From assembly GCA_021737945.1 (NCBI GenBank), contig JAIPCX010000012.1, positions 6,665 to 70,664 of the forward strand: a DNA stretch of 64,000 bases. The letters are read 5' to 3'. This document shows, piece by piece, positions 1 through 64,000 of the stretch. The position numbers and the translations under genes are program-made. The stretch's first letter is position 1; each line of letters starts with the position of its first letter. The notes below the pieces were generated by a model. The model was not told where the DNA came from. It saw only the letters and a program-made list of their open reading frames with translations, and searched no databases. This DNA is from Polynucleobacter sp. GTDB taxonomy: Bacteria; Pseudomonadota; Gammaproteobacteria; Burkholderiales; Burkholderiaceae_D.

Positions 1-809
1 AAGGGCAATCCAAGATGCAAGGTAATTGGGGCGAGTTAGTTCTTGAAAATGTACTGGCACGTTCTGGCCTTCAAGCCGATCGCGATTATCGACGCGAAGT
101 CAGTTTCACTACCGAGTCGGGTAGGCAGCGGCCGGATGTGATCGTTTATCTTCCACAGCAAAAGCATTTGATCATTGACGCCAAAGTGTCCTTGAATGCG
201 TATACACGCTATGTTAATGCCGATGATGAACTCGATCGTAAAGCAGCACTGCGAGAACACGTGCAAGCGGTATCGGATCGAATTACCGAGCTAGCTGATC
301 GTCGTTACTTTGATTTGGGTGAGCTGAACTCACCGGATATGGTGTTTATGTTCATTCCTATCGAATCAGCGTTTGTTGAAGCTATGCGCGCTGATGAGCA
401 GCTATTTCAAAAGGCGTTGGAGCGTAATGTATTAGTTGCTACACCGACCACCTTGCTGACGAGTTTAAACATCGTGCGTCAGCTCTGGCGTTTCGAACAT
501 CAGAATGCGCACAGTGCAGAGCTAGCCGACAGTGCATCACAGTTGTATCAAAAATTTCTGGGCTTTATCAGCTCTATGGAAGATCTGGGACGCAAGCTCG
601 ATTCAGCCAAAGCAAGTTTCACAACAGCGTATTCGCAACTCTACAGCGGGCGTGGAAACCTAATTAAGCGCGCCAAAGATTTTGAACGTTTGGGCGTGGC
701 TGTTCAGAAGGAATTACCCCAAGACTTGGTCGATAAGGCCGAGCTAGAGTTGGACTACCTTCCTTCTGTTGACGAGCTAAATAGCGACGACAAAGACCGA
801 GCGGCCTGA
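1..809 (+). CDS. rmuC: DNA recombination protein RmuC, C-terminal part (5' end outside window)
   Basis: The frame of ORF 15..809 stays open back to base 3. The translation (...KMQGNWGELVLENVL...RPDVIVYLP...IIDAKVSL...) matches the conserved RmuC core as I remember it from E. coli RmuC. Confidence 0.85.
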   Translation, partial: GQSKMQGNWGELVLENVLARSGLQADRDYRREVSFTTESGRQRPDVIVYLPQQKHLIIDAKVSLNAYTRYVNADDELDRKAALREHVQAVSDRITELADRRYFDLGELNSPDMVFMFIPIESAFVEAMRADEQLFQKALERNVLVATPTTLLTSLNIVRQLWRFEHQNAHSAELADSASQLYQKFLGFISSMEDLGRKLDSAKASFTTAYSQLYSGRGNLIKRAKDFERLGVAVQKELPQDLVDKAELELDYLPSVDELNSDDKDRAA

Positions 810-881
810 CAACGCGCCTATGAATCACGCTTGATGCATTCCAGGGGGTGAAGTCCTTCGCTAGCTAGCTACAGTATGGCT

Positions 882-2111
882 TCAGGGTGCATTGACCAAA
901 GCGGGTATCTGTAGATATCCGCGAAACCTCACGCGACCACCACGTCGGGGTGAGCCAGCTAAAGCGTAGTTGGGAAAACGCTTGATGAAGCGTCCGATCG
1001 CGATTTGTCCTTCCAGCCGTGCCAGACTCATACCAGCGCAAGCGTGGGTACCACTGGCGAATGCCAGATGACGATTCGGTGTGCGTGCTATATCGAAAAT
1101 CTCTGGATCATTAAATTGAGAAGGATCACGATTTGCCGCACCAATACACAACGTGACTCGCGTTTGGGGTGGCATGGTAATACCACCGACCTCAACCGTC
1201 TCGGTGGTGATGCGATTGCCGAGTTGATTCGAGCTTTCAAAACGCAGCATTTCTTCGACAGCTAATTTGATTAAGTCGGGTTGCTTTAGTAATTGCTCGC
1301 GTTGGCTTGTATATTCAGCTAAACAAACTAAGCCATTACCAATCAAATTGGTTGTGGTTTCGTGACCCGCATTAAGCAAAAAAATACAATTGTGAATGAG
1401 CTCTTTGGGGCTGAGTTTTTCTCCATCGGCTTCACCGAGTATGAGTCGGGTTAACACATCGATTTCTGGATTGCCTGGATTGGCACGGCGCCGCGCTATC
1501 AGATCGTTCAGGTAGTTGATAAATTCAGTCACAGCGCGATTACCGCGTTCAGCCACATCGGTACTCAAAACAGGTTCAAGCGCGCCTAATATGGCTAATG
1601 ACCATTCGCGCAAGGGGCCTCGTTCATCAACGGGCACATCTAGCAAATTACCTATTACCTCAATCGGTATTGCGGATGCAAAGTCTTCGATCAAATCGAC
1701 ATCACGTTTGTCTTCCATGCGGTCTAGCAGGGTATCCACCAAGCGTATCAATCCGTTTTCCATGCCCGCGATGGCACGTGGGGTAAGTGCACCTGAGATT
1801 AATTTTCGAACACGCGTGTGCAAAGGTGGATCAGAAAATACCAAACTCGTAGTGTGATGCTCATACAGAGGCGAGTTGCCGTACTTGGGCTTAAATTCCA
1901 GTTTTTTATCCGAGCTGAAGCTCTTAGGATTTTTGTAGATCGCCACTAGATCGTCGTAGCGGGTTAAGAAGTAGCTGCCGTCCCCCATGGGCTTTACTGG
2001 TGCGTGTTCGCGCAAAGCCCGATAGATGGGGTAGGGGTTGTCGTGAAATCCGCTGGGTAAATGCGATAGCTCGAAGGTCTCTGCAATCTGCTCAGCGTGG
2101 TTCGTGCTCAT
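882..2111 (-). CDS. cytochrome P450 (class I bacterial type), no adjacent ferredoxin or reductase
   Basis: 409 aa. It has the heme-thiolate loop FASGTHACAGMSL (FxxGxHxCxG), an I-helix AGHETT and an ExxR motif (EEMLR). Confidence 0.9.
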   Translation of the reverse strand: MSTNHAEQIAETFELSHLPSGFHDNPYPIYRALREHAPVKPMGDGSYFLTRYDDLVAIYKNPKSFSSDKKLEFKPKYGNSPLYEHHTTSLVFSDPPLHTRVRKLISGALTPRAIAGMENGLIRLVDTLLDRMEDKRDVDLIEDFASAIPIEVIGNLLDVPVDERGPLREWSLAILGALEPVLSTDVAERGNRAVTEFINYLNDLIARRRANPGNPEIDVLTRLILGEADGEKLSPKELIHNCIFLLNAGHETTTNLIGNGLVCLAEYTSQREQLLKQPDLIKLAVEEMLRFESSNQLGNRITTETVEVGGITMPPQTRVTLCIGAANRDPSQFNDPEIFDIARTPNRHLAFASGTHACAGMSLARLEGQIAIGRFIKRFPNYALAGSPRRGGRVRFRGYLQIPALVNAP

Positions 2112-2214
2112 TGAATAATTCGCTAGGGATGGTGCCCCGAATTATAGGCTGCGTCTGGAGGCGTCTATCGTTGCGTTGATGGGAAATGAATTATCAATAA
2201 AATAATTTCGAACA

Positions 2215-2247
2215 TAAAAAAAGACGACCTCTTGGCCGTCTTTTTCT
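2215..2247 (-). terminator. intrinsic terminator downstream of pqqA (bidirectional-looking hairpin)
   Basis: The minus strand reads AAGACGGCC-AAGA-GGTCGTCTT followed by TTTTTT. That is a 9-bp stem with one G-U pair. The plus strand also has a T-run after the hairpin. Confidence 0.6.
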
Positions 2248-2297
2248 AAAAACCCTTGAAGCAGCCAACCTTGCGGTAAGGCTGCTAACCATCCGAA

Positions 2298-2372
2298 TTA
2301 ACGGTTGGCGATGTACATTGTGATTTCGAAACCAAAACGCAGATCGGTTGCTGCTGGTGTAGTCCAGTTCAT
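2298..2372 (-). CDS. pqqA: PqqA-type peptide (pyrroloquinoline quinone precursor family), 24 codons
   Basis: Hand translation of the minus strand gives [28 protein letters not shown] lies 6 nt upstream of the ATG. The peptide matches the PqqA pattern W-x-x-P-A-x-x-D-L-R-x-G-x-E-x-T-x-Y (compare Pseudomonas [23 protein letters not shown]), including the Glu and Tyr that form PQQ. It is too short to appear in the ORF track. Confidence 0.85.
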
Positions 2373-2702
2373 AGCCATCTCCCAGTTGATGTTAATTATT
2401 AAATCGCTAAGCCAAGGGTTGGTCTAGCGAAGTGAATAATGCCTGTGAGTCACATCTAAGGCATCTGCGAAACGCTGAATTGCATCTAATGATTTTCATG
2501 AACCCGCAGGATGCTACCCGAAAGACAGTGCATAGACAGCGGTGGGTAAAAGCCTGCTGCTATGATGCATTCCACTCAATGCCTGTAAGTGATTAAAGGC
2601 GCCCACTGGATTTATGTTGCGCAGCATCAAAAAATGACTCTTCATTCTACTCCCGAAGCTTATCCCTCCGAGGCAGAGTTTTCTGCGTCTGGTAGTCGTG
2701 TC

Positions 2703-4067
2703 ATGAGCTTGCGCATGAAGATCAATCTGGTGTTCTCGGTGCTGACGTTTCTTTTGTTTGCCATTTTGATTGTGGTGCAGGTCGTAGGTACGCGAAATAG
2801 CGTGCGCGAAGAAATGGAAGCTTCCGGACGAATTGCTACGCAGTTATTAACGCGGATCAGTAGTTTTTATTCGCAAAATGATTTGCCGGGCATGATTAAT
2901 TTTTTGAGTAATACCGGTCGTGTGCGTGCTAATGATATTCGTCTTTATGATCAGAGCAACCACCTGCTGTATCAATCACCGCCGTCAATTTATAAAGCGG
3001 GCCGTAATGCACCGGAGTGGTATGCCGCGTTAGTCGCTCCATCTGACAACGAACGAGTGATTCAGATGTCCAATGCGCGGCTTGTTATTCAAACCAATCC
3101 AACGCGCGCGGTGCTCGATGGTTGGGATAACTTGCTTGATATATTGTTTGCTGAGCTGATCTTATTTTTGTTGGCCGACTTGTTGATTCTCTGGTTAGTG
3201 GGACGCTGGCTTGAACCTTTAGAAAAAGTGCAGCACGGTTTGCGCGAGTTGGGGCAGGGAGATCACAAAGTACGTTTGCCGCCACTCCCTGGTAAAGAAG
3301 CGGGTGAAATGGGCCGTGCGTTTAATCGTATGGCACAAGCAGTGGAAGATAACATTCAGGTCAGACAAGCTAGTGCGGAAGCGCAGGCCAGACTAGACGC
3401 GCAACGTGATTTTACAAAATTATTACATGCCCGTATCGAAGAAGAGCGCGCTGCCTTAGCGCTTGAGCTGCATGATGAGCTAGGTCAATCGCTGACTGCT
3501 ATACGCAGTATTGCTAAATCCTTGATGCAGCATCCGAATGTGGCGGGCAGCCCGATAGAGCAGCATGCAAATATGTTGTTTGATACCGCAGGCATGACAT
3601 CCGATGCTATGCACAGAATGATTCCTCGATTGCGCCCTATCAAACTTGAAGGTATGGGCTTGGTCGATGCCGTGCGCGATTTATTGACGCAGAGTAAGCA
3701 AAACACTCCGAATCTGCGTTTGGATTTAGCCGTTAGGGGTGAGTTGTCTGCCATAGCTGATGAGCTGGAATTAACGGCATACCGTATAGTGCAAGAAGCC
3801 GTGACGAATATTATTCGGCATGCTCAGGCTAGTCGTGCGCATGTAACGATTGAAGTGAGAGAAGGGCAGCTTCATTTATCCATTGCTGACAATGGCATTG
3901 GCGCGCAAACACTTAAGCGCGATGGTCATTACGGTGTGCGTGGTATGCAAGAGCGAGCAGAGTCGCATGGAGGAATGATTGATTTCAGACCTTCAAAAGA
4001 AGGTGGGCTAGAAGTGCAGGTGGTTTTTCCGTTGAAGCAAAGTAGTCAAGAGAGTGGCAAAGAATGA
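2703..4067 (+). CDS. sensor histidine kinase, NarX/UhpB-like (HisKA_3 family)
   Basis: ORF 2589..4067. I chose ATG 2703 (MSLRMKINLVF...) just before the first TM helix, but the start is uncertain. There are two TM segments and a HAMP-like linker. The H-box is LELHDELGQSLTAI and the ATPase boxes are EAVTNIIRHA and DNGIG. Confidence 0.85.
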   Translation: MSLRMKINLVFSVLTFLLFAILIVVQVVGTRNSVREEMEASGRIATQLLTRISSFYSQNDLPGMINFLSNTGRVRANDIRLYDQSNHLLYQSPPSIYKAGRNAPEWYAALVAPSDNERVIQMSNARLVIQTNPTRAVLDGWDNLLDILFAELILFLLADLLILWLVGRWLEPLEKVQHGLRELGQGDHKVRLPPLPGKEAGEMGRAFNRMAQAVEDNIQVRQASAEAQARLDAQRDFTKLLHARIEEERAALALELHDELGQSLTAIRSIAKSLMQHPNVAGSPIEQHANMLFDTAGMTSDAMHRMIPRLRPIKLEGMGLVDAVRDLLTQSKQNTPNLRLDLAVRGELSAIADELELTAYRIVQEAVTNIIRHAQASRAHVTIEVREGQLHLSIADNGIGAQTLKRDGHYGVRGMQERAESHGGMIDFRPSKEGGLEVQVVFPLKQSSQESGKE

Positions 4068-4705
4068 AAACTCCGATCAATGTCATGCTGGTTGATGATC
4101 ACGCCGTGGTACGTTTTGGATTCCGCATGCTGTTAGATGCGACAGAGGATATACGCGTGGTTGCCGAGGCTGAGTCTGCTGAGATAGCTTACCAGCTTAT
4201 TCCTACGGCTAAGCCGGATGTCATTGTGATGGACATATCGCTGGGTGGCACCATGGGTGTCGAAGCGACTCGACGTATCGTGGCGCGCGACAAGATGGCA
4301 CGAGTGTTAGGTTTGTCTTCGCATGAAGACCCAAGCTATGTGCGCTACATGTTAAAAGCCGGTGCGCTCGGTTATCTGTCAAAACGTAGTGCGCCTGATG
4401 AACTCATGCACGCCATTCGTCAAGTTGCCGAAGGGCGCATGTACATTGATAGTCAGCTTTCGCAGCGCATGGCACTAGAAGAATTCAACGGTGAAAAAAG
4501 TCCGATTGAAGTTTTATCCGAAAGAGAATTTGGCGTTTTCATTCAACTTGCCAAAGGATCTTCCGTCAATCAAATTGCTGAAATGCTAAATATTTCACCG
4601 CGTACTGTTGGTACTCATTTGTATAACGTTAAACAAAAATTGGGCGTAGCCAATCAGGCAGAGTTAGCGCTGATAGCGGTGCGACATGGGTTGATTGAGC
4701 TGTAG
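4064..4705 (+). CDS. response regulator, NarL/FixJ family (receiver + LuxR-type HTH)
   Basis: An ATGA overlap with the kinase stop suggests translational coupling. The receiver has MLVDDH and VIVMDISL. The C-terminal HTH is SEREFGVFIQLAKGSSVNQIAEMLNISPRTVGTHLYNV. Confidence 0.9.
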   Translation: MKTPINVMLVDDHAVVRFGFRMLLDATEDIRVVAEAESAEIAYQLIPTAKPDVIVMDISLGGTMGVEATRRIVARDKMARVLGLSSHEDPSYVRYMLKAGALGYLSKRSAPDELMHAIRQVAEGRMYIDSQLSQRMALEEFNGEKSPIEVLSEREFGVFIQLAKGSSVNQIAEMLNISPRTVGTHLYNVKQKLGVANQAELALIAVRHGLIEL

Positions 4706-5040
4706 GATTTGCTTAAATCAAGCATCGGCGCGCTTCACAAACCAGGCAGTTCGCTTATTGGCTGTCATGACCCGATGGCAAAGCCCCTAGCTCAGTCTAA
4801 TCCGGTTTAATCCGGTATCTATTCGGGTTTCACCAAGGCAGAAACTCGGCTCATCGCCATTTCTCTTCTTTTTTCAAGCTAGCTAAGTCAGTCTGCGAGA
4901 GCCCTTAGGGCTTCCAGGGCTCTGCGCCAGCTGAGCTAAATCCTAGTTCGGCAACACATCCATGTCCGGTATCATATCGTTTGTAGTGATTAATTTACGA
5001 CCCGTATTTAGACCAATAATTCTTATAAAAGGACAGGGGA

Positions 5041-6189
5041 ATGAACTACAACCAAGCCATTACCGTCGGCGATTTGCGCGACATCGCAAGAAAAAAACTT
5101 CCACGATCTGTTTTCGGCTTCATTGATGGCGCAGCCCATGATGAGCGGACATTGCGGGATAACGAAGGCGATTTTGCAAAAATTCGGTTTGCGCCGCGAT
5201 TTATGGTCGATGTCAGCCAGCGTTCCCAGCAAGTCGAGGTGCTGGGTAATACGTTTAATTCACCGATGATTCTGGGCCCTACGGGCTTGGCGGGCATACT
5301 CTGGCCCGAAGGCGATTTGGCGATTGCGCGTGCCACTCAGGCTAAGGGTATAGGATTTTGTCAGTCCACCAATTCCAATTGCAGTATCGAACAACTAGCC
5401 ACTCGTGCGCGTTCTGATTTTTGGTTTCAACTCTACATACAAAAAGATCGTGATTTTTCACGTTCATTGATGCAGCGCGCATGGAATGCGGGTTCGCGTG
5501 TACTAGTGCTGACGATAGATTTACCGCTTCCCGGGCCGCGTGAACGCGATCAGCGCAATGGTTTTACCGTGCCACCACGCATAGGCTTGGATAATATTTT
5601 TGATTATGCGAGCAAACTCGGTTGGTTGTTCCGGCTGGCGACTGGACCAAAATTCACCTTCGGGAATATCGATAATCCCGATGCACCGGCGCGCAAATTA
5701 ATGACCTTGGCGCAGTACGTGAGTGCTGCATTTGATCCTTCAGTCACGTGGGAAGATCTCGATTGGATACGGCGTGAATGGCAAGGAAAGCTGGCAGTCA
5801 AAGGGATACTGCGCGCTGATGATGCAAAAAGAGCGCAGGCTCACGGCGCCGATGCCGTCATCGTTTCGAACCACGGTGGTCGACAACTGGATGGATCACC
5901 ATCAGCGATTGCTGCGTTGCCTGCTGTGGTTGGTGCTGTGGGTGATAAGACCGACGTACTTATGGACGGCGGCATTCGTCGTGGTGGCGATATCGTTAAA
6001 GCGATGGCCTTAGGCGCGCGCGCTTGTCTGATTGGTCGGGCGGGTTTGTATGGTTTGGCTTCGGGTGGGCAGCCTGGGGTAGAGCGTGCGATAGGAATAC
6101 TCCAGCAGGAGATGGACATTGTGCAGGCGTTGCTGGGCGTGCCGGACATTACAAAGATTGATCCTAGCGCATTGTTCGAGGAACGTTAA
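5041..6189 (+). CDS. FMN-dependent alpha-hydroxy acid dehydrogenase (L-lactate dehydrogenase / glycolate oxidase family)
   Basis: 382 aa. Family motifs SNHGGRQLD and DGGIRRGGDIVKA are present. GGGGA lies just upstream of the ATG. Confidence 0.88.
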   Translation: MNYNQAITVGDLRDIARKKLPRSVFGFIDGAAHDERTLRDNEGDFAKIRFAPRFMVDVSQRSQQVEVLGNTFNSPMILGPTGLAGILWPEGDLAIARATQAKGIGFCQSTNSNCSIEQLATRARSDFWFQLYIQKDRDFSRSLMQRAWNAGSRVLVLTIDLPLPGPRERDQRNGFTVPPRIGLDNIFDYASKLGWLFRLATGPKFTFGNIDNPDAPARKLMTLAQYVSAAFDPSVTWEDLDWIRREWQGKLAVKGILRADDAKRAQAHGADAVIVSNHGGRQLDGSPSAIAALPAVVGAVGDKTDVLMDGGIRRGGDIVKAMALGARACLIGRAGLYGLASGGQPGVERAIGILQQEMDIVQALLGVPDITKIDPSALFEER

Positions 6190-6426
6190 AAAAAGGTTGA
6201 ACCTTCCGTGAATAATTTCCTTACGGTATAAATTTTATGACGACTATACGCAAAGTAAAGACTGCCTCGCAACATCAGTTTTGATTCAGCGCAAATAATT
6301 AGTTTTACGGTCGGTCTAGTCTGGGAACTGTTTAGCTTAGGTGATGTTGGTGCGGGGTGAAATCCTTGTCCCGATCATGCTTAGGCTGGCACTATCCAAA
6401 CTAAAGTGATCAAAGCTGAGGCGCGT

Positions 6427-6876
6427 ATGAAGCGTTTGCATACACACTACGATAACTTAAAAGTCGCGCAGAACGCTCCACCGGAAGTCATACGCGCGGC
6501 ATACAAAACATTAAGTCAAAAATTTCATCCTGATCGTCATGGTGGTGATCTGCGTTCTACAAAGACATTTCAATTGATTACAGCAGCGTATGACGTGCTG
6601 TCTGATCCGCAGCGCCGTCGTCAGCATGATGAATGGATAGCACGTACCGAACGACGTTTAGATAGAGAGGCGATGGCAGCACACGCAACGCGCGAACAAC
6701 GACCTTGGAACGGGAAAGAGCGACGCGCTCGATCGTGGCCATCGATGAAATCATCGATGCCGCCTGTAGCTACCGCAGCCATTTCTGGAAAGTTAAAAAT
6801 CCCGGCTAGGACACTGGCTTTGTGGACTGCGATGGTGATTACGACGTTGATGCTGCTGATGCTGTATCAGTCTTAA
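6427..6876 (+). CDS. J-domain (DnaJ-like) protein with C-terminal transmembrane anchor
   Basis: HYDNLKVAQNAPPEVIRAAYKTLSQKFHPDRH carries the HPD motif. The C-terminus is hydrophobic (LALWTAMVITTLMLLMLY). I chose ATG 6427 because GAGG lies 5 nt upstream; the track ORF begins at GTG 6406. Confidence 0.7.
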   Translation: MKRLHTHYDNLKVAQNAPPEVIRAAYKTLSQKFHPDRHGGDLRSTKTFQLITAAYDVLSDPQRRRQHDEWIARTERRLDREAMAAHATREQRPWNGKERRARSWPSMKSSMPPVATAAISGKLKIPARTLALWTAMVITTLMLLMLYQS

Positions 6877-7047
6877 CCCTATTTCCTGATCGTCGATCGT
6901 TGGTTAAATCATTCGATAATATCGATAGTCCGTTCTCACTCATGGCGCCCCTTGCGGCAAAATCATAGCCCTAGGCTGGCTCGGTTATAGTAAGCAATCC
7001 GCTGCAAAAAAGGCCAAGCGGCCAAAAACGACTTCAAGAAAGCGCTT

Positions 7048-8055
7048 GTGAACAGCCAGACTGAGGAGAGCATCATCACGGCCGCGCTTTTGCGCATGGG
7101 TCTGATCGATGCCGATGAACAGCCAGTAATCACCTACCTAACCGGTGGCGTGTCGTCATTGATCGTACGGGTCGATACACGACGCGGTCCCTTATGCGTG
7201 AAGCAGGCGCTACCTGAATTAAAGGTCGCAACGCTCTGGAGCGCACCTTTAGAACGTAGCCATGCTGAACTAGCCTGGATATCGCACGTGTCAAATGATT
7301 TACCTGAGGCCGTGCCCACTATTTTAGGTTCCGATCCATCTTCATTTTGCTTTGCAATGAACTGGCTGCCGCCGGAGAGTTATCCGGTATGGAAATTACA
7401 GTTACGCGATGGCATAGCTGATAGTGTCTTTGCAGCGGAAGTCGGGCGCCGTCTTGCCGCTATTCATTCTGCTACGGCGAACAATGATGCTCTAGCGCAG
7501 AGCTTTGCCAATGATGAGAATTTTTTTCAACTGCGATTAGATCCGTATTTTGGTGCGACGGCCAAAGTACATGTAGATTGCGCTGCATCGTTACACGAGT
7601 TGATTACCATAACAGCGAACAATAAACGCGCACTGGTGCATGGTGATATCAGCCCTAAAAATTTGTTGGTGGGACCGACTGGTCCGTTATTTTTAGATGC
7701 TGAGTGTGCTTGGTATGGTGAGCCTGCGTTCGATGCCGCTTTTTGCCTTTGTCATTTACTTGCTAAATGTCTTTGGCAGCCCGCTTCTAGCGACGCATTT
7801 TTAGCGTGCTTTGATGCGTTTGCAGCGGCTTATTTGCAAGGAGTTCGCTGGGAAAATCCAGCGCACATAGAAGCAAGAATTACTCGTCTGTTAGCGGCTA
7901 TTATGCTGGCGCGAGTCGATGGTAAATCGCCTCTTGAATATTTGAATGAGCCTGATCGCGAATGCCTGCGACAGTTTGCTAAAGCTAGAGTGCTATCGCC
8001 ACTTAGGCAATTACAAACGATTCGCGATGAATGGCAGCGTGAATTACAGAATTGA
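7048..8055 (+). CDS. protein-kinase-fold small-molecule kinase (APH / methylthioribose-kinase-like)
   Basis: 335 aa. The catalytic loop is VHGDISPKNLLV (HxDxxxxN). The metal-binding segment is FLDAECAWYGEPAFDAAF, which resembles the MtnK DPEFAFYGPxGFD segment. The start is GTG and is uncertain. Confidence 0.7.
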   Translation: MNSQTEESIITAALLRMGLIDADEQPVITYLTGGVSSLIVRVDTRRGPLCVKQALPELKVATLWSAPLERSHAELAWISHVSNDLPEAVPTILGSDPSSFCFAMNWLPPESYPVWKLQLRDGIADSVFAAEVGRRLAAIHSATANNDALAQSFANDENFFQLRLDPYFGATAKVHVDCAASLHELITITANNKRALVHGDISPKNLLVGPTGPLFLDAECAWYGEPAFDAAFCLCHLLAKCLWQPASSDAFLACFDAFAAAYLQGVRWENPAHIEARITRLLAAIMLARVDGKSPLEYLNEPDRECLRQFAKARVLSPLRQLQTIRDEWQRELQN

Positions 8056-8085
8056 ATTACGGCCAATTTTTTATCGAAATAAAAA

Positions 8086-9360
8086 ATGAACACACACATA
8101 CAAACAATTCATGCGCGGCGAATCTGGGATTCGCGTGGTCGCCCTACGGTCGAAGTCGAGGTAACACTGTTAGACGGAACGGTGGGCCGAGGCATCGCCC
8201 CAGCTGGTGCGTCGACCGGCAGTAATGAAGCGGTTGAATTGCGTGATGGTGGTAGCGCGCAGGCAGGTTATGGCGTGAGCCGAGCGGTAGCTAACGTAAA
8301 AAATGAAATCGCACCAGTGCTAGTTGGGCAAGATGCGGTGCATCAGGAAATCATCGACGGCGTGTTAGTTGAGTTGGATGGCACGCCTAATAAATCGCGC
8401 TTAGGTGGTAATGCGCTGATCGCCACCTCCATGGCGGTGCTGCAGGCGGCAGCGAATACACACCACATACCTTTGTGGCGCTATCTAGCAGGTGAGCAAG
8501 CGGTGCAGATGCCGCTGCCAGAAATTCAAATCTTTGGCGGCGGTGCGCATGCAGGCCGACGCATTGATATTCAAGATTTGTTGGTGATGCCAGTCGGCGC
8601 GCATAGTATGGATGAGGCATTGGCAATGGTAGCGGACGTATATCGCGCTGCCGGTGATTTGATGAGTGAAGCCGGTCGGCGAGCCGGTGTCGCCGATGAA
8701 GGTGGTTGGTGGCCAGATTTTGCAAGTAATGAAGAAGCACTACAAATGCTGACTAAATCTATCGAGAAGGCGGGATACAGAAACGGTGAAATCATGATTT
8801 CACTCGATATCGCTGCCTCGGAATTTGGTAGTGGTGGTGTGTACCGACCCGGCTTAGAAGGGCGCTCGTATAGTCGTGACGAATGGATAGAAGTGTTACT
8901 GCAGTGGTTAGCTAAGTATCCGATTTTATCGATTGAAGATCCGCTCGCTGAAGATGACACCGAAGGCATGATCGCTTTTACACAAGCCGCAGGAGCTAAA
9001 GTGCAAGTGATTGGTGATGATTATCTTGTCACGAACTCAGCACGGGTAACCAAAGCTTTTGAGCAAAAAGCCTGCAATGCAGTACTAATTAAACCGAATC
9101 AGGCCGGCACCATTACCGAAACACTCGCTGCTTTGCAAGCAGCTAAGGCCTGTGGATTTTCTACGATTGTTTCGGCGCGTTCGGGTGAATCCGAAGATGT
9201 GATGATTTCGCATTTATCCGTAGGATGGAATGCCGGACAATTGAAAGTAGGGTCGTTTGCGCGATCAGAGCGCATGGCGAAGTGGAATGAATTACTTCGT
9301 ATCGAAGAAGCTTTAGGTAGTGCTGCTCGTTATGCGGGACGTTCTGCTTTGCCGATTTGA
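8086..9360 (+). CDS. enolase-family protein (divergent phosphopyruvate hydratase paralog)
   Basis: 424 aa. The N-terminus is IWDSRGRPTVEVEV...PAGASTGSNEAVELRDGG. Metal and catalytic segments are present: DIAASEF, SIEDPLAEDD, IGDDYLVTN, LIKPNQAGT and KVGSFARSERMAKWNELLRIEE. The usual SHRSGETED segment reads SARSGESED here. Confidence 0.85.
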   Translation: MNTHIQTIHARRIWDSRGRPTVEVEVTLLDGTVGRGIAPAGASTGSNEAVELRDGGSAQAGYGVSRAVANVKNEIAPVLVGQDAVHQEIIDGVLVELDGTPNKSRLGGNALIATSMAVLQAAANTHHIPLWRYLAGEQAVQMPLPEIQIFGGGAHAGRRIDIQDLLVMPVGAHSMDEALAMVADVYRAAGDLMSEAGRRAGVADEGGWWPDFASNEEALQMLTKSIEKAGYRNGEIMISLDIAASEFGSGGVYRPGLEGRSYSRDEWIEVLLQWLAKYPILSIEDPLAEDDTEGMIAFTQAAGAKVQVIGDDYLVTNSARVTKAFEQKACNAVLIKPNQAGTITETLAALQAAKACGFSTIVSARSGESEDVMISHLSVGWNAGQLKVGSFARSERMAKWNELLRIEEALGSAARYAGRSALPI

Positions 9361-9384
9361 ACGACGATTTATTCGATCAACGTT

Positions 9385-10881
9385 TTAGTACACGAACTCA
9401 GTGCTTGGATCGAGTGGGAACATCGGTCGACGTAACTGAGTAAATGGGAAAAATGCGTAGTTCGAACTAGTCGGCCCGCCCGTATCTGAGTCGCACTCGA
9501 TCAAGCCTTTGGCAATAGCGCCAAACACAGGCCGACAATACATGCGTGACTTCAGCAGCAAGTAATCATACTTAGAAGGATCGAGTCCTACGCAGCTGAA
9601 AATCCCCATATCAAAAGGTTCGGTGCGTTGCTCGCAAATGACGATCAGAGCATCGATGGTGTCGAATAAAACAGTGCGCCCCATACTCACTTTGGCGCCC
9701 GTATAGATCGGGCCAGTAACGATAAATTCACCATCACTTCTTGCGCGCAAAACTCCCACCAGCGATAGTGATTTCTTTTTCTTGGTTTGGTGAGCGAGCT
9801 GGTTGTGATTGCCTATGTCAACGCGCACCACATCCGTTGGACGCAGCTTCCACAGACGTTGTACCGCTTTGGGATCGCAGATCGGACCCACCACAATCGG
9901 TGTGAGATGTTTAACGAGCGCTGTCGCGAGCACATCCATGGTGTCGCAGGTACCGCCTGACATCACGTTATCGCTATGATCTAGCAGCAGCACCGGGCCA
10001 TCACCTTCACTCTTTTGCAATTCGCGTGCTTGTTCTAAGGATTCTTTCAGCGGGGCGCTGTGATATACAAAACCTTCACGTTCTTGCCACAGTTGTTGCG
10101 CGATACGTTCTGCTACTGAGTCTGCAAGCATTTCATCATTGTCAGTAACGACGATGACCGACATTCCTGCATCAGCAAAATCCGCCAATGAAAATCCTGC
10201 CATGATGGAGACAGCTAACACGCCTTCTTCTAGTTCGGCTTGGCGTGCCGCTTCAACGGCTCGTTGCATCGCTCCTTCGTTGGTATTACTACGCAGGGTA
10301 TGTGATAGCAGTGGAAGTTGTTTCCAGCGAGTGATGGGGCGTGATTGACCTGACAGTAAATCCATCATCAATCGTCCAGCATGCTCGCCAGTTTCGGCCA
10401 TATCAATGTGCGGATAAGTTTTGAAGCTGATGATGATGTTGGCATGTTCCACCATCGATTGCGTTACATTGCCATGCAAATCAAGCGCCACAGCAATCGG
10501 TACATCGGGTGCTATTGCACGAATATTTTTTAAAAGTTCACCCTCACCATCAGCGGCATTTTCGGCGACTAATGCGCCATGCAGGTCGAGCAAAATAGCG
10601 TCGGGCTGCTCGCTCAGTGCATCAAGTATGCATTGACTTAATGTTGTGTAGGCCTCAGCGGCGACCGTACCACTGGGGTTGGCCGTTGCAGAAAGTGGTG
10701 TGATTAATTGATGGTCGGCTTGGGCTTCAACTAGGCGTATAAAGGCGCCCATTGCGGTACGAGCATTACGCTGATCGTTGAGTGCATCGTCGCCATACAA
10801 AGGCAGAAACGACTCGAGCGGCGTTGCTACCGGTGAGAAGGTATTGGTTTCGTGGTTGAAGCGGGCAATCAGAAATTTCAT
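9385..10881 (-). CDS. M81 family metallopeptidase (MlrC / microcystinase C-like)
   Basis: 498 aa. The N-terminus MKFLIARFNHETNTFSP and the overall length are typical of MlrC-like proteins (recognised by eye only). Confidence 0.7.
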   Translation of the reverse strand: MKFLIARFNHETNTFSPVATPLESFLPLYGDDALNDQRNARTAMGAFIRLVEAQADHQLITPLSATANPSGTVAAEAYTTLSQCILDALSEQPDAILLDLHGALVAENAADGEGELLKNIRAIAPDVPIAVALDLHGNVTQSMVEHANIIISFKTYPHIDMAETGEHAGRLMMDLLSGQSRPITRWKQLPLLSHTLRSNTNEGAMQRAVEAARQAELEEGVLAVSIMAGFSLADFADAGMSVIVVTDNDEMLADSVAERIAQQLWQEREGFVYHSAPLKESLEQARELQKSEGDGPVLLLDHSDNVMSGGTCDTMDVLATALVKHLTPIVVGPICDPKAVQRLWKLRPTDVVRVDIGNHNQLAHQTKKKKSLSLVGVLRARSDGEFIVTGPIYTGAKVSMGRTVLFDTIDALIVICEQRTEPFDMGIFSCVGLDPSKYDYLLLKSRMYCRPVFGAIAKGLIECDSDTGGPTSSNYAFFPFTQLRRPMFPLDPSTEFVY

Positions 10882-10967
10882 TGGCGATTAACGGAAACAG
10901 ACATCCGATACAGTGCTCTACTTGCACGAGAGCTTACCAGCAATGTTCGCATTACATAGTGTAGTGA

Positions 10968-12560
10968 TTACGCTGTCTGTCGCAAGGATCGTTTGAGTAG
11001 CTTGCCATTCGGATTGCGTGGCAGTGGTTGATCGGTAAATACAACCTCCTCGGGAACTTTGTAATCCGCTAAACGCGCTGCGCAGTGTGCTTTCACAGCA
11101 GCGACATCCACGGTTGTCTTCGGTGCGTACACATAGGCATGCACGCGTTCACCCAGCACCGGGCAGGGATGTCCGACCACCGCAGCTTCGACTACGCCGG
11201 GCAGGGCCATTAAAGCGTTTTCTACTTCGACAGAATAAATTTTATAACCACCACGATTGATCATGTCCTTGATGCGATCAAAGATACGCACCAAACCTTG
11301 GGCATCTTTCGATCCCAGATCACCCGAGCGCCAGCAACCTTCAGCAAAACCTTTTGCGGTAGCTTCAGGGTTATTCCAGTAACCAGGTACTACCATCGGG
11401 CCACCGATCCACAATTCACCGGATTCACCGGGTGCGACTTCTTGATCTTGATCGTTCATGATGCGTATCGTCGCGCATGGCAAGGTAATACCGATACTGT
11501 CGTTATGAATCGCCGATAAACCTAATGGCATTACAGTCGCCGGTGAGGTTGACTCAGTTGAGCCATAACAGTTTACGAGTGTCATGCCAGGTACAGCCTC
11601 AGCCAGTGCCTGCACCGTTGGTACTGGCATGGGCGCACCGCCAAAAGCACCGACCCGCCAGTTCGACAAATCAACGGTACGAAATATTGGTTGTAGCAAG
11701 CAGAGTTGATACATCGCCGGCACCATCACTGAAAACGTAACGCGCTCACGCGCTGCGAGCGGTACAAAATCAGCGGCCTTAAATTCTGCGATGACTACCA
11801 ACGTGCCCATCACATGCACCATCTCGGCAATCAATGCGATCAACCCGGTGACATGACTAGCTGGTACAGCAAGCGCACCACGTTCATCCTTGGTGAGCTG
11901 CATCGTTACTTCGTAATGAACCACCGAGTGCGCAATATTCAAATGCGTGAGCATGGCCCCTTTGGGGTTGCCGGTGGTGCCAGATGTGTAGAGGATGCAG
12001 GCGCAGTCTTCTTCATTGACTACAACGGTGTTCGTGGTAGGGCCATCCAGTGCATGCAATGCTTCGATAGTGCCGCTGGCCTGACCCGTTGAAACACGTA
12101 ATTGCAATTGCGGTGAGGTAGTCACATTAGGAATGCGGTCGGTAAGTTCTTCATCAAACACGATACCGACGGCACCACATTGATTGACGATATACGCCAA
12201 GCCCGGCCCTTGTTCACGAGTGCCTACAGGGACGGTGATCACGCCCAATTTTTGCAATGCGAATAGCACTGTAATGAATTCGGGGCGGTTCGAAATGAAC
12301 ATCACCACGCGGTCGCCTTGTTTCATGCCGCGCGCAGCAAAACCGTTGGCCAGTTTGTTTACTTCAGCGCTGACCTCGGCATAGCTTAGGTGCTGATCAT
12401 TAAAGCTGATGCATTCATGCTGCGGGCGCTCTTTAATCGCACGCTCGAACATCCAGTAAAACGAAGGAGGGCGATTCACAAAACATTGAATTGTTCGCCC
12501 GTCAAAGTGAACTTCACTGCGCATAGCAGGCAGTGTTACATGATCTTTCCAGGCTATCAT
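10968..12560 (-). CDS. AMP-dependent acyl-CoA synthetase/ligase
   Basis: 530 aa. The AMP-binding signature is ILYTSGTTGNPKGAMLTH. C-terminal GDLG...DRIKDMINRGGYKIYS is also present. Confidence 0.9.
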   Translation of the reverse strand: MIAWKDHVTLPAMRSEVHFDGRTIQCFVNRPPSFYWMFERAIKERPQHECISFNDQHLSYAEVSAEVNKLANGFAARGMKQGDRVVMFISNRPEFITVLFALQKLGVITVPVGTREQGPGLAYIVNQCGAVGIVFDEELTDRIPNVTTSPQLQLRVSTGQASGTIEALHALDGPTTNTVVVNEEDCACILYTSGTTGNPKGAMLTHLNIAHSVVHYEVTMQLTKDERGALAVPASHVTGLIALIAEMVHVMGTLVVIAEFKAADFVPLAARERVTFSVMVPAMYQLCLLQPIFRTVDLSNWRVGAFGGAPMPVPTVQALAEAVPGMTLVNCYGSTESTSPATVMPLGLSAIHNDSIGITLPCATIRIMNDQDQEVAPGESGELWIGGPMVVPGYWNNPEATAKGFAEGCWRSGDLGSKDAQGLVRIFDRIKDMINRGGYKIYSVEVENALMALPGVVEAAVVGHPCPVLGERVHAYVYAPKTTVDVAAVKAHCAARLADYKVPEEVVFTDQPLPRNPNGKLLKRSLRQTA

Positions 12561-12574
12561 TTTGTTAAGCTAGT

Positions 12575-13222
12575 TTAGGCAGGCTGGCGGTTAGCACCAC
12601 GCTCGATTACAATTTCTGCATCGAGCAAGTTTTTAGAGTGATTCAAATCGGATTGCGCAATCAGCACTGATACATCACCGCCGCGCAGTCCAGCGATCAC
12701 TTCAGACAGGCGCGCTGATAAGGCCGGCGCCACACCTTCGAACGGCTCATCCAGCAGAAGTAACTTACGACCTATCGTCAGAGCGCGTGCTAAAGCCACC
12801 AATTTTTGCTGTCCACCTGACAGTAGAAGTGCACGACGATGGCTCATCTCTTTGAGTTCGGGTAGCACGTGATAAACAAACTCAAGGCGCGGCGCGGTAT
12901 CGTCGACTTTCATCGCCCACAATGGAACGAGAATGTTTTCTTCAACGGTCAGTTCAGGAACCAAGCCACGATCTTCCGGCATATAACCAATACCTAAAGC
13001 GGCACGTGCATGACGTGGCATGCGCGCGAGATCTTCGCCATCCCACGTGATATGACCGCTGCTCAGTGGTAGGTGACCCATGATAGAGCGCAGAGTGGTT
13101 GATTTGCCCGCACCATTACGACCAATGAGTCCTACCATTTGGCCGCTACCGACTTCTAACGATAGTCCGCGCAGTACCTGCACTGATTGTATCGATACAT
13201 CAATTTTTTCAATCCTCAGCAT
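12575..13222 (-). CDS. Liv/HAAT-family ABC transporter ATP-binding protein (LivF-like)
   Basis: Walker A is GRNGAGKST, the signature is LSGGQQK, and Walker B is LLLLDEP. It overlaps the upstream ATPase gene by 14 nt. Confidence 0.9.
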   Translation of the reverse strand: MLRIEKIDVSIQSVQVLRGLSLEVGSGQMVGLIGRNGAGKSTTLRSIMGHLPLSSGHITWDGEDLARMPRHARAALGIGYMPEDRGLVPELTVEENILVPLWAMKVDDTAPRLEFVYHVLPELKEMSHRRALLLSGGQQKLVALARALTIGRKLLLLDEPFEGVAPALSARLSEVIAGLRGGDVSVLIAQSDLNHSKNLLDAEIVIERGANRQPA

Positions 13223-13988
13223 GTTCTTTCCTGTCTGATAGCGTGCCGGTTACGTAGCGCTGTACGTCGGCTGAGGCTAGTGCAATGGAAGGCTTGTCGT
13301 CAGCAATCACGCGGCCGCTATAAAACGCAATCACGCGATCGGCATAGCGATCAACGATATCCATATCATGTTCAACAAAAAGTACGGTCACGGCTTCTTG
13401 CGAAAGGGCGCGCATAACGGTATCCATCATTGGAAATTTTTCATCGGCCGATACACCAGACGTAGGCTCATCTAGCAACAGCACTTTCGGCTGACGCGTG
13501 AGCGCCATCGCGATATCCAGCAGCTTGCGTACACCACCGGGTAGTTCACCCACCGTGCGATGCGTATGCGCAGATAATTCAAAGCGTTCTAACAGCTCGG
13601 CAGCACGCTCTTGTGCCGCAGTATTACGTGCAGTACGCCAGAAAGACAAACCACCCGCTTGCGATGCAATCGCCACCAGCATATTGTCGAACACCGTCAT
13701 TTCTTTAAAGAGCTGCGGAATCTGAAACGAGCGCGCAACACCGAGTCGCGCAATGCTGCGCGGAGCTAAGCCTGCAATGTTTTCACCATGCAGAAGAATT
13801 TGACCAGAATCGGGTTTGATATAACCCGTGATCATATTCACGAAGGTGGTTTTGCCGGCACCGTTGCTACCTATCAAACTGACCTTCGCACCTGCGGGAA
13901 TATCGACATTAATGTCGGAAGCAGCAACCACTGCACCAAAACGTTTTTCTAGTGAGCGAGCGGAGATCGCAAAGTCATGAGCACTCAT
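13209..13988 (-). CDS. Liv/HAAT-family ABC transporter ATP-binding protein (LivG-like)
   Basis: Walker A is GSNGAGKTT and Walker B is VLLLDEPTSG. A 4-nt overlap with the permease gene is consistent with an operon. Confidence 0.9.
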   Translation of the reverse strand: MSAHDFAISARSLEKRFGAVVAASDINVDIPAGAKVSLIGSNGAGKTTFVNMITGYIKPDSGQILLHGENIAGLAPRSIARLGVARSFQIPQLFKEMTVFDNMLVAIASQAGGLSFWRTARNTAAQERAAELLERFELSAHTHRTVGELPGGVRKLLDIAMALTRQPKVLLLDEPTSGVSADEKFPMMDTVMRALSQEAVTVLFVEHDMDIVDRYADRVIAFYSGRVIADDKPSIALASADVQRYVTGTLSDRKEHAED

Positions 13989-14944
13989 GCCTGTTCTCCT
14001 TTTTTGCGTTTAGCTTCCCATATTGAACCGATACCGCGTGGCAGAAAGCGAATGACGGCGAGTAAGAACAGCCCGAGCGATAACTGCCAGCTATTCGGGA
14101 AATATGAACTCGAGAATGAACGTACGATTTCGAGTACGGTCGAGGCAATAAAAGCAGCGATCACACTGTGATGACCCGCCAAGATAGCGACAAACACAAA
14201 GTCACCCGAGGTAGTCCAAAAACTGAATTCGGGTTCTACATGACCGAGCGCCATCACAGCCAGCGCGCCACCCATACCACCGGTGAACGCAGCGATCAAA
14301 TAATTAGCAGCGATTAGGTTTTGTACCGAGCTGCCCAAGTATTCAACGCGAATTTCATTATCACGCGAAGCGAGTGCGACGAGTCCGCGGGTTGAATCGA
14401 AATAAATGCGCATCGCCATACCAACTAATCCACCTAAAGTGACGGTGACGGCGTAGCTCGCATAGCCACTCCAACTATCGGTTGGGCGTACTCCAAAAAT
14501 ACTGACTCGTCCCATATTAAAACCATCGGACCCACCCATGGTCTGCGATTTCATTAAGAGACCGTACAACACCATCGATAATGCCAGTGACAGCATCGCA
14601 AAGAAAATGCCACGGTAGCGTGCAATCAGCAACGCGAAGGGTAGAGCAACCAATAAAGCAACCAGACCACCACCTAAAGCCAGTAGCACAGCATCGGTGA
14701 TTCCCAGATTGCCAAACGACAGTGCTGCGGTATAACCGCCCAACGCAAACACCATACCCTGACCAAAGGACACCACACCGGTTCGCATTAGCGAAACAAT
14801 ACCTAGCGATACCAGACCATTAGCCGCCGACATCGTAATTAGAAAAGTTAGCCATTTCGGCATAACGGTGCCAGCCACCAGCAAGATCGCGATGCACGCA
14901 ATACCAGCGATTAGCGTACGCATTGAAGAAGATAAGGAATTCAT
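13985..14944 (-). CDS. Liv/HAAT-family ABC transporter permease (LivM-like)
   Basis: 319 aa polytopic membrane protein. It sits between the LivH-like and LivG-like genes. Confidence 0.85.
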   Translation of the reverse strand: MNSLSSSMRTLIAGIACIAILLVAGTVMPKWLTFLITMSAANGLVSLGIVSLMRTGVVSFGQGMVFALGGYTAALSFGNLGITDAVLLALGGGLVALLVALPFALLIARYRGIFFAMLSLALSMVLYGLLMKSQTMGGSDGFNMGRVSIFGVRPTDSWSGYASYAVTVTLGGLVGMAMRIYFDSTRGLVALASRDNEIRVEYLGSSVQNLIAANYLIAAFTGGMGGALAVMALGHVEPEFSFWTTSGDFVFVAILAGHHSVIAAFIASTVLEIVRSFSSSYFPNSWQLSLGLFLLAVIRFLPRGIGSIWEAKRKKGEQA

Positions 14945-14945
14945 G

Positions 14946-15842
14946 TCAGATCTTCCTCGCCTGAATGCGCTGAAATAATCCTTCAGGGCGGAACATCAGC
15001 ACGACCGCCATCACCACGTAAATCGAAAACAACTCGGCTACTGGCCATACGTGTACCGCTGCTGAGCGAGCGATACCCACAATTAACGCGCCAATCGCGG
15101 CACCAGGAATACTACCCAAGCCACCGATAATCACTACGGCGAACGAAACAATGACAACACCGACCGATACACCAGGCTGCACCGAAATCATTGGCGCAGT
15201 CAGCGCGCCACCGAGTGAAGCGAGAAAAATACCGGTTGCAAAAGCGAGCGTATAAATTCGCGAGACATTCACACCCATGCTTGAAGCGATTTCTTCGCTG
15301 TGAATTACGGCGAGCACAATTTTTCCGATGCGTGTGCGATTCAGGCCCCACCAAACGACGTAGCCTACGATCGCCGCCACCGCCACCAACATGAAGTCAT
15401 AGCCGACATACGACTGCGGGCCCATTTCTACAATTCCAAACAACATGTATGGCTCAGATACATAGAGTGGATTCACTCCCCAAATGAGTTTGGTCGCATC
15501 TTCCATAATTAGAAAGAGCGCGAAGGTTACTAGCACCAACAGCACCTCATCACGGCCATAAAAAACACGTAGCAGACCTCGTTCACAAAGCGGCGCGATC
15601 AATGCAGCTACGGCTACTGCAGCCAGTAACATCGCGATTAACGATAATTCAGGCGCCAACTGCATGCTGGCAAACCAGCCCACGAGCGTGGCAGCTGCAT
15701 AGGCACCGAGAGCATAGAAACTGCCGTGCGCGACATTGAGAATTTTTAATACGCCAAAGACCAGAGTCAGGCCCAGCGCAACGATGAACAGCCATGACGC
15801 GTAGGTCAGGCCATCGATCAGGATGGTAAAAATGAGATTCAT
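14946..15842 (-). CDS. Liv/HAAT-family ABC transporter permease (LivH-like)
   Basis: 298 aa polytopic membrane protein. The N-terminus MNLIFTILIDGLTYASWLFIVALGLTLVFGV is typical of LivH. Confidence 0.85.
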   Translation of the reverse strand: MNLIFTILIDGLTYASWLFIVALGLTLVFGVLKILNVAHGSFYALGAYAAATLVGWFASMQLAPELSLIAMLLAAVAVAALIAPLCERGLLRVFYGRDEVLLVLVTFALFLIMEDATKLIWGVNPLYVSEPYMLFGIVEMGPQSYVGYDFMLVAVAAIVGYVVWWGLNRTRIGKIVLAVIHSEEIASSMGVNVSRIYTLAFATGIFLASLGGALTAPMISVQPGVSVGVVIVSFAVVIIGGLGSIPGAAIGALIVGIARSAAVHVWPVAELFSIYVVMAVVLMFRPEGLFQRIQARKI

Positions 15843-15975
15843 GGGACGCTTCTTTTAGTAATTCTTTTTGCCAGACCAGCATGCTCCTGATAGCAAGTGA
15901 TCTTTCGGGGTTACTGCAGTGACTTAAGGAACGGGCTTCACTTAAAAAGCGAAGCCCGCACAACATCAGGTTTTA

Positions 15976-17292
15976 TTAGTCACACTTGGCGCCGGGGAAG
16001 CCTGCTTTCATCCAGTCTTCCGACTTCATGTTCGCTGGAGGATTCACGCATTCTGCATCAAAGCGCTGAATATCTTCCAATGACACGCGTTTGTTTGCTG
16101 CATCCCAGCGTGTACGACCAATCGCCGTTGGCTGAATCGCTTGTTGTCCAGCCGCCAGTGCCATCTTGACTTTGCCACTCGGTGCTTCCCACTCAGAGCT
16201 GCGAAGTGCAGCTGCGATTTGTTCGTTGCTTGGCTTCTTGCCGCCGTTAGCAGCCATCGCTTTTTCTACCGCTAGTTTCACGCCCATCAGTGCTTGTGCC
16301 ATACGGTAGGGAGCTTGCACTGGATAGACGCCCCATTGGATTTTGTACGACGCCCACCACCAATCGTTTAGCGCAGATTTTGGTGCGAGCAAACCGTTAG
16401 CACCACGTGCACCTAATACTGTACCGTCGGGCATTTTGTCGCCGAGTGGAGTCAGTACGTGGTCAGCAGCCGTTAACACTACTTGCGTCTTTTTAAACAA
16501 GCCGCGTGGGCCTGCTTGCAAAACAAACGCCTGCAAATCACCGCCCCAGAGGCTGGAATGAGTCACGTCTGCTGTCTGAGACATTAACTGAGAGATTTCG
16601 GTACCGTACTGGCCTGCGCCGAATTTCGGACGCTGGTCTGATTGAATTTTCGCTTCCGGATAAAGGTATTTCATCGAGAGCGAAAAGTCTTTTAGCGAAT
16701 CATGGCCCCACGCATAGTCTTGGTTGATCATGTTGATCGTGCTGACTTTCATGTTGCGTGATTTCAGATAGCGCGCAGCAGCGACGTTATCCATCGCGCC
16801 ATGGGACGCGGTACGGAATACGTATTTGTAGCTCGCTTCTTCGAAAATACGGGGTGAGCCGCAATCGTAGAGCACTAACAGACGCTTCATTTCTTCAGCA
16901 ACCGGCGATACCGCCAAGCAGTCACCGGAGCTGACATAGCCGATCACCATATCGACGCCTTCGCGGTCATACAGATTGCGCAGTTCTTGTACTTGCTTGG
17001 TTGCGCCGCCGTTTTCATCGACATACACAGGCACGATGTTCATGCCACCAAAACCTTTTTTGTTATACGGTGCAGGTGCTTTGCCACCGTTAAAGGCTTC
17101 GAGCAGTGTTTTTGCGCCATTCACAGCAGGCACACCAAAACTATCCGCTGCTTGGCCAGAGAGAAAGCTGACGATACCAATCTTGAAGTCTTCCGCGGCT
17201 GCAGTGCCAGCCATGCTGAGCGCCATCAAGCTGGCAGCTGAAATGGCCGTCAGTTTTTTCCATTGAGGACGCAAAGTCGGGGTGTGAGTCAT
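15976..17292 (-). CDS. periplasmic substrate-binding protein of the Liv-type ABC transporter
   Basis: 438 aa. The signal peptide ends ...ALSMAGTAAA/EDFK. It is the first gene of the minus-strand operon. Confidence 0.8.
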   Translation of the reverse strand: MTHTPTLRPQWKKLTAISAASLMALSMAGTAAAEDFKIGIVSFLSGQAADSFGVPAVNGAKTLLEAFNGGKAPAPYNKKGFGGMNIVPVYVDENGGATKQVQELRNLYDREGVDMVIGYVSSGDCLAVSPVAEEMKRLLVLYDCGSPRIFEEASYKYVFRTASHGAMDNVAAARYLKSRNMKVSTINMINQDYAWGHDSLKDFSLSMKYLYPEAKIQSDQRPKFGAGQYGTEISQLMSQTADVTHSSLWGGDLQAFVLQAGPRGLFKKTQVVLTAADHVLTPLGDKMPDGTVLGARGANGLLAPKSALNDWWWASYKIQWGVYPVQAPYRMAQALMGVKLAVEKAMAANGGKKPSNEQIAAALRSSEWEAPSGKVKMALAAGQQAIQPTAIGRTRWDAANKRVSLEDIQRFDAECVNPPANMKSEDWMKAGFPGAKCD

Positions 17293-17764
17293 TTATCTTC
17301 TCCTAGTTAATCTTTATATTTCTCGTTATTGTCAGCATCAGCGCCAACTCATTCAGCGGCTCATTCAGTCCGATGCAGAGAATGCATAGTCAACCTTGTA
17401 CGGCATTACTGCCACACAGCAACATTTCCAATGCCAGATGATCCAATTTGTCAGATTGATCAGTCAACCGATATCGATGTTGCGATGCCATAGGAAATCA
17501 GTAGAGCTAGCAGACCTTTATCAATGCCAAAGGCTGCATTATTTTGAAATGAAGCGTGATTGATAGAATTCGTCCAAGAATGGGCCATAAGCAAGCTTAT
17601 GCCCAAAGAACACTAGTCATTCTTGGAATTGTGTGTATTTTTTTAGTGCTTTACTGAATGAACACAAGGAGAGGCTAAGTAGGCTTGAATATGCTGCGCT
17701 GCAAAATGCTCTTTTCAGACATTTTGTTGGTCTAGCGACCAAGCTTGAATTTTTTCAAATTTTC

Positions 17765-18787
17765 CTACTGGGCGGCAGGTTCGGTTGCTTCGGCGGGGGC
17801 TGGTTGTGAGGTCGGGATCAGCTTCATCGCTTCGGTTTCAGAGGGGATTTTGACTCTTAATCCTTGAAGATAAATCTCGATTTGCGCCAATTTACTCGAA
17901 CGAACCAAATACGGCGGCTTACCTCCTACGGATTGACCCACCATCGGCTTGAGTTCGATTAGGCGCGATTTTCCCGTAGCATCTGAAATACATACGGAAC
18001 CGCCTTTGGGGCTAATAACGTAGAGCCTAGAGTCAGATTTCCGTTGATAGCTAGGTGACCAGCTTTTCACATCGCTAGTGCTGCTTACCTGGCATTCATC
18101 GCTCGCATCGGTGGCCGCTGCCAAAGCAGGTTCACGTTTGGTGTCTTTATCTTCTTTGACGTCTTTTAGATCTTTGGTGTCGGGCGAGGCGCTCGGCGTA
18201 AGCTTCACTTCCGGTACAGGTTTGTCTGGCGGAGGCAGGTTAGCAGCCACAGCTCTGCTTGCAGCCGATGGAGCAGTCACCGGTTTATCGATGGGGTTGG
18301 ACACTGCCTCAGCGCTGACTTCATTGTCCGGGCTCTCATCTTTCGTGCCGCGGATTTTCGCGTAGATGGCTAACAAAATGCAGACCACGATAGCCGTAAT
18401 TGCTATCAACCGGCGAACTTCAGCATTGCGTTCTACCGCTGCCAGACGTAAATCAGCAGGCTCGGTTAGGTCGGAGTGAACCATCATCGATGGCGGTGCG
18501 TCCTCGGGTATAGGGATGGTTTGGTTAGCTCCGGGCCCCGTTACGATCTCATCGTATGGGATGTCCAGCGCAGTTGAGTATTTTCGAACTGCCAGTAGTT
18601 TGTGGGCGGGCGTGTAGAAAGGACGATTGCCACCGTCTTCCATATGCTGGATTTGTTCTCGCGATAGCGTGACTGCCGCCGCCATGTCCGTTACCGACAT
18701 GCCGCGTTCTTCCCGTGCAGCTTTCAGGCGTGCACCGTCAACGGTAATGGCATCAAAGTCGATTTCGGTCTTCATGGTTGTTCTCAT
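17765..18787 (-). CDS. RodZ-like membrane protein (N-terminal XRE HTH, one TM helix, Pro/Ala/Lys-rich linker, C-terminal beta-rich domain)
   Basis: 340 aa. The HTH is LKAAREERGMSVTDMAAAVTLSREQIQHMEDG and the TM helix is LIAITAIVVCILLAIYAKI. This architecture matches RodZ/DUF4115-type proteins. The usual rodZ-ispG context is absent. Confidence 0.65.
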   Translation of the reverse strand: MRTTMKTEIDFDAITVDGARLKAAREERGMSVTDMAAAVTLSREQIQHMEDGGNRPFYTPAHKLLAVRKYSTALDIPYDEIVTGPGANQTIPIPEDAPPSMMVHSDLTEPADLRLAAVERNAEVRRLIAITAIVVCILLAIYAKIRGTKDESPDNEVSAEAVSNPIDKPVTAPSAASRAVAANLPPPDKPVPEVKLTPSASPDTKDLKDVKEDKDTKREPALAAATDASDECQVSSTSDVKSWSPSYQRKSDSRLYVISPKGGSVCISDATGKSRLIELKPMVGQSVGGKPPYLVRSSKLAQIEIYLQGLRVKIPSETEAMKLIPTSQPAPAEATEPAAQ

Positions 18788-18926
18788 TCGGGGTTATCGG
18801 GGCGCTGTGCTTAACCGACTGCTCGCAAAATTCCGATAAGTTCCCTTAAGATAACATCGAATGCGGCAATTTTTAGGATTTGTCTCGGACCTTGGACACC
18901 AACCCAACAAATAACAAAGTAAAAAA

Positions 18927-19277
18927 TCAGGTAAAAAATCGTTCCAGACTACTTAGCGGTACTCCATAGCCTCGAGCCAGCCTGACCATGGTCCGAAATC
19001 CGGGCTCGCCATACGAACCGCTTTCAATTTTGGAAACCGTTGGTAGTGAGACGCCGCTGGCTGGATTGTCATTCAATTGACTGGCTCGGCAGACATCGAT
19101 TTTGCTCATGTGTCGCGCCAGACGCACGGCGGCCAGGTACTCGTGGCAGTCGTTGAAGTCGTCGGCCGAGATATCAGCCAGCCACTTTTTGGAGATTTCA
19201 GCCAGCGATCCATTTTCCTTGGCCGTTGACTCACGAGCAATGGTTTTAACCTCGGTGAGTCGGGTGCTGTTTGGCAT
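18927..19277 (-). CDS. small XRE-type helix-turn-helix protein
   Basis: 116 aa. The C-terminal HTH-like segment is MSKIDVCRASQLN...LPTVSKIESGSYGEPGFRTMVRLARGYGV. The N-terminal 55 aa are unassigned. Confidence 0.55.
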   Translation of the reverse strand: MPNSTRLTEVKTIARESTAKENGSLAEISKKWLADISADDFNDCHEYLAAVRLARHMSKIDVCRASQLNDNPASGVSLPTVSKIESGSYGEPGFRTMVRLARGYGVPLSSLERFFT

Positions 19278-19423
19278 GAAAATCTCCTTCTTATTGTTCT
19301 TGGCCGTCCAGCACTACTTGAGGGCGCAGGCGGATACGATAATAAATTCGAGCTTTCAGGGTAAAGAAAAATTTCACTTGGGAAAATAGACCCGGAGGGC
19401 AAGTTCAGATCATTCAGCCTAGC

Positions 19424-20104
19424 TTAGTCATGTGTCAGGTCGATGATGCGTGCTAGTTCGATAACATTGTTTGCTCCGAGCTTGCTCATCATGTGCATAC
19501 GATGAAGCTTGACGGTTCTAACGGCTATCCCGAGTTTGTGGGAAATATCACGATTTAAAAGCCCTGACGCCACCATATGGGCAATCTGTGTTTCGCGGTC
19601 AGTCAGTGTGGCAATTCGACTACGAATATCTGTGGTTTGTCTTTGGTCTTCTTGTTCATGACTATTTTTTGCCAAGGCTTCACTGATAACGGCCAGCAGG
19701 TCCTCTTCCGCAAAGGGCTTAATTAGAAAGTCAACGGCTCCATTTTTTAGGGCTTGAACGGCTTCACGGGCACCACTGCCACCGCTCATGAAAACAATCG
19801 GCGCATTTTCAGAAAGTTCGTTCAGCTTCTTCTGTAATTCCAGGCCGTTCAATTCCGGCATTTTTACATCGAGAAGCAGGCAGCGTGGTCCCGGGAATTG
19901 AGGCACATTAGGATCCAGTGCGGCTATATAGGACACCGCTGAGGGAAACGATTTAGTTGCATAGCCTTCAAGTTCGAGCAGAGCCACGACCGCTTCGCGA
20001 ATAGCTGTGTCGTCATCAATGACGTAGATACAACCGCGCGCATAGCATTCCGCTTCACGTTGATCGTGAATAGTAATAACTGGTCGTATCGGCCTTTGGT
20101 TCAT
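19424..20104 (-). CDS. orphan response regulator, FixJ/NarL family
   Basis: I trimmed the track ORF (to 20233) to ATG 20104 (MNQRPIRP...). The receiver has IYVIDDD and LLLDVKMPELNGLEL. The LuxR HTH is LTDRETQIAHMVASGLLNRDISHKLGIAVRTVKLHRMHMMSKLG. No histidine kinase gene is adjacent. Confidence 0.85.
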   Translation of the reverse strand: MNQRPIRPVITIHDQREAECYARGCIYVIDDDTAIREAVVALLELEGYATKSFPSAVSYIAALDPNVPQFPGPRCLLLDVKMPELNGLELQKKLNELSENAPIVFMSGGSGAREAVQALKNGAVDFLIKPFAEEDLLAVISEALAKNSHEQEDQRQTTDIRSRIATLTDRETQIAHMVASGLLNRDISHKLGIAVRTVKLHRMHMMSKLGANNVIELARIIDLTHD

Positions 20105-20294
20105 GACGCAGATGCCTTCCCTAGTGGCAGGCGATAGAAGTCGCCCGCAGTCGGGATCTTGACAGCCTTTGCTTATGTGGCTTGCATCAAAATTACTTTT
20201 CCCGACCAGGGAATTATAGGACGCCAGCCCCACCAGAAGATTGCCCCGAGGGGCGCAGCCACTGATGCGTCAATCACACACTCATCGATACCCC

Positions 20295-20636
20295 TTACTT
20301 ACCGAAAGCCAGCCAACTTTGGCCTGGGTAAGGTGACTGCGAACGACGCTTGCGTTTACCGCCCGTTACTGGCTGCAAAAGAAGTGAGGCAGGCACTAGG
20401 TAATCGACGCTTTTTCTTATAGCCAGCATCTGCTCAGATTTTGATAGCCGCATCAAGCTGTAAATAGTTTCTCGTAAAAGGTACTGCTCACGATCGGTTT
20501 TCAAGAGGTTATCTGGGACGTTGAGGAATTCGTCTATCAACGTATCAGAGACCGTGTTTGAGTCAATCATGTGATTTTTCATATCAGTGCGCGAGTTAAT
20601 GATCGGAAATGGAAGTCTATCCATTCTTCGCTTCAA
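20295..20636 (-). CDS. hypothetical protein (weak call)
   Basis: 113-aa ORF with a TTG start and no convincing SD. It is lower in GC than the flanks and has no recognisable motif. The C-terminus is basic (GGKRKRRSQS). Confidence 0.3.
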   Translation of the reverse strand: MKRRMDRLPFPIINSRTDMKNHMIDSNTVSDTLIDEFLNVPDNLLKTDREQYLLRETIYSLMRLSKSEQMLAIRKSVDYLVPASLLLQPVTGGKRKRRSQSPYPGQSWLAFGK

Positions 20637-20712
20637 TGATAGAGGTTAGCGATTGAGGCAGATCAAGAGCCGTGAGTCATTTGATTTTTGATAAGCGTGA
20701 TGTGCAGAAAAA

Positions 20713-20766
20713 TTCATAAATCTTCATAAATCTTCATAAATCTTCATAAATCTTCATAAATCTTCA
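20713..20766. repeat. perfect tandem repeat, 10-bp unit TTCATAAATC x 5.4
   Basis: Read directly: five identical units at 20713, 20723, 20733, 20743 and 20753, plus the partial unit TTCA. It lies in the divergent intergenic region between ORF 20295..20636 (-) and the DksA/TraR gene (+). Confidence 0.97.
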
Positions 20767-20928
20767 GCTCAACTTATAACAAAAAAATACTGCAATGAGT
20801 TTCTTATCGAAGATCAAAATATTTTTTCTCATTTACCAACAGAATTGATCTCATGCGCATTGAGTCAGGCAAGTTTTTTCTAATCCTTGCCACTCATTCC
20901 CCATTCACTGCAGCGCATAGGGACGGGT

Positions 20929-21324
20929 ATGGAAAATCTTACAAAGCAAGAAAGAGTGCAGCTTAAAAAAATACTGTTGGCGCGTGATCAAACGCTGCGC
21001 GAAGAAATACGACGTGAGATCACTCTGCAAAATGAATTTGCCGAAGTGGCCAGTGAGGTGCCCGATTCGGGTGATTTGGCCTTTGCTAATCTTTCCATGG
21101 ATATCGGGAATGCGGCGGTTGCTCGTGATGCACATGAGTTGCGTGCAATTAGTTATGCCTTAAAGCGATTAGAAGGCGATTCGTACGGTGAATGTATTTC
21201 GTGCGGCTATGAGATTCCATTTAAGCGCCTAATGGCTATTCCCACCGCTGAGCGCTGCGCTCCTTGCCAAAGAAATTTTGAAAGTACTCATCATCAAGAC
21301 GGTGCGCGAGGCATGAGTATGTAA
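20929..21324 (+). CDS. DksA/TraR-family C4 zinc-finger protein
   Basis: CISCGYEIPFKRLMAIPTAERCAPCQ is a CxxC-N17-CxxC finger. A coiled-coil-like N-terminal half precedes it. I moved the start to ATG 20929 (MENLTKQE...); the track ORF begins at TTG 20887. Confidence 0.8.
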   Translation: MENLTKQERVQLKKILLARDQTLREEIRREITLQNEFAEVASEVPDSGDLAFANLSMDIGNAAVARDAHELRAISYALKRLEGDSYGECISCGYEIPFKRLMAIPTAERCAPCQRNFESTHHQDGARGMSM

Positions 21325-21483
21325 TAACTGCGTTAATCGTTATGAGCTTGGGTGCAAAGAGTGGCGCAACGTCAGTGACAACATTTTGGTAAAGTGGGTG
21401 ATCTTAGTCCAATTAGTTGCAAAACTCCCCATTCAATGAGCTCATTTAATCAAGCTAGTCCTATTGTTTTGCAATCAGTACGC

Positions 21484-23964
21484 ATGACGCAACGCGATTG
21501 GCGTGCAGGTGAACTGCGATTTTTGTTGATTGCATTGGCGCTCGCCGTAGCTGCTTTGTCAGCCGTTGGATTTTTTGTTGAGCGTTTGAATGCCGCATTG
21601 AGTCGTGATGCAGCGCAGTTATTGGGCGCCGATCTTTTAGTCCGTAGCGATTATCCCGTGCGCGAGGAGTGGCGCACAAAGGCCCAACAACTAGGGTTGG
21701 TGGTGGCTGATACCGTGACCTTTCCCAGTATGGCTACCACGGGCAAAGGTGATACAGCCGATACCCGTTTAGTTGCCGTTAAAGCGGTGACATCATCCTA
21801 CCCATTACGCGGAGCTGTTACAGTTGCGCTGAGTGGCCAACCTGCGCCCGCTAAAGCGATACCTGCCTCTGGCAGTGTATGGGTTGAATCTGCATTTTTA
21901 GCTACGCGTAGCGTTAATCTCGGTGACAAACTTCAACTCGGTGAGCGTGAATTTTTAATCGCGGGTGAAATTCTTCTCGAACAAGATCGCGGTGCTGGCT
22001 TTATGAATTTTGCACCGCGCGTGATGCTGTCATTCGATGATTTACCCTCCACGGGCTTGGTACAAAATGGTTCTCGCATTACTTACCGACTGCAATTAGC
22101 TGGTGATGCCAAGGCTATCAATCAGTATCAGCGCTGGCTGGAAGACTTGATCAAGCAAACTTCTGTGCGTGGTGTGCAGCTGGAATCACTAGAATCTGGG
22201 CGGCCTGAGATGCGCGCCACGTTGGAACGTGCGCGTCAATTTTTATCATTAGTTGGTTTGCTGACGGCGATGTTGGCTGCTTTAGCCATTGCGATTGCGG
22301 CACGCCGTTTTATGCAACGTCATCTCGATTCGTGCGCCATGCTGCGTTGCCTGGGATTAAAGCAAAACGAAGTCACTCTACTGTATCTGCTGGAATTTAC
22401 GATCATCGGTGTCGTCGGTAGTTTGTTAGGCGTGGCCTTAGGTTTTGCGGCGCACTTTTTTTTATTGAAGTGGCTGGGTTCGCTGATTACCTCCGAACTG
22501 CCGCCACCGAGTTGGTTGCCAGTAGGGCAGGGTGTAGCGACAGGTTTATTATTATTAATTGGTTTCGCTTTGCCTGCGGTCATTCAATTACGAAATGTCT
22601 CTCACAACCGAGTTATACGACGTGAGAGTGAGCCTGCACAAGGCATGACCATCGTGACCTATGCTTTAGGATTACTGTCATTTGTCGCTCTGCTGGTATG
22701 GCAGGCACGCGATCTCAAACTCGGCTTACTCACGTGCGGCGGCTTCATAGCAGGCATGCTGATTTTTATGCTGATCTCATGGCTACTACTGCGTGCCTTT
22801 CGCATTCTGCCTATTCCCGTGCAATGGCACGCTTGGCGTTTTGCTCAAACATCCTTGAAGCGCAGGCCCGCCGCGAGTGCATTGCAAATCGTGGCACTGT
22901 CACTGGGGTTAATGGCCTTGTTGTTGTTGACCCTAGTGCGTGATGATTTACTGTCTGCGTGGCGTAAATCAACTCCACCTGATGCGCCAAATCACTTCAT
23001 TATCAATATTCAGCCAGATCAACAACAGCCTCTGACTGATCGCTTGCTAGCCAGTGGCGTGAGCGATGTGAGTTTGCAGCCCATGATACGGGGCCGCTTG
23101 ATACAAGTGTCAGGTAAAGAGATACAAAGCAACAGCTATCAAGAAGAACGCGCGCAGCGCTTAGTCGAGCGTGAATTTAATCTCTCAAGCATGATTTCTA
23201 TGCCAGAGCATAACGCCATCGTCGAAGGACAATGGTTTGATGCTAGCAACGCACTAGGTGAAGCATCAGTCGAGCAAGGATTAGCTAAAACCTTGGGATT
23301 AAAGTTGGGCGACTCATTGCGTTTTGATGTGGCCGGTCAAGCGATTAATGTAAAAATCACCAGTATCCGTAAGCTCGATTGGAGCTCCATGCGGGTGAAT
23401 TTTTTCGTTATTGTGAGTCCTGATGTAGCTCAATCTTTACCTACTTCGTGGGTTACGGCATTTCATTTGCCCGCATCACAGATATCACTGGTGAGTCAAC
23501 TCGTTAAAAGCTATCCGAATCTAACGATTGTTGATGTAGGTAGTATGGTGGCTCAGGCGCAGCTGGTCATTGATCAAGTCATAGCAGCAGTTGAATTTTT
23601 ATTTATGTTCACATTAGCTGCCGGAGTTATGGTGTTGGCGGCTGCCATGTTGGTATCGCAGCACGAGCGCGCGCATGAATCAGGGTTGTTGCGTGCACTC
23701 GGTGCTACTCGCAGTCAGTTATCGCGCGCTCAGTGGGTTGAATGTTTGTTCGTTGGCAGTGCAGCGGGCAGCTTGGCCGCCACCGGTGCTAGCTTAGTCG
23801 GGTGGTTACTCGCGCATCAGGTATTCGATTTCGAATGGACTGTTAGTCCCTTGTTGTGGTGTGTCGGGCTACTAGCCGGTATCACTTGCGCATTTGCTGG
23901 CGGTTGGTTTGGTTTGCGAAATGTTCTTTCTGCACCGCCCATGCAAACATTACGCGAAGCATGA
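21484..23964 (+). CDS. FtsX-fold ABC transporter permease, YbbP-like (two FtsX domains)
   Basis: About 826 aa from ATG 21484 (MTQRDWRAGELRFLLIALAL...); the track ORF begins at 21394. It has about 10 TM segments and two large periplasmic loops. No cognate ATPase gene is adjacent. Confidence 0.8.
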   Translation: MTQRDWRAGELRFLLIALALAVAALSAVGFFVERLNAALSRDAAQLLGADLLVRSDYPVREEWRTKAQQLGLVVADTVTFPSMATTGKGDTADTRLVAVKAVTSSYPLRGAVTVALSGQPAPAKAIPASGSVWVESAFLATRSVNLGDKLQLGEREFLIAGEILLEQDRGAGFMNFAPRVMLSFDDLPSTGLVQNGSRITYRLQLAGDAKAINQYQRWLEDLIKQTSVRGVQLESLESGRPEMRATLERARQFLSLVGLLTAMLAALAIAIAARRFMQRHLDSCAMLRCLGLKQNEVTLLYLLEFTIIGVVGSLLGVALGFAAHFFLLKWLGSLITSELPPPSWLPVGQGVATGLLLLIGFALPAVIQLRNVSHNRVIRRESEPAQGMTIVTYALGLLSFVALLVWQARDLKLGLLTCGGFIAGMLIFMLISWLLLRAFRILPIPVQWHAWRFAQTSLKRRPAASALQIVALSLGLMALLLLTLVRDDLLSAWRKSTPPDAPNHFIINIQPDQQQPLTDRLLASGVSDVSLQPMIRGRLIQVSGKEIQSNSYQEERAQRLVEREFNLSSMISMPEHNAIVEGQWFDASNALGEASVEQGLAKTLGLKLGDSLRFDVAGQAINVKITSIRKLDWSSMRVNFFVIVSPDVAQSLPTSWVTAFHLPASQISLVSQLVKSYPNLTIVDVGSMVAQAQLVIDQVIAAVEFLFMFTLAAGVMVLAAAMLVSQHERAHESGLLRALGATRSQLSRAQWVECLFVGSAAGSLAATGASLVGWLLAHQVFDFEWTVSPLLWCVGLLAGITCAFAGGWFGLRNVLSAPPMQTLREA

Positions 23965-24114
23965 TGTATTTCTAAGCTACCTCCTGATCAGCGGGCATCA
24001 ATCAAGGATGTCGATTTAGCTCACCTGTCTGTGTGATAAAGCTCAACGAATAAACCACCATCCCATTCTACAGTCGCTCTGTGGCAGACATTGTGCGCAG
24101 AGAGATGAAGGGCT

Positions 24115-24680
24115 ATGTCTAGAAAAATTAGCGTTGTGTTGGCGTGTCTTGTTGTAGTCCTTGTAGGTTGTGCGTCGGTCGCGCCAGGCATACAGTTTTC
24201 CAAGAGTCGTGCCGATGTTGCAGCTGATGACGATCATCCACGCACCGAGATTATTAGCATTAACTCCGCATTAGTTCGCAAAGAGAAAGAACTACGCGAT
24301 CGGCAGGTTGCTGATGACTTGAGTTCCTTAGTATCGACCCCAAAGCCTTATGTAGTTGAAGCAGGCGATGTTTTACAAATCGTGGTGTGGGATCATCCAG
24401 AGATATCCGCGTCTATGTTGCCCGCGCCTGCGTTTGGCGTACAAGGTGGAGCCGGTGTGGCCGGCAGCCCCATGCAACCACAATCAGGTTTTGAAGTCGA
24501 CCAAAGTGGCATGCTTGATTTTCCCTATGCGGGTAAGCTAAAAGTCAGTGGACTGACATCATCAGAAATTCATACGATGTAACTACACGATTGGCACATT
24601 ACTTACGACAGCCCAAACTCAGTGTTCGTCTCCTTGCTTACCGCAGCAAGCGAGTGTATGTGGATGGCGAAGTTAGGGTG
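24115..24680 (+). pseudogene. polysaccharide export outer-membrane lipoprotein (Wza-like), frameshifted and 3'-truncated
   Basis: Lipobox LVGC/ASV and the Poly_export-like segment VVEAGDVLQIVVWDHPE are present. The ORF stops at 24582. The Wza-like sequence continues in another frame (RLAHYLRQPKLSVRLLAYRSKRVYVDGEV, 24588..24677) and then ends. Full-length Wza proteins are about 380 aa. Confidence 0.75.
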
Positions 24681-25132
24681 CTCAATAAAAGCCAACTAAA
24701 CAGCAAAAGGTTAAGAATGTTGAGCAATCCGTTGTAACTTAAGATGAGGATCAGCTCTTTGCCAGCGGCTAAGCCGACTACTACATGGGCTAATAACAGA
24801 AAAGCAAAGGCTGCCAGAAATCGTGAAAAAGGAGCGCTCTGTTTTTGTGGTGAGCTAGTCGCACTCTGGTGCGTTGCTGCTGCAGCGACAGCTACACACA
24901 ATATGAGATTGATTAAGGAAAAATAGAATAAGCCCGTACCACGTGCGTACAAGTTATTTTCTTCTTGTAGTTGTCCCCAGGTCGATGAGGAAAAAAGTAT
25001 AAGAATCGTAATGAAACCCAGCGTAACAGCGGTAGGTTGACGCCAACAAGCGGCCAGCAAAAATGGCAGCGCAATCACAGCGGCGAGTAAAACAAGAAAG
25101 GCATCGCTGGCAGCCGTAACATCCATAAACAT
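24638..25132 (-). pseudogene. truncated polytopic membrane protein (possible O-antigen/EPS polymerase or ligase fragment)
   Basis: 164-aa ORF made of 4-5 hydrophobic helices. Its 3' end runs into the wza remnant on the other strand, so its last codons are probably junction sequence. The family assignment is a guess. Confidence 0.4.
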
Positions 25133-25138
25133 ACGATT

Positions 25139-25921
25139 TTAAAATCGCATGCGGGGTTGCTCGGTGGGCCCACGATAGACAAGTTCAGCGTGGCTCGCTG
25201 CGGTAGCCGCTAAAAAGTGACGATACGTACGTAAAATACCTTCGCGTAGTGGTATGTTGGCAGACCAACCCAGTTGATTCATTTTGCTTGAATCGAGCAA
25301 TTTCCTGGGTGTGCCATCGGGTTTGCTGCGATCAAAATTGAGGTGGCCTTCGTAGCCAATAATGTCTGCTATTAGCTGCGCCAGATTAGCGATACTAATT
25401 TCTTCGCCACTACCGACATTGATATGTGAGCACTGAGGTGAGATCAAGGTATTCAGATTCTCACGCTCGTGCTGCATCAAACGCAGACAAGCCAACGCTA
25501 AATCATCAACATGCAGGAATTCTCTTAATGGCGTGCCACTACCCCAAATAAGTACTTCGCCTGCATTGGAGTGATAGGCATCGTGAATTTTTCGTAGTAG
25601 CGCAGGTAAAACATGACTACTTTCGGGATGAAAATTATCTCCCGGCCCATACAAATTAGTCGGCATCAGACTACGAAAATCTGTGCCGTATTGGCGGTTA
25701 TAACTTTCACAAAGTTTGATGCCTGCAATTTTGGCAATCGCATACGGCTCGTTGGTTGGTTCTAGCGGCCCATCAAGTAGGGCGCTTTCTCGTATCGGCT
25801 GAGTTGCTACGGACAATCGTAGTAGAGCTGCGCTGTGGGCCAATGCAAAAATGATGACGATATCGAGAACGCGCACTGCATACTCAGTCAGTGATGAATA
25901 TTCTTGGGTGATGTCCCGCAT
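25139..25921 (-). pseudogene. fcl: GDP-L-fucose synthase (Fcl/WcaG) lacking its N-terminal Rossmann third, fused to unrelated 5' sequence
   Basis: From about aa 40 the ORF reads [39 protein letters not shown]...[14 protein letters not shown]...[11 protein letters not shown]. This aligns with E. coli Fcl from about residue 118 onward. The GxxGxxG NADPH-binding N-terminus is missing. The first ~39 codons are hydrophobic and unrelated. Confidence 0.75.
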
Positions 25922-26063
25922 GTTTCGTGTCGCGTTGTTTAATTAAGTGACGAATCTGAACATTGATATTGATCAGAGTTCGTATTGGACAAGTTGTGAA
26001 TTTCATAAGTGCCGTCCGGTTGAGATCGATCAACTAAGATTCTGTGCGCTATCATTCAGACTT

Positions 26064-26465
26064 ATGAGCACCGAAAATTCAAATGAACATAGCCTGTATG
26101 AGCTGATTGGTGGGGATGCCCAGCTGCGAATGCTTGTTGACCGTTTTTATGACTTGATGGATTTAGAGCCCGAGTTCAAATCGCTGCGTGCGATGCATCC
26201 TGCTACGCTTGATGGTTCGCGTGATAAGTTGTATTTTTTCTTGTCCGGTTGGATGGGTGGCCCTGATTTATATACGCCACGCTTTGGTAATGCGTTTCTT
26301 CGAGCTCGACATTTACCATTTAAGATAGCCAGTCAAGAACGCGACGAATGGTTAACGTGCATGCTGCTGGCGATGCGGGATTTGAACTACAGCGAAGCAA
26401 CGCAGGATATCTTGCTTAATGGCTTGTTTGGTACGGCAGACTGGATGAGGAACTCACCCGGTTAG
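26064..26465 (+). CDS. glbO: group II truncated hemoglobin
   Basis: From ATG 26064 the protein reads MSTENSNEHSLYELIGGDAQLRMLVDRFYDLM...MHP...FLSGWMGGP...RH. This is typical trHbO-type sequence. The track ORF begins earlier at GTG 25947. Confidence 0.8.
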   Translation: MSTENSNEHSLYELIGGDAQLRMLVDRFYDLMDLEPEFKSLRAMHPATLDGSRDKLYFFLSGWMGGPDLYTPRFGNAFLRARHLPFKIASQERDEWLTCMLLAMRDLNYSEATQDILLNGLFGTADWMRNSPG

Positions 26466-26478
26466 ATTAGCAAGTACT

Positions 26479-27762
26479 TTAGATAAAACCATCAAAGGCT
26501 AAGACAGAGACAAGCTCACCTGCAGCGACGTCGCTTTGATTATGATCTAAAACCACCATGCAGTTAGCTTCCGACATGGAGCTAAGAATCCCCGAGCCTT
26601 GCGCACCGGTTAGCGTGACATGTTGTGTACCGCTGGTGTCTGTCGAAAGAATGGCGCGCTGATACTCAGTCCGCCCCGGTTTTTTTCGTATGGCATGCGT
26701 GCTGGCGACCTTGAGTAAGTTTTGTGTGTGTGGCTTTGTACCCATGAGCTCATAGATCGCATCGCGCGCCAAAAAATAGAATGTCGCCATGACGGCGACA
26801 GGATTTCCCGGCAATCCAAACAATAGCGCAGTACGTCCATCGCACTGAATTTTTCCAAAGGCCATAGGCCGACCGGGGCGCATGGCAATTTTGCAAAACA
26901 ATACTTCGCCTAGCCGCGCCATCATTTGTCGCGTGTAATCGGCGTCACCGGCGGATACCCCGCCGGTGGTGATGATTACATCGGCTTGTGCGCAGGCTTC
27001 ACGCAAGGTTTTTTCTAATGAGGCAGGATTGTCTTTCACCACACCCATATCAATCGGCTCGCACTGCGCGCGCACTAACATGCTGTGCAAAGTGTAGCGG
27101 TTGCTGTCATACACGCAGCCTTCATCGAGGGCTTGACCGATGGAACGTAGCTCGTCGCCAGTAGAAAAAAACGCGACGCGTGGCCGACGAATGACAGCGA
27201 TGTTGGCGATACCTAACGAAGCCAGTAAACCGATATCAGCAGGGGACAAGCGTTTTCCTTTGCGAAGTGCGACTGATCCTAAGCGCAGATCTTCGCCGGC
27301 CAGTCGGCGGTTGTCACCAGCATTCACTGTGCTCGGCGCAATACTGATGTGCGTATCGGTCGCATCACTGACTAACTCTTGCGCAATGACAGTATCGCAG
27401 CCGCGAGGAATGGCTGCGCCTGTCATGATGCGCACGCATTCACCTGATCGAACTTCATTTAGATACGGATGACCCGCGTAGGCTTTGCCAACAACGTTTA
27501 ACTTCGTAGATTTATTTAATAGGTCAGTCGCTATAAAGGCATAGCCATCCATAGCGGAATTATCATACGAGGGTACGTTGATAGGGGAGATGACATCCTG
27601 CGCAAGCACGCGCCCCAGCGTCTGTTTTAATGGCAGAGTTTCAGTTTCATTTAGCGGCGTAACACAGCGAGCTATAACCTGCTGAAGGATTTCAACTGGC
27701 AGATCGTGCTGATCGTTACCAGTGAGTAGATCAGATAGATCGGGAAGAATGGCTTGAGACAT
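26479..27762 (-). CDS. moeA: molybdopterin molybdotransferase
   Basis: 427 aa with MoeA-type sequence (SPINVPSYDNSAMDGYA, TTGGVSAGDADY). It is adjacent to moaA. Confidence 0.9.
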   Translation of the reverse strand: MSQAILPDLSDLLTGNDQHDLPVEILQQVIARCVTPLNETETLPLKQTLGRVLAQDVISPINVPSYDNSAMDGYAFIATDLLNKSTKLNVVGKAYAGHPYLNEVRSGECVRIMTGAAIPRGCDTVIAQELVSDATDTHISIAPSTVNAGDNRRLAGEDLRLGSVALRKGKRLSPADIGLLASLGIANIAVIRRPRVAFFSTGDELRSIGQALDEGCVYDSNRYTLHSMLVRAQCEPIDMGVVKDNPASLEKTLREACAQADVIITTGGVSAGDADYTRQMMARLGEVLFCKIAMRPGRPMAFGKIQCDGRTALLFGLPGNPVAVMATFYFLARDAIYELMGTKPHTQNLLKVASTHAIRKKPGRTEYQRAILSTDTSGTQHVTLTGAQGSGILSSMSEANCMVVLDHNQSDVAAGELVSVLAFDGFI

Positions 27763-27774
27763 TCGCGTGTCGGC

Positions 27775-28890
27775 TTAGCCGCCGATATACGACATTTCAA
27801 CTTTACGATCGCTGCGTGACAAGCCTTCAGTATTGATAGTGCGTAGTTCGGAGTACCGATCATCGCGCTTAGCCCACAGATGAGAAACAGCCGCGGTGAT
27901 TTCAGCATCGCTGTGCCCGTTGCGCAGTAGTGCACGTAAATCATGGCCGCCGGTGGCAAACAAACAGGTGAAGAGTTTGCCTTCGGTTGAAAGACGAGCC
28001 CGATTGCAATCACTACAGAATGCTTGAGTCACGCTAGAGATAACGCCGATTTCGCCGCTGCCATCGGTATAGCGCCAACGTTCGGCAGTCTCGCCGGTGT
28101 AGTTGGCATCAACGACTTCCAGTGGCATCGATTCACTGATACGTCGCACCACTTCGGCTGATGGAATGACTTCGTCCATTTTCCAGCCGTTTGATGCGCC
28201 AACATCCATGTATTCGATAAAGCGCAAGATGACGTCGCTGCCTTTGAAGTGGCGCGCCATGGGAACGATTTCTTGATCGTTCATGCCACCTTTAACCACC
28301 ATATTGACTTTGATCGGGCCGAGTCCGACTTGGCTGGCAACGTCAATGCCGTCGAGCACATCGGTAACGGGGAAATCGACATCATTCATACGTTTGAAGG
28401 TGGCGTCGTCGAGTGAATCGAGCGAGACGGTGACGCGTTTTAGGCCAGCATCTTTAAGTGACTGTGCTTTTTTCCCCAGCAATGACGCGTTAGTGGTCAT
28501 AGTGAGATCGAGTGGCTTGCCATCAACGGTGGTCAGCACAGCCAACATTTCGATCAGCTTTTCTATATTTTTTCGCAGTAGCGGTTCACCGCCGGTCAAA
28601 CGAATTTTTTCTACGCCATGCGCAATAAAAATTTTCGCGATGCGCGTAATTTCTTCAAACGACAGCAGGGAGCTGTGCGGTAAAAATTGATAGCTGGTGT
28701 CGAATACTTCTTTCGGCATGCAGTACACGCAGCGAAAGTTGCAGCGGTCGGTCACAGAGATACGCAAATCGCGCAAAGGTCGGCTGAGCGTGTCCGACAG
28801 CAAACCGTTAGCAGGCGTCAGTACGTCTGGAATATGGGGCACGGCATGCAGATATCGCAGGTCGGCTACGGGAATGATGCGCTCGGTCAT
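27775..28890 (-). CDS. moaA: GTP 3',8-cyclase (molybdenum cofactor biosynthesis protein A)
   Basis: The radical-SAM motif [10 protein letters not shown] is present. A C-terminal second cluster motif [18 protein letters not shown] is also present. Confidence 0.92.
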
Positions 28891-28943
28891 GTGAGTTAAC
28901 TACGACGGTGATGCGGGTATTCGGCACCCCACTCAATGCGAGG

Positions 28944-30374
28944 CTACCACCAGGGCACGTAAGATACCACGAGGCCGGCAACCGCACAGGCGACGATCAC
29001 GCGCACCGCACTGACTTTAAAGCGAATCAGCGCGATAGCTGCGGCTAGCCCGATGGCGATGGAGGCACTATCCCACTGACTGAGCGGCTGCGAAATATGA
29101 AATACCTGATCAGCAAAAAAAACGGCCAGGCTGGTGATGACACCCACGACAGCGGCAGAAATCGCGGTCAGCGGAGCAGTTAAGTGAATATTGTCGCGTG
29201 TCGATTCGACCAAAGGGCCACCCGCTAAGATAAAGATGAATGAAGGCAGGAAGGTAAAAAAAGTGGCAACCACTGCCCCCGCAGTGCCCGAGGCAAAGAG
29301 AGCGATGGGTCCAAATAAAGAAAAGTTTGCGAAAATTTCTTTGGTCCAGCCGCCAATGAAGCCGACGAACGCAACGATCATGATCAGTGGGCCCGGCGTG
29401 GTTTCGCCTAAGGCTAAGCCATCCAGCATTTGATCCGGAGTAAGCCATTGAAAGGTAGTGACCGCACCTTGATAGACATAGGGCAGTACCGCATATGCGC
29501 CACCAAAGGTGAGTAGCGCTGCTTTAGTAAAAAACCACGCCATTGGTGACAGTGGATTTTTTTCACCTAGCACTACATACAGTAAGGCCATGCCGATGAC
29601 GGCGATGGCGATGCCGATCACGCTGGTGAGTAGTAGTTTTCGACGACTGAAAGCGGCATGCGCTGGTGGTGGCGTGTCGTCATCGATAAGCGCGGGACCA
29701 AACGTCACTTTGTTGGATGGGTGACCACCGCCAAGTTGAAAAAAATCCGGCATGACACGACCACCCATAAAACCCATCAGCGCAGCTACACCAATAATAA
29801 GCGGGAATGGCAGTTGAGCAACGGAGATAGAAATAAAAGCGATTACAGCGATACCGATTAACCAGCGATTTTTAAGCGTGCGAGAACCCATACGCCAAGC
29901 CGCTGAAAGTACGATGGCGACGACGGCTGGTTTGATGCCGAATAAAATTCCGGCTACGACGGGTAAATCACCAAACGATACGTACAACCATGACAGCACG
30001 ATAAACATTAGCAAGGATGGCAGTATAAACAATGCGCCAGCCATGATGCCACCAACCGTGCGGTGCATTAGCCACCCGATATAGACCGCTAACTGCATGG
30101 CTTCAGGGCCGGGAAGCAACATGCAGTAATTAAGCGCGTGGAGAAAGCGACGTTCCGAAATCCAGCGCTTGCGCTCAACCAAATCAGCATGCATCAGTGC
30201 GATTTGACCTGCGGGACCACCAAAGCTAATGCAGCCTACTATTAACCAGTAGCGAAATGCTTCAGCTAGCGATACTGAGGCGGGAGACTCAGGCGATTCA
30301 ACTGGAATTTCATCTGGTTTGGTCACGATAGATGACAAGCTTTGATTACATATTCGGATAGTTGGGACCGCCAC
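28944..30374 (-). CDS. chrA: chromate ion transporter (CHR family, two-domain form)
   Basis: 476 aa with two CHR-type halves (FGGPAGQIALMH... and TFGGAYAVLPYV...). The annotated start overlaps the ETF-QO 3' end by 29 nt. GTG 30326 is an alternative start. Confidence 0.85.
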   Translation of the reverse strand: MAVPTIRICNQSLSSIVTKPDEIPVESPESPASVSLAEAFRYWLIVGCISFGGPAGQIALMHADLVERKRWISERRFLHALNYCMLLPGPEAMQLAVYIGWLMHRTVGGIMAGALFILPSLLMFIVLSWLYVSFGDLPVVAGILFGIKPAVVAIVLSAAWRMGSRTLKNRWLIGIAVIAFISISVAQLPFPLIIGVAALMGFMGGRVMPDFFQLGGGHPSNKVTFGPALIDDDTPPPAHAAFSRRKLLLTSVIGIAIAVIGMALLYVVLGEKNPLSPMAWFFTKAALLTFGGAYAVLPYVYQGAVTTFQWLTPDQMLDGLALGETTPGPLIMIVAFVGFIGGWTKEIFANFSLFGPIALFASGTAGAVVATFFTFLPSFIFILAGGPLVESTRDNIHLTAPLTAISAAVVGVITSLAVFFADQVFHISQPLSQWDSASIAIGLAAAIALIRFKVSAVRVIVACAVAGLVVSYVPWW

Positions 30375-32025
30375 CCCCTTCGGGTGTCACCCACACAATA
30401 TTTTGAGTCGGGTCTTTGATATCACACGTTTTGCAATGCACGCAGTTTTGCGCATTGATTTGTAATCGATCACCATTCGTGTCGTTAATATATTCATACA
30501 CTCCAGCCGGGCAGTAGCGTGATTCTGGGCCAGCGTATTTCGCGAGATTAATATTAACCGGTACGGCGGGATTTTTTAAGGTGAGATGCGCCGGCTGATG
30601 CTCGGTGTGGTTGGTATTAGAAATAAATACCGACGATAGACGATCAAAGGTGAGTTTGCCATCGGGTTTGGGATAAACGATAGGCTTGCACTCTGCGGCA
30701 GGTTTGAGCATTTCATGGTCAGCATGCGTATGGTGCAAGGTCCATGGCGCTTTACCACGTAGCACTAATTGATCAATGCCCACCATCAGTGCGCCGGTAT
30801 ATAAACCTTTGCTCATCCAAGGTTTAAAGTTACGTGCTACATGCAGTTCTTCATGTAACCATGAATTTTTAAACGAAGTGGCATAGGCCGTTAATTCATC
30901 GTGCGCACGTTCAGCGACTAAAGCATCGAACGCTGCTTCAGCAGCCAGCATGCCGGACTTCATGGCTGTGTGACTACCCTTAATGCGACTAGCATTCAAA
31001 AATCCAGCATCGCAACCTATCAGTGCGCCACCAGGGAAGGTGAGCTTAGGTAGCGATTGAATACCGCCTGCGGTAATGGCGCGCGCGCCGTAGGAGACGC
31101 GTTTACCACCTTCGAAAAATCCGCGTATGGCGGAGTGCGTTTTGTAGCGTTGAAATTCTTCAAAGGGTGAGAGATAAGGATTTTGATACGCGAGACCCAC
31201 GACGTAACCCACCATGACTTGATTATTTTCTAGGTGGTACAGGAAAGACCCACCATACGTGTCAGAGTCGAGTGGCCAACCTGCAGTGTGAATCACGAGG
31301 CCAGGCTGGTGTTTGGCTGGATCGATCTCCCACAACTCTTTAAGGCCAATGCCGTAGGTTTGCGGATCACGCCCTTCATCTAATCGATAAGCAGAAATTA
31401 ATTGCTTGCCTAAGTGGCCGCGTGCGCCTTCAGCGAACAAAGTGTACTTGGCGCGTAACTCCATACCTAGTTGAAATTCGCTGGTGGGTTTGCCATCACG
31501 ATCGACACCCATATTGCCAGTGGCAACGCCAGCCACGGCACATTGCTCATCATATAAAATTTCGGCCGCCGTAAAGCCGGGAAAGATTTCTATACCTAGA
31601 CTCTCAGCTTGCTGCGCTAGCCAGCGTACAACATTACCTAATGAGATAACGTAGTTGCCATGATTTTTAAAACAGTCGGGTAGCATCCACTGCGGTGTAC
31701 TGGCCGCACTTGTTTCGGTCAAAAATAGAAACCGATCTTCAGTGACAGCGGTGTTGAGCGGTGCGCCGCGCTCTTTCCAGTCAGGGAATAATTCGCTCAT
31801 GGCACGTGGATCCATGACGGCACCGGAAAGGATGTGGGCGCCGGGTTCGCTACCTTTTTCGAGTACGCAAACCGACAGTTCTTTGCCTTGCTTTTCGGAT
31901 AGCTGCTTCAAGCGGATGGCGGCAGAGAGTCCCGCCGGACCGGCGCCGACGATGACGACGTCATAGTCCATGCATTCGCGCGGGCCGTATTGTTCTAAAA
32001 AGGCGGGGTTTTGGCTAGGATTCAT
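30346..32025 (-). CDS. electron-transfer flavoprotein:ubiquinone oxidoreductase
   Basis: 559 aa. The FAD fold motif is VVIVGAGPAGLSAA. The C-terminal 4Fe-4S motif is CVHCKTCDIKDP, and the protein ends PEGGGGPNYPNM. Confidence 0.92.
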   Translation of the reverse strand: MNPSQNPAFLEQYGPRECMDYDVVIVGAGPAGLSAAIRLKQLSEKQGKELSVCVLEKGSEPGAHILSGAVMDPRAMSELFPDWKERGAPLNTAVTEDRFLFLTETSAASTPQWMLPDCFKNHGNYVISLGNVVRWLAQQAESLGIEIFPGFTAAEILYDEQCAVAGVATGNMGVDRDGKPTSEFQLGMELRAKYTLFAEGARGHLGKQLISAYRLDEGRDPQTYGIGLKELWEIDPAKHQPGLVIHTAGWPLDSDTYGGSFLYHLENNQVMVGYVVGLAYQNPYLSPFEEFQRYKTHSAIRGFFEGGKRVSYGARAITAGGIQSLPKLTFPGGALIGCDAGFLNASRIKGSHTAMKSGMLAAEAAFDALVAERAHDELTAYATSFKNSWLHEELHVARNFKPWMSKGLYTGALMVGIDQLVLRGKAPWTLHHTHADHEMLKPAAECKPIVYPKPDGKLTFDRLSSVFISNTNHTEHQPAHLTLKNPAVPVNINLAKYAGPESRYCPAGVYEYINDTNGDRLQINAQNCVHCKTCDIKDPTQNIVWVTPEGGGGPNYPNM

Positions 32026-32194
32026 GGCGTACTATTTAGGTTTGGGCGACGGAGATAGTAGGTCGGCATTGTCGGGGATTTTGGCCTTGTGCGCTAGCTC
32101 GGGCAAGCTGTTTCGGGCTGAATCATGTAATGATAGCGGGTTGGCTGGCGATTGCTGGCTCGAGTGGCTGAAATAATAATCTTAGGGAGACATC

Positions 32195-32971
32195 GTGGGC
32201 ATCGAAGTAAATCTCAATGGCAAGGTGGCGTTGGTAACGGGCGCCTCGAGTGGATTAGGTACACGTTTTGCAAAAATACTTGCCGAAGCGGGTGCGCAGG
32301 TGGTGTTGGCAGCGCGTCGCACAGAGCGTTTAAAAGAACTGCGCGCCGAAATTGAAGCCGCGGGTGGTGCGGCTCACATGGTGACTTTGGATGTGACCGA
32401 CTATGCGAGTATCAAATCTGCGCTGGCTCATGCTGAGACTGAGGCAGGTCATATCGATATCCTTATCAATAACTCAGGTGTTTCAACGACCCAGCGTTTA
32501 GTTGATGTAACCCCGGAAGACTATCAGTTTGTGATGGATACCAATTTGCGCGGTTCGTTTTTTGTAGCGCAAGAAGCGGCAAAACGCATGATCATGCGTG
32601 CAAAGAGTGAGCCTAATCGTCAACATCGCATCGTGAATATTGCATCCGTGGCTGGTTTGCGTGTGCTGTCACAGATTGGTGTGTATTGCATGAGTAAAGC
32701 GGGTGTCGTGCAGATGACCAAAGCGATGGCACTCGAGTGGGGCCGTTACGGTATCAATGTGAATGCTATTTGCCCAGGCTATATCGAGACAGAGATTAAT
32801 CGCGAGTACTTCCGTAGCGAAAGCGGTCGTAAATTAGTCGATATGTTGCCGCGCAAACGCGTGGGCCAACCTGAAGATTTGGATGGCTTGTTATTGCTAT
32901 TAGCGTCGGATGAATCACGCTTTCTCAACGGCGCGATCATGACGGCAGACGATGGAATGTCAGCTTTCTAA
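32195..32971 (+). CDS. short-chain dehydrogenase/reductase
   Basis: TGASSGLG and YCMSK (YxxxK) motifs are present. The start is GTG with GGGAGA upstream. Confidence 0.88.
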   Translation: MGIEVNLNGKVALVTGASSGLGTRFAKILAEAGAQVVLAARRTERLKELRAEIEAAGGAAHMVTLDVTDYASIKSALAHAETEAGHIDILINNSGVSTTQRLVDVTPEDYQFVMDTNLRGSFFVAQEAAKRMIMRAKSEPNRQHRIVNIASVAGLRVLSQIGVYCMSKAGVVQMTKAMALEWGRYGINVNAICPGYIETEINREYFRSESGRKLVDMLPRKRVGQPEDLDGLLLLLASDESRFLNGAIMTADDGMSAF

Positions 32972-33399
32972 TGAGCGCAGTGTCTGACTACGCCCTAGTG
33001 CACAGCGTGCGTATGCCGCTACGCTGGGGCGACATGGATGCGATGGGGCACGTTAACAATACCGTTTATTTTCGTTACTTAGAGCAAGCGCGAATTGAAT
33101 GGTTTGAAGCGATGGGTTGCCCACCGGCGTTTTCTGGTATCGGTCCCGTTATCATCAGTGCTCACTGTACTTTTTTGAAACAGTTGCGTTACCCCGGTGA
33201 TATCACCGTCAATACGCTAGTCGGCGATTTCGGACGCTCAAGTTTTCATACGCGTCATGAAATACGTCGAGTCGATGACCCCACCACGCTGATGGCTGAA
33301 GGTGGATCTAAGGTGGTTTGGGTCGATCAACGTATAGAAAAATCGGTACCGTTGCCGGATGAGATGCGCGCCTTGCTGGTGCAGTTACGAATCTCTTGA
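32971..33399 (+). CDS. acyl-CoA thioesterase, 4HBT/YbgC-like hot-dog fold
   Basis: 142 aa containing RWGDMDAMGHVNNTVYFRYLE. Its start overlaps the SDR stop (TAATG). Confidence 0.8.
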   Translation: MSAVSDYALVHSVRMPLRWGDMDAMGHVNNTVYFRYLEQARIEWFEAMGCPPAFSGIGPVIISAHCTFLKQLRYPGDITVNTLVGDFGRSSFHTRHEIRRVDDPTTLMAEGGSKVVWVDQRIEKSVPLPDEMRALLVQLRIS

Positions 33400-33490
33400 T
33401 TGTTTTTACTCGAACTGCCGTGGCAGAATTGCGTGTTTGATTTTTTACTAAATTTTTCTTCGGTCTCTTCTACGTTTTTCAGGAACATCT

Positions 33491-34189
33491 ATGAAAAAGC
33501 TTTACCCAGATGCGGCGAGCGCGCTCGCAGGCGTTGTTAAAAATGGTCAGACCGTTGCGGTGGGTGGTTTTGGTTTGTGCGGCATTCCCGAAGCGTTGAT
33601 CGCTGCTTTGCGCGATTCGGGTGTGCAGGGTTTAACGGCCATATCGAATAATGCAGGTGTTGATGGTTTTGGTTTGGGCCAACTGCTCAACACGCGTCAA
33701 ATCAAAAAAATGATTGCTTCCTATGTGGGCGAGAACAAAGAATTCGAACGCCAATACTTAGCGGGCGAATTAGAGTTGGAATTCACACCTCAGGGAACGC
33801 TAGCTGAAAAGCTACGTGCAGGTGGCGCAGGTATCCCAGCGTTTTTTACACGTACTGGTGTAGGTACGTTGGTTGCTGAAGGCAAGGAGTTACGTGAATT
33901 TGATGGCGAGACCTATGTGATGGAAAAATCACTGGTAGCAGATGTATCGCTGGTCAAAGCATGGAAAGCGGACCCAGTTGGCAATCTGATTTATCGCAAG
34001 ACCGCGCGAAACTTTAATCCGAATGTCGCGATGGCGGGTAAGACAACGATTGTTGAGGTTGAAGAATTAGTTGGGATTGGCGAGCTTGACCCCGATGCGA
34101 TTCATACCCCGGGTATTTTTGTTCATCGTATTGTGGTGAATGCAAATCCAGAAAAACGTATAGAACAACGCACGGTTCGTGCACAGTAA
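33491..34189 (+). CDS. scoA: 3-oxoacid CoA-transferase subunit A
   Basis: 232 aa containing [13 protein letters not shown] and [15 protein letters not shown]. Confidence 0.92.
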
Positions 34190-34204
34190 AGCGGAGAAAT
34201 TACG

Positions 34205-34846
34205 ATGGCATGGACACGTGAAGAAATGGCCGCTCGTGCAGCGAAAGAACTGCAAGATGGCTTTTATGTAAATTTAGGCATTGGTCTACCGACGATGGTG
34301 GCCAATTATGTTCCGACTGATATTGAAGTGTGGCTTCAGTCTGAAAATGGTTTGTTAGGTATTGGACCGTTCCCAACCGACGATGCCGTCGATGCTGATT
34401 TGATTAATGCGGGTAAGCAAACGATTACGGCGATTCCTGGCTCATCGATTTTCAGCTCGGCGGATTCATTCGGCATGATTCGTGGCGGCAAAGTGAACAT
34501 CGCTATTTTAGGAGCCATGCAGGTATCCGAGCATGGCGATCTAGCGAATTGGATGATTCCCGGGAAAATGGTTAAGGGTATGGGCGGCGCGATGGACTTA
34601 GTGGCTGGTGTGCAACGCGTTGTCGTGTTGATGGAACACGTGGCCAAAGCCAAAGATGGAAGTAAATCGCACAAGCTTTTAAAAAAATGCACGCTGCCTT
34701 TGACAGGTGTGGGCGTGGTCGATCGCATCATCACCGATCTTGCAGTCTTGGATGTGACGGACAAAGGGTTGAAGCTAGTTGAATTAGCGCCCGGCGTCAC
34801 CAAAGAAGAGTTGATTGATAGCTCGGACTGCGAGATTCATTTTTAG
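34205..34846 (+). CDS. scoB: 3-oxoacid CoA-transferase subunit B
   Basis: 213 aa. The catalytic-Glu motif is LQSENGLLG, and GMGGAMDLV is present. Confidence 0.92.
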
Positions 34847-34877
34847 TCTATTTACTTTATTCCCCCTAGTGCTTAAC

Positions 34878-34910
34878 AAAGCCCAGTCCATAAACAGACT
34901 GGGCTTTTTT
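34878..34910 (+). terminator. intrinsic terminator after scoB
   Basis: AAAGCCCAGTC-CATAAACA-GACTGGGCTTT followed by TTTT. Confidence 0.8.
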
Positions 34911-35083
34911 CTTTAGGTGAACTCTTTGTATTGTCTGCTGCCGTTATTTAGCAACACGATGTACTAGTCGATGTACTGACCTGTTACTACCCTGATTTTT
35001 CCCCCCTATTTTTGCGCATACTTAATTCAGTAAAACGTGTAGCGCACGATTTTTTTGAATTCAATATACAGGGGCAAGTCATC

Positions 35084-36283
35084 ATGCGAGGTTCTTCAGG
35101 GATTCCTAAAAGTAATATTAATTCGACGTCAGCACCTACGACAACAGCTGATACCAACGCAGAATTAAAAAATAGTACAGAACCCTATAAGCGGCAAAAA
35201 ACACGCAAGCCACCTTTGGTTAAAGAACGGCAGCCAGCTTATCTGCAGAATAAAGAGGCTAAAACGAGTACGGTCTTTGGGTCCAAAGAAATGCAACAGG
35301 CGCTAAGCTTTAAGGAGAGCGTCAGCCCGTTATCAACTCAAACTGTGAATCAACATACAGTGCCGGTTCTTTCTTCTACGGGGAAAAATTTTGAAGAGAA
35401 AATCGCAAAATCTTCTATAAGTAGAAATGTGAATGACTTTCCTAATTCATTGGCTCTTCGTGTTCAATCGGCCTTGGCTGCGCACGATTTAGATCAATTG
35501 AACAATGCGCTTGACACCATAGAAAAAAAATCACTTCGATTTGACCAGCCACCTTTATCAGAGTTGCGGGCATCAAAAGAAATTCGTGTTAAAGCGGCGG
35601 CTATGCCATCTGCAGTATCAACCTATTACAGCGCTGACAAAGCAGATACATTATTAATCCGCATGATTCGATTAGGGTTGAATCCAAATGGGGAAGATGA
35701 GTATGGAAACACTATGCTTATGCATGCCTGCAAATCAGGAAATTTAACCTTAACTACGTTTTTGCTGACTGAGTGTCCGAATTTAAACAAAGATCGACTG
35801 AATATTTTTGGTCAAACTGCGGCGACGATGGCATATAACTATAACAATGTGCAGCTTTATCCATTACTCGAGCAAGCCGACATCTCCCCCCGTCCTGACA
35901 ATCCAGCCATTAGATTTTATCTAAGTTCGTTTGATATAGCTGATTACGGATCGTCCGATTCGGAAACGGATGAATACGTAGATTTATTTAAAGATAATAA
36001 TTATATGAATCTTGCGGATGAGAATGGTCAGACTTTACTTTTCCATGCGGTTATTCATGCGGACGTTGATTTTGTTTCCTTTCTTTGCGAGCAGAAGAAT
36101 TTTCCTAATGTGTCGTTGCGCGACAAAAAACAAAAAACTGTGTTTGATTACATAGATCAGATTAAAGACCCTCGGAAAAAGAAAGAAATACGGCAATGCA
36201 TTTATCGGGTATCGCTTAAAGCTGATTCTTTACAAAAACTCACGAAGTTCACTTACTCGGGTGGTGTTTTGGAAAAAGATTAA
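35084..36283 (+). CDS. ankyrin-repeat protein with low-complexity N-terminal half
   Basis: ANK-like repeats are present (GEDEYGNTMLMHACKSGNLTLTTFLL; ADENGQTLLFHAVIHADVDFVSFL). The N-terminal ~190 aa are Ser/Thr/Lys-rich with no signal peptide. GC is about 33-42% in the 60-nt lines I counted, against about 50% in the flanks. The start at ATG 35084 is uncertain; the track ORF begins at TTG 35012. Confidence 0.75.
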   Translation: MRGSSGIPKSNINSTSAPTTTADTNAELKNSTEPYKRQKTRKPPLVKERQPAYLQNKEAKTSTVFGSKEMQQALSFKESVSPLSTQTVNQHTVPVLSSTGKNFEEKIAKSSISRNVNDFPNSLALRVQSALAAHDLDQLNNALDTIEKKSLRFDQPPLSELRASKEIRVKAAAMPSAVSTYYSADKADTLLIRMIRLGLNPNGEDEYGNTMLMHACKSGNLTLTTFLLTECPNLNKDRLNIFGQTAATMAYNYNNVQLYPLLEQADISPRPDNPAIRFYLSSFDIADYGSSDSETDEYVDLFKDNNYMNLADENGQTLLFHAVIHADVDFVSFLCEQKNFPNVSLRDKKQKTVFDYIDQIKDPRKKKEIRQCIYRVSLKADSLQKLTKFTYSGGVLEKD

Positions 36284-37078
36284 TCACTGCGCAGCCCAAC
36301 CTCCATCCATATTCCATGCCGCGCCGCGCACCTGCGATGCAGCGGGGCTGCATAAAAACACGGCCAGCTCGCCCAACTGTTCTGGCGTAACGAATTCTGC
36401 CGAGGGTTGCTTTTCTATGAGTAGCTCGTGCTTTGCCGCTTCTTGCGAAAGGGATTTGTCATGCGCACGCGCATCGACTTGTTTTTGTACTAAGGGTGTC
36501 AGTACCCATCCCGGACAAATTGCGTTGCATGTGATGCCGGTTTGCGCGTTTTCTAATGCAGTGACTTTCGTTAAGCCGATGATGCCGTGCTTGGCGGCGA
36601 CATAGGCTGACTTACCAGCCGAGCCGACTAAGCCATGCACCGATGCGATGTTGATGATGCGCCCCCAGTTATTTTTTTTCATGAAGGGCAGGGCTAATCG
36701 TGAAGTGTGAAATGCTGAACTCAGGTTGATGGCAATCACGGCATCCCAGCGATCGACGGGAAAATCTTCCACATTAGCGACGTGCTGTATGCCAGCATTG
36801 TTAACTAAAATATCGATGCCCTCCATTTGAGTCACGGCCTCGCGCATCATTTGCTCTATCTCAGCCGCTTTCGACATATCAGCACCACTGTAGATCGTGC
36901 GCACACCATGCTGCTTGGCGATATCTTTTTGCAGTTGATCAATTGCGGTGGCATCGCCAAACCCATTCAATACGATATTCGCGCCCTGAGCGGCGAGTGC
37001 ATGAGCAATACCCAGACCGATGCCTGAGGTGGATCCGGTGACTAAGGCAGTTTTGCCGGAGAGTGAACGATTCTGCAT
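36284..37078 (-). CDS. bdhA: 3-hydroxybutyrate dehydrogenase
   Basis: 264 aa SDR with TGSTSGIGLG and YVAAK motifs and typical BDH sequence. Its stop codon directly abuts the ankyrin gene stop. Confidence 0.88.
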   Translation of the reverse strand: MQNRSLSGKTALVTGSTSGIGLGIAHALAAQGANIVLNGFGDATAIDQLQKDIAKQHGVRTIYSGADMSKAAEIEQMMREAVTQMEGIDILVNNAGIQHVANVEDFPVDRWDAVIAINLSSAFHTSRLALPFMKKNNWGRIINIASVHGLVGSAGKSAYVAAKHGIIGLTKVTALENAQTGITCNAICPGWVLTPLVQKQVDARAHDKSLSQEAAKHELLIEKQPSAEFVTPEQLGELAVFLCSPAASQVRGAAWNMDGGWAAQ

Positions 37079-37172
37079 TTTTTTCTCTTAAAAAGATGAT
37101 CGGTTACAGGGGATTGTAAGGCCAGAGACCAGTAAAATGAGGGTCTATTCAATAAATCTGGAGCGCCCTTCA

Positions 37173-38039
37173 ATGACGCAGCCGCAAATAAATATGGTGC
37201 AGTGTCTGTCGCCGCTTGGCTTACATCACATGGCGTACAAGGAATGGGGCGATCCGCATAATCCGGCGGTGTTGATCTGTGTGCACGGAGTCTCGCGGGT
37301 ATCGGATGATTTTGATGATTTGGCGCGGGCTTTATCGGATCGCTATCGTGTGATTTGTCCGGATGTAGTGGGCCGCGGGCGTTCGTCTTGGCTGAAAAAT
37401 CCCCATTTATATGCTGTACCTCAGTATGTCAGCGACATGGTGACCTTAGTCGCGCGCCTTAATGTGCAGACGGTGGATTGGTTTGGAACGTCGATGGGCG
37501 GGCTGATTGGTATGGGTTTGGCATCGTTGCCAGAATCGCCGATTCGTAAAATGATAATGAATGATATTGGGCCGAACTTAAATTATTCGGCTTTGCTGCG
37601 TATTGCGGCGTATATCGGTTTGGATAGACACTTTGGTAGTTTTGTGGAAGGTGAAGAGTACATACGCACCGTATCGGCTTCGTTTGGAACGCACACGAAT
37701 GATCAGTGGGACAAACTAGCGCGCGATGTATTGAGGCAGCAGCCGGATGGAACGTGGCGTCGTCATTACGATCCATCGATTGCGAAAGCATTTGGTAGCA
37801 TGACCGAAGAGAATGTGATCCAGGGTGAAGCTGCATTATGGGCCGCGTATGATGCGATTCGTTGCCCGGTGTTGTTAGTACGAGGCGCGCAATCGGATTT
37901 GCTGACTGCCGAGACTGCCAAACAAATGACTGAGCGCGGACCACGAGCCCAGCTGGTTGAATTACCTGATGTTGGTCACGCCCCGACGTTTGTGAATGCG
38001 GATCAGATAGAAATCGCGCGTCGATTTTTACTCTCTTGA
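37173..38039 (+). CDS. alpha/beta-fold hydrolase
   Basis: The nucleophile elbow is GTSMGG and HG lies near the N-terminus (CVHGVSR). A C-terminal GHAP histidine is present. The start at ATG 37173 has GGAG upstream. Confidence 0.8.
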   Translation: MTQPQINMVQCLSPLGLHHMAYKEWGDPHNPAVLICVHGVSRVSDDFDDLARALSDRYRVICPDVVGRGRSSWLKNPHLYAVPQYVSDMVTLVARLNVQTVDWFGTSMGGLIGMGLASLPESPIRKMIMNDIGPNLNYSALLRIAAYIGLDRHFGSFVEGEEYIRTVSASFGTHTNDQWDKLARDVLRQQPDGTWRRHYDPSIAKAFGSMTEENVIQGEAALWAAYDAIRCPVLLVRGAQSDLLTAETAKQMTERGPRAQLVELPDVGHAPTFVNADQIEIARRFLLS

Positions 38040-38113
38040 ACGCAGATTCAATTCGAAACACAGTAAGGTATAGCTGCAGTAAGACATAAATAATTCGCAG
38101 GAAAATTTTCGTT

Positions 38114-40357
38114 ATGGTTTCCACTACCCTTCATGCCGAAGGCAATGAAGCATTGATCGCTGGCTTGCGTGCCGAGGATGCAGCGCGCGTGCTAGACGCT
38201 CAGCAATTTGCTCGTGCAACGTATGAGGATCGTCAGGTGCCGACGGGGCAGGATGCGCTGAGTTTTTCTCGTGGTGTGGTGTCGGCATTAGCGGCATTGC
38301 GTACTGATGCTGATACGCGTATTGCTGGCATGTTGTTTGAATTGACTGCTATCGATGAAAAAAGTGCAGAGCAAATTGAATCGCATTTCGGCGCCGAAGT
38401 CGCCAACATGGTTACGGGTATACGTCAGCTCATGCGATTGCATGAAGGTGTGATTATTCATAAAGAAGTGGGCAAGAGTAAAAACAGCGCGACCACACAG
38501 CTAGAGACCTTACGCAAGATGACGCTGGCGATGGCGACCGATATGCGTGGTGTATTAGTGCGACTGGCATCGCGCTTGACTACGCTGCGTTATTTTGCTG
38601 AATGCAAACTAGAAAACGACATGACCTTGCGCTACGCGCGTGAGACCTTTGACTTATATGCGCCGTTAGCGAATCGACTCGGTGTCTGGCAGCTCAAATG
38701 GGAGCTGGAGGATTTGTCATTTCGTTTTAATGATCCTGCGGGCTATAAGAAAATCGCGCGCATGCTGGAAGAGCGGCGGATAGAGCGAGAAAGCTTTGTC
38801 GAAGAGGCGATCCTACGACTTAAAACTGAGTTGGGGATGGCAGAAATTAAGGCTGATGTGTACGGGCGCCCCAAGCATCTCTACAGCATCTGGAGCAAGA
38901 TGCAGGGCAAGGATATTGATTTTTCGCGCTTGCATGATGTGCGTGCATTTCGTGTGATCGTTGATGATATAAAAACTTGCTACGCCGTTCTGTCTATCGT
39001 GCATAACATCTGGACTCCGGTGACTGAAGAATTCGATGATTACATCGCGCGTCCTAAGTCGAATGGCTATCAGTCACTACACACGGTAGTTCAAGCGAAT
39101 GATGGCCGCACGCTAGAAGTGCAGATACGAACTCAGGACATGCATCGCTTTGCTGAATATGGCGTAGCTGCGCACTGGCGCTACAAAGAAGGCAGTGGTG
39201 GTTCTGCTGATCAAAAATACGATGAAAAAATTGCCTGGCTTCGACAGCTACTGACGTGGAAAAGCGAAGTCGCTGATACGGTGGTGGGACAAGATGAGAC
39301 TGATCGTCAATGGGTAGAACAATTAAAATCGGCGTCCCTGAATGACCGCATTTATGTGATGACACCGCAGGCGCGTGTGATTGAGTTACCGGCAGGCGCT
39401 ACACCGATTGATTTTGCGTATCACTTGCACAGTAATATCGGACACCGCTGTCGTGGAGCGAAAATCAACGGCACTATGGTGCCATTGAATACGGCGCTTA
39501 AAAATGCGCAGACGGTTGAGATCATTACCGCCAAGGGTGAGGCTGCAGCTTCGGGTTCGGCAGGGCCATCGCGTGATTGGCTCTCCGATGGTTTTACGGC
39601 GAGTCAGCGTACGCGTGCAAAAATTCGCGCGTGGTTTAACGCAATCGAACAAGAAGAAACCTTGTCGCATGGACGAACAGTGCTTGAAAAAACCTTGCAA
39701 CGTGAAGGTAAGACAGCGGTCAATCTGGAAGATCTTGCGCACAAATTAGGTTTTGCCAAACTCGATGAGTTGCTACTCGCGGTGGGTAATGAACGACTGA
39801 GCCTGCGTTTGATAGAGCAGGCTTTGCATGCGAATGATGCAAACAAGGCAGTGCCTGTCGATGAGCAAGCGTTAGCGCGTAAAAGTCGAGCATCGAGCGT
39901 TACCCAGGGTGGCAAGTCGGGCGTGCTGGTGTTGGGTACCAGTGGATTGCTAACGAGTATGGCAAGTTGCTGTAAGCCAGCGCCCCCCGACCCCATAGTT
40001 GGGTTTATTACGCGTGGTAAGGGTATTTCGATTCATCGTGCGAGCTGTAAAAATTTTTCGCAAATGTGTCTGCGCGCACCGGAGCGCATGGTGCAAACAG
40101 AGTGGGGCGAATTGACCACGGATACGGTGTATCCCGTTGATGTGTTTGTTCAGGCGAGTGATAGACAAGGTTTGTTGCGCGATATCTCAGATATTTTTTT
40201 GCGCGAAAAAATCAATGTGATTGGTGTATCGACGCGCAGCAGTAAAGGACAGGCATTCATGTCGTTCACAGGAGAAATTTCGTCAACGGCCCAACTGCAA
40301 CGCGCCCTTGGAGTGATTCGGGACGTGAAAGGCGTGTTGGAAGTGAGGCGAACGTAA
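38114..40357 (+). CDS. relA: GTP pyrophosphokinase, RelA-type (RSH long form)
   Basis: 747 aa. The synthetase core is GRPKHLYSIWSKM...YQSLHTVV...EVQIRTQDMH. It has the EFDD (ExDD) motif typical of monofunctional RelA. I could not find an HD hydrolase motif in the N-terminal domain. TGS and ACT regions are present. Confidence 0.85.
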   Translation: MVSTTLHAEGNEALIAGLRAEDAARVLDAQQFARATYEDRQVPTGQDALSFSRGVVSALAALRTDADTRIAGMLFELTAIDEKSAEQIESHFGAEVANMVTGIRQLMRLHEGVIIHKEVGKSKNSATTQLETLRKMTLAMATDMRGVLVRLASRLTTLRYFAECKLENDMTLRYARETFDLYAPLANRLGVWQLKWELEDLSFRFNDPAGYKKIARMLEERRIERESFVEEAILRLKTELGMAEIKADVYGRPKHLYSIWSKMQGKDIDFSRLHDVRAFRVIVDDIKTCYAVLSIVHNIWTPVTEEFDDYIARPKSNGYQSLHTVVQANDGRTLEVQIRTQDMHRFAEYGVAAHWRYKEGSGGSADQKYDEKIAWLRQLLTWKSEVADTVVGQDETDRQWVEQLKSASLNDRIYVMTPQARVIELPAGATPIDFAYHLHSNIGHRCRGAKINGTMVPLNTALKNAQTVEIITAKGEAAASGSAGPSRDWLSDGFTASQRTRAKIRAWFNAIEQEETLSHGRTVLEKTLQREGKTAVNLEDLAHKLGFAKLDELLLAVGNERLSLRLIEQALHANDANKAVPVDEQALARKSRASSVTQGGKSGVLVLGTSGLLTSMASCCKPAPPDPIVGFITRGKGISIHRASCKNFSQMCLRAPERMVQTEWGELTTDTVYPVDVFVQASDRQGLLRDISDIFLREKINVIGVSTRSSKGQAFMSFTGEISSTAQLQRALGVIRDVKGVLEVRRT

Positions 40358-40467
40358 ATCGAACCTCAATCGAACCTAAGGCAGCGTAAAAGAAGCGCGC
40401 TTGCGGGGTGTTCTTCGCTTTTGGCATGTCATAAAACTAAGTTTCGCTGTATATCTGCCGTGTGAGA

Positions 40468-40497
40468 CTGGCAGAAAGATTCAAAGCTGGCTATAAT
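40468..40497 (+). promoter_or_regulatory. candidate sigma70 promoter of tRNA-Val
   Basis: CTGGCA, an 18-nt spacer, then TATAAT (40492..40497). A GC-rich discriminator CCGCCCTCC follows immediately before the tRNA 5' end. Confidence 0.5.
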
Positions 40498-40508
40498 CCG
40501 CCCTCCTT

Positions 40509-40585
40509 AGGCGCGTAGCTCAGCTGGTTAGAGCACTACCTTGACATGGTAGGGGTCGTTGGTTCGAGTCCAATCGTGCCTACCA
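40509..40585 (+). tRNA. tRNA-Val (anticodon GAC)
   Basis: Folded by hand into a cloverleaf. The acceptor is AGGCGCG/CGTGCCT with one G-U pair. The D-arm is GCTC..GAGC. The anticodon stem is CTACC/GGTAG with loop TTGACAT. The T-arm is GTTGG-TTCGAGT-CCAAT. The 3' end is an encoded ACCA. Confidence 0.95.
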
Positions 40586-40790
40586 AATTTTTCTTAAAAA
40601 TCATGTGGTTTGCGTGTTTTAAGAAAACTTTGGGATTAAATTGGGTCTAGCATTGATCTAGTTTCATTATTTACTTAGCAGGATTTTTTGTAAGAGCGAG
40701 AAAGGCACCACGGTTATGACACCGCGAACTAGCACCTCGACCTTTGGTTTGATTCGCTAGTCCGATTCTCGGTTTTACCATGCAGTGAGA

Positions 40791-40815
40791 AAAGCGCGGC
40801 TAGCCCGCGTTTTTT
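40791..40815 (+). terminator. intrinsic terminator-like hairpin 40 nt upstream of thrS start (possible attenuator)
   Basis: CGCGG-CTAGC-CCGCG gives 5 GC pairs, extendable with A-U pairs. It is followed by TTTTTTT. Confidence 0.6.
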
Positions 40816-40854
40816 TATGCCTCGAAATAGGCGATTCTTTGCAGGAGAATTAAC

Positions 40855-42762
40855 ATGATTTCCATTCGACTTCCCGATGGCTCGCAGCGCGAGTTTGACG
40901 CACCCGTTACCGTAGCGCAGGTTGCAGCCTCAATAGGCGCTGGCCTGGCTAAAGCGGCACTCGCTGGCAAGGTTGACGGCGCATTGGTTGATACCTCGCA
41001 CTTGATCAGTCATGACGCTGAGCTCGCTATCATTACTGACAAAGATGCCGATGGCTTAGAGGTGATACGTCACTCGACCGCTCACTTGCTAGCCTATGCT
41101 GTGAAAGAGCTTTTTCCGGATGCACAGGTAACGATTGGACCGGTCGTCGATAACGGGTTTTATTACGATTTTTCCTACAAGCGTCCATTTACGCCGGAAG
41201 ATCTGGAAGCTATTGAAAAAAAGATGGCTGAGCTGGTCAAGAAAGATGAGCCAGTCCAGCGAAAAGTTTTGCCTCGTGATGAGGCGGTTAAGTATTTCAA
41301 ATCGATTGGTGAGGCTTATAAGGCAGAGATCATTGAGTCGATTCCAGCCAATGAAGATGTGTCTTTGTACAGCGAAGGCAAATTTACTGATCTGTGTCGC
41401 GGCCCGCACGTACCGTCAACCGGTAAGTTGAAGGTATTTAAGTTGATGAAGCTGGCTGGTGCGTACTGGCGCGGCGATTCAAAAAACGAGATGTTGCAGC
41501 GTATTTACGGCACGGCTTGGGCAAAGAAAGAAGACCAAGAGGCGTATCTCCACATGCTGGAAGAAGCTGAGAAACGTGATCACCGCAAGCTGGGCAAAGT
41601 GCTGGATCTGTTTCACTTTCAAGATGAAGCGCCTGGTTTAATTTTCTGGCATCCCAAGGGCTGGACAGTATGGCAGCAGGTCGAGCAGTACATGCGCCGC
41701 GTGTATCAAGACAATGGCTATCAAGAAGTCAAAGCACCGCAAATTCTTGACCGCACGTTGTGGGAAAAGTCCGGGCATTGGGACAACTACAAAGACAACA
41801 TGTTCACCACGGATTCGGAGAATCGCCACTATGCGTTAAAGCCGATGAATTGCCCGGGTCATGTGCAGATTTTCAGATCAAATCTTCATTCATATCGCGA
41901 ACTTCCATTGCGTTACGGCGAATTTGGTCAGTGTCATAGAAATGAGCCATCGGGATCGCTGCACGGCATGATGCGTGTGCGCGGCTTTACTCAAGATGAC
42001 GGCCATATTTTCTGTACCGAAGATCAGATCCTTGATGAGTGCGTAGCATTCACTGCCCTGTTACAGAAGGTTTATCGCGATTTTGGATTTGATGAAGTCA
42101 TTTACAAAGTAGCGACTCGGCCAGAAAAACGTGTGGGTTCGGATGATTTGTGGGACAAGGCGGAAAAAGCCTTAATCACATCCCTCGAACGCTCTGGCTG
42201 CCACTACGAGATTTCGCCGGGCGAAGGTGCGTTCTACGGACCGAAAATTGAATACACCTTGAAAGATGCGATTGGTCGAGCCTGGCAATGCGGCACGATT
42301 CAGGTGGATTTCTCCATGCCGGTGCGTCTGGAAGCCGAGTACGCGGCTGAAGATAACAGCCGCAAGGTGCCGGTCATGCTGCATCGAGCTATTTTGGGCT
42401 CATTGGAACGTTTCATCGGTATGCTGATCGAAAATCACGCGGGTGCGTTGCCAGTTTGGCTAGCTCCGAGTCAGGTTAGCATTTTGAATATTTCCGAGGG
42501 TCAGATTGAATATGCGCAAAAACTTGAGCAAAACCTGAAAAAACAAGGGTTTAGAGTGCATACTGATTTGCGCAATGAGAAAATAACCTATAAAATACGC
42601 GAGCATTCAATGCAAAAAATTCCTTACATCGTCGTTGTCGGCGACAAGGAACGGGATGCAAACACAGTGGCCGTGCGTGCTCGAGGCAATGTCGATCTGG
42701 GTGTTATGAGTATCGATAGTTTGGTAGAGCGACTTCATCAAGAGGTTGCCTCCAAGGCCTGA
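40855..42762 (+). CDS. thrS: threonine--tRNA ligase
   Basis: 635 aa. It has an N-terminal TGS domain, the editing-domain HSTAHLL motif and the class II core ([25 protein letters not shown]). Confidence 0.97.
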
Positions 42763-42830
42763 CGGATCTGCCGTCAGGTTTCTTCGAAGCTGAAGCACGG
42801 CTTAATTATTGGATTTTTGAGGATACTGCA

Positions 42831-43352
42831 ATAGCTACTGATAAGTCGCACCGAATCAACGGTGAAATCTCCGCGCCTGAAGTGCGCTTGGCTGGTGTTG
42901 ATAACGAACCTTTGGGAATAGTCAGTCTCCCCGATGCGTTCCGTATGGCAGAGGAAGCGAATGTCGATCTGGTAGAAATCGCTCCTACCGCTGTTCCACC
43001 TGTTTGTCGTCTGATGGATTACGGCAAATTCAGGTATCAGGAACAAAAGAAGGCACACGAAGCTAAGCTGAAGCAGAAAGTGATCTTGGTCAAAGAGATC
43101 AAATTTCGCCCCGGTACGGATGATGGTGACTACAACATCAAGCTGCGTAACCTGATTAAGTTCCTCGATGAGGGTGATAAGACCAAGATTACCCTGCGTT
43201 TTCGAGGTCGAGAAATGGCGCACCAAGAAATTGGTATGCGTGTGTTGGAGCGACTGAAGGCTGACCTAGAGCCCTACGGCCAGATCGAACAGTTTCCAAA
43301 AATGGAAGGTCGGCAGATGGTGATGATCCTGTCGCCGAAAAAGAAGAAGTAA
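42831..43352 (+). CDS. infC: translation initiation factor IF-3, probable non-canonical AUA start
   Basis: The track ORF starts at GTG 42882. However, the conserved IF-3 N-terminus ([22 protein letters not shown]...) is encoded in frame upstream. ATA 42831 lies 7 nt after GAGGA (42819..42823). An in-frame ATT at 42813 is the alternative. Confidence 0.85.
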
Positions 43353-43528
43353 TTTTTGATAGAATCCGCGCTCCCGCTCAAAAGCGAGGCGCTTGAGGGG
43401 TAACCCTCAGGATGCGATGGCCTCGATGCCGTCGCCAATAAGAAGCGAGTGCAGGCATCCAAGAGCAGTGTTTTGCTGCCACCTGTAATCGTAAAAAAAT
43501 GGAACTGCCTGAAAGGGCAGCGAGTGTC

Positions 43529-43726
43529 ATGCCAAAAATGAAAACCAAGAGCAGCGCGAAGAAGCGTTTTCGCGTGCGCCCAGGTGGAACGGTCAAACGT
43601 GGTCAAGCGTTCAAGCGCCACATTCTGACCAAGAAAACTACCAAAAATAAACGTCAGTTACGCGGAGCTACTAGTGTTCATGAAACGAACATTAACTCTG
43701 TCCGCGCAATGATGCCCTTCGCTTAA
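43529..43726 (+). CDS. rpmI: 50S ribosomal protein L35
   Basis: [20 protein letters not shown]... from ATG 43529. The track ORF starts 30 nt earlier. Confidence 0.95.
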
Positions 43727-43753
43727 CCTCACTCTCGTCAATAGGAGCACACC

Positions 43754-44113
43754 ATGCCAAGAGTAAAACGTGGGGTCACAGCACGGGCCCGTCATAAAAA
43801 AGTCTTAAACGCCGCTAAGGGTTACCGCGGTCGTCGCAGTCGCGTTTATCGCGTTGCTAAACAAGCGGTCATGCGCGCTGGTCAATATGCGTATCGTGAT
43901 CGCCGTAACAAGAAACGCGTATTCCGTGCGCTTTGGATTACACGTATTAATGCCGCTTCACGCGAGCATGGTCTAACATACAGCGTATTCATGAACGGCC
44001 TGAAAAGAGCCGCGATCGGTTTAGATCGTAAGGTCTTAGCTGACATGGCTGTGATGGACAAGCCAGCGTTTGCAGCGATCGTTAATCAAGTAAAGGCCAC
44101 CATCGCCGCTTGA
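43754..44113 (+). CDS. rplT: 50S ribosomal protein L20
   Basis: [39 protein letters not shown]... Confidence 0.97.
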
Positions 44114-44171
44114 TGCGAGGCGAGCGCTTCTCGCTAAGCGCTCACGCAGACGGCTGGTGACACAGACGTAG

Positions 44172-44209
44172 ATGGGGCAGCGGTTTCGACCGATGCCCCA
44201 TTATTTTTT
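44172..44209 (+). terminator. intrinsic terminator/attenuator between rplT and pheS
   Basis: ATGGGGCA-N14-TGCCCCAT followed by TATTTTTT. Confidence 0.7.
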
Positions 44210-44247
44210 CATCGTCATACTCAAAAAGAATTCGAGCCAAACATTCC

Positions 44248-45264
44248 ATGAGCACATTGGAACAACTCGTCGTCGCTGCTGAGACCGATTTCATCGGAGC
44301 TCAGGATCCTGCTGCGTTGGAAAACGCCAAGGCTAAATATCTAGGCAAGACTGGCTTGATTACTGAGCAGATGAAAGGCTTGGGCAAGCTTGATCCTGAT
44401 GCGCGTCGCGCTCAGGGCGCAGTCATTAATGAGGCCAAGGAAAAGATCGAGTCATTGTTATCCGCCCGGCGCCAAGCGCTGGCTGATGCACAGATGCAGA
44501 CGCGATTAAATGCGGAAGCCATCGATGTCACTCTGCCTGGTCGTGGCCGTGGTTTTGGCGGCATTCATCCGGTTATGCGTACGTGGGAGCGAGTCGAAGC
44601 GATTTTCGGATCGATTGGTTTTGATGTGGCTGATGGCCCTGAGATTGAAACGGACTGGACTAACTTCACTGCGTTGAATAGCCCGGAAAATCATCCGGCA
44701 CGTTCTATGCAGGATACATTTTATATTGATGGCAAAGACAGCACCGGTAAGCAGCTGCTGTTGCGTACTCATACAAGTCCTATGCAAGTGCGCTATGCGC
44801 GCATGAATCGACCACCGATCAAAGTGATTGCGCCGGGCCGCACGTATCGCGTTGATAGTGATGCGACACATTCACCGATGTTTCATCAGGTCGAAGGTTT
44901 GTGGATAGATACCGATATCAGCTTCGCTGATCTCAAAGGTGTCTATCTGAATTTTGTAAAAGCTTTTTTTGAAACGGATGATCTTCAAGTCCGTTTTCGT
45001 CCTTCGTATTTCCCCTTTACGGAGCCTTCCGCTGAGATCGATATTGCCTTTGGCAGTGGTCCGCTGAAAGGTCGTTGGCTTGAAGTGTCGGGCGCGGGGC
45101 AGGTTCACCCCACTGTATTGAGAAACATGGGTTTAGATCCAGAAGAGTTCATTGGTTTTGCCTTTGGCTCGGGTCTTGAGCGCCTCACCATGCTGCGATA
45201 TGGCATCAATGATTTACGTCTGTTCTACGAAGGCGATTTGCGCTTTCTGAAGCAATTTAACTGA
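44248..45264 (+). CDS. pheS: phenylalanine--tRNA ligase alpha subunit
   Basis: 338 aa. Class II motifs are present ([36 protein letters not shown]). Confidence 0.97.
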
Positions 45265-45285
45265 CTCCGTTCATACTGGCACACC

Positions 45286-47715
45286 ATGCAATTTTCAGAA
45301 AATTGGTTGCGTACTCTAGTCAATCCTAAGCTGACTTCGGATGAGTTGTCGCATTTGCTGACGATGGCAGGTCTCGAAGTGGAAGAGGTCGAACCGGTCG
45401 CGCCGCCGTTTACCCATGTGGTAGTGGCGCAGGTGCTTGAAGTGACTCGTCATCCCAACGCTGATCGTTTGAATGTTTGTCAGGTTGATGCAGGCACAGG
45501 AACGCTACTCACGATTGTGTGCGGTGAGCCGAATGTGCGCGCTGGTATGAAAGTGCCTTGTGCGCTGGCAGGTGCGAAGTTGCCGCCGGGGCCTGATGGT
45601 AAATCGTTAGAAATTAAAGTAGGGCAGCTGCGCGGTGTTGAATCGCAAGGCATGCTGTGTTCGGCTCGTGAGTTGTGCTTATCTGAGGATCATGGCGGCT
45701 TATTGGAATTAGCCGAAGGCGCTTTGATTGGACAAAATTTCCGTGATTATCAGCAGCTCAATGATTTGAAATTCACGATTAAGCTCACTCCTAATCGTGC
45801 GGATTGTTTATCGGTGTTGGGTGTTGCGCGTGAAGTGTCTGCGTTAACGGGTGTGACCTTACATCCACCCATTTGCAAACCGTATGCCAGTGACAGTGAT
45901 GAAAAGCTGAAAGTAAAAATCAGTGCACCTGATCTTTGCGGCCGTTTTTCAGGTCGTGTGATTCGTGGTTTGAACGCGAAAGCAGCAACACCTGAATGGA
46001 TGAAGCAGCGTCTGGAACGCAGCGGTCAACGACCTATCTCTGCCTTGGTTGATATATCGAACTATGTGATGTTGGAGTTGGGGCGTCCTACCCATGTATT
46101 TGATTTAGACAAAATTCACGGTAACCTCGAAGTGCGTTGGGGTCGTAAAGGCGAGTCGCTCAAGCTCTTAAACGGGACCACCGTTGAGATCGATGATTGG
46201 GTAGGAGTGATTGCTGATGAGCAGCAGGTTGAGTCACTCGCAGGAATTATGGGCGGTGATGCGACAGCGGTTTCACTCGAGACCACGAATATTTATTTAG
46301 AAGCGGCATTTTGGTGGCCGAATGCTATTCAGGGTAGAGCCCGTCGCTATAATTTTTCTACCGATGCGGCGCATCGTTTTGAGCGTGGCGTTGACTTCGC
46401 AACGACGGTTGAGCATATCGAACGTATTACACAGCTGTTAGTCGAGATTTGTGGTGTGTCTGGCCAGACTAAAGTGGGCCCAGTGGACGATCAAGTGACT
46501 CAGCTTCCTGAGCGCAAACCCGTACGACTGCGCGTTGCTCGCGCATCTAAGATCATTGGTATTCCTTTGGCGAGTGATGAGATCGCTACTATTTTTACGC
46601 GCTTGGGTTTGAGCCACACGCATAAAGAGGGTGTGTTCGAAGTGACAGCGCCTAGCTATCGCTTCGATATTGAGATTGAAGAAGATTTGATCGAAGAAAT
46701 TGCACGCGTCCACGGTTTTGAAAATATCCCCGCATTGCCGCCGGTCGCTGCTAATCAGATTCGAATTTTGCCGGAGCAAAGCCGCTCATTGTTTACTGTG
46801 CGTCGACAGCTAACTGACCTAGATTATCAGGAAGTTGTGAACTTTAGTTTTGTCGAAGCAGAAGCAGAAGTTGATTTTGCTGGAAATTCTCATCCCATCC
46901 GACTACTCAATCCGATTACAAGTCAGATGAGTGTGATGCGCTCGCAATTGGTCAGTGGTTTGGTGACCAATATTCGCTACAACATCAACCGTAAAGCAAC
47001 CCGCGTTCGCGTGTTTGAAGTGGGTGCTGTGTTTAACAATGACAGCCAGGTTGCTGATGGTCCTTTAACGGTAGCAGGTATTCGCCAATCTAAACATGTG
47101 GCAGCGATTGCCTATGGGCCTGTCGTTAATGAGCAATGGGGACATGAAGCACGCAGCGTTGATTTTTTTGATATCAAAGCAGACCTTGAAGCCTTGTGCT
47201 CTCCTCGAAAACTGCATTTTGCTCCGCTAGTTCACCCCGCGTTGCACCCCGGCCGATCGGCGCAAGTGTTAATTGATGGTGCGCCGGTGGGCTTTATTGG
47301 CGAATTGCATCCTCGCTTACAGCAAACCTTGGAACTGCCCTTAGCGCCGGTGTTGTTTGAGGTGGAAGCTGATTTTCTGCAGCAAAAAGCCGTGCCAGTT
47401 TATGCAGAGATTTCGAAATTCCCTGCGGTCACGCGTGATTTGGCATTGCTTGTCAAACAGTCATTAAATGTGCAAAGTATTTTTGATGTATTTGATGAGC
47501 AGCGGATAGGAAGTCAAGTCTGTCGAATCATGCAACATATTGTTTTATTTGATGAATATCGTGGAAAAGGACTGCTTCCGGACGAAAAAAGTCTTGCTTT
47601 CCGCATTACCATGCAAGATACTCAAAGCACCCTGCAAGATGACTCTATAGACGCTGCGTTAGGCGCGTTTATTAATGTTGTCAACAAAAAGCTTGGGGCG
47701 ACATTACGCAAATAA
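45286..47715 (+). CDS. pheT: phenylalanine--tRNA ligase beta subunit
   Basis: 809 aa. The N-terminus is [14 protein letters not shown]. tRNA-binding, B3/4, B5 and FDX-ACB regions are recognisable. Confidence 0.97.
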
Positions 47716-47745
47716 GCACGCCGGATTGACTTAAAAAAATACATC

Positions 47746-48159
47746 ATGAACCACAGCAATCCTGTCGAAATGGAGTCCGTTGTTGCCGCTGATCTTGGCC
47801 GCGCTTTGCTAGCGTCTCAGGAAAATGCCGCGGCAGAAAAAGAGCTGCCTACTCTCACTAAAGCCGAACTTGCTGAAATGCTGTTTGAACAAGTGGGTCT
47901 GAATAAACGTGAAGCCAAGGATATGGTGGAAACGTTTTTCGAAGAGATTCGTGATGCGCTTGAGCGCGGCGAGTCTGTAAAACTTTCTGGTTTTGGTAAT
48001 TTTCAGCTGCGTGACAAACCGCAGCGACCTGGCCGCAATCCCAAGACGGGTCAGGAAATTCCTATCAGCGCCCGCCGTGTGGTTACCTTTCATGCGAGCC
48101 AGAAGCTTAAAGCCATGGTTGACAGCGCCACTCGGCGTTCATCTGTGCATGCTGGTTAA
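47746..48159 (+). CDS. ihfA: integration host factor alpha subunit (with N-terminal extension)
   Basis: [26 protein letters not shown]...[41 protein letters not shown]. Confidence 0.93.
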
Positions 48160-48173
48160 CAATCACCGTTTCC

Positions 48174-48554
48174 ATGAACGACCGCGCAGCCAAGCCCCTG
48201 CTGGCCCCTTTGCCTCCGATTCCGGCAAAGCGCTATTTCACTATCGGTGAAGTAAGTGAGTTGTGTGGTGTCAAGCCGCACGTGTTGCGTTACTGGGAAC
48301 AGGAGTTTACGCAGCTAAAGCCAGTCAAGCGTCGTGGAAACAGGCGCTATTACCAACATCATGAAGTATTGCTGATACGTCGTATAAGAGAGTTGTTATA
48401 CGAACAGGGTTTCACTATCAGCGGTGCGCGTAACAAGCTCGATACACGTCCATCAGCTCCCGATATCCCGGCAGCTCGTCTTCCAGTCATAGGCAGCGAT
48501 CTGGCTGCCCTGAGAGTTGAGCTTGAAGGCATCTTGGTCTTACTTAGAGCCTGA
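48174..48554 (+). CDS. MerR-family transcriptional regulator
   Basis: YFTIGEVSELCGVKPHVLRYWEQEF is a MerR-type HTH. From memory, the position after ihfA is conserved in betaproteobacteria. Confidence 0.85.
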   Translation: MNDRAAKPLLAPLPPIPAKRYFTIGEVSELCGVKPHVLRYWEQEFTQLKPVKRRGNRRYYQHHEVLLIRRIRELLYEQGFTISGARNKLDTRPSAPDIPAARLPVIGSDLAALRVELEGILVLLRA

Positions 48555-48604
48555 CTTCCTTGCCTGACATAGGCACTTTCTTCATTTATCACGCTGCGCA
48601 GGCG

Positions 48605-48632
48605 AAAAAAAAGCCCGCTCAAAAAGCGGGCT
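48605..48632. terminator. GC hairpin flanked by A8 on the left only (canonical terminator orientation is for the minus strand)
   Basis: AAAAAAAAGCCCGCT-CAAAA-AGCGGGCT. The plus strand has no T-run after the stem. The minus strand has T8 after it. Confidence 0.55.
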
Positions 48633-49170
48633 GTAAATCTATATCAGAGGAGGAGATATAGAGGAGACGTGATGATTATGCTGCTTCGCAATATATAAGG
48701 CAAATCATTATTTCAAATAGCGACAATAAATTTTTCATATAAGAGATGCAGGCTATATCGTTAAGCTAAAACTGATTCAGTATGGGTTGTATCAAAAAGC
48801 TACTGATTTTTAAATGGTTTACTAAGAAATTCGCCCAGTGAGATATTTAGAGCCGGGTAGCAATCAAATTAGTTGTCTTAATAATAACATAATAATCAGA
48901 TTTGTTGAATTATTTTTAAATTGAAATCTGATTAAGTTGGCAAATATTTAGTACGCTGCTAATATGTTGCCTCTATGCAAGCTTGTAATACTGAAAATTT
49001 GCTAAAAGTATTGCAATTTTTGGCTATATTTGGAATATTTCACCGTATAATTTCTTGTAAGATACAAATTGAAGGAAAAAGCTTGAAATCGAGGCTTAAA
49101 TAATCGTTTCTTCATTATTGATCTTTGCAAGTTTTACGAATTTTTATCACCTGAAATCTGGGAGGCCCTG

Positions 49171-49536
49171 TTGGCAGATTCAAATCAAAGCGGATGTTTG
49201 ACGGTGGGCGAGGGTGTTGTTTTGAATGGCACATTCGTAGTGCCCGATATCGCGTCTGTATCCGGCAGCATTGAAGGTGAAATTACTGCAAGGGAACTTA
49301 TTGTTGCTAGCTCTGGCGTGATTAAGGGTAAAGTGACTGCAGATATTATTGATCTGCGTGGTGAAATTCATGACACGCTGACAGCCAAAAAATCGCTGTT
49401 TATTCGTTCGACTGGCAAGGCACTAGGATCTGTGCAATACGCAGAGATTGAAATCGAGAAGGGCGGCGATCTGCAAGGTTCGCTGCAGAAGATCGACGGA
49501 GATGGTAGCCCTTCCACGTCCTCTGGCTCCAACTGA
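49171..49536 (+). CDS. bactofilin family protein
   Basis: 121 aa with a TTG start and GGGAGG 5 nt upstream. The beta-helical repeat sequence (GVVLNGTFVV..SVSGSIEGEITARELIVASSGVIKGKVTADIIDLRGEI...) is typical of DUF583/bactofilin. Confidence 0.8.
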   Translation: MADSNQSGCLTVGEGVVLNGTFVVPDIASVSGSIEGEITARELIVASSGVIKGKVTADIIDLRGEIHDTLTAKKSLFIRSTGKALGSVQYAEIEIEKGGDLQGSLQKIDGDGSPSTSSGSN

Positions 49537-49552
49537 CTTAGAGGGTTGACAC

Positions 49553-50038
49553 GTGTTCAACAAAAGACGAAACGACGAGAGGGACAAACCAGAAGCCTCT
49601 ATCACTGAGGCGAGTCCCGAACCTAACGAGCCTGTCATTCAGGTGGATCCGGATATGCTTGTTTCCGATCCTGATACAGCCCAGTATGCAAACGGTAACG
49701 GCGGTGTTGCAAAACCTTCCGTGAATAACCTCAAGCCATCGATCATTAGTGAAGGCTTCGAGTTCATTGGTGAAATTCGCTCCAGTGGTTATCTGACCAT
49801 CGACGGCACCGTACGCGGCACCTTGTCTCTGCACTCTATCCAGATCGGTGTATCCGGTGTTTTGGATGGTAATGTGACGTGCGACACGATGAACGTCAAA
49901 GGTAATTTCTCAGGCGCACTGGACTGCCGTGATCTCACGATCGGCAGCCGAGCCGTGGTAGATGGCAAAGTAAGCTTCAAGAGCATTACCATCCAACGAG
50001 GTGGTGTGGTCAAGGGCGAGCTCAAGAAAAAGCCTTAA
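49553..50038 (+). CDS. bactofilin family protein with disordered N-terminal extension
   Basis: 161 aa with a GTG start and GAGGG 7 nt upstream. The bactofilin core is IGEIRSSGYLTIDGTVRGTLSLHSIQIGVSGVLDGNVTCDTMNVKGNFSGAL... Confidence 0.8.
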   Translation: MFNKRRNDERDKPEASITEASPEPNEPVIQVDPDMLVSDPDTAQYANGNGGVAKPSVNNLKPSIISEGFEFIGEIRSSGYLTIDGTVRGTLSLHSIQIGVSGVLDGNVTCDTMNVKGNFSGALDCRDLTIGSRAVVDGKVSFKSITIQRGGVVKGELKKKP

Positions 50039-50059
50039 CCAGACGTCAGATCTAAAATT

Positions 50060-50090
50060 AAAAAGCCGCCTTCAAGGGCGGCTTTTTTTG
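50060..50090. terminator. bidirectional intrinsic terminator between convergent bactofilin genes
   Basis: AAAAAGCCGCC-TTCAAG-GGCGGCTTTTTTT, with an A-run on the left and a T-run on the right. Confidence 0.85.
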
Positions 50091-50115
50091 TCTGAATTTT
50101 TAAGAATTTATTGTC

Positions 50116-50547
50116 TTATTTCTTCTCTTGAGCCAATTTGATGACCGCTTGTGCATCGGTTGCTGTAGTGGCATTGTTTTGAGTCTGAATTACTAAGCCC
50201 AATAGTTTCGCGCCATGTTCTACACCGATGGTGCCGTAGGTAATGTCGCCACGAACTTCAGAGTCTTTATGAAACTCAGCGCGTTCGGTCGCGTAAATAT
50301 TACCTTCGATTTTGCCAGCCACCATTACTCTGTGCGCAGTGACATCTCCCGATACTTCGCCTGAGCGCCCAATCGCTACGGTTACTTTTTTATCTTTGGC
50401 AGTCTCAATGTTACCAACGACTTTACCATCGATTCTGACGCTATCGAGCAGTACCAGTCGACCATAAATCTCCGTGGTCGCACCAATCAGGGTGTCAAAT
50501 TTTTCCTGAGTGGGTAGTAACTTGTTTTGTTTCATCTTGCGGAACAT
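50116..50547 (-). CDS. bactofilin family protein
   Basis: Start ATG 50547 (MFRKMKQNK...) has GGAGAG upstream. The core is GRLVLLDSVRIDGKVVGNIE...GEVSGDVTAHRVMVAGKIEGNIYATERAEFHKDSEVRGDITYGTIGVEHGAKL. Confidence 0.85.
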   Translation of the reverse strand: MFRKMKQNKLLPTQEKFDTLIGATTEIYGRLVLLDSVRIDGKVVGNIETAKDKKVTVAIGRSGEVSGDVTAHRVMVAGKIEGNIYATERAEFHKDSEVRGDITYGTIGVEHGAKLLGLVIQTQNNATTATDAQAVIKLAQEKK

Positions 50548-50667
50548 CGCACTCTCCATTGCACTGGTCGCGCAGCTATTAATACCTGCAATATAACGCG
50601 ATCCTGGCTGGGCCGACTTGGTATTTTTTGAGACCTGATCCGGTGGCTTTGACCAGCTGTAGCCGGA

Positions 50668-51597
50668 TCAACTATTTCCCAACGGTAGAACCTGTATGGG
50701 GTTGAGTACGCGCCCATAGCGGAAAATTTCATAATGCAGATGCGGGCCGGTAGAACGTCCCGTGCTGCCAACAGCAGCGATTTTTTGGCCTCGTTTCACG
50801 GGTTGACCTTCTGTGACGTGGCGCTTACTAATATGTGCATAGCGCGTCATAAAGCCCTCAGCGTGAGTCACCTCGACGATATTGCCATAGGTATCTTCCC
50901 AACCTGAGCGAGTCACTGTGCCATCGGCAGTTGCTAGAATGGGGGTGCCGCTAACAGCAGTAAAGTCTAGTCCTTCATGACGGGCAAGCGTTCCAGTAAA
51001 TGGATCATTGCGCATGCCAAACCCGCTAGTCACCTTGAAGTCGCCAGCGATAGGAACTCCGGTGGGGAGAGTTTGCAGCCAAAGCAGTTGGCGATCCCAA
51101 TCCTTGGGCATTGAATTCACGATATTCTGGAATTGAACAAACTCTTCAGTCGCTTCGTCAAAGGCATGTGACAAGGGTTGGCGAATATTTTGACCCGGAT
51201 GGGATGTGGGAAGCAGTGGTCCACCTTTGCCATCTTCAGTAGTGCTGCGTTTCTCGCGCATCGTGGCAGGTGTTGCTAGTTCCATAAAACGATTTTTTAA
51301 GGCTTGAAGCTGACGAATATCGCGAGCAGTGGAATCCAACATGTCTTGCAGCTTAGCGAGACGCTCACGATAGACAGACTCCATGCGATGCTGTTCAGCT
51401 TGCGTGGTTACACCACCAAGACTGCGAGCCAGCTCCGGCCTGACTTCTATTGCGATTTTGAATCCGACTAGGTAGAGGAGGAAGCCCGTGGCAACCAACG
51501 CGAACGCCATAGCGCAAGTCCCGATCAGCACTTTACGCGCTGTGATCGAAATTGTCCGCACATGGCCGGTTGGACCGGACACCCACATCAACTGCAT
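50668..51597 (-). CDS. membrane-anchored M23-family metallopeptidase
   Basis: 309 aa with an N-terminal TM helix (LIGTCAMAFALVATGFLLYLVGF) and a coiled-coil-like linker. The M23 catalytic motifs HEGLD (HxxxD) and GPHLHYE (HxH) are present. It lies directly upstream of the minus-strand bactofilin gene. Confidence 0.88.
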   Translation of the reverse strand: MQLMWVSGPTGHVRTISITARKVLIGTCAMAFALVATGFLLYLVGFKIAIEVRPELARSLGGVTTQAEQHRMESVYRERLAKLQDMLDSTARDIRQLQALKNRFMELATPATMREKRSTTEDGKGGPLLPTSHPGQNIRQPLSHAFDEATEEFVQFQNIVNSMPKDWDRQLLWLQTLPTGVPIAGDFKVTSGFGMRNDPFTGTLARHEGLDFTAVSGTPILATADGTVTRSGWEDTYGNIVEVTHAEGFMTRYAHISKRHVTEGQPVKRGQKIAAVGSTGRSTGPHLHYEIFRYGRVLNPIQVLPLGNS

Positions 51598-51904
51598 GTT
51601 GTTCCCCCGTATTGTCTCTTTGGTTGCGCACAGGCAACCATTTTTTGGAACTGATAATTATAGGGTCTTTCGGAAAAAATTCACCAGAAACTTGCAGTAA
51701 ATATCACTTCTAGGGGCTGCTTTTTTGTCTATTATTTCCCAAGTGAAAGATATTTTATTATTGCAGCTCTTTATTGTTTTCACATAGATAATTTTTGAGC
51801 TGTTTTTCGACTGGTTGGTTTTTGGCCTAGGTGCTGGGTGTTTGCTGCTGTCTAATGGGAAAATGCAGAGGTATATCCGTCCCGTAAAACTGAGATACGT
51901 TTAG

Positions 51905-52228
51905 ATGAAAACATTATTTCGACTACCTATTGTGATGTCAGTTATTTGGCTAGCACTAGCATTTTTGTCTTTTTTCTTCGTAGATTTTTATAATACAAAG
52001 AAAATAACGAGTTCGTTTTACTCAAAATGCATGGAGCAGCAGGTTGCGTATCCCAACGATAAGATTATTGAGGTGGATTGCAAAAGTGATAGAGACAAAA
52101 TACTCAACGAGTGGGAAGAGACTAAGTTCGTAACCCCATGCTTATTTGCCTTTATATCGCTTGGAATTTTTTGGTTCGTTGGTTTTGTATTCGTGCGAAC
52201 TAGCAAATGGACTCAAAGTGGTGACTAG
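51905..52228 (+). CDS. hypothetical small membrane protein (two TM helices)
   Basis: 107 aa, AT-rich, with hydrophobic N- and C-terminal helices flanking a Cys-containing loop. No motif is recognised and the SD is weak. Confidence 0.45.
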   Translation: MKTLFRLPIVMSVIWLALAFLSFFFVDFYNTKKITSSFYSKCMEQQVAYPNDKIIEVDCKSDRDKILNEWEETKFVTPCLFAFISLGIFWFVGFVFVRTSKWTQSGD

Positions 52229-52413
52229 ACTTAAATGCTAAATTTTTACTCTATTAGGTCTTGTACTAATTTAGTGCGTGGAGATTTACTGCAGACGCCA
52301 TGTTGAATGGTTTACTGAATACGCTAACCGCTGAAAAATCGTCAGGACAATTTCATGAATGCTTCTAACCAAAAACTTCCGATTGGTTTGCTACGGTTAG
52401 TCATTGATTTAAT

Positions 52414-52490
52414 TGGTCGGGGCGGCGGGATTCGAACTCGCGACCCCTTGCACCCCATGCAAGTGCGCTACCAGGCTGCGCCACGCCCCG
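52414..52490 (-). tRNA. tRNA-Pro (anticodon GGG)
   Basis: The reverse complement folds by hand. The acceptor is CGGGGCG/CGCCCCG and the D-arm is GCGC..GCGC. The anticodon stem is CTTGC/GCAAG with loop ATGGGGT. The T-arm is GCGAG-TTCGAAT-CCCGC. The 3' end is ACCA. Confidence 0.93.
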
Positions 52491-52631
52491 ACGAACTTCA
52501 AATTATATCAGAGGCATGACGCTTTGACTGATGCGACTAGTAACCAAGTCATATAAACGATAGATTCGTTTTTAGTAGTTCAGTATTCAATCAACTGCGA
52601 CATAAAATTATCGACAATCGCGTTCTATTTT

Positions 52632-53903
52632 CTAGTGTAGATGCCCGGTGTTTTGTCCTACGTCCTCAGGCATTTCTGCGTGGACCATTTCTTCTGCAGA
52701 ATCACAAAATAAAGGTGCGCCACAATCATCACAAAATTCAGGAGAAAAAACCGTATCTGCATTTTGTATTTTGGTTACGCCGGCTTCACGTAATGAGGCA
52801 ACGATTTGCTGAAGGGGCGACAGAGGAGGAGGTAAGCCGGGCCGACGTGCTACATCGACTGGAGTTTCATCTTCAGCGCTTTCTTCGTCATATAGCGGCC
52901 AGACGACGCCGTAATACACATCTGAGTCGCTACTGAGACTAAAACTAATTCTGTATTCATCCACGCGCATAGCATTAGCTTGATCACCAATCGCTGCAAC
53001 AATAGCTGACAGCTGATTGGCTTCAACCGATAGCGAGTGAGTAAGGTAATGAACAGCGGCTTTGAGTGAAATAGGTCGTACGGCCTTGTCCGCTTCGCGA
53101 CACGCGACGTAATAAGAATCGGGGAGTAGTAAATCAATGCCACAACCAGGCAGTAAAACTTGTACGTTAGGTCCAGCTTGCGTTTGCCATTGCTCAAGCA
53201 CGCTACGGCGACTAAGTTGCGTATTAATGCCAGCTTCCTCTTCTTCCCAACGCAGCAAGGGTTTTTTTATTTCGGCGGCGACGGCGATTAGCAGATAGCG
53301 TGTATCAGCCAAGAATGGTGCTGTTTCGGGTAGTTCGGTAGGTAGTTGTAGAGCTTTGCCATGTAACGCCGCATCGACCATACGCCGTGTGAGTAAAAAC
53401 GTGTCGCAATAACTGCGGGGTAGTTGATCAATAGAGAACAGTGCGGGAGCGAGTGCAGCATGCGTCCCTTGCGCAATGATGTGCCCGTGCAGATGAGCCA
53501 AAACGGTTTGCATCTGCGCAGCAGATATCTGGCCGGAATAAATCGCATAGCGAGTCCAGGCAATGATAGGAACGGCTAGCAGTAATCCTTTGAAGACTTT
53601 GCCATCATGGCTCTGAGTACAGCTGGAGCTACTGGTTTCGACACCATCAAGCAGCACTTCATAAGCTAAAGGATCGGTATGAAACAAATGATCAAGCGCA
53701 CTATCAATGGCCTGTTGTTGGTTGTTACCCAGCAGTTTTTCCAGGTTTTGATCAATAAGATTTTCCCAGTGACGACGTTCCAGTCGACTGCCTGACGTAG
53801 CTAGTGATTGAGCTAAGGTCGCCAGATTTTGGCTATCCGCTGAAAATTTTCTCGTAGGGTTTTTTAGCGAGCGACGCATGGTCATGTTCCGGTTGATGAG
53901 CAA
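52632..53903 (-). CDS. conserved hypothetical protein (possibly DUF2863-like; assignment from memory only)
   Basis: 423-aa ORF with coding-like composition and no catalytic motif recognised. The true start may be one of the downstream Met codons (MTMRRSLK...). Confidence 0.6.
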   Translation of the reverse strand: MLINRNMTMRRSLKNPTRKFSADSQNLATLAQSLATSGSRLERRHWENLIDQNLEKLLGNNQQQAIDSALDHLFHTDPLAYEVLLDGVETSSSSCTQSHDGKVFKGLLLAVPIIAWTRYAIYSGQISAAQMQTVLAHLHGHIIAQGTHAALAPALFSIDQLPRSYCDTFLLTRRMVDAALHGKALQLPTELPETAPFLADTRYLLIAVAAEIKKPLLRWEEEEAGINTQLSRRSVLEQWQTQAGPNVQVLLPGCGIDLLLPDSYYVACREADKAVRPISLKAAVHYLTHSLSVEANQLSAIVAAIGDQANAMRVDEYRISFSLSSDSDVYYGVVWPLYDEESAEDETPVDVARRPGLPPPLSPLQQIVASLREAGVTKIQNADTVFSPEFCDDCGAPLFCDSAEEMVHAEMPEDVGQNTGHLH

Positions 53904-54069
53904 CGTGCAGATGGTCGATTGCGCCGCAAATTAGCTAGGTCACAACTAACCAGCTACAGGTTACGTGTGCGGCGCCTGATCGGAACAGGATTGTAAAGTA
54001 AAGCAGGGCGTTTGAAATTAAAGCCCTGTTAACAATGGCGACGCTAGGGTCGCCATTAATTCATACGCT

Positions 54070-54252
54070 TTATTTTTTCTCTTCTGTTGCTGTTGCAGCT
54101 GGTGCAGTAGCTGCTGCAGGTGCGGTGTCAGGAGTTGCGTGTTCTGCTTGGCCTCCCGCTTCGCCTTGCATATCAACTTTGTCTCCCATTTTGAAGACAA
54201 GCGTCAGAGCGATCGCTGCAAAAATGATAAAAGCAACAAGGATTTTCCACAT
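54070..54252 (-). CDS. small membrane protein with Ala/Thr/Pro-rich acidic tail (tentative)
   Basis: MWKILVAFIIFAAIALTLVFKMGDK... is a clear N-terminal TM helix. Of the three mutually overlapping ORFs here, this is the only protein-like one. Confidence 0.45.
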   Translation of the reverse strand: MWKILVAFIIFAAIALTLVFKMGDKVDMQGEAGGQAEHATPDTAPAAATAPAATATEEKK

Positions 54253-54293
54253 AAAAGTGTCCGTAACTGGTATGAAAATTAGTAATGAAAATT

Positions 54294-54324
54294 TACTCGG
54301 ATAGAGAGTATCCCTATCCGAGTA
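54294..54324 (-). terminator. hairpin terminator after acnA
   Basis: Perfect 11-bp inverted repeat TACTCGGATAG-N9-CTATCCGAGTA, 12 nt beyond the acnA stop. A/T-rich sequence follows on the minus strand. Confidence 0.65.
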
Positions 54325-54335
54325 GCTTTATAGCC

Positions 54336-57047
54336 TTAGGCGGCCAGAAGCTGGCGCAATACGAAAGGCAAAATACCACCGTGACGATAGTAGTCCACCT
54401 CAATCGGTGTATCAATACGCAGTAATACCTTCACTTGTTGGCTCTGGCCGTTAGCGCGCTTAATGACTAAGGTCACTTCCTGTTGCGGCTTGATGTCATG
54501 CTCAAGACCGATCAGATCGAAGCTTTCTTCTCCAGTAATCTTCAGTGTATCCACGCTATCGTTGCCGATAAATTGCAATGGTAGTACACCCATACCAACT
54601 AAGTTAGATCGATGAATTCGCTCGAATGAACGTGCAACGACAGCTTTGACGCCGAGCAGTTGTGTACCCTTAGCGGCCCAGTCACGTGATGAGCCGGTAC
54701 CATATTCTTCGCCAGCGAAAATCATGGTGGGAACATCATCAGCAATGTATTTCATTGCGGCGTCATAAATCGACATTTCCTGACCGCTAGGCTGATGAAG
54801 GGTAATGCCGCCTTCAACGCGTGCGCCATCAGGTTGTGCAGGGATCATCAAATTTTTAATCCGCACGTTTGCGAAGGTGCCGCGCATCATGATTTCGTGA
54901 TTGCCACGACGTGAACCATACGAATTGAAATCAGCTTTCAATACGCCGTTTTCTTGCAGCCATTTTCCGGCTGGGCTCGATTCTTTGATCGAGCCTGCTG
55001 GAGAAATGTGATCGGTAGTGATTGAGTCACCAAATACACCAAGTGCTCTAGCCGATTGAATGCCTGTTGCAGCAGCTTTTGGCTGCATAGTGAAATTTTC
55101 AAAGAAGGGCGGCTCAGCGATATAAGTTGACTTAGGCCAGTTATAGATTTGGCCTTCAGCGACACCCGTGATGTCTTCCCATAACTTACCCGGTGCACCT
55201 TTCACATCCGCGTAATTGGCTTTGAAGGTTTTCGCATTCATAGCGAATTTCATCAGCTTTTGAATTTCTGCGCTGGTAGGCCATACATCACCGATATAAA
55301 CGTCTTGCCCATTTTTACCTTTACCCAGAGGTTGAGTCATCAGGTCAGTAGTTACATTGCCAGCGATCGCATAGGCAACCACGAGCGGCGGCGAAGCTAA
55401 AAAGTTTGCACGAATGTTAGGGTGAATACGTGCTTCGAAGTTACGGTTGCCCGATAACACAGCAGTAGCTACCACATCGTTTTTGACGATGGCTTCATTC
55501 ATCGCTGGTGTGAGATCGCCTGCGTTACCGATACAGGTGGTGCAACCATACGCAGTTACGCCGAATCCCAACTCTTCCAAGTAAGGCATCAGGCCCGCTG
55601 CTTCGAGGTATTTAGTCACTACGCGCGATCCGGGGGCGAGCGATGTTTTGATGTGCGGAGATACTTTTAACCCAAGAGCAACCGCTTTCTTTGCTAACAA
55701 ACCAGCAGCCAGCAGCACGCTGGGATTGGAGGTGTTGGTGCACGAAGTAATCGCAGCAATCAGCACATCACCGTTGTGGAGCTTGACGCCATCGGAATTA
55801 GTGTACTCAGCATCGAGATCATCTGCCTTTTTATTAAAGCCATTGTCAGCGATAGGTTTAGCAAACAGATCTTTAAACGTATCTTTGACATGACCAATTT
55901 CGATGCGATCTTGAGGACGTTTTGGACCCGCTAATGAAGGCGCAACTTTTGTTAGATCAAGCGCGACTGTTTTGCTGTAATCAATCTCGCCTAACTTAGG
56001 AATGCCAAACAGACCTTGTGCTTTGAAGTAGGATTCGAAAGCATCAATTTCAGCCTTAGTGCGGCCAGTACCGTGGAAATAATCAATGGTTGCCTCGTCA
56101 ACTGGGAAGAAGCCCATGGTGGCGCCATATTCTGGTGCCATGTTAGCGATGGTGGCGCGATCGGTGAGTGACAATGACTGAGTACCTTCGCCGAAAAATT
56201 CGACAAACTTACCAACAACTTTTTCTTTACGCAGCATCTCAGTGATAGTCAACACCAGATCGGTCGCTGTCACGCCTTCACGCAATACGCCGGTCAGATT
56301 TACACCCACGACATCAGGAGTCAGGAAATACACGGGTTGACCAAGCATGCCTGCTTCTGCTTCAATACCACCCACACCCCAGCCAACCACACCAATGCCG
56401 TTAATCATAGTGGTGTGCGAGTCAGTACCGACCAACGTATCAGGGTAATAAACACCTTCACGATGGTGTACGCCGCGTGCTAAGTATTCGAGATTGACTT
56501 GGTGAACAATGCCAAAGCCTGGTGGCACAACACCAAAGGTGTCAAACGCTTGCATACCCCATTTCATAAACTGATAGCGCTCGTTATTACGCTTGAATTC
56601 CAGTTTCATGTTGAGATCGAGCGCATTTTTATCGCGGAAGTGATCAATCTGCACCGAGTGATCAACAACCAGATCGACCGGTACCAGTGGCTCAATGTTC
56701 TTAGGATTTTTCCCCATTTTAGAAGCGACGCCACGCATAGCAGCGAGGTCAGCCAACAGAGGCACGCCGGTAAAGTCTTGCAGAACTACACGCGCAACAA
56801 CAAAAGGAATTTCATCGGTTCGTGCCGCATTCGGCTTCCAGCTAGCGAGCTGACGCACATGAGCTTCAGTAACTTTTTTGCCATCGCAGTTACGCAGTAC
56901 CGACTCAAGCACGATGCGGATAGAGATCGGCAGACGATCAATATCGATTCCGGTTGATTTTTTCAGTGCGGGCAATGAGTAAAATTTGCCTTTTTTAGTT
57001 CCGGAAATCTTGAATTCCTTGAGCGTTTTAAGCGTGTTATGCGACAT
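54336..57047 (-). CDS. acnA: aconitate hydratase A
   Basis: About 903 aa. The Fe-S ligand regions are [10 protein letters not shown] and [11 protein letters not shown] placed the start at ATG 57047 because AAGGAG lies 5 nt upstream; the track ORF starts at GTG 57053. Confidence 0.96.
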
Positions 57048-57141
57048 GTGCACTCCTTGTTTTTAATCGTAATCTTGAATTAACGTTGCTTTTTATTTGG
57101 TACTAATCATCGTCTTGTGAGCGCGCTGCTCACGTGAATAA

Positions 57142-57465
57142 TTATTTTGCTCGTGCTACCGTCGTGCATTCACTCACGACGGGCGATCCCTCTTGACCAT
57201 CGAGCAGCATGGCCTTCGAAGGTATGCTGATCCAAATCAGCCCGCTTTGAGGATGCTCGAAGCGATTAACTCCTGTCGACGTTGCTACGCGCTTCATCCG
57301 GTACACATAACCCTGCCAAATCAGTTCAATCACACTGTCTTTGCGGTGATCGCCTGCGATTGACATTCGTAGACCGTACTCGCAAATCAAATCAGTTTGT
57401 GCGGCGCTGGCTGACCCGCTCAGCAATGAGGCAGTGACGACGAAAATTAAAATTAAATATCGCAT
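57142..57465 (-). CDS. small secreted/periplasmic protein of unknown function
   Basis: 107 aa. The signal peptide is MRYLILIFVVTASLLSGSASA/AQ, and there are two Cys residues. Confidence 0.6.
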   Translation of the reverse strand: MRYLILIFVVTASLLSGSASAAQTDLICEYGLRMSIAGDHRKDSVIELIWQGYVYRMKRVATSTGVNRFEHPQSGLIWISIPSKAMLLDGQEGSPVVSECTTVARAK

Positions 57466-57490
57466 ACAGCCTCCCTCGCATTACGTTTAG

Positions 57491-58462
57491 TTAAAGCAAC
57501 TCGTCCGCCTTTTCTGGCAACGCCTGCCCGGTTTGTTTGGCCCGCTTTAGTACAGTCCAGTAATAGCGATAACTCGCACGGTCATGTAGCTTACCTTGGT
57601 GTTGGATAGGCCCCCATTGATTGGCCCGCGCGGCGAGCAAAATTGCGGCCGCGTCTTCTGTTTCATGCGCTGTTGGAGCAAAGGCTGCCAGTATTGGTTT
57701 TATCTGGTCAGGGTGAATACTCCACATGCGCTGGTAACCAAACTGCCGGCACGCCAGAGTAGCATCGCTGGCAACCACCGACAGATCTCTAATTTCAGTG
57801 CACACATTATGCGATGCGACTTTGCCATGTGCGTGACAAGCCGCCGATATTTCTACTTTGGCACGCGTTATCAGTGGATGGCTAAATTGGCCGGGGCTAC
57901 GCATTGCATCCCCAGGCACAGCGCCGAAGTGTGCTGAGACAAAATCCATCACGCCAAACGAAAGGCACTCAATACCCGCTAACCCCGCAATATCCCACAC
58001 TTGGTGCAGAGCCTGGTGGGTTTCAATCAGAACATGAATCGGCAGCGAAGGGTGACCTGCAGCTGATGCGTGATGCACTATGGTTTTAACAGCCGATTGC
58101 AACTGGCTGAGACCTTCTACCTTCGGGATAACAAGGTAGGCAAGTTTGTCAGCCGCAAGATTGCAGATGGTGGCGACATCTTGCTCAAAGAAAGGGCTAT
58201 CCGCATCATGCACGCGGGCGCCTATGCGATTGAAATGATTGTCTGAGCTGGCAAGAAGTTCGCCTACGAGTTTTGCATGCGCCGCTTCGTTACCCGCCGC
58301 TGCACCATCTTCACAATCAAACGTGATATCGAATACGGGGCCAAGCTCTTGCTGAAGCGCGAGTGACTTGCGCATCAATTTTTCTGAGCCTGCGTAATGA
58401 TCGCAGACCGGTATAGCAACCGGCTGGTGAGTACCATGAAACAAAACCTCGGATGCGTGCAT
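57491..58462 (-). CDS. HpcH/HpaI aldolase / citrate lyase beta (CitE)-like acyl-CoA lyase
   Basis: 323 aa. FDITFDCEDGAAAGNE and VIPKVEG segments are typical of CitE/malyl-CoA-lyase-like enzymes. It sits between mdh and acnA. Confidence 0.75.
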   Translation of the reverse strand: MHASEVLFHGTHQPVAIPVCDHYAGSEKLMRKSLALQQELGPVFDITFDCEDGAAAGNEAAHAKLVGELLASSDNHFNRIGARVHDADSPFFEQDVATICNLAADKLAYLVIPKVEGLSQLQSAVKTIVHHASAAGHPSLPIHVLIETHQALHQVWDIAGLAGIECLSFGVMDFVSAHFGAVPGDAMRSPGQFSHPLITRAKVEISAACHAHGKVASHNVCTEIRDLSVVASDATLACRQFGYQRMWSIHPDQIKPILAAFAPTAHETEDAAAILLAARANQWGPIQHQGKLHDRASYRYYWTVLKRAKQTGQALPEKADELL

Positions 58463-58537
58463 GAGGAGAGAGTAGGACAGTAGTGCGGGTTATTGAAGGC
58501 GCAGGAAGACCTTGTGGCCTACCTGCGCTAAGTGGGA

Positions 58538-59527
58538 TTAAGGCAGCAAATGCTTAACGCCGTCTTTTTCTTCAGTCAATTCTTTGAGTGTGATGTTGAT
58601 ACGCTCTTGTGAGAATGCATCTATCTCGAGTCCTTGCACAATCGTGTATTCGCCATTTTGTGTGGTGACTGGAAAACCAAACATCACATCGTTAGGAATG
58701 CCGTAAGAACCGTCGGATGGAATACCCATCGTGGTCCATTTACCGTTAGTGCCGAGTACCCAATCACGAACGTGATCAATCGCAGCATTGGCCGCTGATG
58801 CAGCAGAGGAGAGCCCGCGTGCTTCAATAATTGCGCCACCGCGTTTGCCGACTGTCGGCAAAAAGACATCTTTATTCCATGCTTCATCGTTGATCATGTT
58901 TTTGACTGAGTTGCCTTCAATGGTGGCAAATCGGTAGTCAGCGTACATAGTGGGCGAGTGATTGCCCCAGACGCAGAGTTTTTCGATAGCAGCGACCGGT
59001 TTGCCAGTTTTTGCCGCTACTTGCGATAAAGCGCGGTTGTGATCTAGCCTTAGCATCGCAGTGAAATTTTTAGCAGGCAGGCTAGGTGCTGATTTCATGG
59101 CGATGTAAGCATTGGTGTTGGCAGGATTACCCACCACCAGTACTTTGATATTGCGTGAAGCGACCGCATCGAGTGCTTTACCTTGAACAGTAAAAATCTG
59201 GGCATTCGCTTCGAGCAAATCTTTACGCTCCATGCCAGGTCCGCGTGGGCGTGCCCCGACTAGCAAAGCGACATCAGCATCTTTAAATGCTGTCATCGGG
59301 TCGGAATGCGCTGTCATGCCGGCTAGCAGTGGAAACGCGCAATCGTCCACTTCCATCATCACGCCCTTGAGAGCTTTTTGCGCTTTTTCGTCAGGAATTT
59401 CTAGTAACTGAAGTATCACAGGCTGGTCTTTACCCAGCATATCGCCATTAGCGATGCGAAACAGTAATGAATAGCCGATCTGGCCAGCGGCGCCGGTCAC
59501 AGCGACGCGCATAGGGGCTTTAGCCAT
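58538..59527 (-). CDS. mdh: malate dehydrogenase
   Basis: 329 aa with [26 protein letters not shown] and NPANTNA. This is the cytoplasmic-type (LDH-unlike) MDH family. Confidence 0.95.
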
Positions 59528-59644
59528 AGTGAATCTCCAATCAGTCGAATAGTGTGCAAATTAGGCAAGACCCTCTTTTGAAGGGCCCATCGTTGCTCGC
59601 GAGTTTAGGGGCAGGCTGGCATCTCTGTCAATGCACATCTTATA

Positions 59645-59656
59645 TCTTATATAAGA
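59645..59656. promoter_or_regulatory. perfect 12-bp palindrome TCTTATATAAGA in the mdh / gntR divergent promoter region (candidate GntR-family operator)
   Basis: Read directly. It is flanked by the partial direct repeat ATCTTATA. It lies about 40 nt upstream of the GntR-family gene. Confidence 0.4.
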
Positions 59657-59696
59657 CATATTACTGCACAATTTTCTGGACGTTGAGCAGGTATCT

Positions 59697-60500
59697 GTGG
59701 TGAAATCCGCAGCTATGAGCCAATCCGTCACCACGCCAACCGCTTCGGGTTCGGCCGCCAGTGCAAGCGGTCCTGGGGCAGCATCGCCCACCTTCAGCCC
59801 TTTGTATCAGCAAATTAAATCGCTGATCATGCAAAGTTTGCAGTCGGGCGAGTGGAAGCCGGGTGAGTTAATCCCGAGTGAAGTCGAGTTAGCATTTCGC
59901 TACAAGGTGAGTCAGGGCACAGTTAGAAAAGCCATCGACGAGCTTTCGGCCGAAAACCTAGTGGTTCGTCGCCAAGGTAAAGGCACCTTTGTAGCGACCC
60001 ATCATGAGGCGCGCGTTCAGTTCCGTTTTTTGCGCTTGTCACCCGATGGTGGCGAGGCACATCAACCCGAAAATCATATTATTGAAGTCAAGCGTATGCG
60101 CGGCCCCGCCGAAGTGGCGCGCGTGCTCGATATTAAAGCCGGCGATTCAGTGATTTTTATACGGCGTGTTCAATATTTTGATGCAGCGCCTATCATTCTT
60201 GAAGAAATCTGGTTACCGGGCGCGATATTCAAAGGCTTAACGTCAGAGCGATTGGCCGAATACAATGGGCCGATGTATGGCTTGTTCGAAACTGAATTCG
60301 GTACCCAGATGATACGTGCGTCGGAAAAGCTCAAGGCAGTGCCTGCTGATGCTACTGCGGCGGAATTGCTGAAAGTACCACTCGGTAGTCCGCTGTTAAA
60401 CGTTGATCGCGTGGCTTATACCTACGGTGACCGGCCGGTCGAATTGCGACGCGCGTTATATGCAACCGAAAGTCACCACTACCACAATGAACTTAGTTAA
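59697..60500 (+). CDS. GntR-family transcriptional regulator, HutC/UTRA subfamily
   Basis: The wHTH is GELIPSEVELAFRYKVSQGTVRKAIDELSAENLVVRRQGKGTFV, with a UTRA-like C-terminal domain. The start is uncertain (GTG 59697 or ATG 59715). Confidence 0.88.
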   Translation: MVKSAAMSQSVTTPTASGSAASASGPGAASPTFSPLYQQIKSLIMQSLQSGEWKPGELIPSEVELAFRYKVSQGTVRKAIDELSAENLVVRRQGKGTFVATHHEARVQFRFLRLSPDGGEAHQPENHIIEVKRMRGPAEVARVLDIKAGDSVIFIRRVQYFDAAPIILEEIWLPGAIFKGLTSERLAEYNGPMYGLFETEFGTQMIRASEKLKAVPADATAAELLKVPLGSPLLNVDRVAYTYGDRPVELRRALYATESHHYHNELS

Positions 60501-60600
60501 TGCGAACGGGGCGGTTAACTTGACGCGCCGAACTTTTTTAGCCCAAACAGATAGAATCTGGGTTTGCACCACAAGATAGAAACCGTTGGAGAAGATGCTC

Positions 60601-61005
60601 ATGCCTGAAGCAAGAAACACTAAACGCTTTACCAACATTCACATCACCGACATTTTGCGCTATCGCTTGCCATTATCCGGCATCGTGTCGATTTTGCATC
60701 GAGTCAGTGGCGCGATGATGTTTTTGTTGTTGCCCTTTATTCTTTACATCTTCGATCTTTCAATTACTTCGGAAATTTCCTTCGCTTACTTGCAGGGTTT
60801 TGCTAGTCACTGGTTCGTAAAATTACTGATTCTCGGACTCTCCTGGGCTTACCTGCATCATTTCTGTGCGGGCGTTCGTCACTTGATCATGGATGCGCAC
60901 ATTGGACTATCGAAAGAGGGTTCGGCCAAATCAGCGCGTTCGGTATTTTTTGTTAGCGTGCCATTGGCCTTGCTGGTTGCATTGAAACTGTTTGGAGATT
61001 TCTAA
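60601..61005 (+). CDS. sdhC: succinate dehydrogenase cytochrome b556 subunit
   Basis: Three TM helices and SILHRVSG (heme His region). I chose ATG 60601, 9 nt after GGAG; the track ORF starts at TTG 60586. Confidence 0.9.
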   Translation: MPEARNTKRFTNIHITDILRYRLPLSGIVSILHRVSGAMMFLLLPFILYIFDLSITSEISFAYLQGFASHWFVKLLILGLSWAYLHHFCAGVRHLIMDAHIGLSKEGSAKSARSVFFVSVPLALLVALKLFGDF

Positions 61006-61006
61006 G

Positions 61007-61369
61007 ATGGACAACAATATCGGACCTAAGCGTCTGGTGGTGGGCGCGCACTACGGATTGAGAGATTGGCTAGCTCAACGTGCTACAGCGATTGTCATGG
61101 CTGTATTCACTATCGTTTTGCTTGTTCTGTTTCTCGGAGCAGGGGAATTTAGTTATGAATCCTGGGCGGGTTTGTATGCTCAGCAATGGTTCAAACTATT
61201 TGCGTTCGTAACCTTCATGTCCTTGTACTACCACGCGTGGGTGGGCGTACGCGACATTTGGATGGATTACGTTAAACCCGTTGCCGTAAGACTGTTATTG
61301 CAAGTGCTGACAATTCTCTGGTTAGTCGGTTGTGCCGGCTGGACAGTTCAGATTCTGTGGAGAGTGTAA
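61007..61369 (+). CDS. sdhD: succinate dehydrogenase hydrophobic membrane anchor subunit
   Basis: From ATG 61007 the protein reads [31 protein letters not shown]... GGAGA lies 8 nt upstream. It lies 1 nt after the sdhC stop. Confidence 0.9.
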
Positions 61370-61371
61370 AC

Positions 61372-63147
61372 GTGACATCGATTAAATCCTCCATTCCATC
61401 ACGACGCTTTGACGCAGTTATCGTCGGTGCGGGTGGCTCCGGCATGCGAGCATCGTTACAACTAGCCCAAGCTGGTTTAAACGTCGCTGTACTTTCAAAA
61501 GTTTTTCCAACACGTTCACATACCGTTGCGGCGCAAGGTGGTATCGGCGCGTCGCTAGGCAATATGTCAGAAGACAATTGGTACTGGCATATGTTCGACA
61601 CCGTCAAAGGTAGTGATTACCTTGGCGATCAAGATGCGATTGAATTCATGTGTCGCGAAGCTCCCAAAGTGGTGTACGAGCTTGAGCATTTGGGTATGCC
61701 ATTTGATCGTAATCCTGATGGTACGATTTATCAGCGTCCATTCGGTGGCCACACAGCTAACTTTGGTGAAAAGCCAGTTCAACGCGCATGCGCGGCAGCT
61801 GACCGTACCGGTCACGCGATGTTGCACACGCTGTATCAGCGTAACGTTCAAGCAAGAACCCATTTCTTTGTTGAGTGGATGGCGATCGACATTGTTCGCG
61901 ATGCTGATGGCGATGTCGTCGGTGTGGTTGCACTAGAAATGGAAACTGGCGAAGTCATGATGCTTGAAGCGAAAACCACCGTGTTCGCTACTGGCGGTGC
62001 TGGCCGTATTTGGGCTGCATCGACAAACGCCTTCATCAATACCGGCGATGGTATGGGCATGGCTGCACGTGCAGGCTTGCCACTCGAAGATATGGAATTT
62101 TGGCAGTTTCATCCAACCGGCGTTGCGGGCGCTGGCGTGTTGATCACCGAAGGTGTGCGCGGTGAAGGTGGAATTTTGATTAACAGCGAAGGTGAGCGCT
62201 TCATGGAGCGTTACGCGCCTACGCTGAAAGATTTAGCGCCGCGTGATTTTATTTCGCGCTCAATGGACCAAGAAATTAAAGAAGGCCGTGGTTGCGGCCC
62301 GAAAAAAGATCACGTCTTACTCGATCTGCGTCACATCGGTGCTGACACCATACGTAAGCGTCTGCCGTCGATTCTTGAAATCGGTCATAAGTTTGCCAAT
62401 GTCGATGCAACGCGTGAGCCGATTCCAGTTGTGCCTACCATTCACTATCAAATGGGCGGCATTCCTACCAACATACATGGTCAGGTAGTCGCACCTAAAA
62501 ACGGTGGCCAAGAAATCGTACGCGGTCTGTACGCTATTGGTGAATGTGCATGCGTTTCTGTTCACGGTGCCAATCGTCTCGGTACAAATTCCTTGCTGGA
62601 TTTGTTAGTGTTTGGTCGAGCAGCAGGTAATCACATTGTTGATAGCAAGCTCAAACAACAACATCACAAAGACTTGCCAGCTGATGGTGCTGATTTTGCG
62701 TTGTCGCGTTTAGCACATCTAGAGGCCTCAACAGGTTCAGAGAAAGTGCAAGACGTTGCCAACGACATTCGCAAAACCATGCAGCACTATTGCAGCGTGT
62801 TCCGTACCCAAGAGTTGCTGGATGAAGGTGTCAAACAAATCACGGAACTCGATGAGCGTCGCAAACAAGTGTCGTTCAAAGATAAATCCAAAGTGTTCAA
62901 TACAGCTCGGGTAGAAGCGCTAGAACTCGACAACCTGATTGAAACAGCGAAAGCTACTATCGTCTCTGCAGCGGCTCGCAAAGAATCGCGCGGTGCGCAT
63001 GCTCATCGTGATCACGAAAAACGCGATGATGAAAACTGGATGAAACACACTCTGTGGTTCTCCGAAGGCAATCGACTCGATTATAAGCCCGTGGTTACTA
63101 AGCCACTGACTGTTGAAACGTTTAAACCCAAGGCACGTACCTTCTAA
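61372..63147 (+). CDS. sdhA: succinate dehydrogenase flavoprotein subunit
   Basis: GTG 61372 lies 2 nt after the sdhD stop. Motifs are [25 protein letters not shown] (covalent FAD His) and HPTG. Confidence 0.96.
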
Positions 63148-63160
63148 GCTCGGAAAAATC

Positions 63161-63871
63161 ATGACTCGTACTGTCAAATTTCAGATTTATCGTTACGACC
63201 CAGATCGTGATGCAAAACCGTATATGCAGGACCTCACGGTCACGCTGCAAGATACCGATAAGATGCTGCTCGATGCATTGCAACGTATCAAAGCCGATGT
63301 CGATGATTCACTCGCGTTGCGCCGCTCGTGCCGTGAAGGCGTGTGCGGCTCTGACGCCATGAACATCAATGGCAAAAATGGCCTTGCTTGCACTACCAAT
63401 CTCAATGAATTGACCGAACCGATTGTGCTGCGTCCGCTGCCTGGTTTGCCAGTAATTCGAGATCTGATCGTCGATATGACGAACTTCTTCAAGCAATATC
63501 ATTCCATCAAACCGTATTTGGTCAACACCACCATACCGCCAGAAAAAGAGCGCCTGCAGATGCCTGCTGAGCGTGAAGAATTAGACGGCTTGTATGAATG
63601 CATTTTGTGCGCGTGCTGTTCTACCTCGTGCCCATCGTTCTGGTGGAATCCCGATAAATTCGTCGGTCCTGCTGGTTTGTTGCAGGCCTATCGCTTTATC
63701 GCCGATAGCCGTGATGAGGCTACCGCTGAGCGTTTAGATAATCTGGAAGATCCTTATCGTCTGTTCCGTTGTCATTCGATTATGAATTGCGTTGATGTAT
63801 GCCCCAAAGGCCTCAACCCAAACAAAGCGATTGGCAAAATTAAAGAGCTGCTAGTACGACGCGCTGTATAG
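63161..63871 (+). CDS. sdhB: succinate dehydrogenase iron-sulfur subunit
   Basis: From ATG 63161 the protein reads [15 protein letters not shown]. Cluster motifs are [27 protein letters not shown] and [12 protein letters not shown]. Confidence 0.96.
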
Positions 63872-63875
63872 TTTG

Positions 63876-64000
63876 ATGGAAAGTGGCAGACATCAGGACG
63901 ACCCAACGCGCCGCGCACGTTTACGTTGGCGCAGCCGAAGGGGTTTGTTAGAAAACGATCTGATACTGACTCGCTTTCTTGATTTGCATGAGGCGACATT
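63876..64000 (+). CDS. sdhE: succinate dehydrogenase FAD assembly factor SdhE (SDHAF2/DUF339 family), 3' end outside window
   Basis: Hand translation from ATG 63876 gives MESGRHQDDPTRRARLRWRSRRGLLENDLILTRFLDLHEAT... This contains the RxxWRxRRGxLExD signature. It is absent from the ORF track because the window end truncates it. Confidence 0.8.
   Translation, partial: MESGRHQDDPTRRARLRWRSRRGLLENDLILTRFLDLHEAT

Follow-up and report, generated by a model that had tools for sequence, protein, structure and literature searches.

The window, as the whole 64-kb stretch of DNA analysed here is called, belongs in this analysis to Pernthalerella, a genus of freshwater Burkholderiaceae, and it carries a stand-alone pqqA gene that probably works in a regulated unit with a two-component system, the peptide being converted by PqqB-E enzymes encoded elsewhere. 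This reading draws on the identity of the peptide, the selection acting on it, its synteny among relatives, an operator in front of it and a pair of hairpins behind it (Table 1). The elements that the original prediction had picked out from the letters of the DNA were recovered: a 24-residue PqqA with its E-x-x-x-Y pair on the minus strand, GGAG 6 nt before its ATG, a cytochrome P450 with an intact heme loop 186 nt downstream on the same strand (ATG at 2111), two hairpins between these genes and a divergent two-component system.

Table 1 Features of the pqqA locus, with positions counted from the first letter of the window
Feature	Position	Strand	Basis or remark
Cytochrome P450, 409 aa, CYP107-like	882..2111	-	PF00067; FASGTHACAG, AGHETT
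TATAAT, perfect; candidate promoter for the P450 alone	2141..2146	-	30 nt 5' of the P450 ATG
Intrinsic terminator/attenuator GACGGCC-AAGA-GGTCGTC, then T7	2215..2247	-	Folding
First hairpin after pqqA, AGCAGCC..ACC GCAA GGT.GGCTGCT	2260..2286	-	Folding
pqqA coding sequence, 24 codons and stop	2298..2372	-	Direct reading; PF08042 and TIGR02107; substitution pattern
Shine-Dalgarno GGAG, 6 nt 5' of the ATG at 2372	2379..2382	-	Direct reading; (A)GGAG invariant in 18 divergent lineages
Stem-loop CGCTAG...CTTAGCG in the presumed pqqA 5' leader	2405..2429	-	3' of the conserved CATTAT (2436-2441)
Candidate operator TTCATGAAAATCATTAG, hexamers TCATGA/TCATTA 3 nt apart	2486..2502	-	About 115-130 nt 5' of the pqqA ATG
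Sensor histidine kinase, HAMP + HisKA_3 + HATPase_c	2589..4067	+	Pfam
NarL/LuxR-type response regulator, Response_reg + GerE; candidate binder of the box	4064..4705	+	Pfam

A conserved and typical PqqA

Read directly, the gene runs from an ATG at 2372 to a stop codon at 2300-2298 and encodes a 24-residue peptide in which E16-I-T-M-Y20 forms the E-x-x-x-Y pair. The peptide scores above the cut-offs of both PqqA models, Pfam PF08042 (39.8 bits, cut-off 21.1) and TIGR02107 (39.3 bits, cut-off 20), and shares 22 of 24 residues with the PqqA of the Burkholderia multivorans pqqABCDE operon; it is a typical Burkholderiales PqqA. A second in-frame ATG at 2378, immediately 3' of the GGAG, is confined to the lineage of the window, so that the 24-residue peptide represents the conserved form. 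The gene had been described as unannotated, yet NCBI already annotates the identical peptide as PqqA in several MAG records.

The seven variants of pqqA within the genus differ by synonymous changes only. Among 26 distinct orphan pqqA coding sequences, change at the codons left free by the search pattern is likewise almost entirely synonymous, and replacements amount to position 2 (A, T or N) and one T5P. This pattern shows purifying selection on pqqA. While a gene so short and so far from pqqBCDE could in principle be a chance reading frame, or a pseudogene decaying after loss of a pqq operon, such an origin is exceedingly improbable: the peptide passes curated cut-offs, its ribosome-binding site is conserved, and the nearly exclusive synonymous change across lineages with a GC content of 0.41-0.67 contradicts decay. 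The pqqA of the window is a real, strongly conserved PqqA gene, which probably functions as a stand-alone unit.

Leader, candidate operator and hairpins

The candidate operator follows the consensus TCATGA-N3-TCATKA, the core of which is invariant in an alignment of 18 lineages, and it has a single match in the 64 kb. A box at the same offset is found in 61 of 69 orphan loci linked to the two-component system and in 18 of 32 orphan loci in other contexts; it also occurs in canonical pqqABCDE loci linked to the same system, and a second copy precedes pqqU in 12 loci. We infer that the response regulator binds the box in front of pqqA. Closer to the gene, the stem-loop of the presumed leader varies in sequence, and its complementary arms recur at this position in the 18-lineage alignment, as judged by eye. 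On inspection by eye, the GG/GC spacing 5' of pqqA does not suit a sigma-54 promoter, and this possibility was dismissed.

Behind pqqA, the two hairpins and the T7 run fold with -39.7 kcal/mol (z = -6.75). Of 40 distinct lineages, at least 35 have a first hairpin, its arms differing yet staying complementary, and a hairpin followed by a T-run lies 3' of pqqA in all 40, the double hairpin being kept through covarying sequence. In the stem of the terminator, a G in the window gives a G.U pair where relatives have A-U. Rfam returned no match for the pqqA region, and a consensus promoter and terminator scanner reported neither the pqqA terminator nor the -10 box of the P450, which were called from folding and alignment; the -10 box was missed because no -35 hexamer fits. 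The terminator had been taken as an argument for independent or attenuated transcription. Yet a similar hairpin and T-run stands between pqqA and pqqB of the canonical operon in L034, and the terminator alone is therefore no proof that the downstream gene is independent.

The divergent two-component system

The start of the histidine kinase is placed about 45 nt later by other gene callers, giving a protein of 477 aa. Its set of HAMP, HisKA_3 and HATPase_c domains was matched in 16 of 16 orthologues, and its periplasmic domain is weakly LapD/MoxY-like: LapD_MoxY_N was detected in 8 of the 16 (best E = 1e-4) and stays under the Pfam cut-off in the kinase of the window itself. The response regulator is 97-100% identical within the genus, 88-96% across other lineages (GC 0.41-0.67) and 77-79% to those relatives in which it faces pqqABCDE.

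HisKA_3/LuxR-type systems control PQQ-dependent alcohol oxidation, as with ExaDE/EraSR and PedS2-PedR2 in Pseudomonas and MoxY/MoxX and MxaY in methylotrophs. The system described here has the same classes of kinase and regulator, a weakly MoxY-like periplasmic domain and an adjoining PQQ gene. It differs in that its NCBIfam scores, far below the cut-offs, show no orthology, and in that its proposed targets are pqqA and pqqU instead of a gene for a dehydrogenase.

Synteny among relatives and the importer gene pqqU

The comparison set comprised 120 metagenome loci that encode the same PqqA core. The divergent HisKA_3/NarL system is the conserved neighbour of pqqA at 69 of these loci, the kinase orthologues mostly showing 64-75% identity. 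Where the downstream sequence is long enough (51 of the two-component-linked loci), the next gene after pqqA is pqqU in 35 cases, a P450 in 7 and rmuC in 4. By gene order, the conserved partner of pqqA is the sensor-regulator pair, joined in relatives by a PQQ importer gene, and not the P450.

The protein in the pqqU slot matches Escherichia coli PqqU (YncD), the TonB-dependent PQQ importer, with E = 1e-132 (6v81, 9c4o). In all 31 full-length homologues, phenylalanine stands at the position of Y99 and both R304 and R365 are present, in keeping with the signature binding residues given for PqqU in the accessible text of PMC12124388, namely an aromatic residue at Y99, R304 and R365; the NCBIfam score of the homologue is 541 bits, under the equivalog cut-off of 1200. 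Related loci carry this full-length homologue behind pqqA, whereas the window is without pqqU. The same text describes four Burkholderiales genomes in which pqqU adjoins the complete biosynthesis operon; an isolated pqqA with pqqU behind it and a divergent two-component system is not among the arrangements it reports. In PLSDB, no close relative of the unit of two-component system, pqqA and pqqU was found, the PqqU matches being 35-39% identical.

In more distant relatives, the same two-component system faces a full pqqABCDE operon, with the same box in front of it (L160, L181, L029 and L048). In the first two, FtsX, globin, RmuC, response regulator and histidine kinase are followed by pqqABCDE, encoded on the other strand, and farther along by MoeA. 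The window has globin directly adjoining MoeA. The locus thus resembles a canonical one in its peptide family and in the hairpin and T-run right after pqqA, as in L034, and is unlike it in lacking pqqB, pqqC, pqqD and pqqE, both at the locus and throughout the 74 kb examined.

The cytochrome P450 next to pqqA

P450-cross-linked RiPPs such as biarylitides, cittilins and atropopeptides arise from loci in which a tiny gene for an aromatic-rich peptide precedes a co-directional P450 gene. The resemblance of the locus in both respects had led to the suggestion that pqqA and the P450 form a precursor-enzyme pair, in which the P450 cross-links or oxidises the aromatic residues of a PqqA-like peptide to a new product. 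This suggestion now seems very unlikely. Throughout the genus, the two genes are indeed read in one direction across a gap of 186 nt, they are directly adjacent in a second lineage of GC ~0.54 (L055, L110, L117, L127, L145), and a P450 follows pqqU by ~65-110 nt in four further loci (L042, L052, L068, L098); read-through would also be compatible with the hairpin-terminator, which precedes pqqB in canonical operons as well. However, the P450 is missing from most loci with an identical PqqA, two-component system and box, and no change in PqqA correlates with its presence, the peptide being the same with or without it. The adjacency is not kept with the peptide, which is an unmodified canonical PqqA in contrast to the RiPP precursors.

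The P450 itself points in the same direction. Its closest solved relatives are BioI (2e-73), followed by CYP267B1, PksS, Vdh and EryF, that is, CYP107-like enzymes acting on small molecules. No RiPP P450 was among the best 60 matches to solved relatives, and the RiPP P450 model ApyO gave 55 bits against a cut-off of 525, so that the enzyme is not close to any RiPP P450 tested. Recurrence of PqqA mini-genes beside orthologues of the enzyme had been proposed as a check; P450 orthologues sharing 64-68% identity have GST, SDR and DUF188 genes as neighbours, and no peptide gene adjoins them. Between the two genes of the window lie a terminator and the TATAAT box, which is invariant in the seven genus variants while its flanking bases vary, and no operator box precedes the P450. 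At pqqA loci of relatives, the P450 is patchy yet present in several lineages; where the sequence extends far enough (21 loci), it stands behind pqqU in 3. Gene order and upstream signals suggest that the P450 is a neighbour outside the conserved pqqA unit.

Where the biosynthesis enzymes may be encoded

The absence of pqqB, pqqC, pqqD and pqqE from the 64-kb window, as originally predicted, was borne out by Pfam searches of all larger ORFs, and it extends over 10 kb beyond; tblastn with B. multivorans PqqB-E gave MoaA (27775-28890, 24% identity) as the sole match in the window. PqqC searches seeded with L034 and P0209 were taken to the best 120 hits each, reaching relatives down to ~74% identity. 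Among the matches listed, no microdiverse PqqC block could be assigned to Pernthalerella, despite the great abundance of the genus in the database; as these are the best 120 of each search, absence from the genus is not established by them. The listed matches contain two large blocks, clusters 34 and 36. Cluster 36 was rejected as the Pernthalerella PqqC, since it derives from sewage and includes, as its named member, an Alcaligenaceae MAG. Cluster 34 (GC 0.51) is the sole candidate block among these matches and is found in samples that also contain Pernthalerella; with a tetranucleotide correlation of 0.82 to the window and 0.87 to L023, it is neither cleanly joined to the genus nor cleanly separated from it, the references being 0.91 for held-out Pernthalerella DNA and 0.89 for another genus. 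A 1.2-Mb Pernthalerella contig holds none of the PqqC variants listed. In the literature, no statement on PQQ in Pernthalerella was found, and the term 'PQQ' is absent from the supplementary files.

Two readings meet at this point. It is possible, if less probable than conversion by PqqB-E encoded elsewhere, that Pernthalerella, and perhaps many lineages with the two-component system, pqqA and pqqU, are PQQ scavengers without pqqBCDE that have kept a translated and perfectly conserved PqqA and its regulator for a role other than PQQ synthesis in the cell, possibly as a leader regulating the downstream gene, as a signalling peptide or as a precursor processed by other enzymes. Put for the genus alone, one may tentatively picture Pernthalerella without any pqqBCDE; its residue-for-residue conserved PqqA, with a sensor-regulator pair and operator of its own, might then serve as substrate for the P450 that came to stand where pqqB or pqqU would be, might act in signalling or regulation, or might be matured by enzymes of another kind or by other organisms. 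The importer gene has replaced pqqBCDE at the locus in most lineages, PQQ biosynthesis genes occur in only 23% of PqqU-encoding genomes according to the accessible text of PMC12124388, and some 100 orphan loci at GC 0.5-0.65 have no canonical operon of matching composition, all of which would fit scavenging, as would the lack of a PqqC assignable to the genus among the matches listed. On the other hand, a canonical PqqA is under purifying selection at each of its residues, among them the ones required for PqqD and PqqE to recognise it, and retention without these enzymes is therefore hard to explain. Some lineages also appear to keep two identical box-bearing copies of pqqA, suggesting demand for the peptide. 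Finally, in a sister lineage of GC 0.43, the orphan unit appears to coexist with a separate pqqABCDE operon, a pairing based on their occurrence in the same metagenome, on NCBI accessions 1267 apart and on the best tetranucleotide match.

Conversion of the peptide by enzymes encoded elsewhere would have precedents. Stand-alone extra copies of pqqA are documented in PQQ producers: strain FJNU-6 has five, one in pqqABCDE, one in pqqADE and three separate, of which one is among the most highly expressed (PMC9851590), and Methylovorus sp. MP688 is a further case (Ge et al. 2015, as cited in PMC9851590). The original prediction had offered a spare pqqA copy as its other explanation. With a typical peptide under purifying selection and such copies on record, the detachment of the gene from its operon is supported; the word spare is not, as the gene has a conserved partner in the divergent two-component system and an invariant operator. 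Like the methylotroph copies, it is a canonical PqqA gene away from pqqBCDE with its own transcription signals. Unlike them, it is linked to an invariant operator and a two-component system of its own, and in most relatives to pqqU, and the operon that would use the peptide was not found for Pernthalerella in the window or among the PqqC matches listed.

A proposed regulated unit for PQQ supply

In the favoured explanation, PqqA would be the ribosomal precursor whose Glu16 and Tyr20 become PQQ, and we infer that PqqB-E elsewhere in the genome make PQQ from it. The gene would form a regulated unit with its own leader, a palindromic operator ~125 nt upstream, the divergent pair of HisKA_3 kinase and NarL-type regulator, for which this operator is the most likely target, and the double hairpin, whose terminal terminator may let a short pqqA transcript accumulate. 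In the ancestral arrangement, this two-component system would have stood opposite a complete pqqABCDE operon; pqqBCDE would then have left the locus in a broad group of freshwater Burkholderiaceae, and the slot behind pqqA would have been taken by pqqU in most lineages, while in Pernthalerella it holds the CYP107-like P450, probably a patchy neighbour with its own -10 box.

The regulatory mechanism of PQQ supply has been called unclear (PMC9851590). The locus and its relatives point to a testable regulon, in which one conserved NarL-type regulator and its kinase would be combined with a single invariant operator, found before pqqA, before full pqq operons in some relatives and before pqqU in many others. 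If this regulon is true, PQQ synthesis and scavenging would be under one control. If, instead, PqqA persists in abundant lake bacteria that lack PqqB-E, its textbook role as a PQQ precursor only would have to be revised.

The pqqA gene and its organism

The window, which corresponds to JGI contig Ga0164294_10000082, comes from Pernthalerella, a freshwater genus that is very abundant in lake metagenomes, with the exact window regulator protein present in 460 blocks of the collection. By P450, the closest named genome is isolate MsE-6 (95% P450 identity), which the supplement of PMC12381374 gives as Pernthalerella communis (Burkholderiaceae; GTDB genus SYFN01) with Paucimonas lemoignei as its nearest cultured relative. 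Two different Pernthalerella contigs of JGI metagenome 3300071517, Ga0620987_00035 (1.22 Mb) and Ga0620987_00064 (0.68 Mb), both span the locus region, so this sample contains two or more coexisting strains. Elsewhere in the window, past the thrS, infC, rpmI, rplT, pheS, pheT operon on its downstream side, three consecutive genes encode bactofilin domains and have an M23 peptidase gene beside them.

The small gene originally predicted to encode a PqqA peptide is a genuine pqqA under selection. It reads ATG AAC TGG ... CGT TAA, its ATG lies 6 nt past a GGAG Shine-Dalgarno sequence, and its product carries the E16/Y20 pair and scores above the cut-offs of both PqqA models, Pfam (39.8 vs 21.1 bits) and TIGR02107 (39.3 vs 20 bits). 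The gene is unannotated as read in the window, but the identical peptide is already called PqqA in NCBI records of several MAGs. Seven genus variants differ by synonymous changes only. Across 26 distinct orphan pqqA coding sequences, the codons free of the search pattern (3-5 and 21-24) show two to four synonymous codons each, and replacements are limited to position 2 (A/T/N) and one T5P. With codon variation thus near-exclusively synonymous, the peptide is translated and its sequence matters. The absence of pqqB, pqqC, pqqD and pqqE from the window also held when the larger ORFs were checked by protein families; their sole radical-SAM protein is MoaA, which was likewise the only match (24% identity) when the window was searched by tblastn with the four Burkholderia multivorans enzymes (PqqB-E).

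Features of the window
Feature	Position	Strand	Remark
AT-rich element TTATTGATAATTCATTT	2184-2200	minus	between pqqA terminator and P450 -10 box
pqqA	2372-2298	minus	
Shine-Dalgarno GGAG	2382-2379	minus	
Operator box	2486-2502		single occurrence in 64 kb
Globin gene	25947-26465		
moeA	26479-27762		directly adjoins globin gene
Globin-moeA site	25947-27762		putative former site of block
Bactofilin-domain genes	49171-50559		three in a row

A conserved two-component system facing pqqA

As originally described, a two-component system is transcribed divergently from pqqA; it consists of a HAMP/HisKA_3 kinase and a NarL-type regulator. Scanning metagenomes with a degenerate pattern for the PqqA peptide core gave at least 120 loci, classed by tblastn. 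Among the 120 listed, an orthologue of the window kinase is divergent from pqqA with the regulator behind it in 69; the others comprise 32 orphan pqqA genes in different surroundings, 11 canonical loci (pqqA then pqqB) and 8 loci lacking upstream sequence. The 69 two-component-linked loci span GC 0.41 to 0.67; their kinases are 64-75% identical in most, and the regulator is 88-96% identical in other lineages. Where at least 700 nt follow (51 of these loci), the next gene encodes a TonB-dependent receptor of ~700 aa in 35, the P450 in 7, a convergent rmuC in 4 and something else in 5. The conserved unit is therefore regulator plus kinase facing pqqA. The periplasmic part of the kinase has weak recurring LapD/MoxY matches in 8 of 16 orthologues (best E = 1e-4), the window copy falling below the cut-off.

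The receptor behind pqqA is homologous to PqqU. Its entire length aligns with E. coli YncD/PqqU (6v81, 9c4o; E = 1e-132), and among NCBIfam families PqqU ranks far ahead (541 bits vs 174 for the next), at a score below the equivalog cut-off of 1200. The importer signature given in PMC12124388, an aromatic residue at Y99 together with R304 and R365, is kept in all 31 full-length copies. The same source reports biosynthesis genes in only 23% of genomes with PqqU, and, for four Burkholderiales genomes, a pqqU that adjoins the whole biosynthesis operon; the passages covered make no mention of a solitary pqqA with pqqU behind it.

Other orphan contexts were also seen. At GC 0.53-0.56 (L032, L033, L036, L037, L047, L051, L090, L092, L105 and similar loci), a FAD-dependent oxidoreductase gene (DAO family) is divergent from pqqA on its upstream side; downstream come genes for a 147-aa protein rich in Cys and for one of 296 aa without family match, and after them a gene with a SET domain. 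These loci have the box, and their peptide is that of the two-component-linked copy in lineages of similar GC; NCBI accessions 948 apart suggest that both copies share one MAG. At GC 0.38-0.41 (L031, L063, L064, L075), an orphan pqqA is followed by genes for a 163-aa protein without family match and DUF932. Because DUF932 genes often ride on mobile elements, pqqA may sometimes travel on them. Replicons of Paraburkholderia sp. PGU19 and P. caribensis MBA4 (L026, L027) each have two pqqA places. They carry a pqqA that equals the B. multivorans one and has just pqqD behind it, pqqB, pqqC and pqqE being absent within 7 kb; this resembles the pqqADE operon of a methylotroph (PMC9851590) and the pqqA 'fragment' in bug-symbiont islands (PMC9088363).

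Candidate operator and RNA elements

Alignment of the kinase-pqqA spacer from 18 divergent lineages revealed an invariant GTTCATGAAWWTCATKAG box, two TCATGA-like hexamers spaced by 3 nt, ~115-130 nt ahead of the pqqA ATG. The spacer also holds conserved CATKAT and AGGAG motifs and a stem-loop whose arms change and stay complementary; within the genus (seven variants), a stretch of ~100 nt upstream of pqqA is strongly conserved. The box occurs at the same offset in 61 of the 69 two-component-linked loci, in 18 of the 32 orphan loci of other contexts and in the canonical two-component-linked operons L029, L048, L089, L133, L160 and L181. A very conserved regulator beside an invariant box suggests that the NarL-type protein binds this candidate operator. 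Twelve loci (L042, L045, L068, L076, L081, L083, L098, L104, L119, L124, L137, L141) have a second box between pqqA and pqqU, apparently an operator copy for the importer gene itself. This second TCATGAWWWTCATKA box lies ~210-240 nt past the point where the pqqA core begins and immediately ahead of pqqU.

The two predicted hairpins were found in the 106 nt 3' of the pqqA stop, the second followed by T7 (fold -39.7 kcal/mol, z = -6.75), and are kept across the seven genus variants, the window alone having one A-U pair changed to G.U. A hairpin with an immediate T-run follows pqqA in 40/40 distinct 3' flanks, at least 35 of which have the extra upstream hairpin, with arms that vary by lineage and complementarity that is kept. 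The terminator had been taken to argue for independent or attenuated transcription; however, a hairpin with T-run also lies between pqqA and pqqB in the canonical L034 operon, so the element by itself does not uncouple a downstream gene. In Methylobacterium extorquens, pqqA transcripts reportedly stand in high ratio to pqqB-E, which the element fits.

The P450 as a neighbour

The P450 (409 aa; motifs FASGTHACAG and AGHETT) is indeed the next gene on the pqqA strand, 186 nt downstream, and all close relatives, to a P450 identity as low as 86%, keep pqqA upstream of it. The original prediction offered the two as a possible precursor/enzyme RiPP pair. Yet the best solved relatives are BioI (2e-73), CYP267B1, PksS, Vdh and EryF, with no RiPP P450 among the best 60, and the RiPP P450 model ApyO scores 55 bits vs a cut-off of 525. 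The P450 has an invariant TATAAT 30 nt ahead of its ATG (seven genus variants) and no operator box, and PqqA is identical whether the P450 is present or absent. The RiPP pairing is therefore not supported and is unlikely. Near P450 orthologues at 64-68% identity in other Proteobacteria no PqqA-like ORF was found, and GST, SDR, DUF188 and pyridine-nucleotide oxidoreductase genes adjoin them. In L042, L052, L068 and L098, the P450 stands behind the receptor gene (gap roughly 65-110 nt). Judged from these neighbourhoods, the P450 is a patchily distributed passenger with rmuC on one side and pqqA (or the receptor) on the other, older than the genus and absent from most lineages.

The conserved element TTATTGATAATTCATTT, present twice in L020, agrees by eye with the 19-bp Fur-box consensus at ~12/19 positions. 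Genes for an FTR1-type iron permease and for a cupredoxin stand immediately past rmuC in locus L001.

Ancestral arrangement and biosynthesis genes

L160, a MAG contig (GC 0.54) reached via its PqqC match, encodes FtsX, globin, RmuC, regulator and kinase, followed by an oppositely oriented pqqA-pqqBCDE and, farther along, by MoeA; the L160 regulator and kinase are 79% and 52% identical to those of the window. L181 (Actimicrobium/IMCC9480 group) has the same layout, and the more distant operons L029, L048 and L099 have a related two-component system in front. The block of rmuC, two-component system and pqqABCDE thus sits between globin and moeA in L160 and L181. In the window these two genes abut, so the block has moved and pqqBCDE is no longer with it; the junction is the putative site from which it was moved in Pernthalerella.

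Elsewhere in its genomes, the genus probably has pqqBCDE, a view held with modest confidence. In its favour, a sister lineage (GC 0.43) appears to have both the two-component system, pqqA and pqqU unit (L039, L062, L135) and a pqqABCDE operon whose PqqA differs at the N-terminus (L034, L070); the two sets of loci come from a common metagenome, with NCBI accessions 1267 apart, and are each other's best tetranucleotide partners. Some lineages seem to have two identical box-bearing pqqA copies, and a PQQ producer with multiple pqqA genes, stand-alone ones included, has been described (PMC9851590). Against it, PqqC searches down to ~74% identity gave, among the matches listed, only two large microdiverse blocks, one of them from sewage samples. 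The other block, cluster 34 (GC 0.51), is the one candidate for the genus; it has a soluble PQQ-dependent sugar dehydrogenase gene beside it and co-occurs with Pernthalerella, including long contigs in JGI 3300071517. Its tetranucleotide correlation (0.82 with the window, 0.87 with the comparison locus L023) is below that of held-out Pernthalerella DNA (0.91) and does not exceed that of another genus (0.89). The pqqABCDE operons of two groups, one abundant in freshwater (GC 0.51) and one from sewage (GC 0.52), L161-L166 and L150-L159, adjoin genes for a soluble PQQ-dependent sugar dehydrogenase (GSDH) and cytochrome c, with neither box nor two-component system.

The window pqqA is best read as part of a putative PQQ-supply regulon, comprising the two-component system, the operator and pqqA, joined in relatives by pqqU, and the P450 is a neighbour of this regulon.
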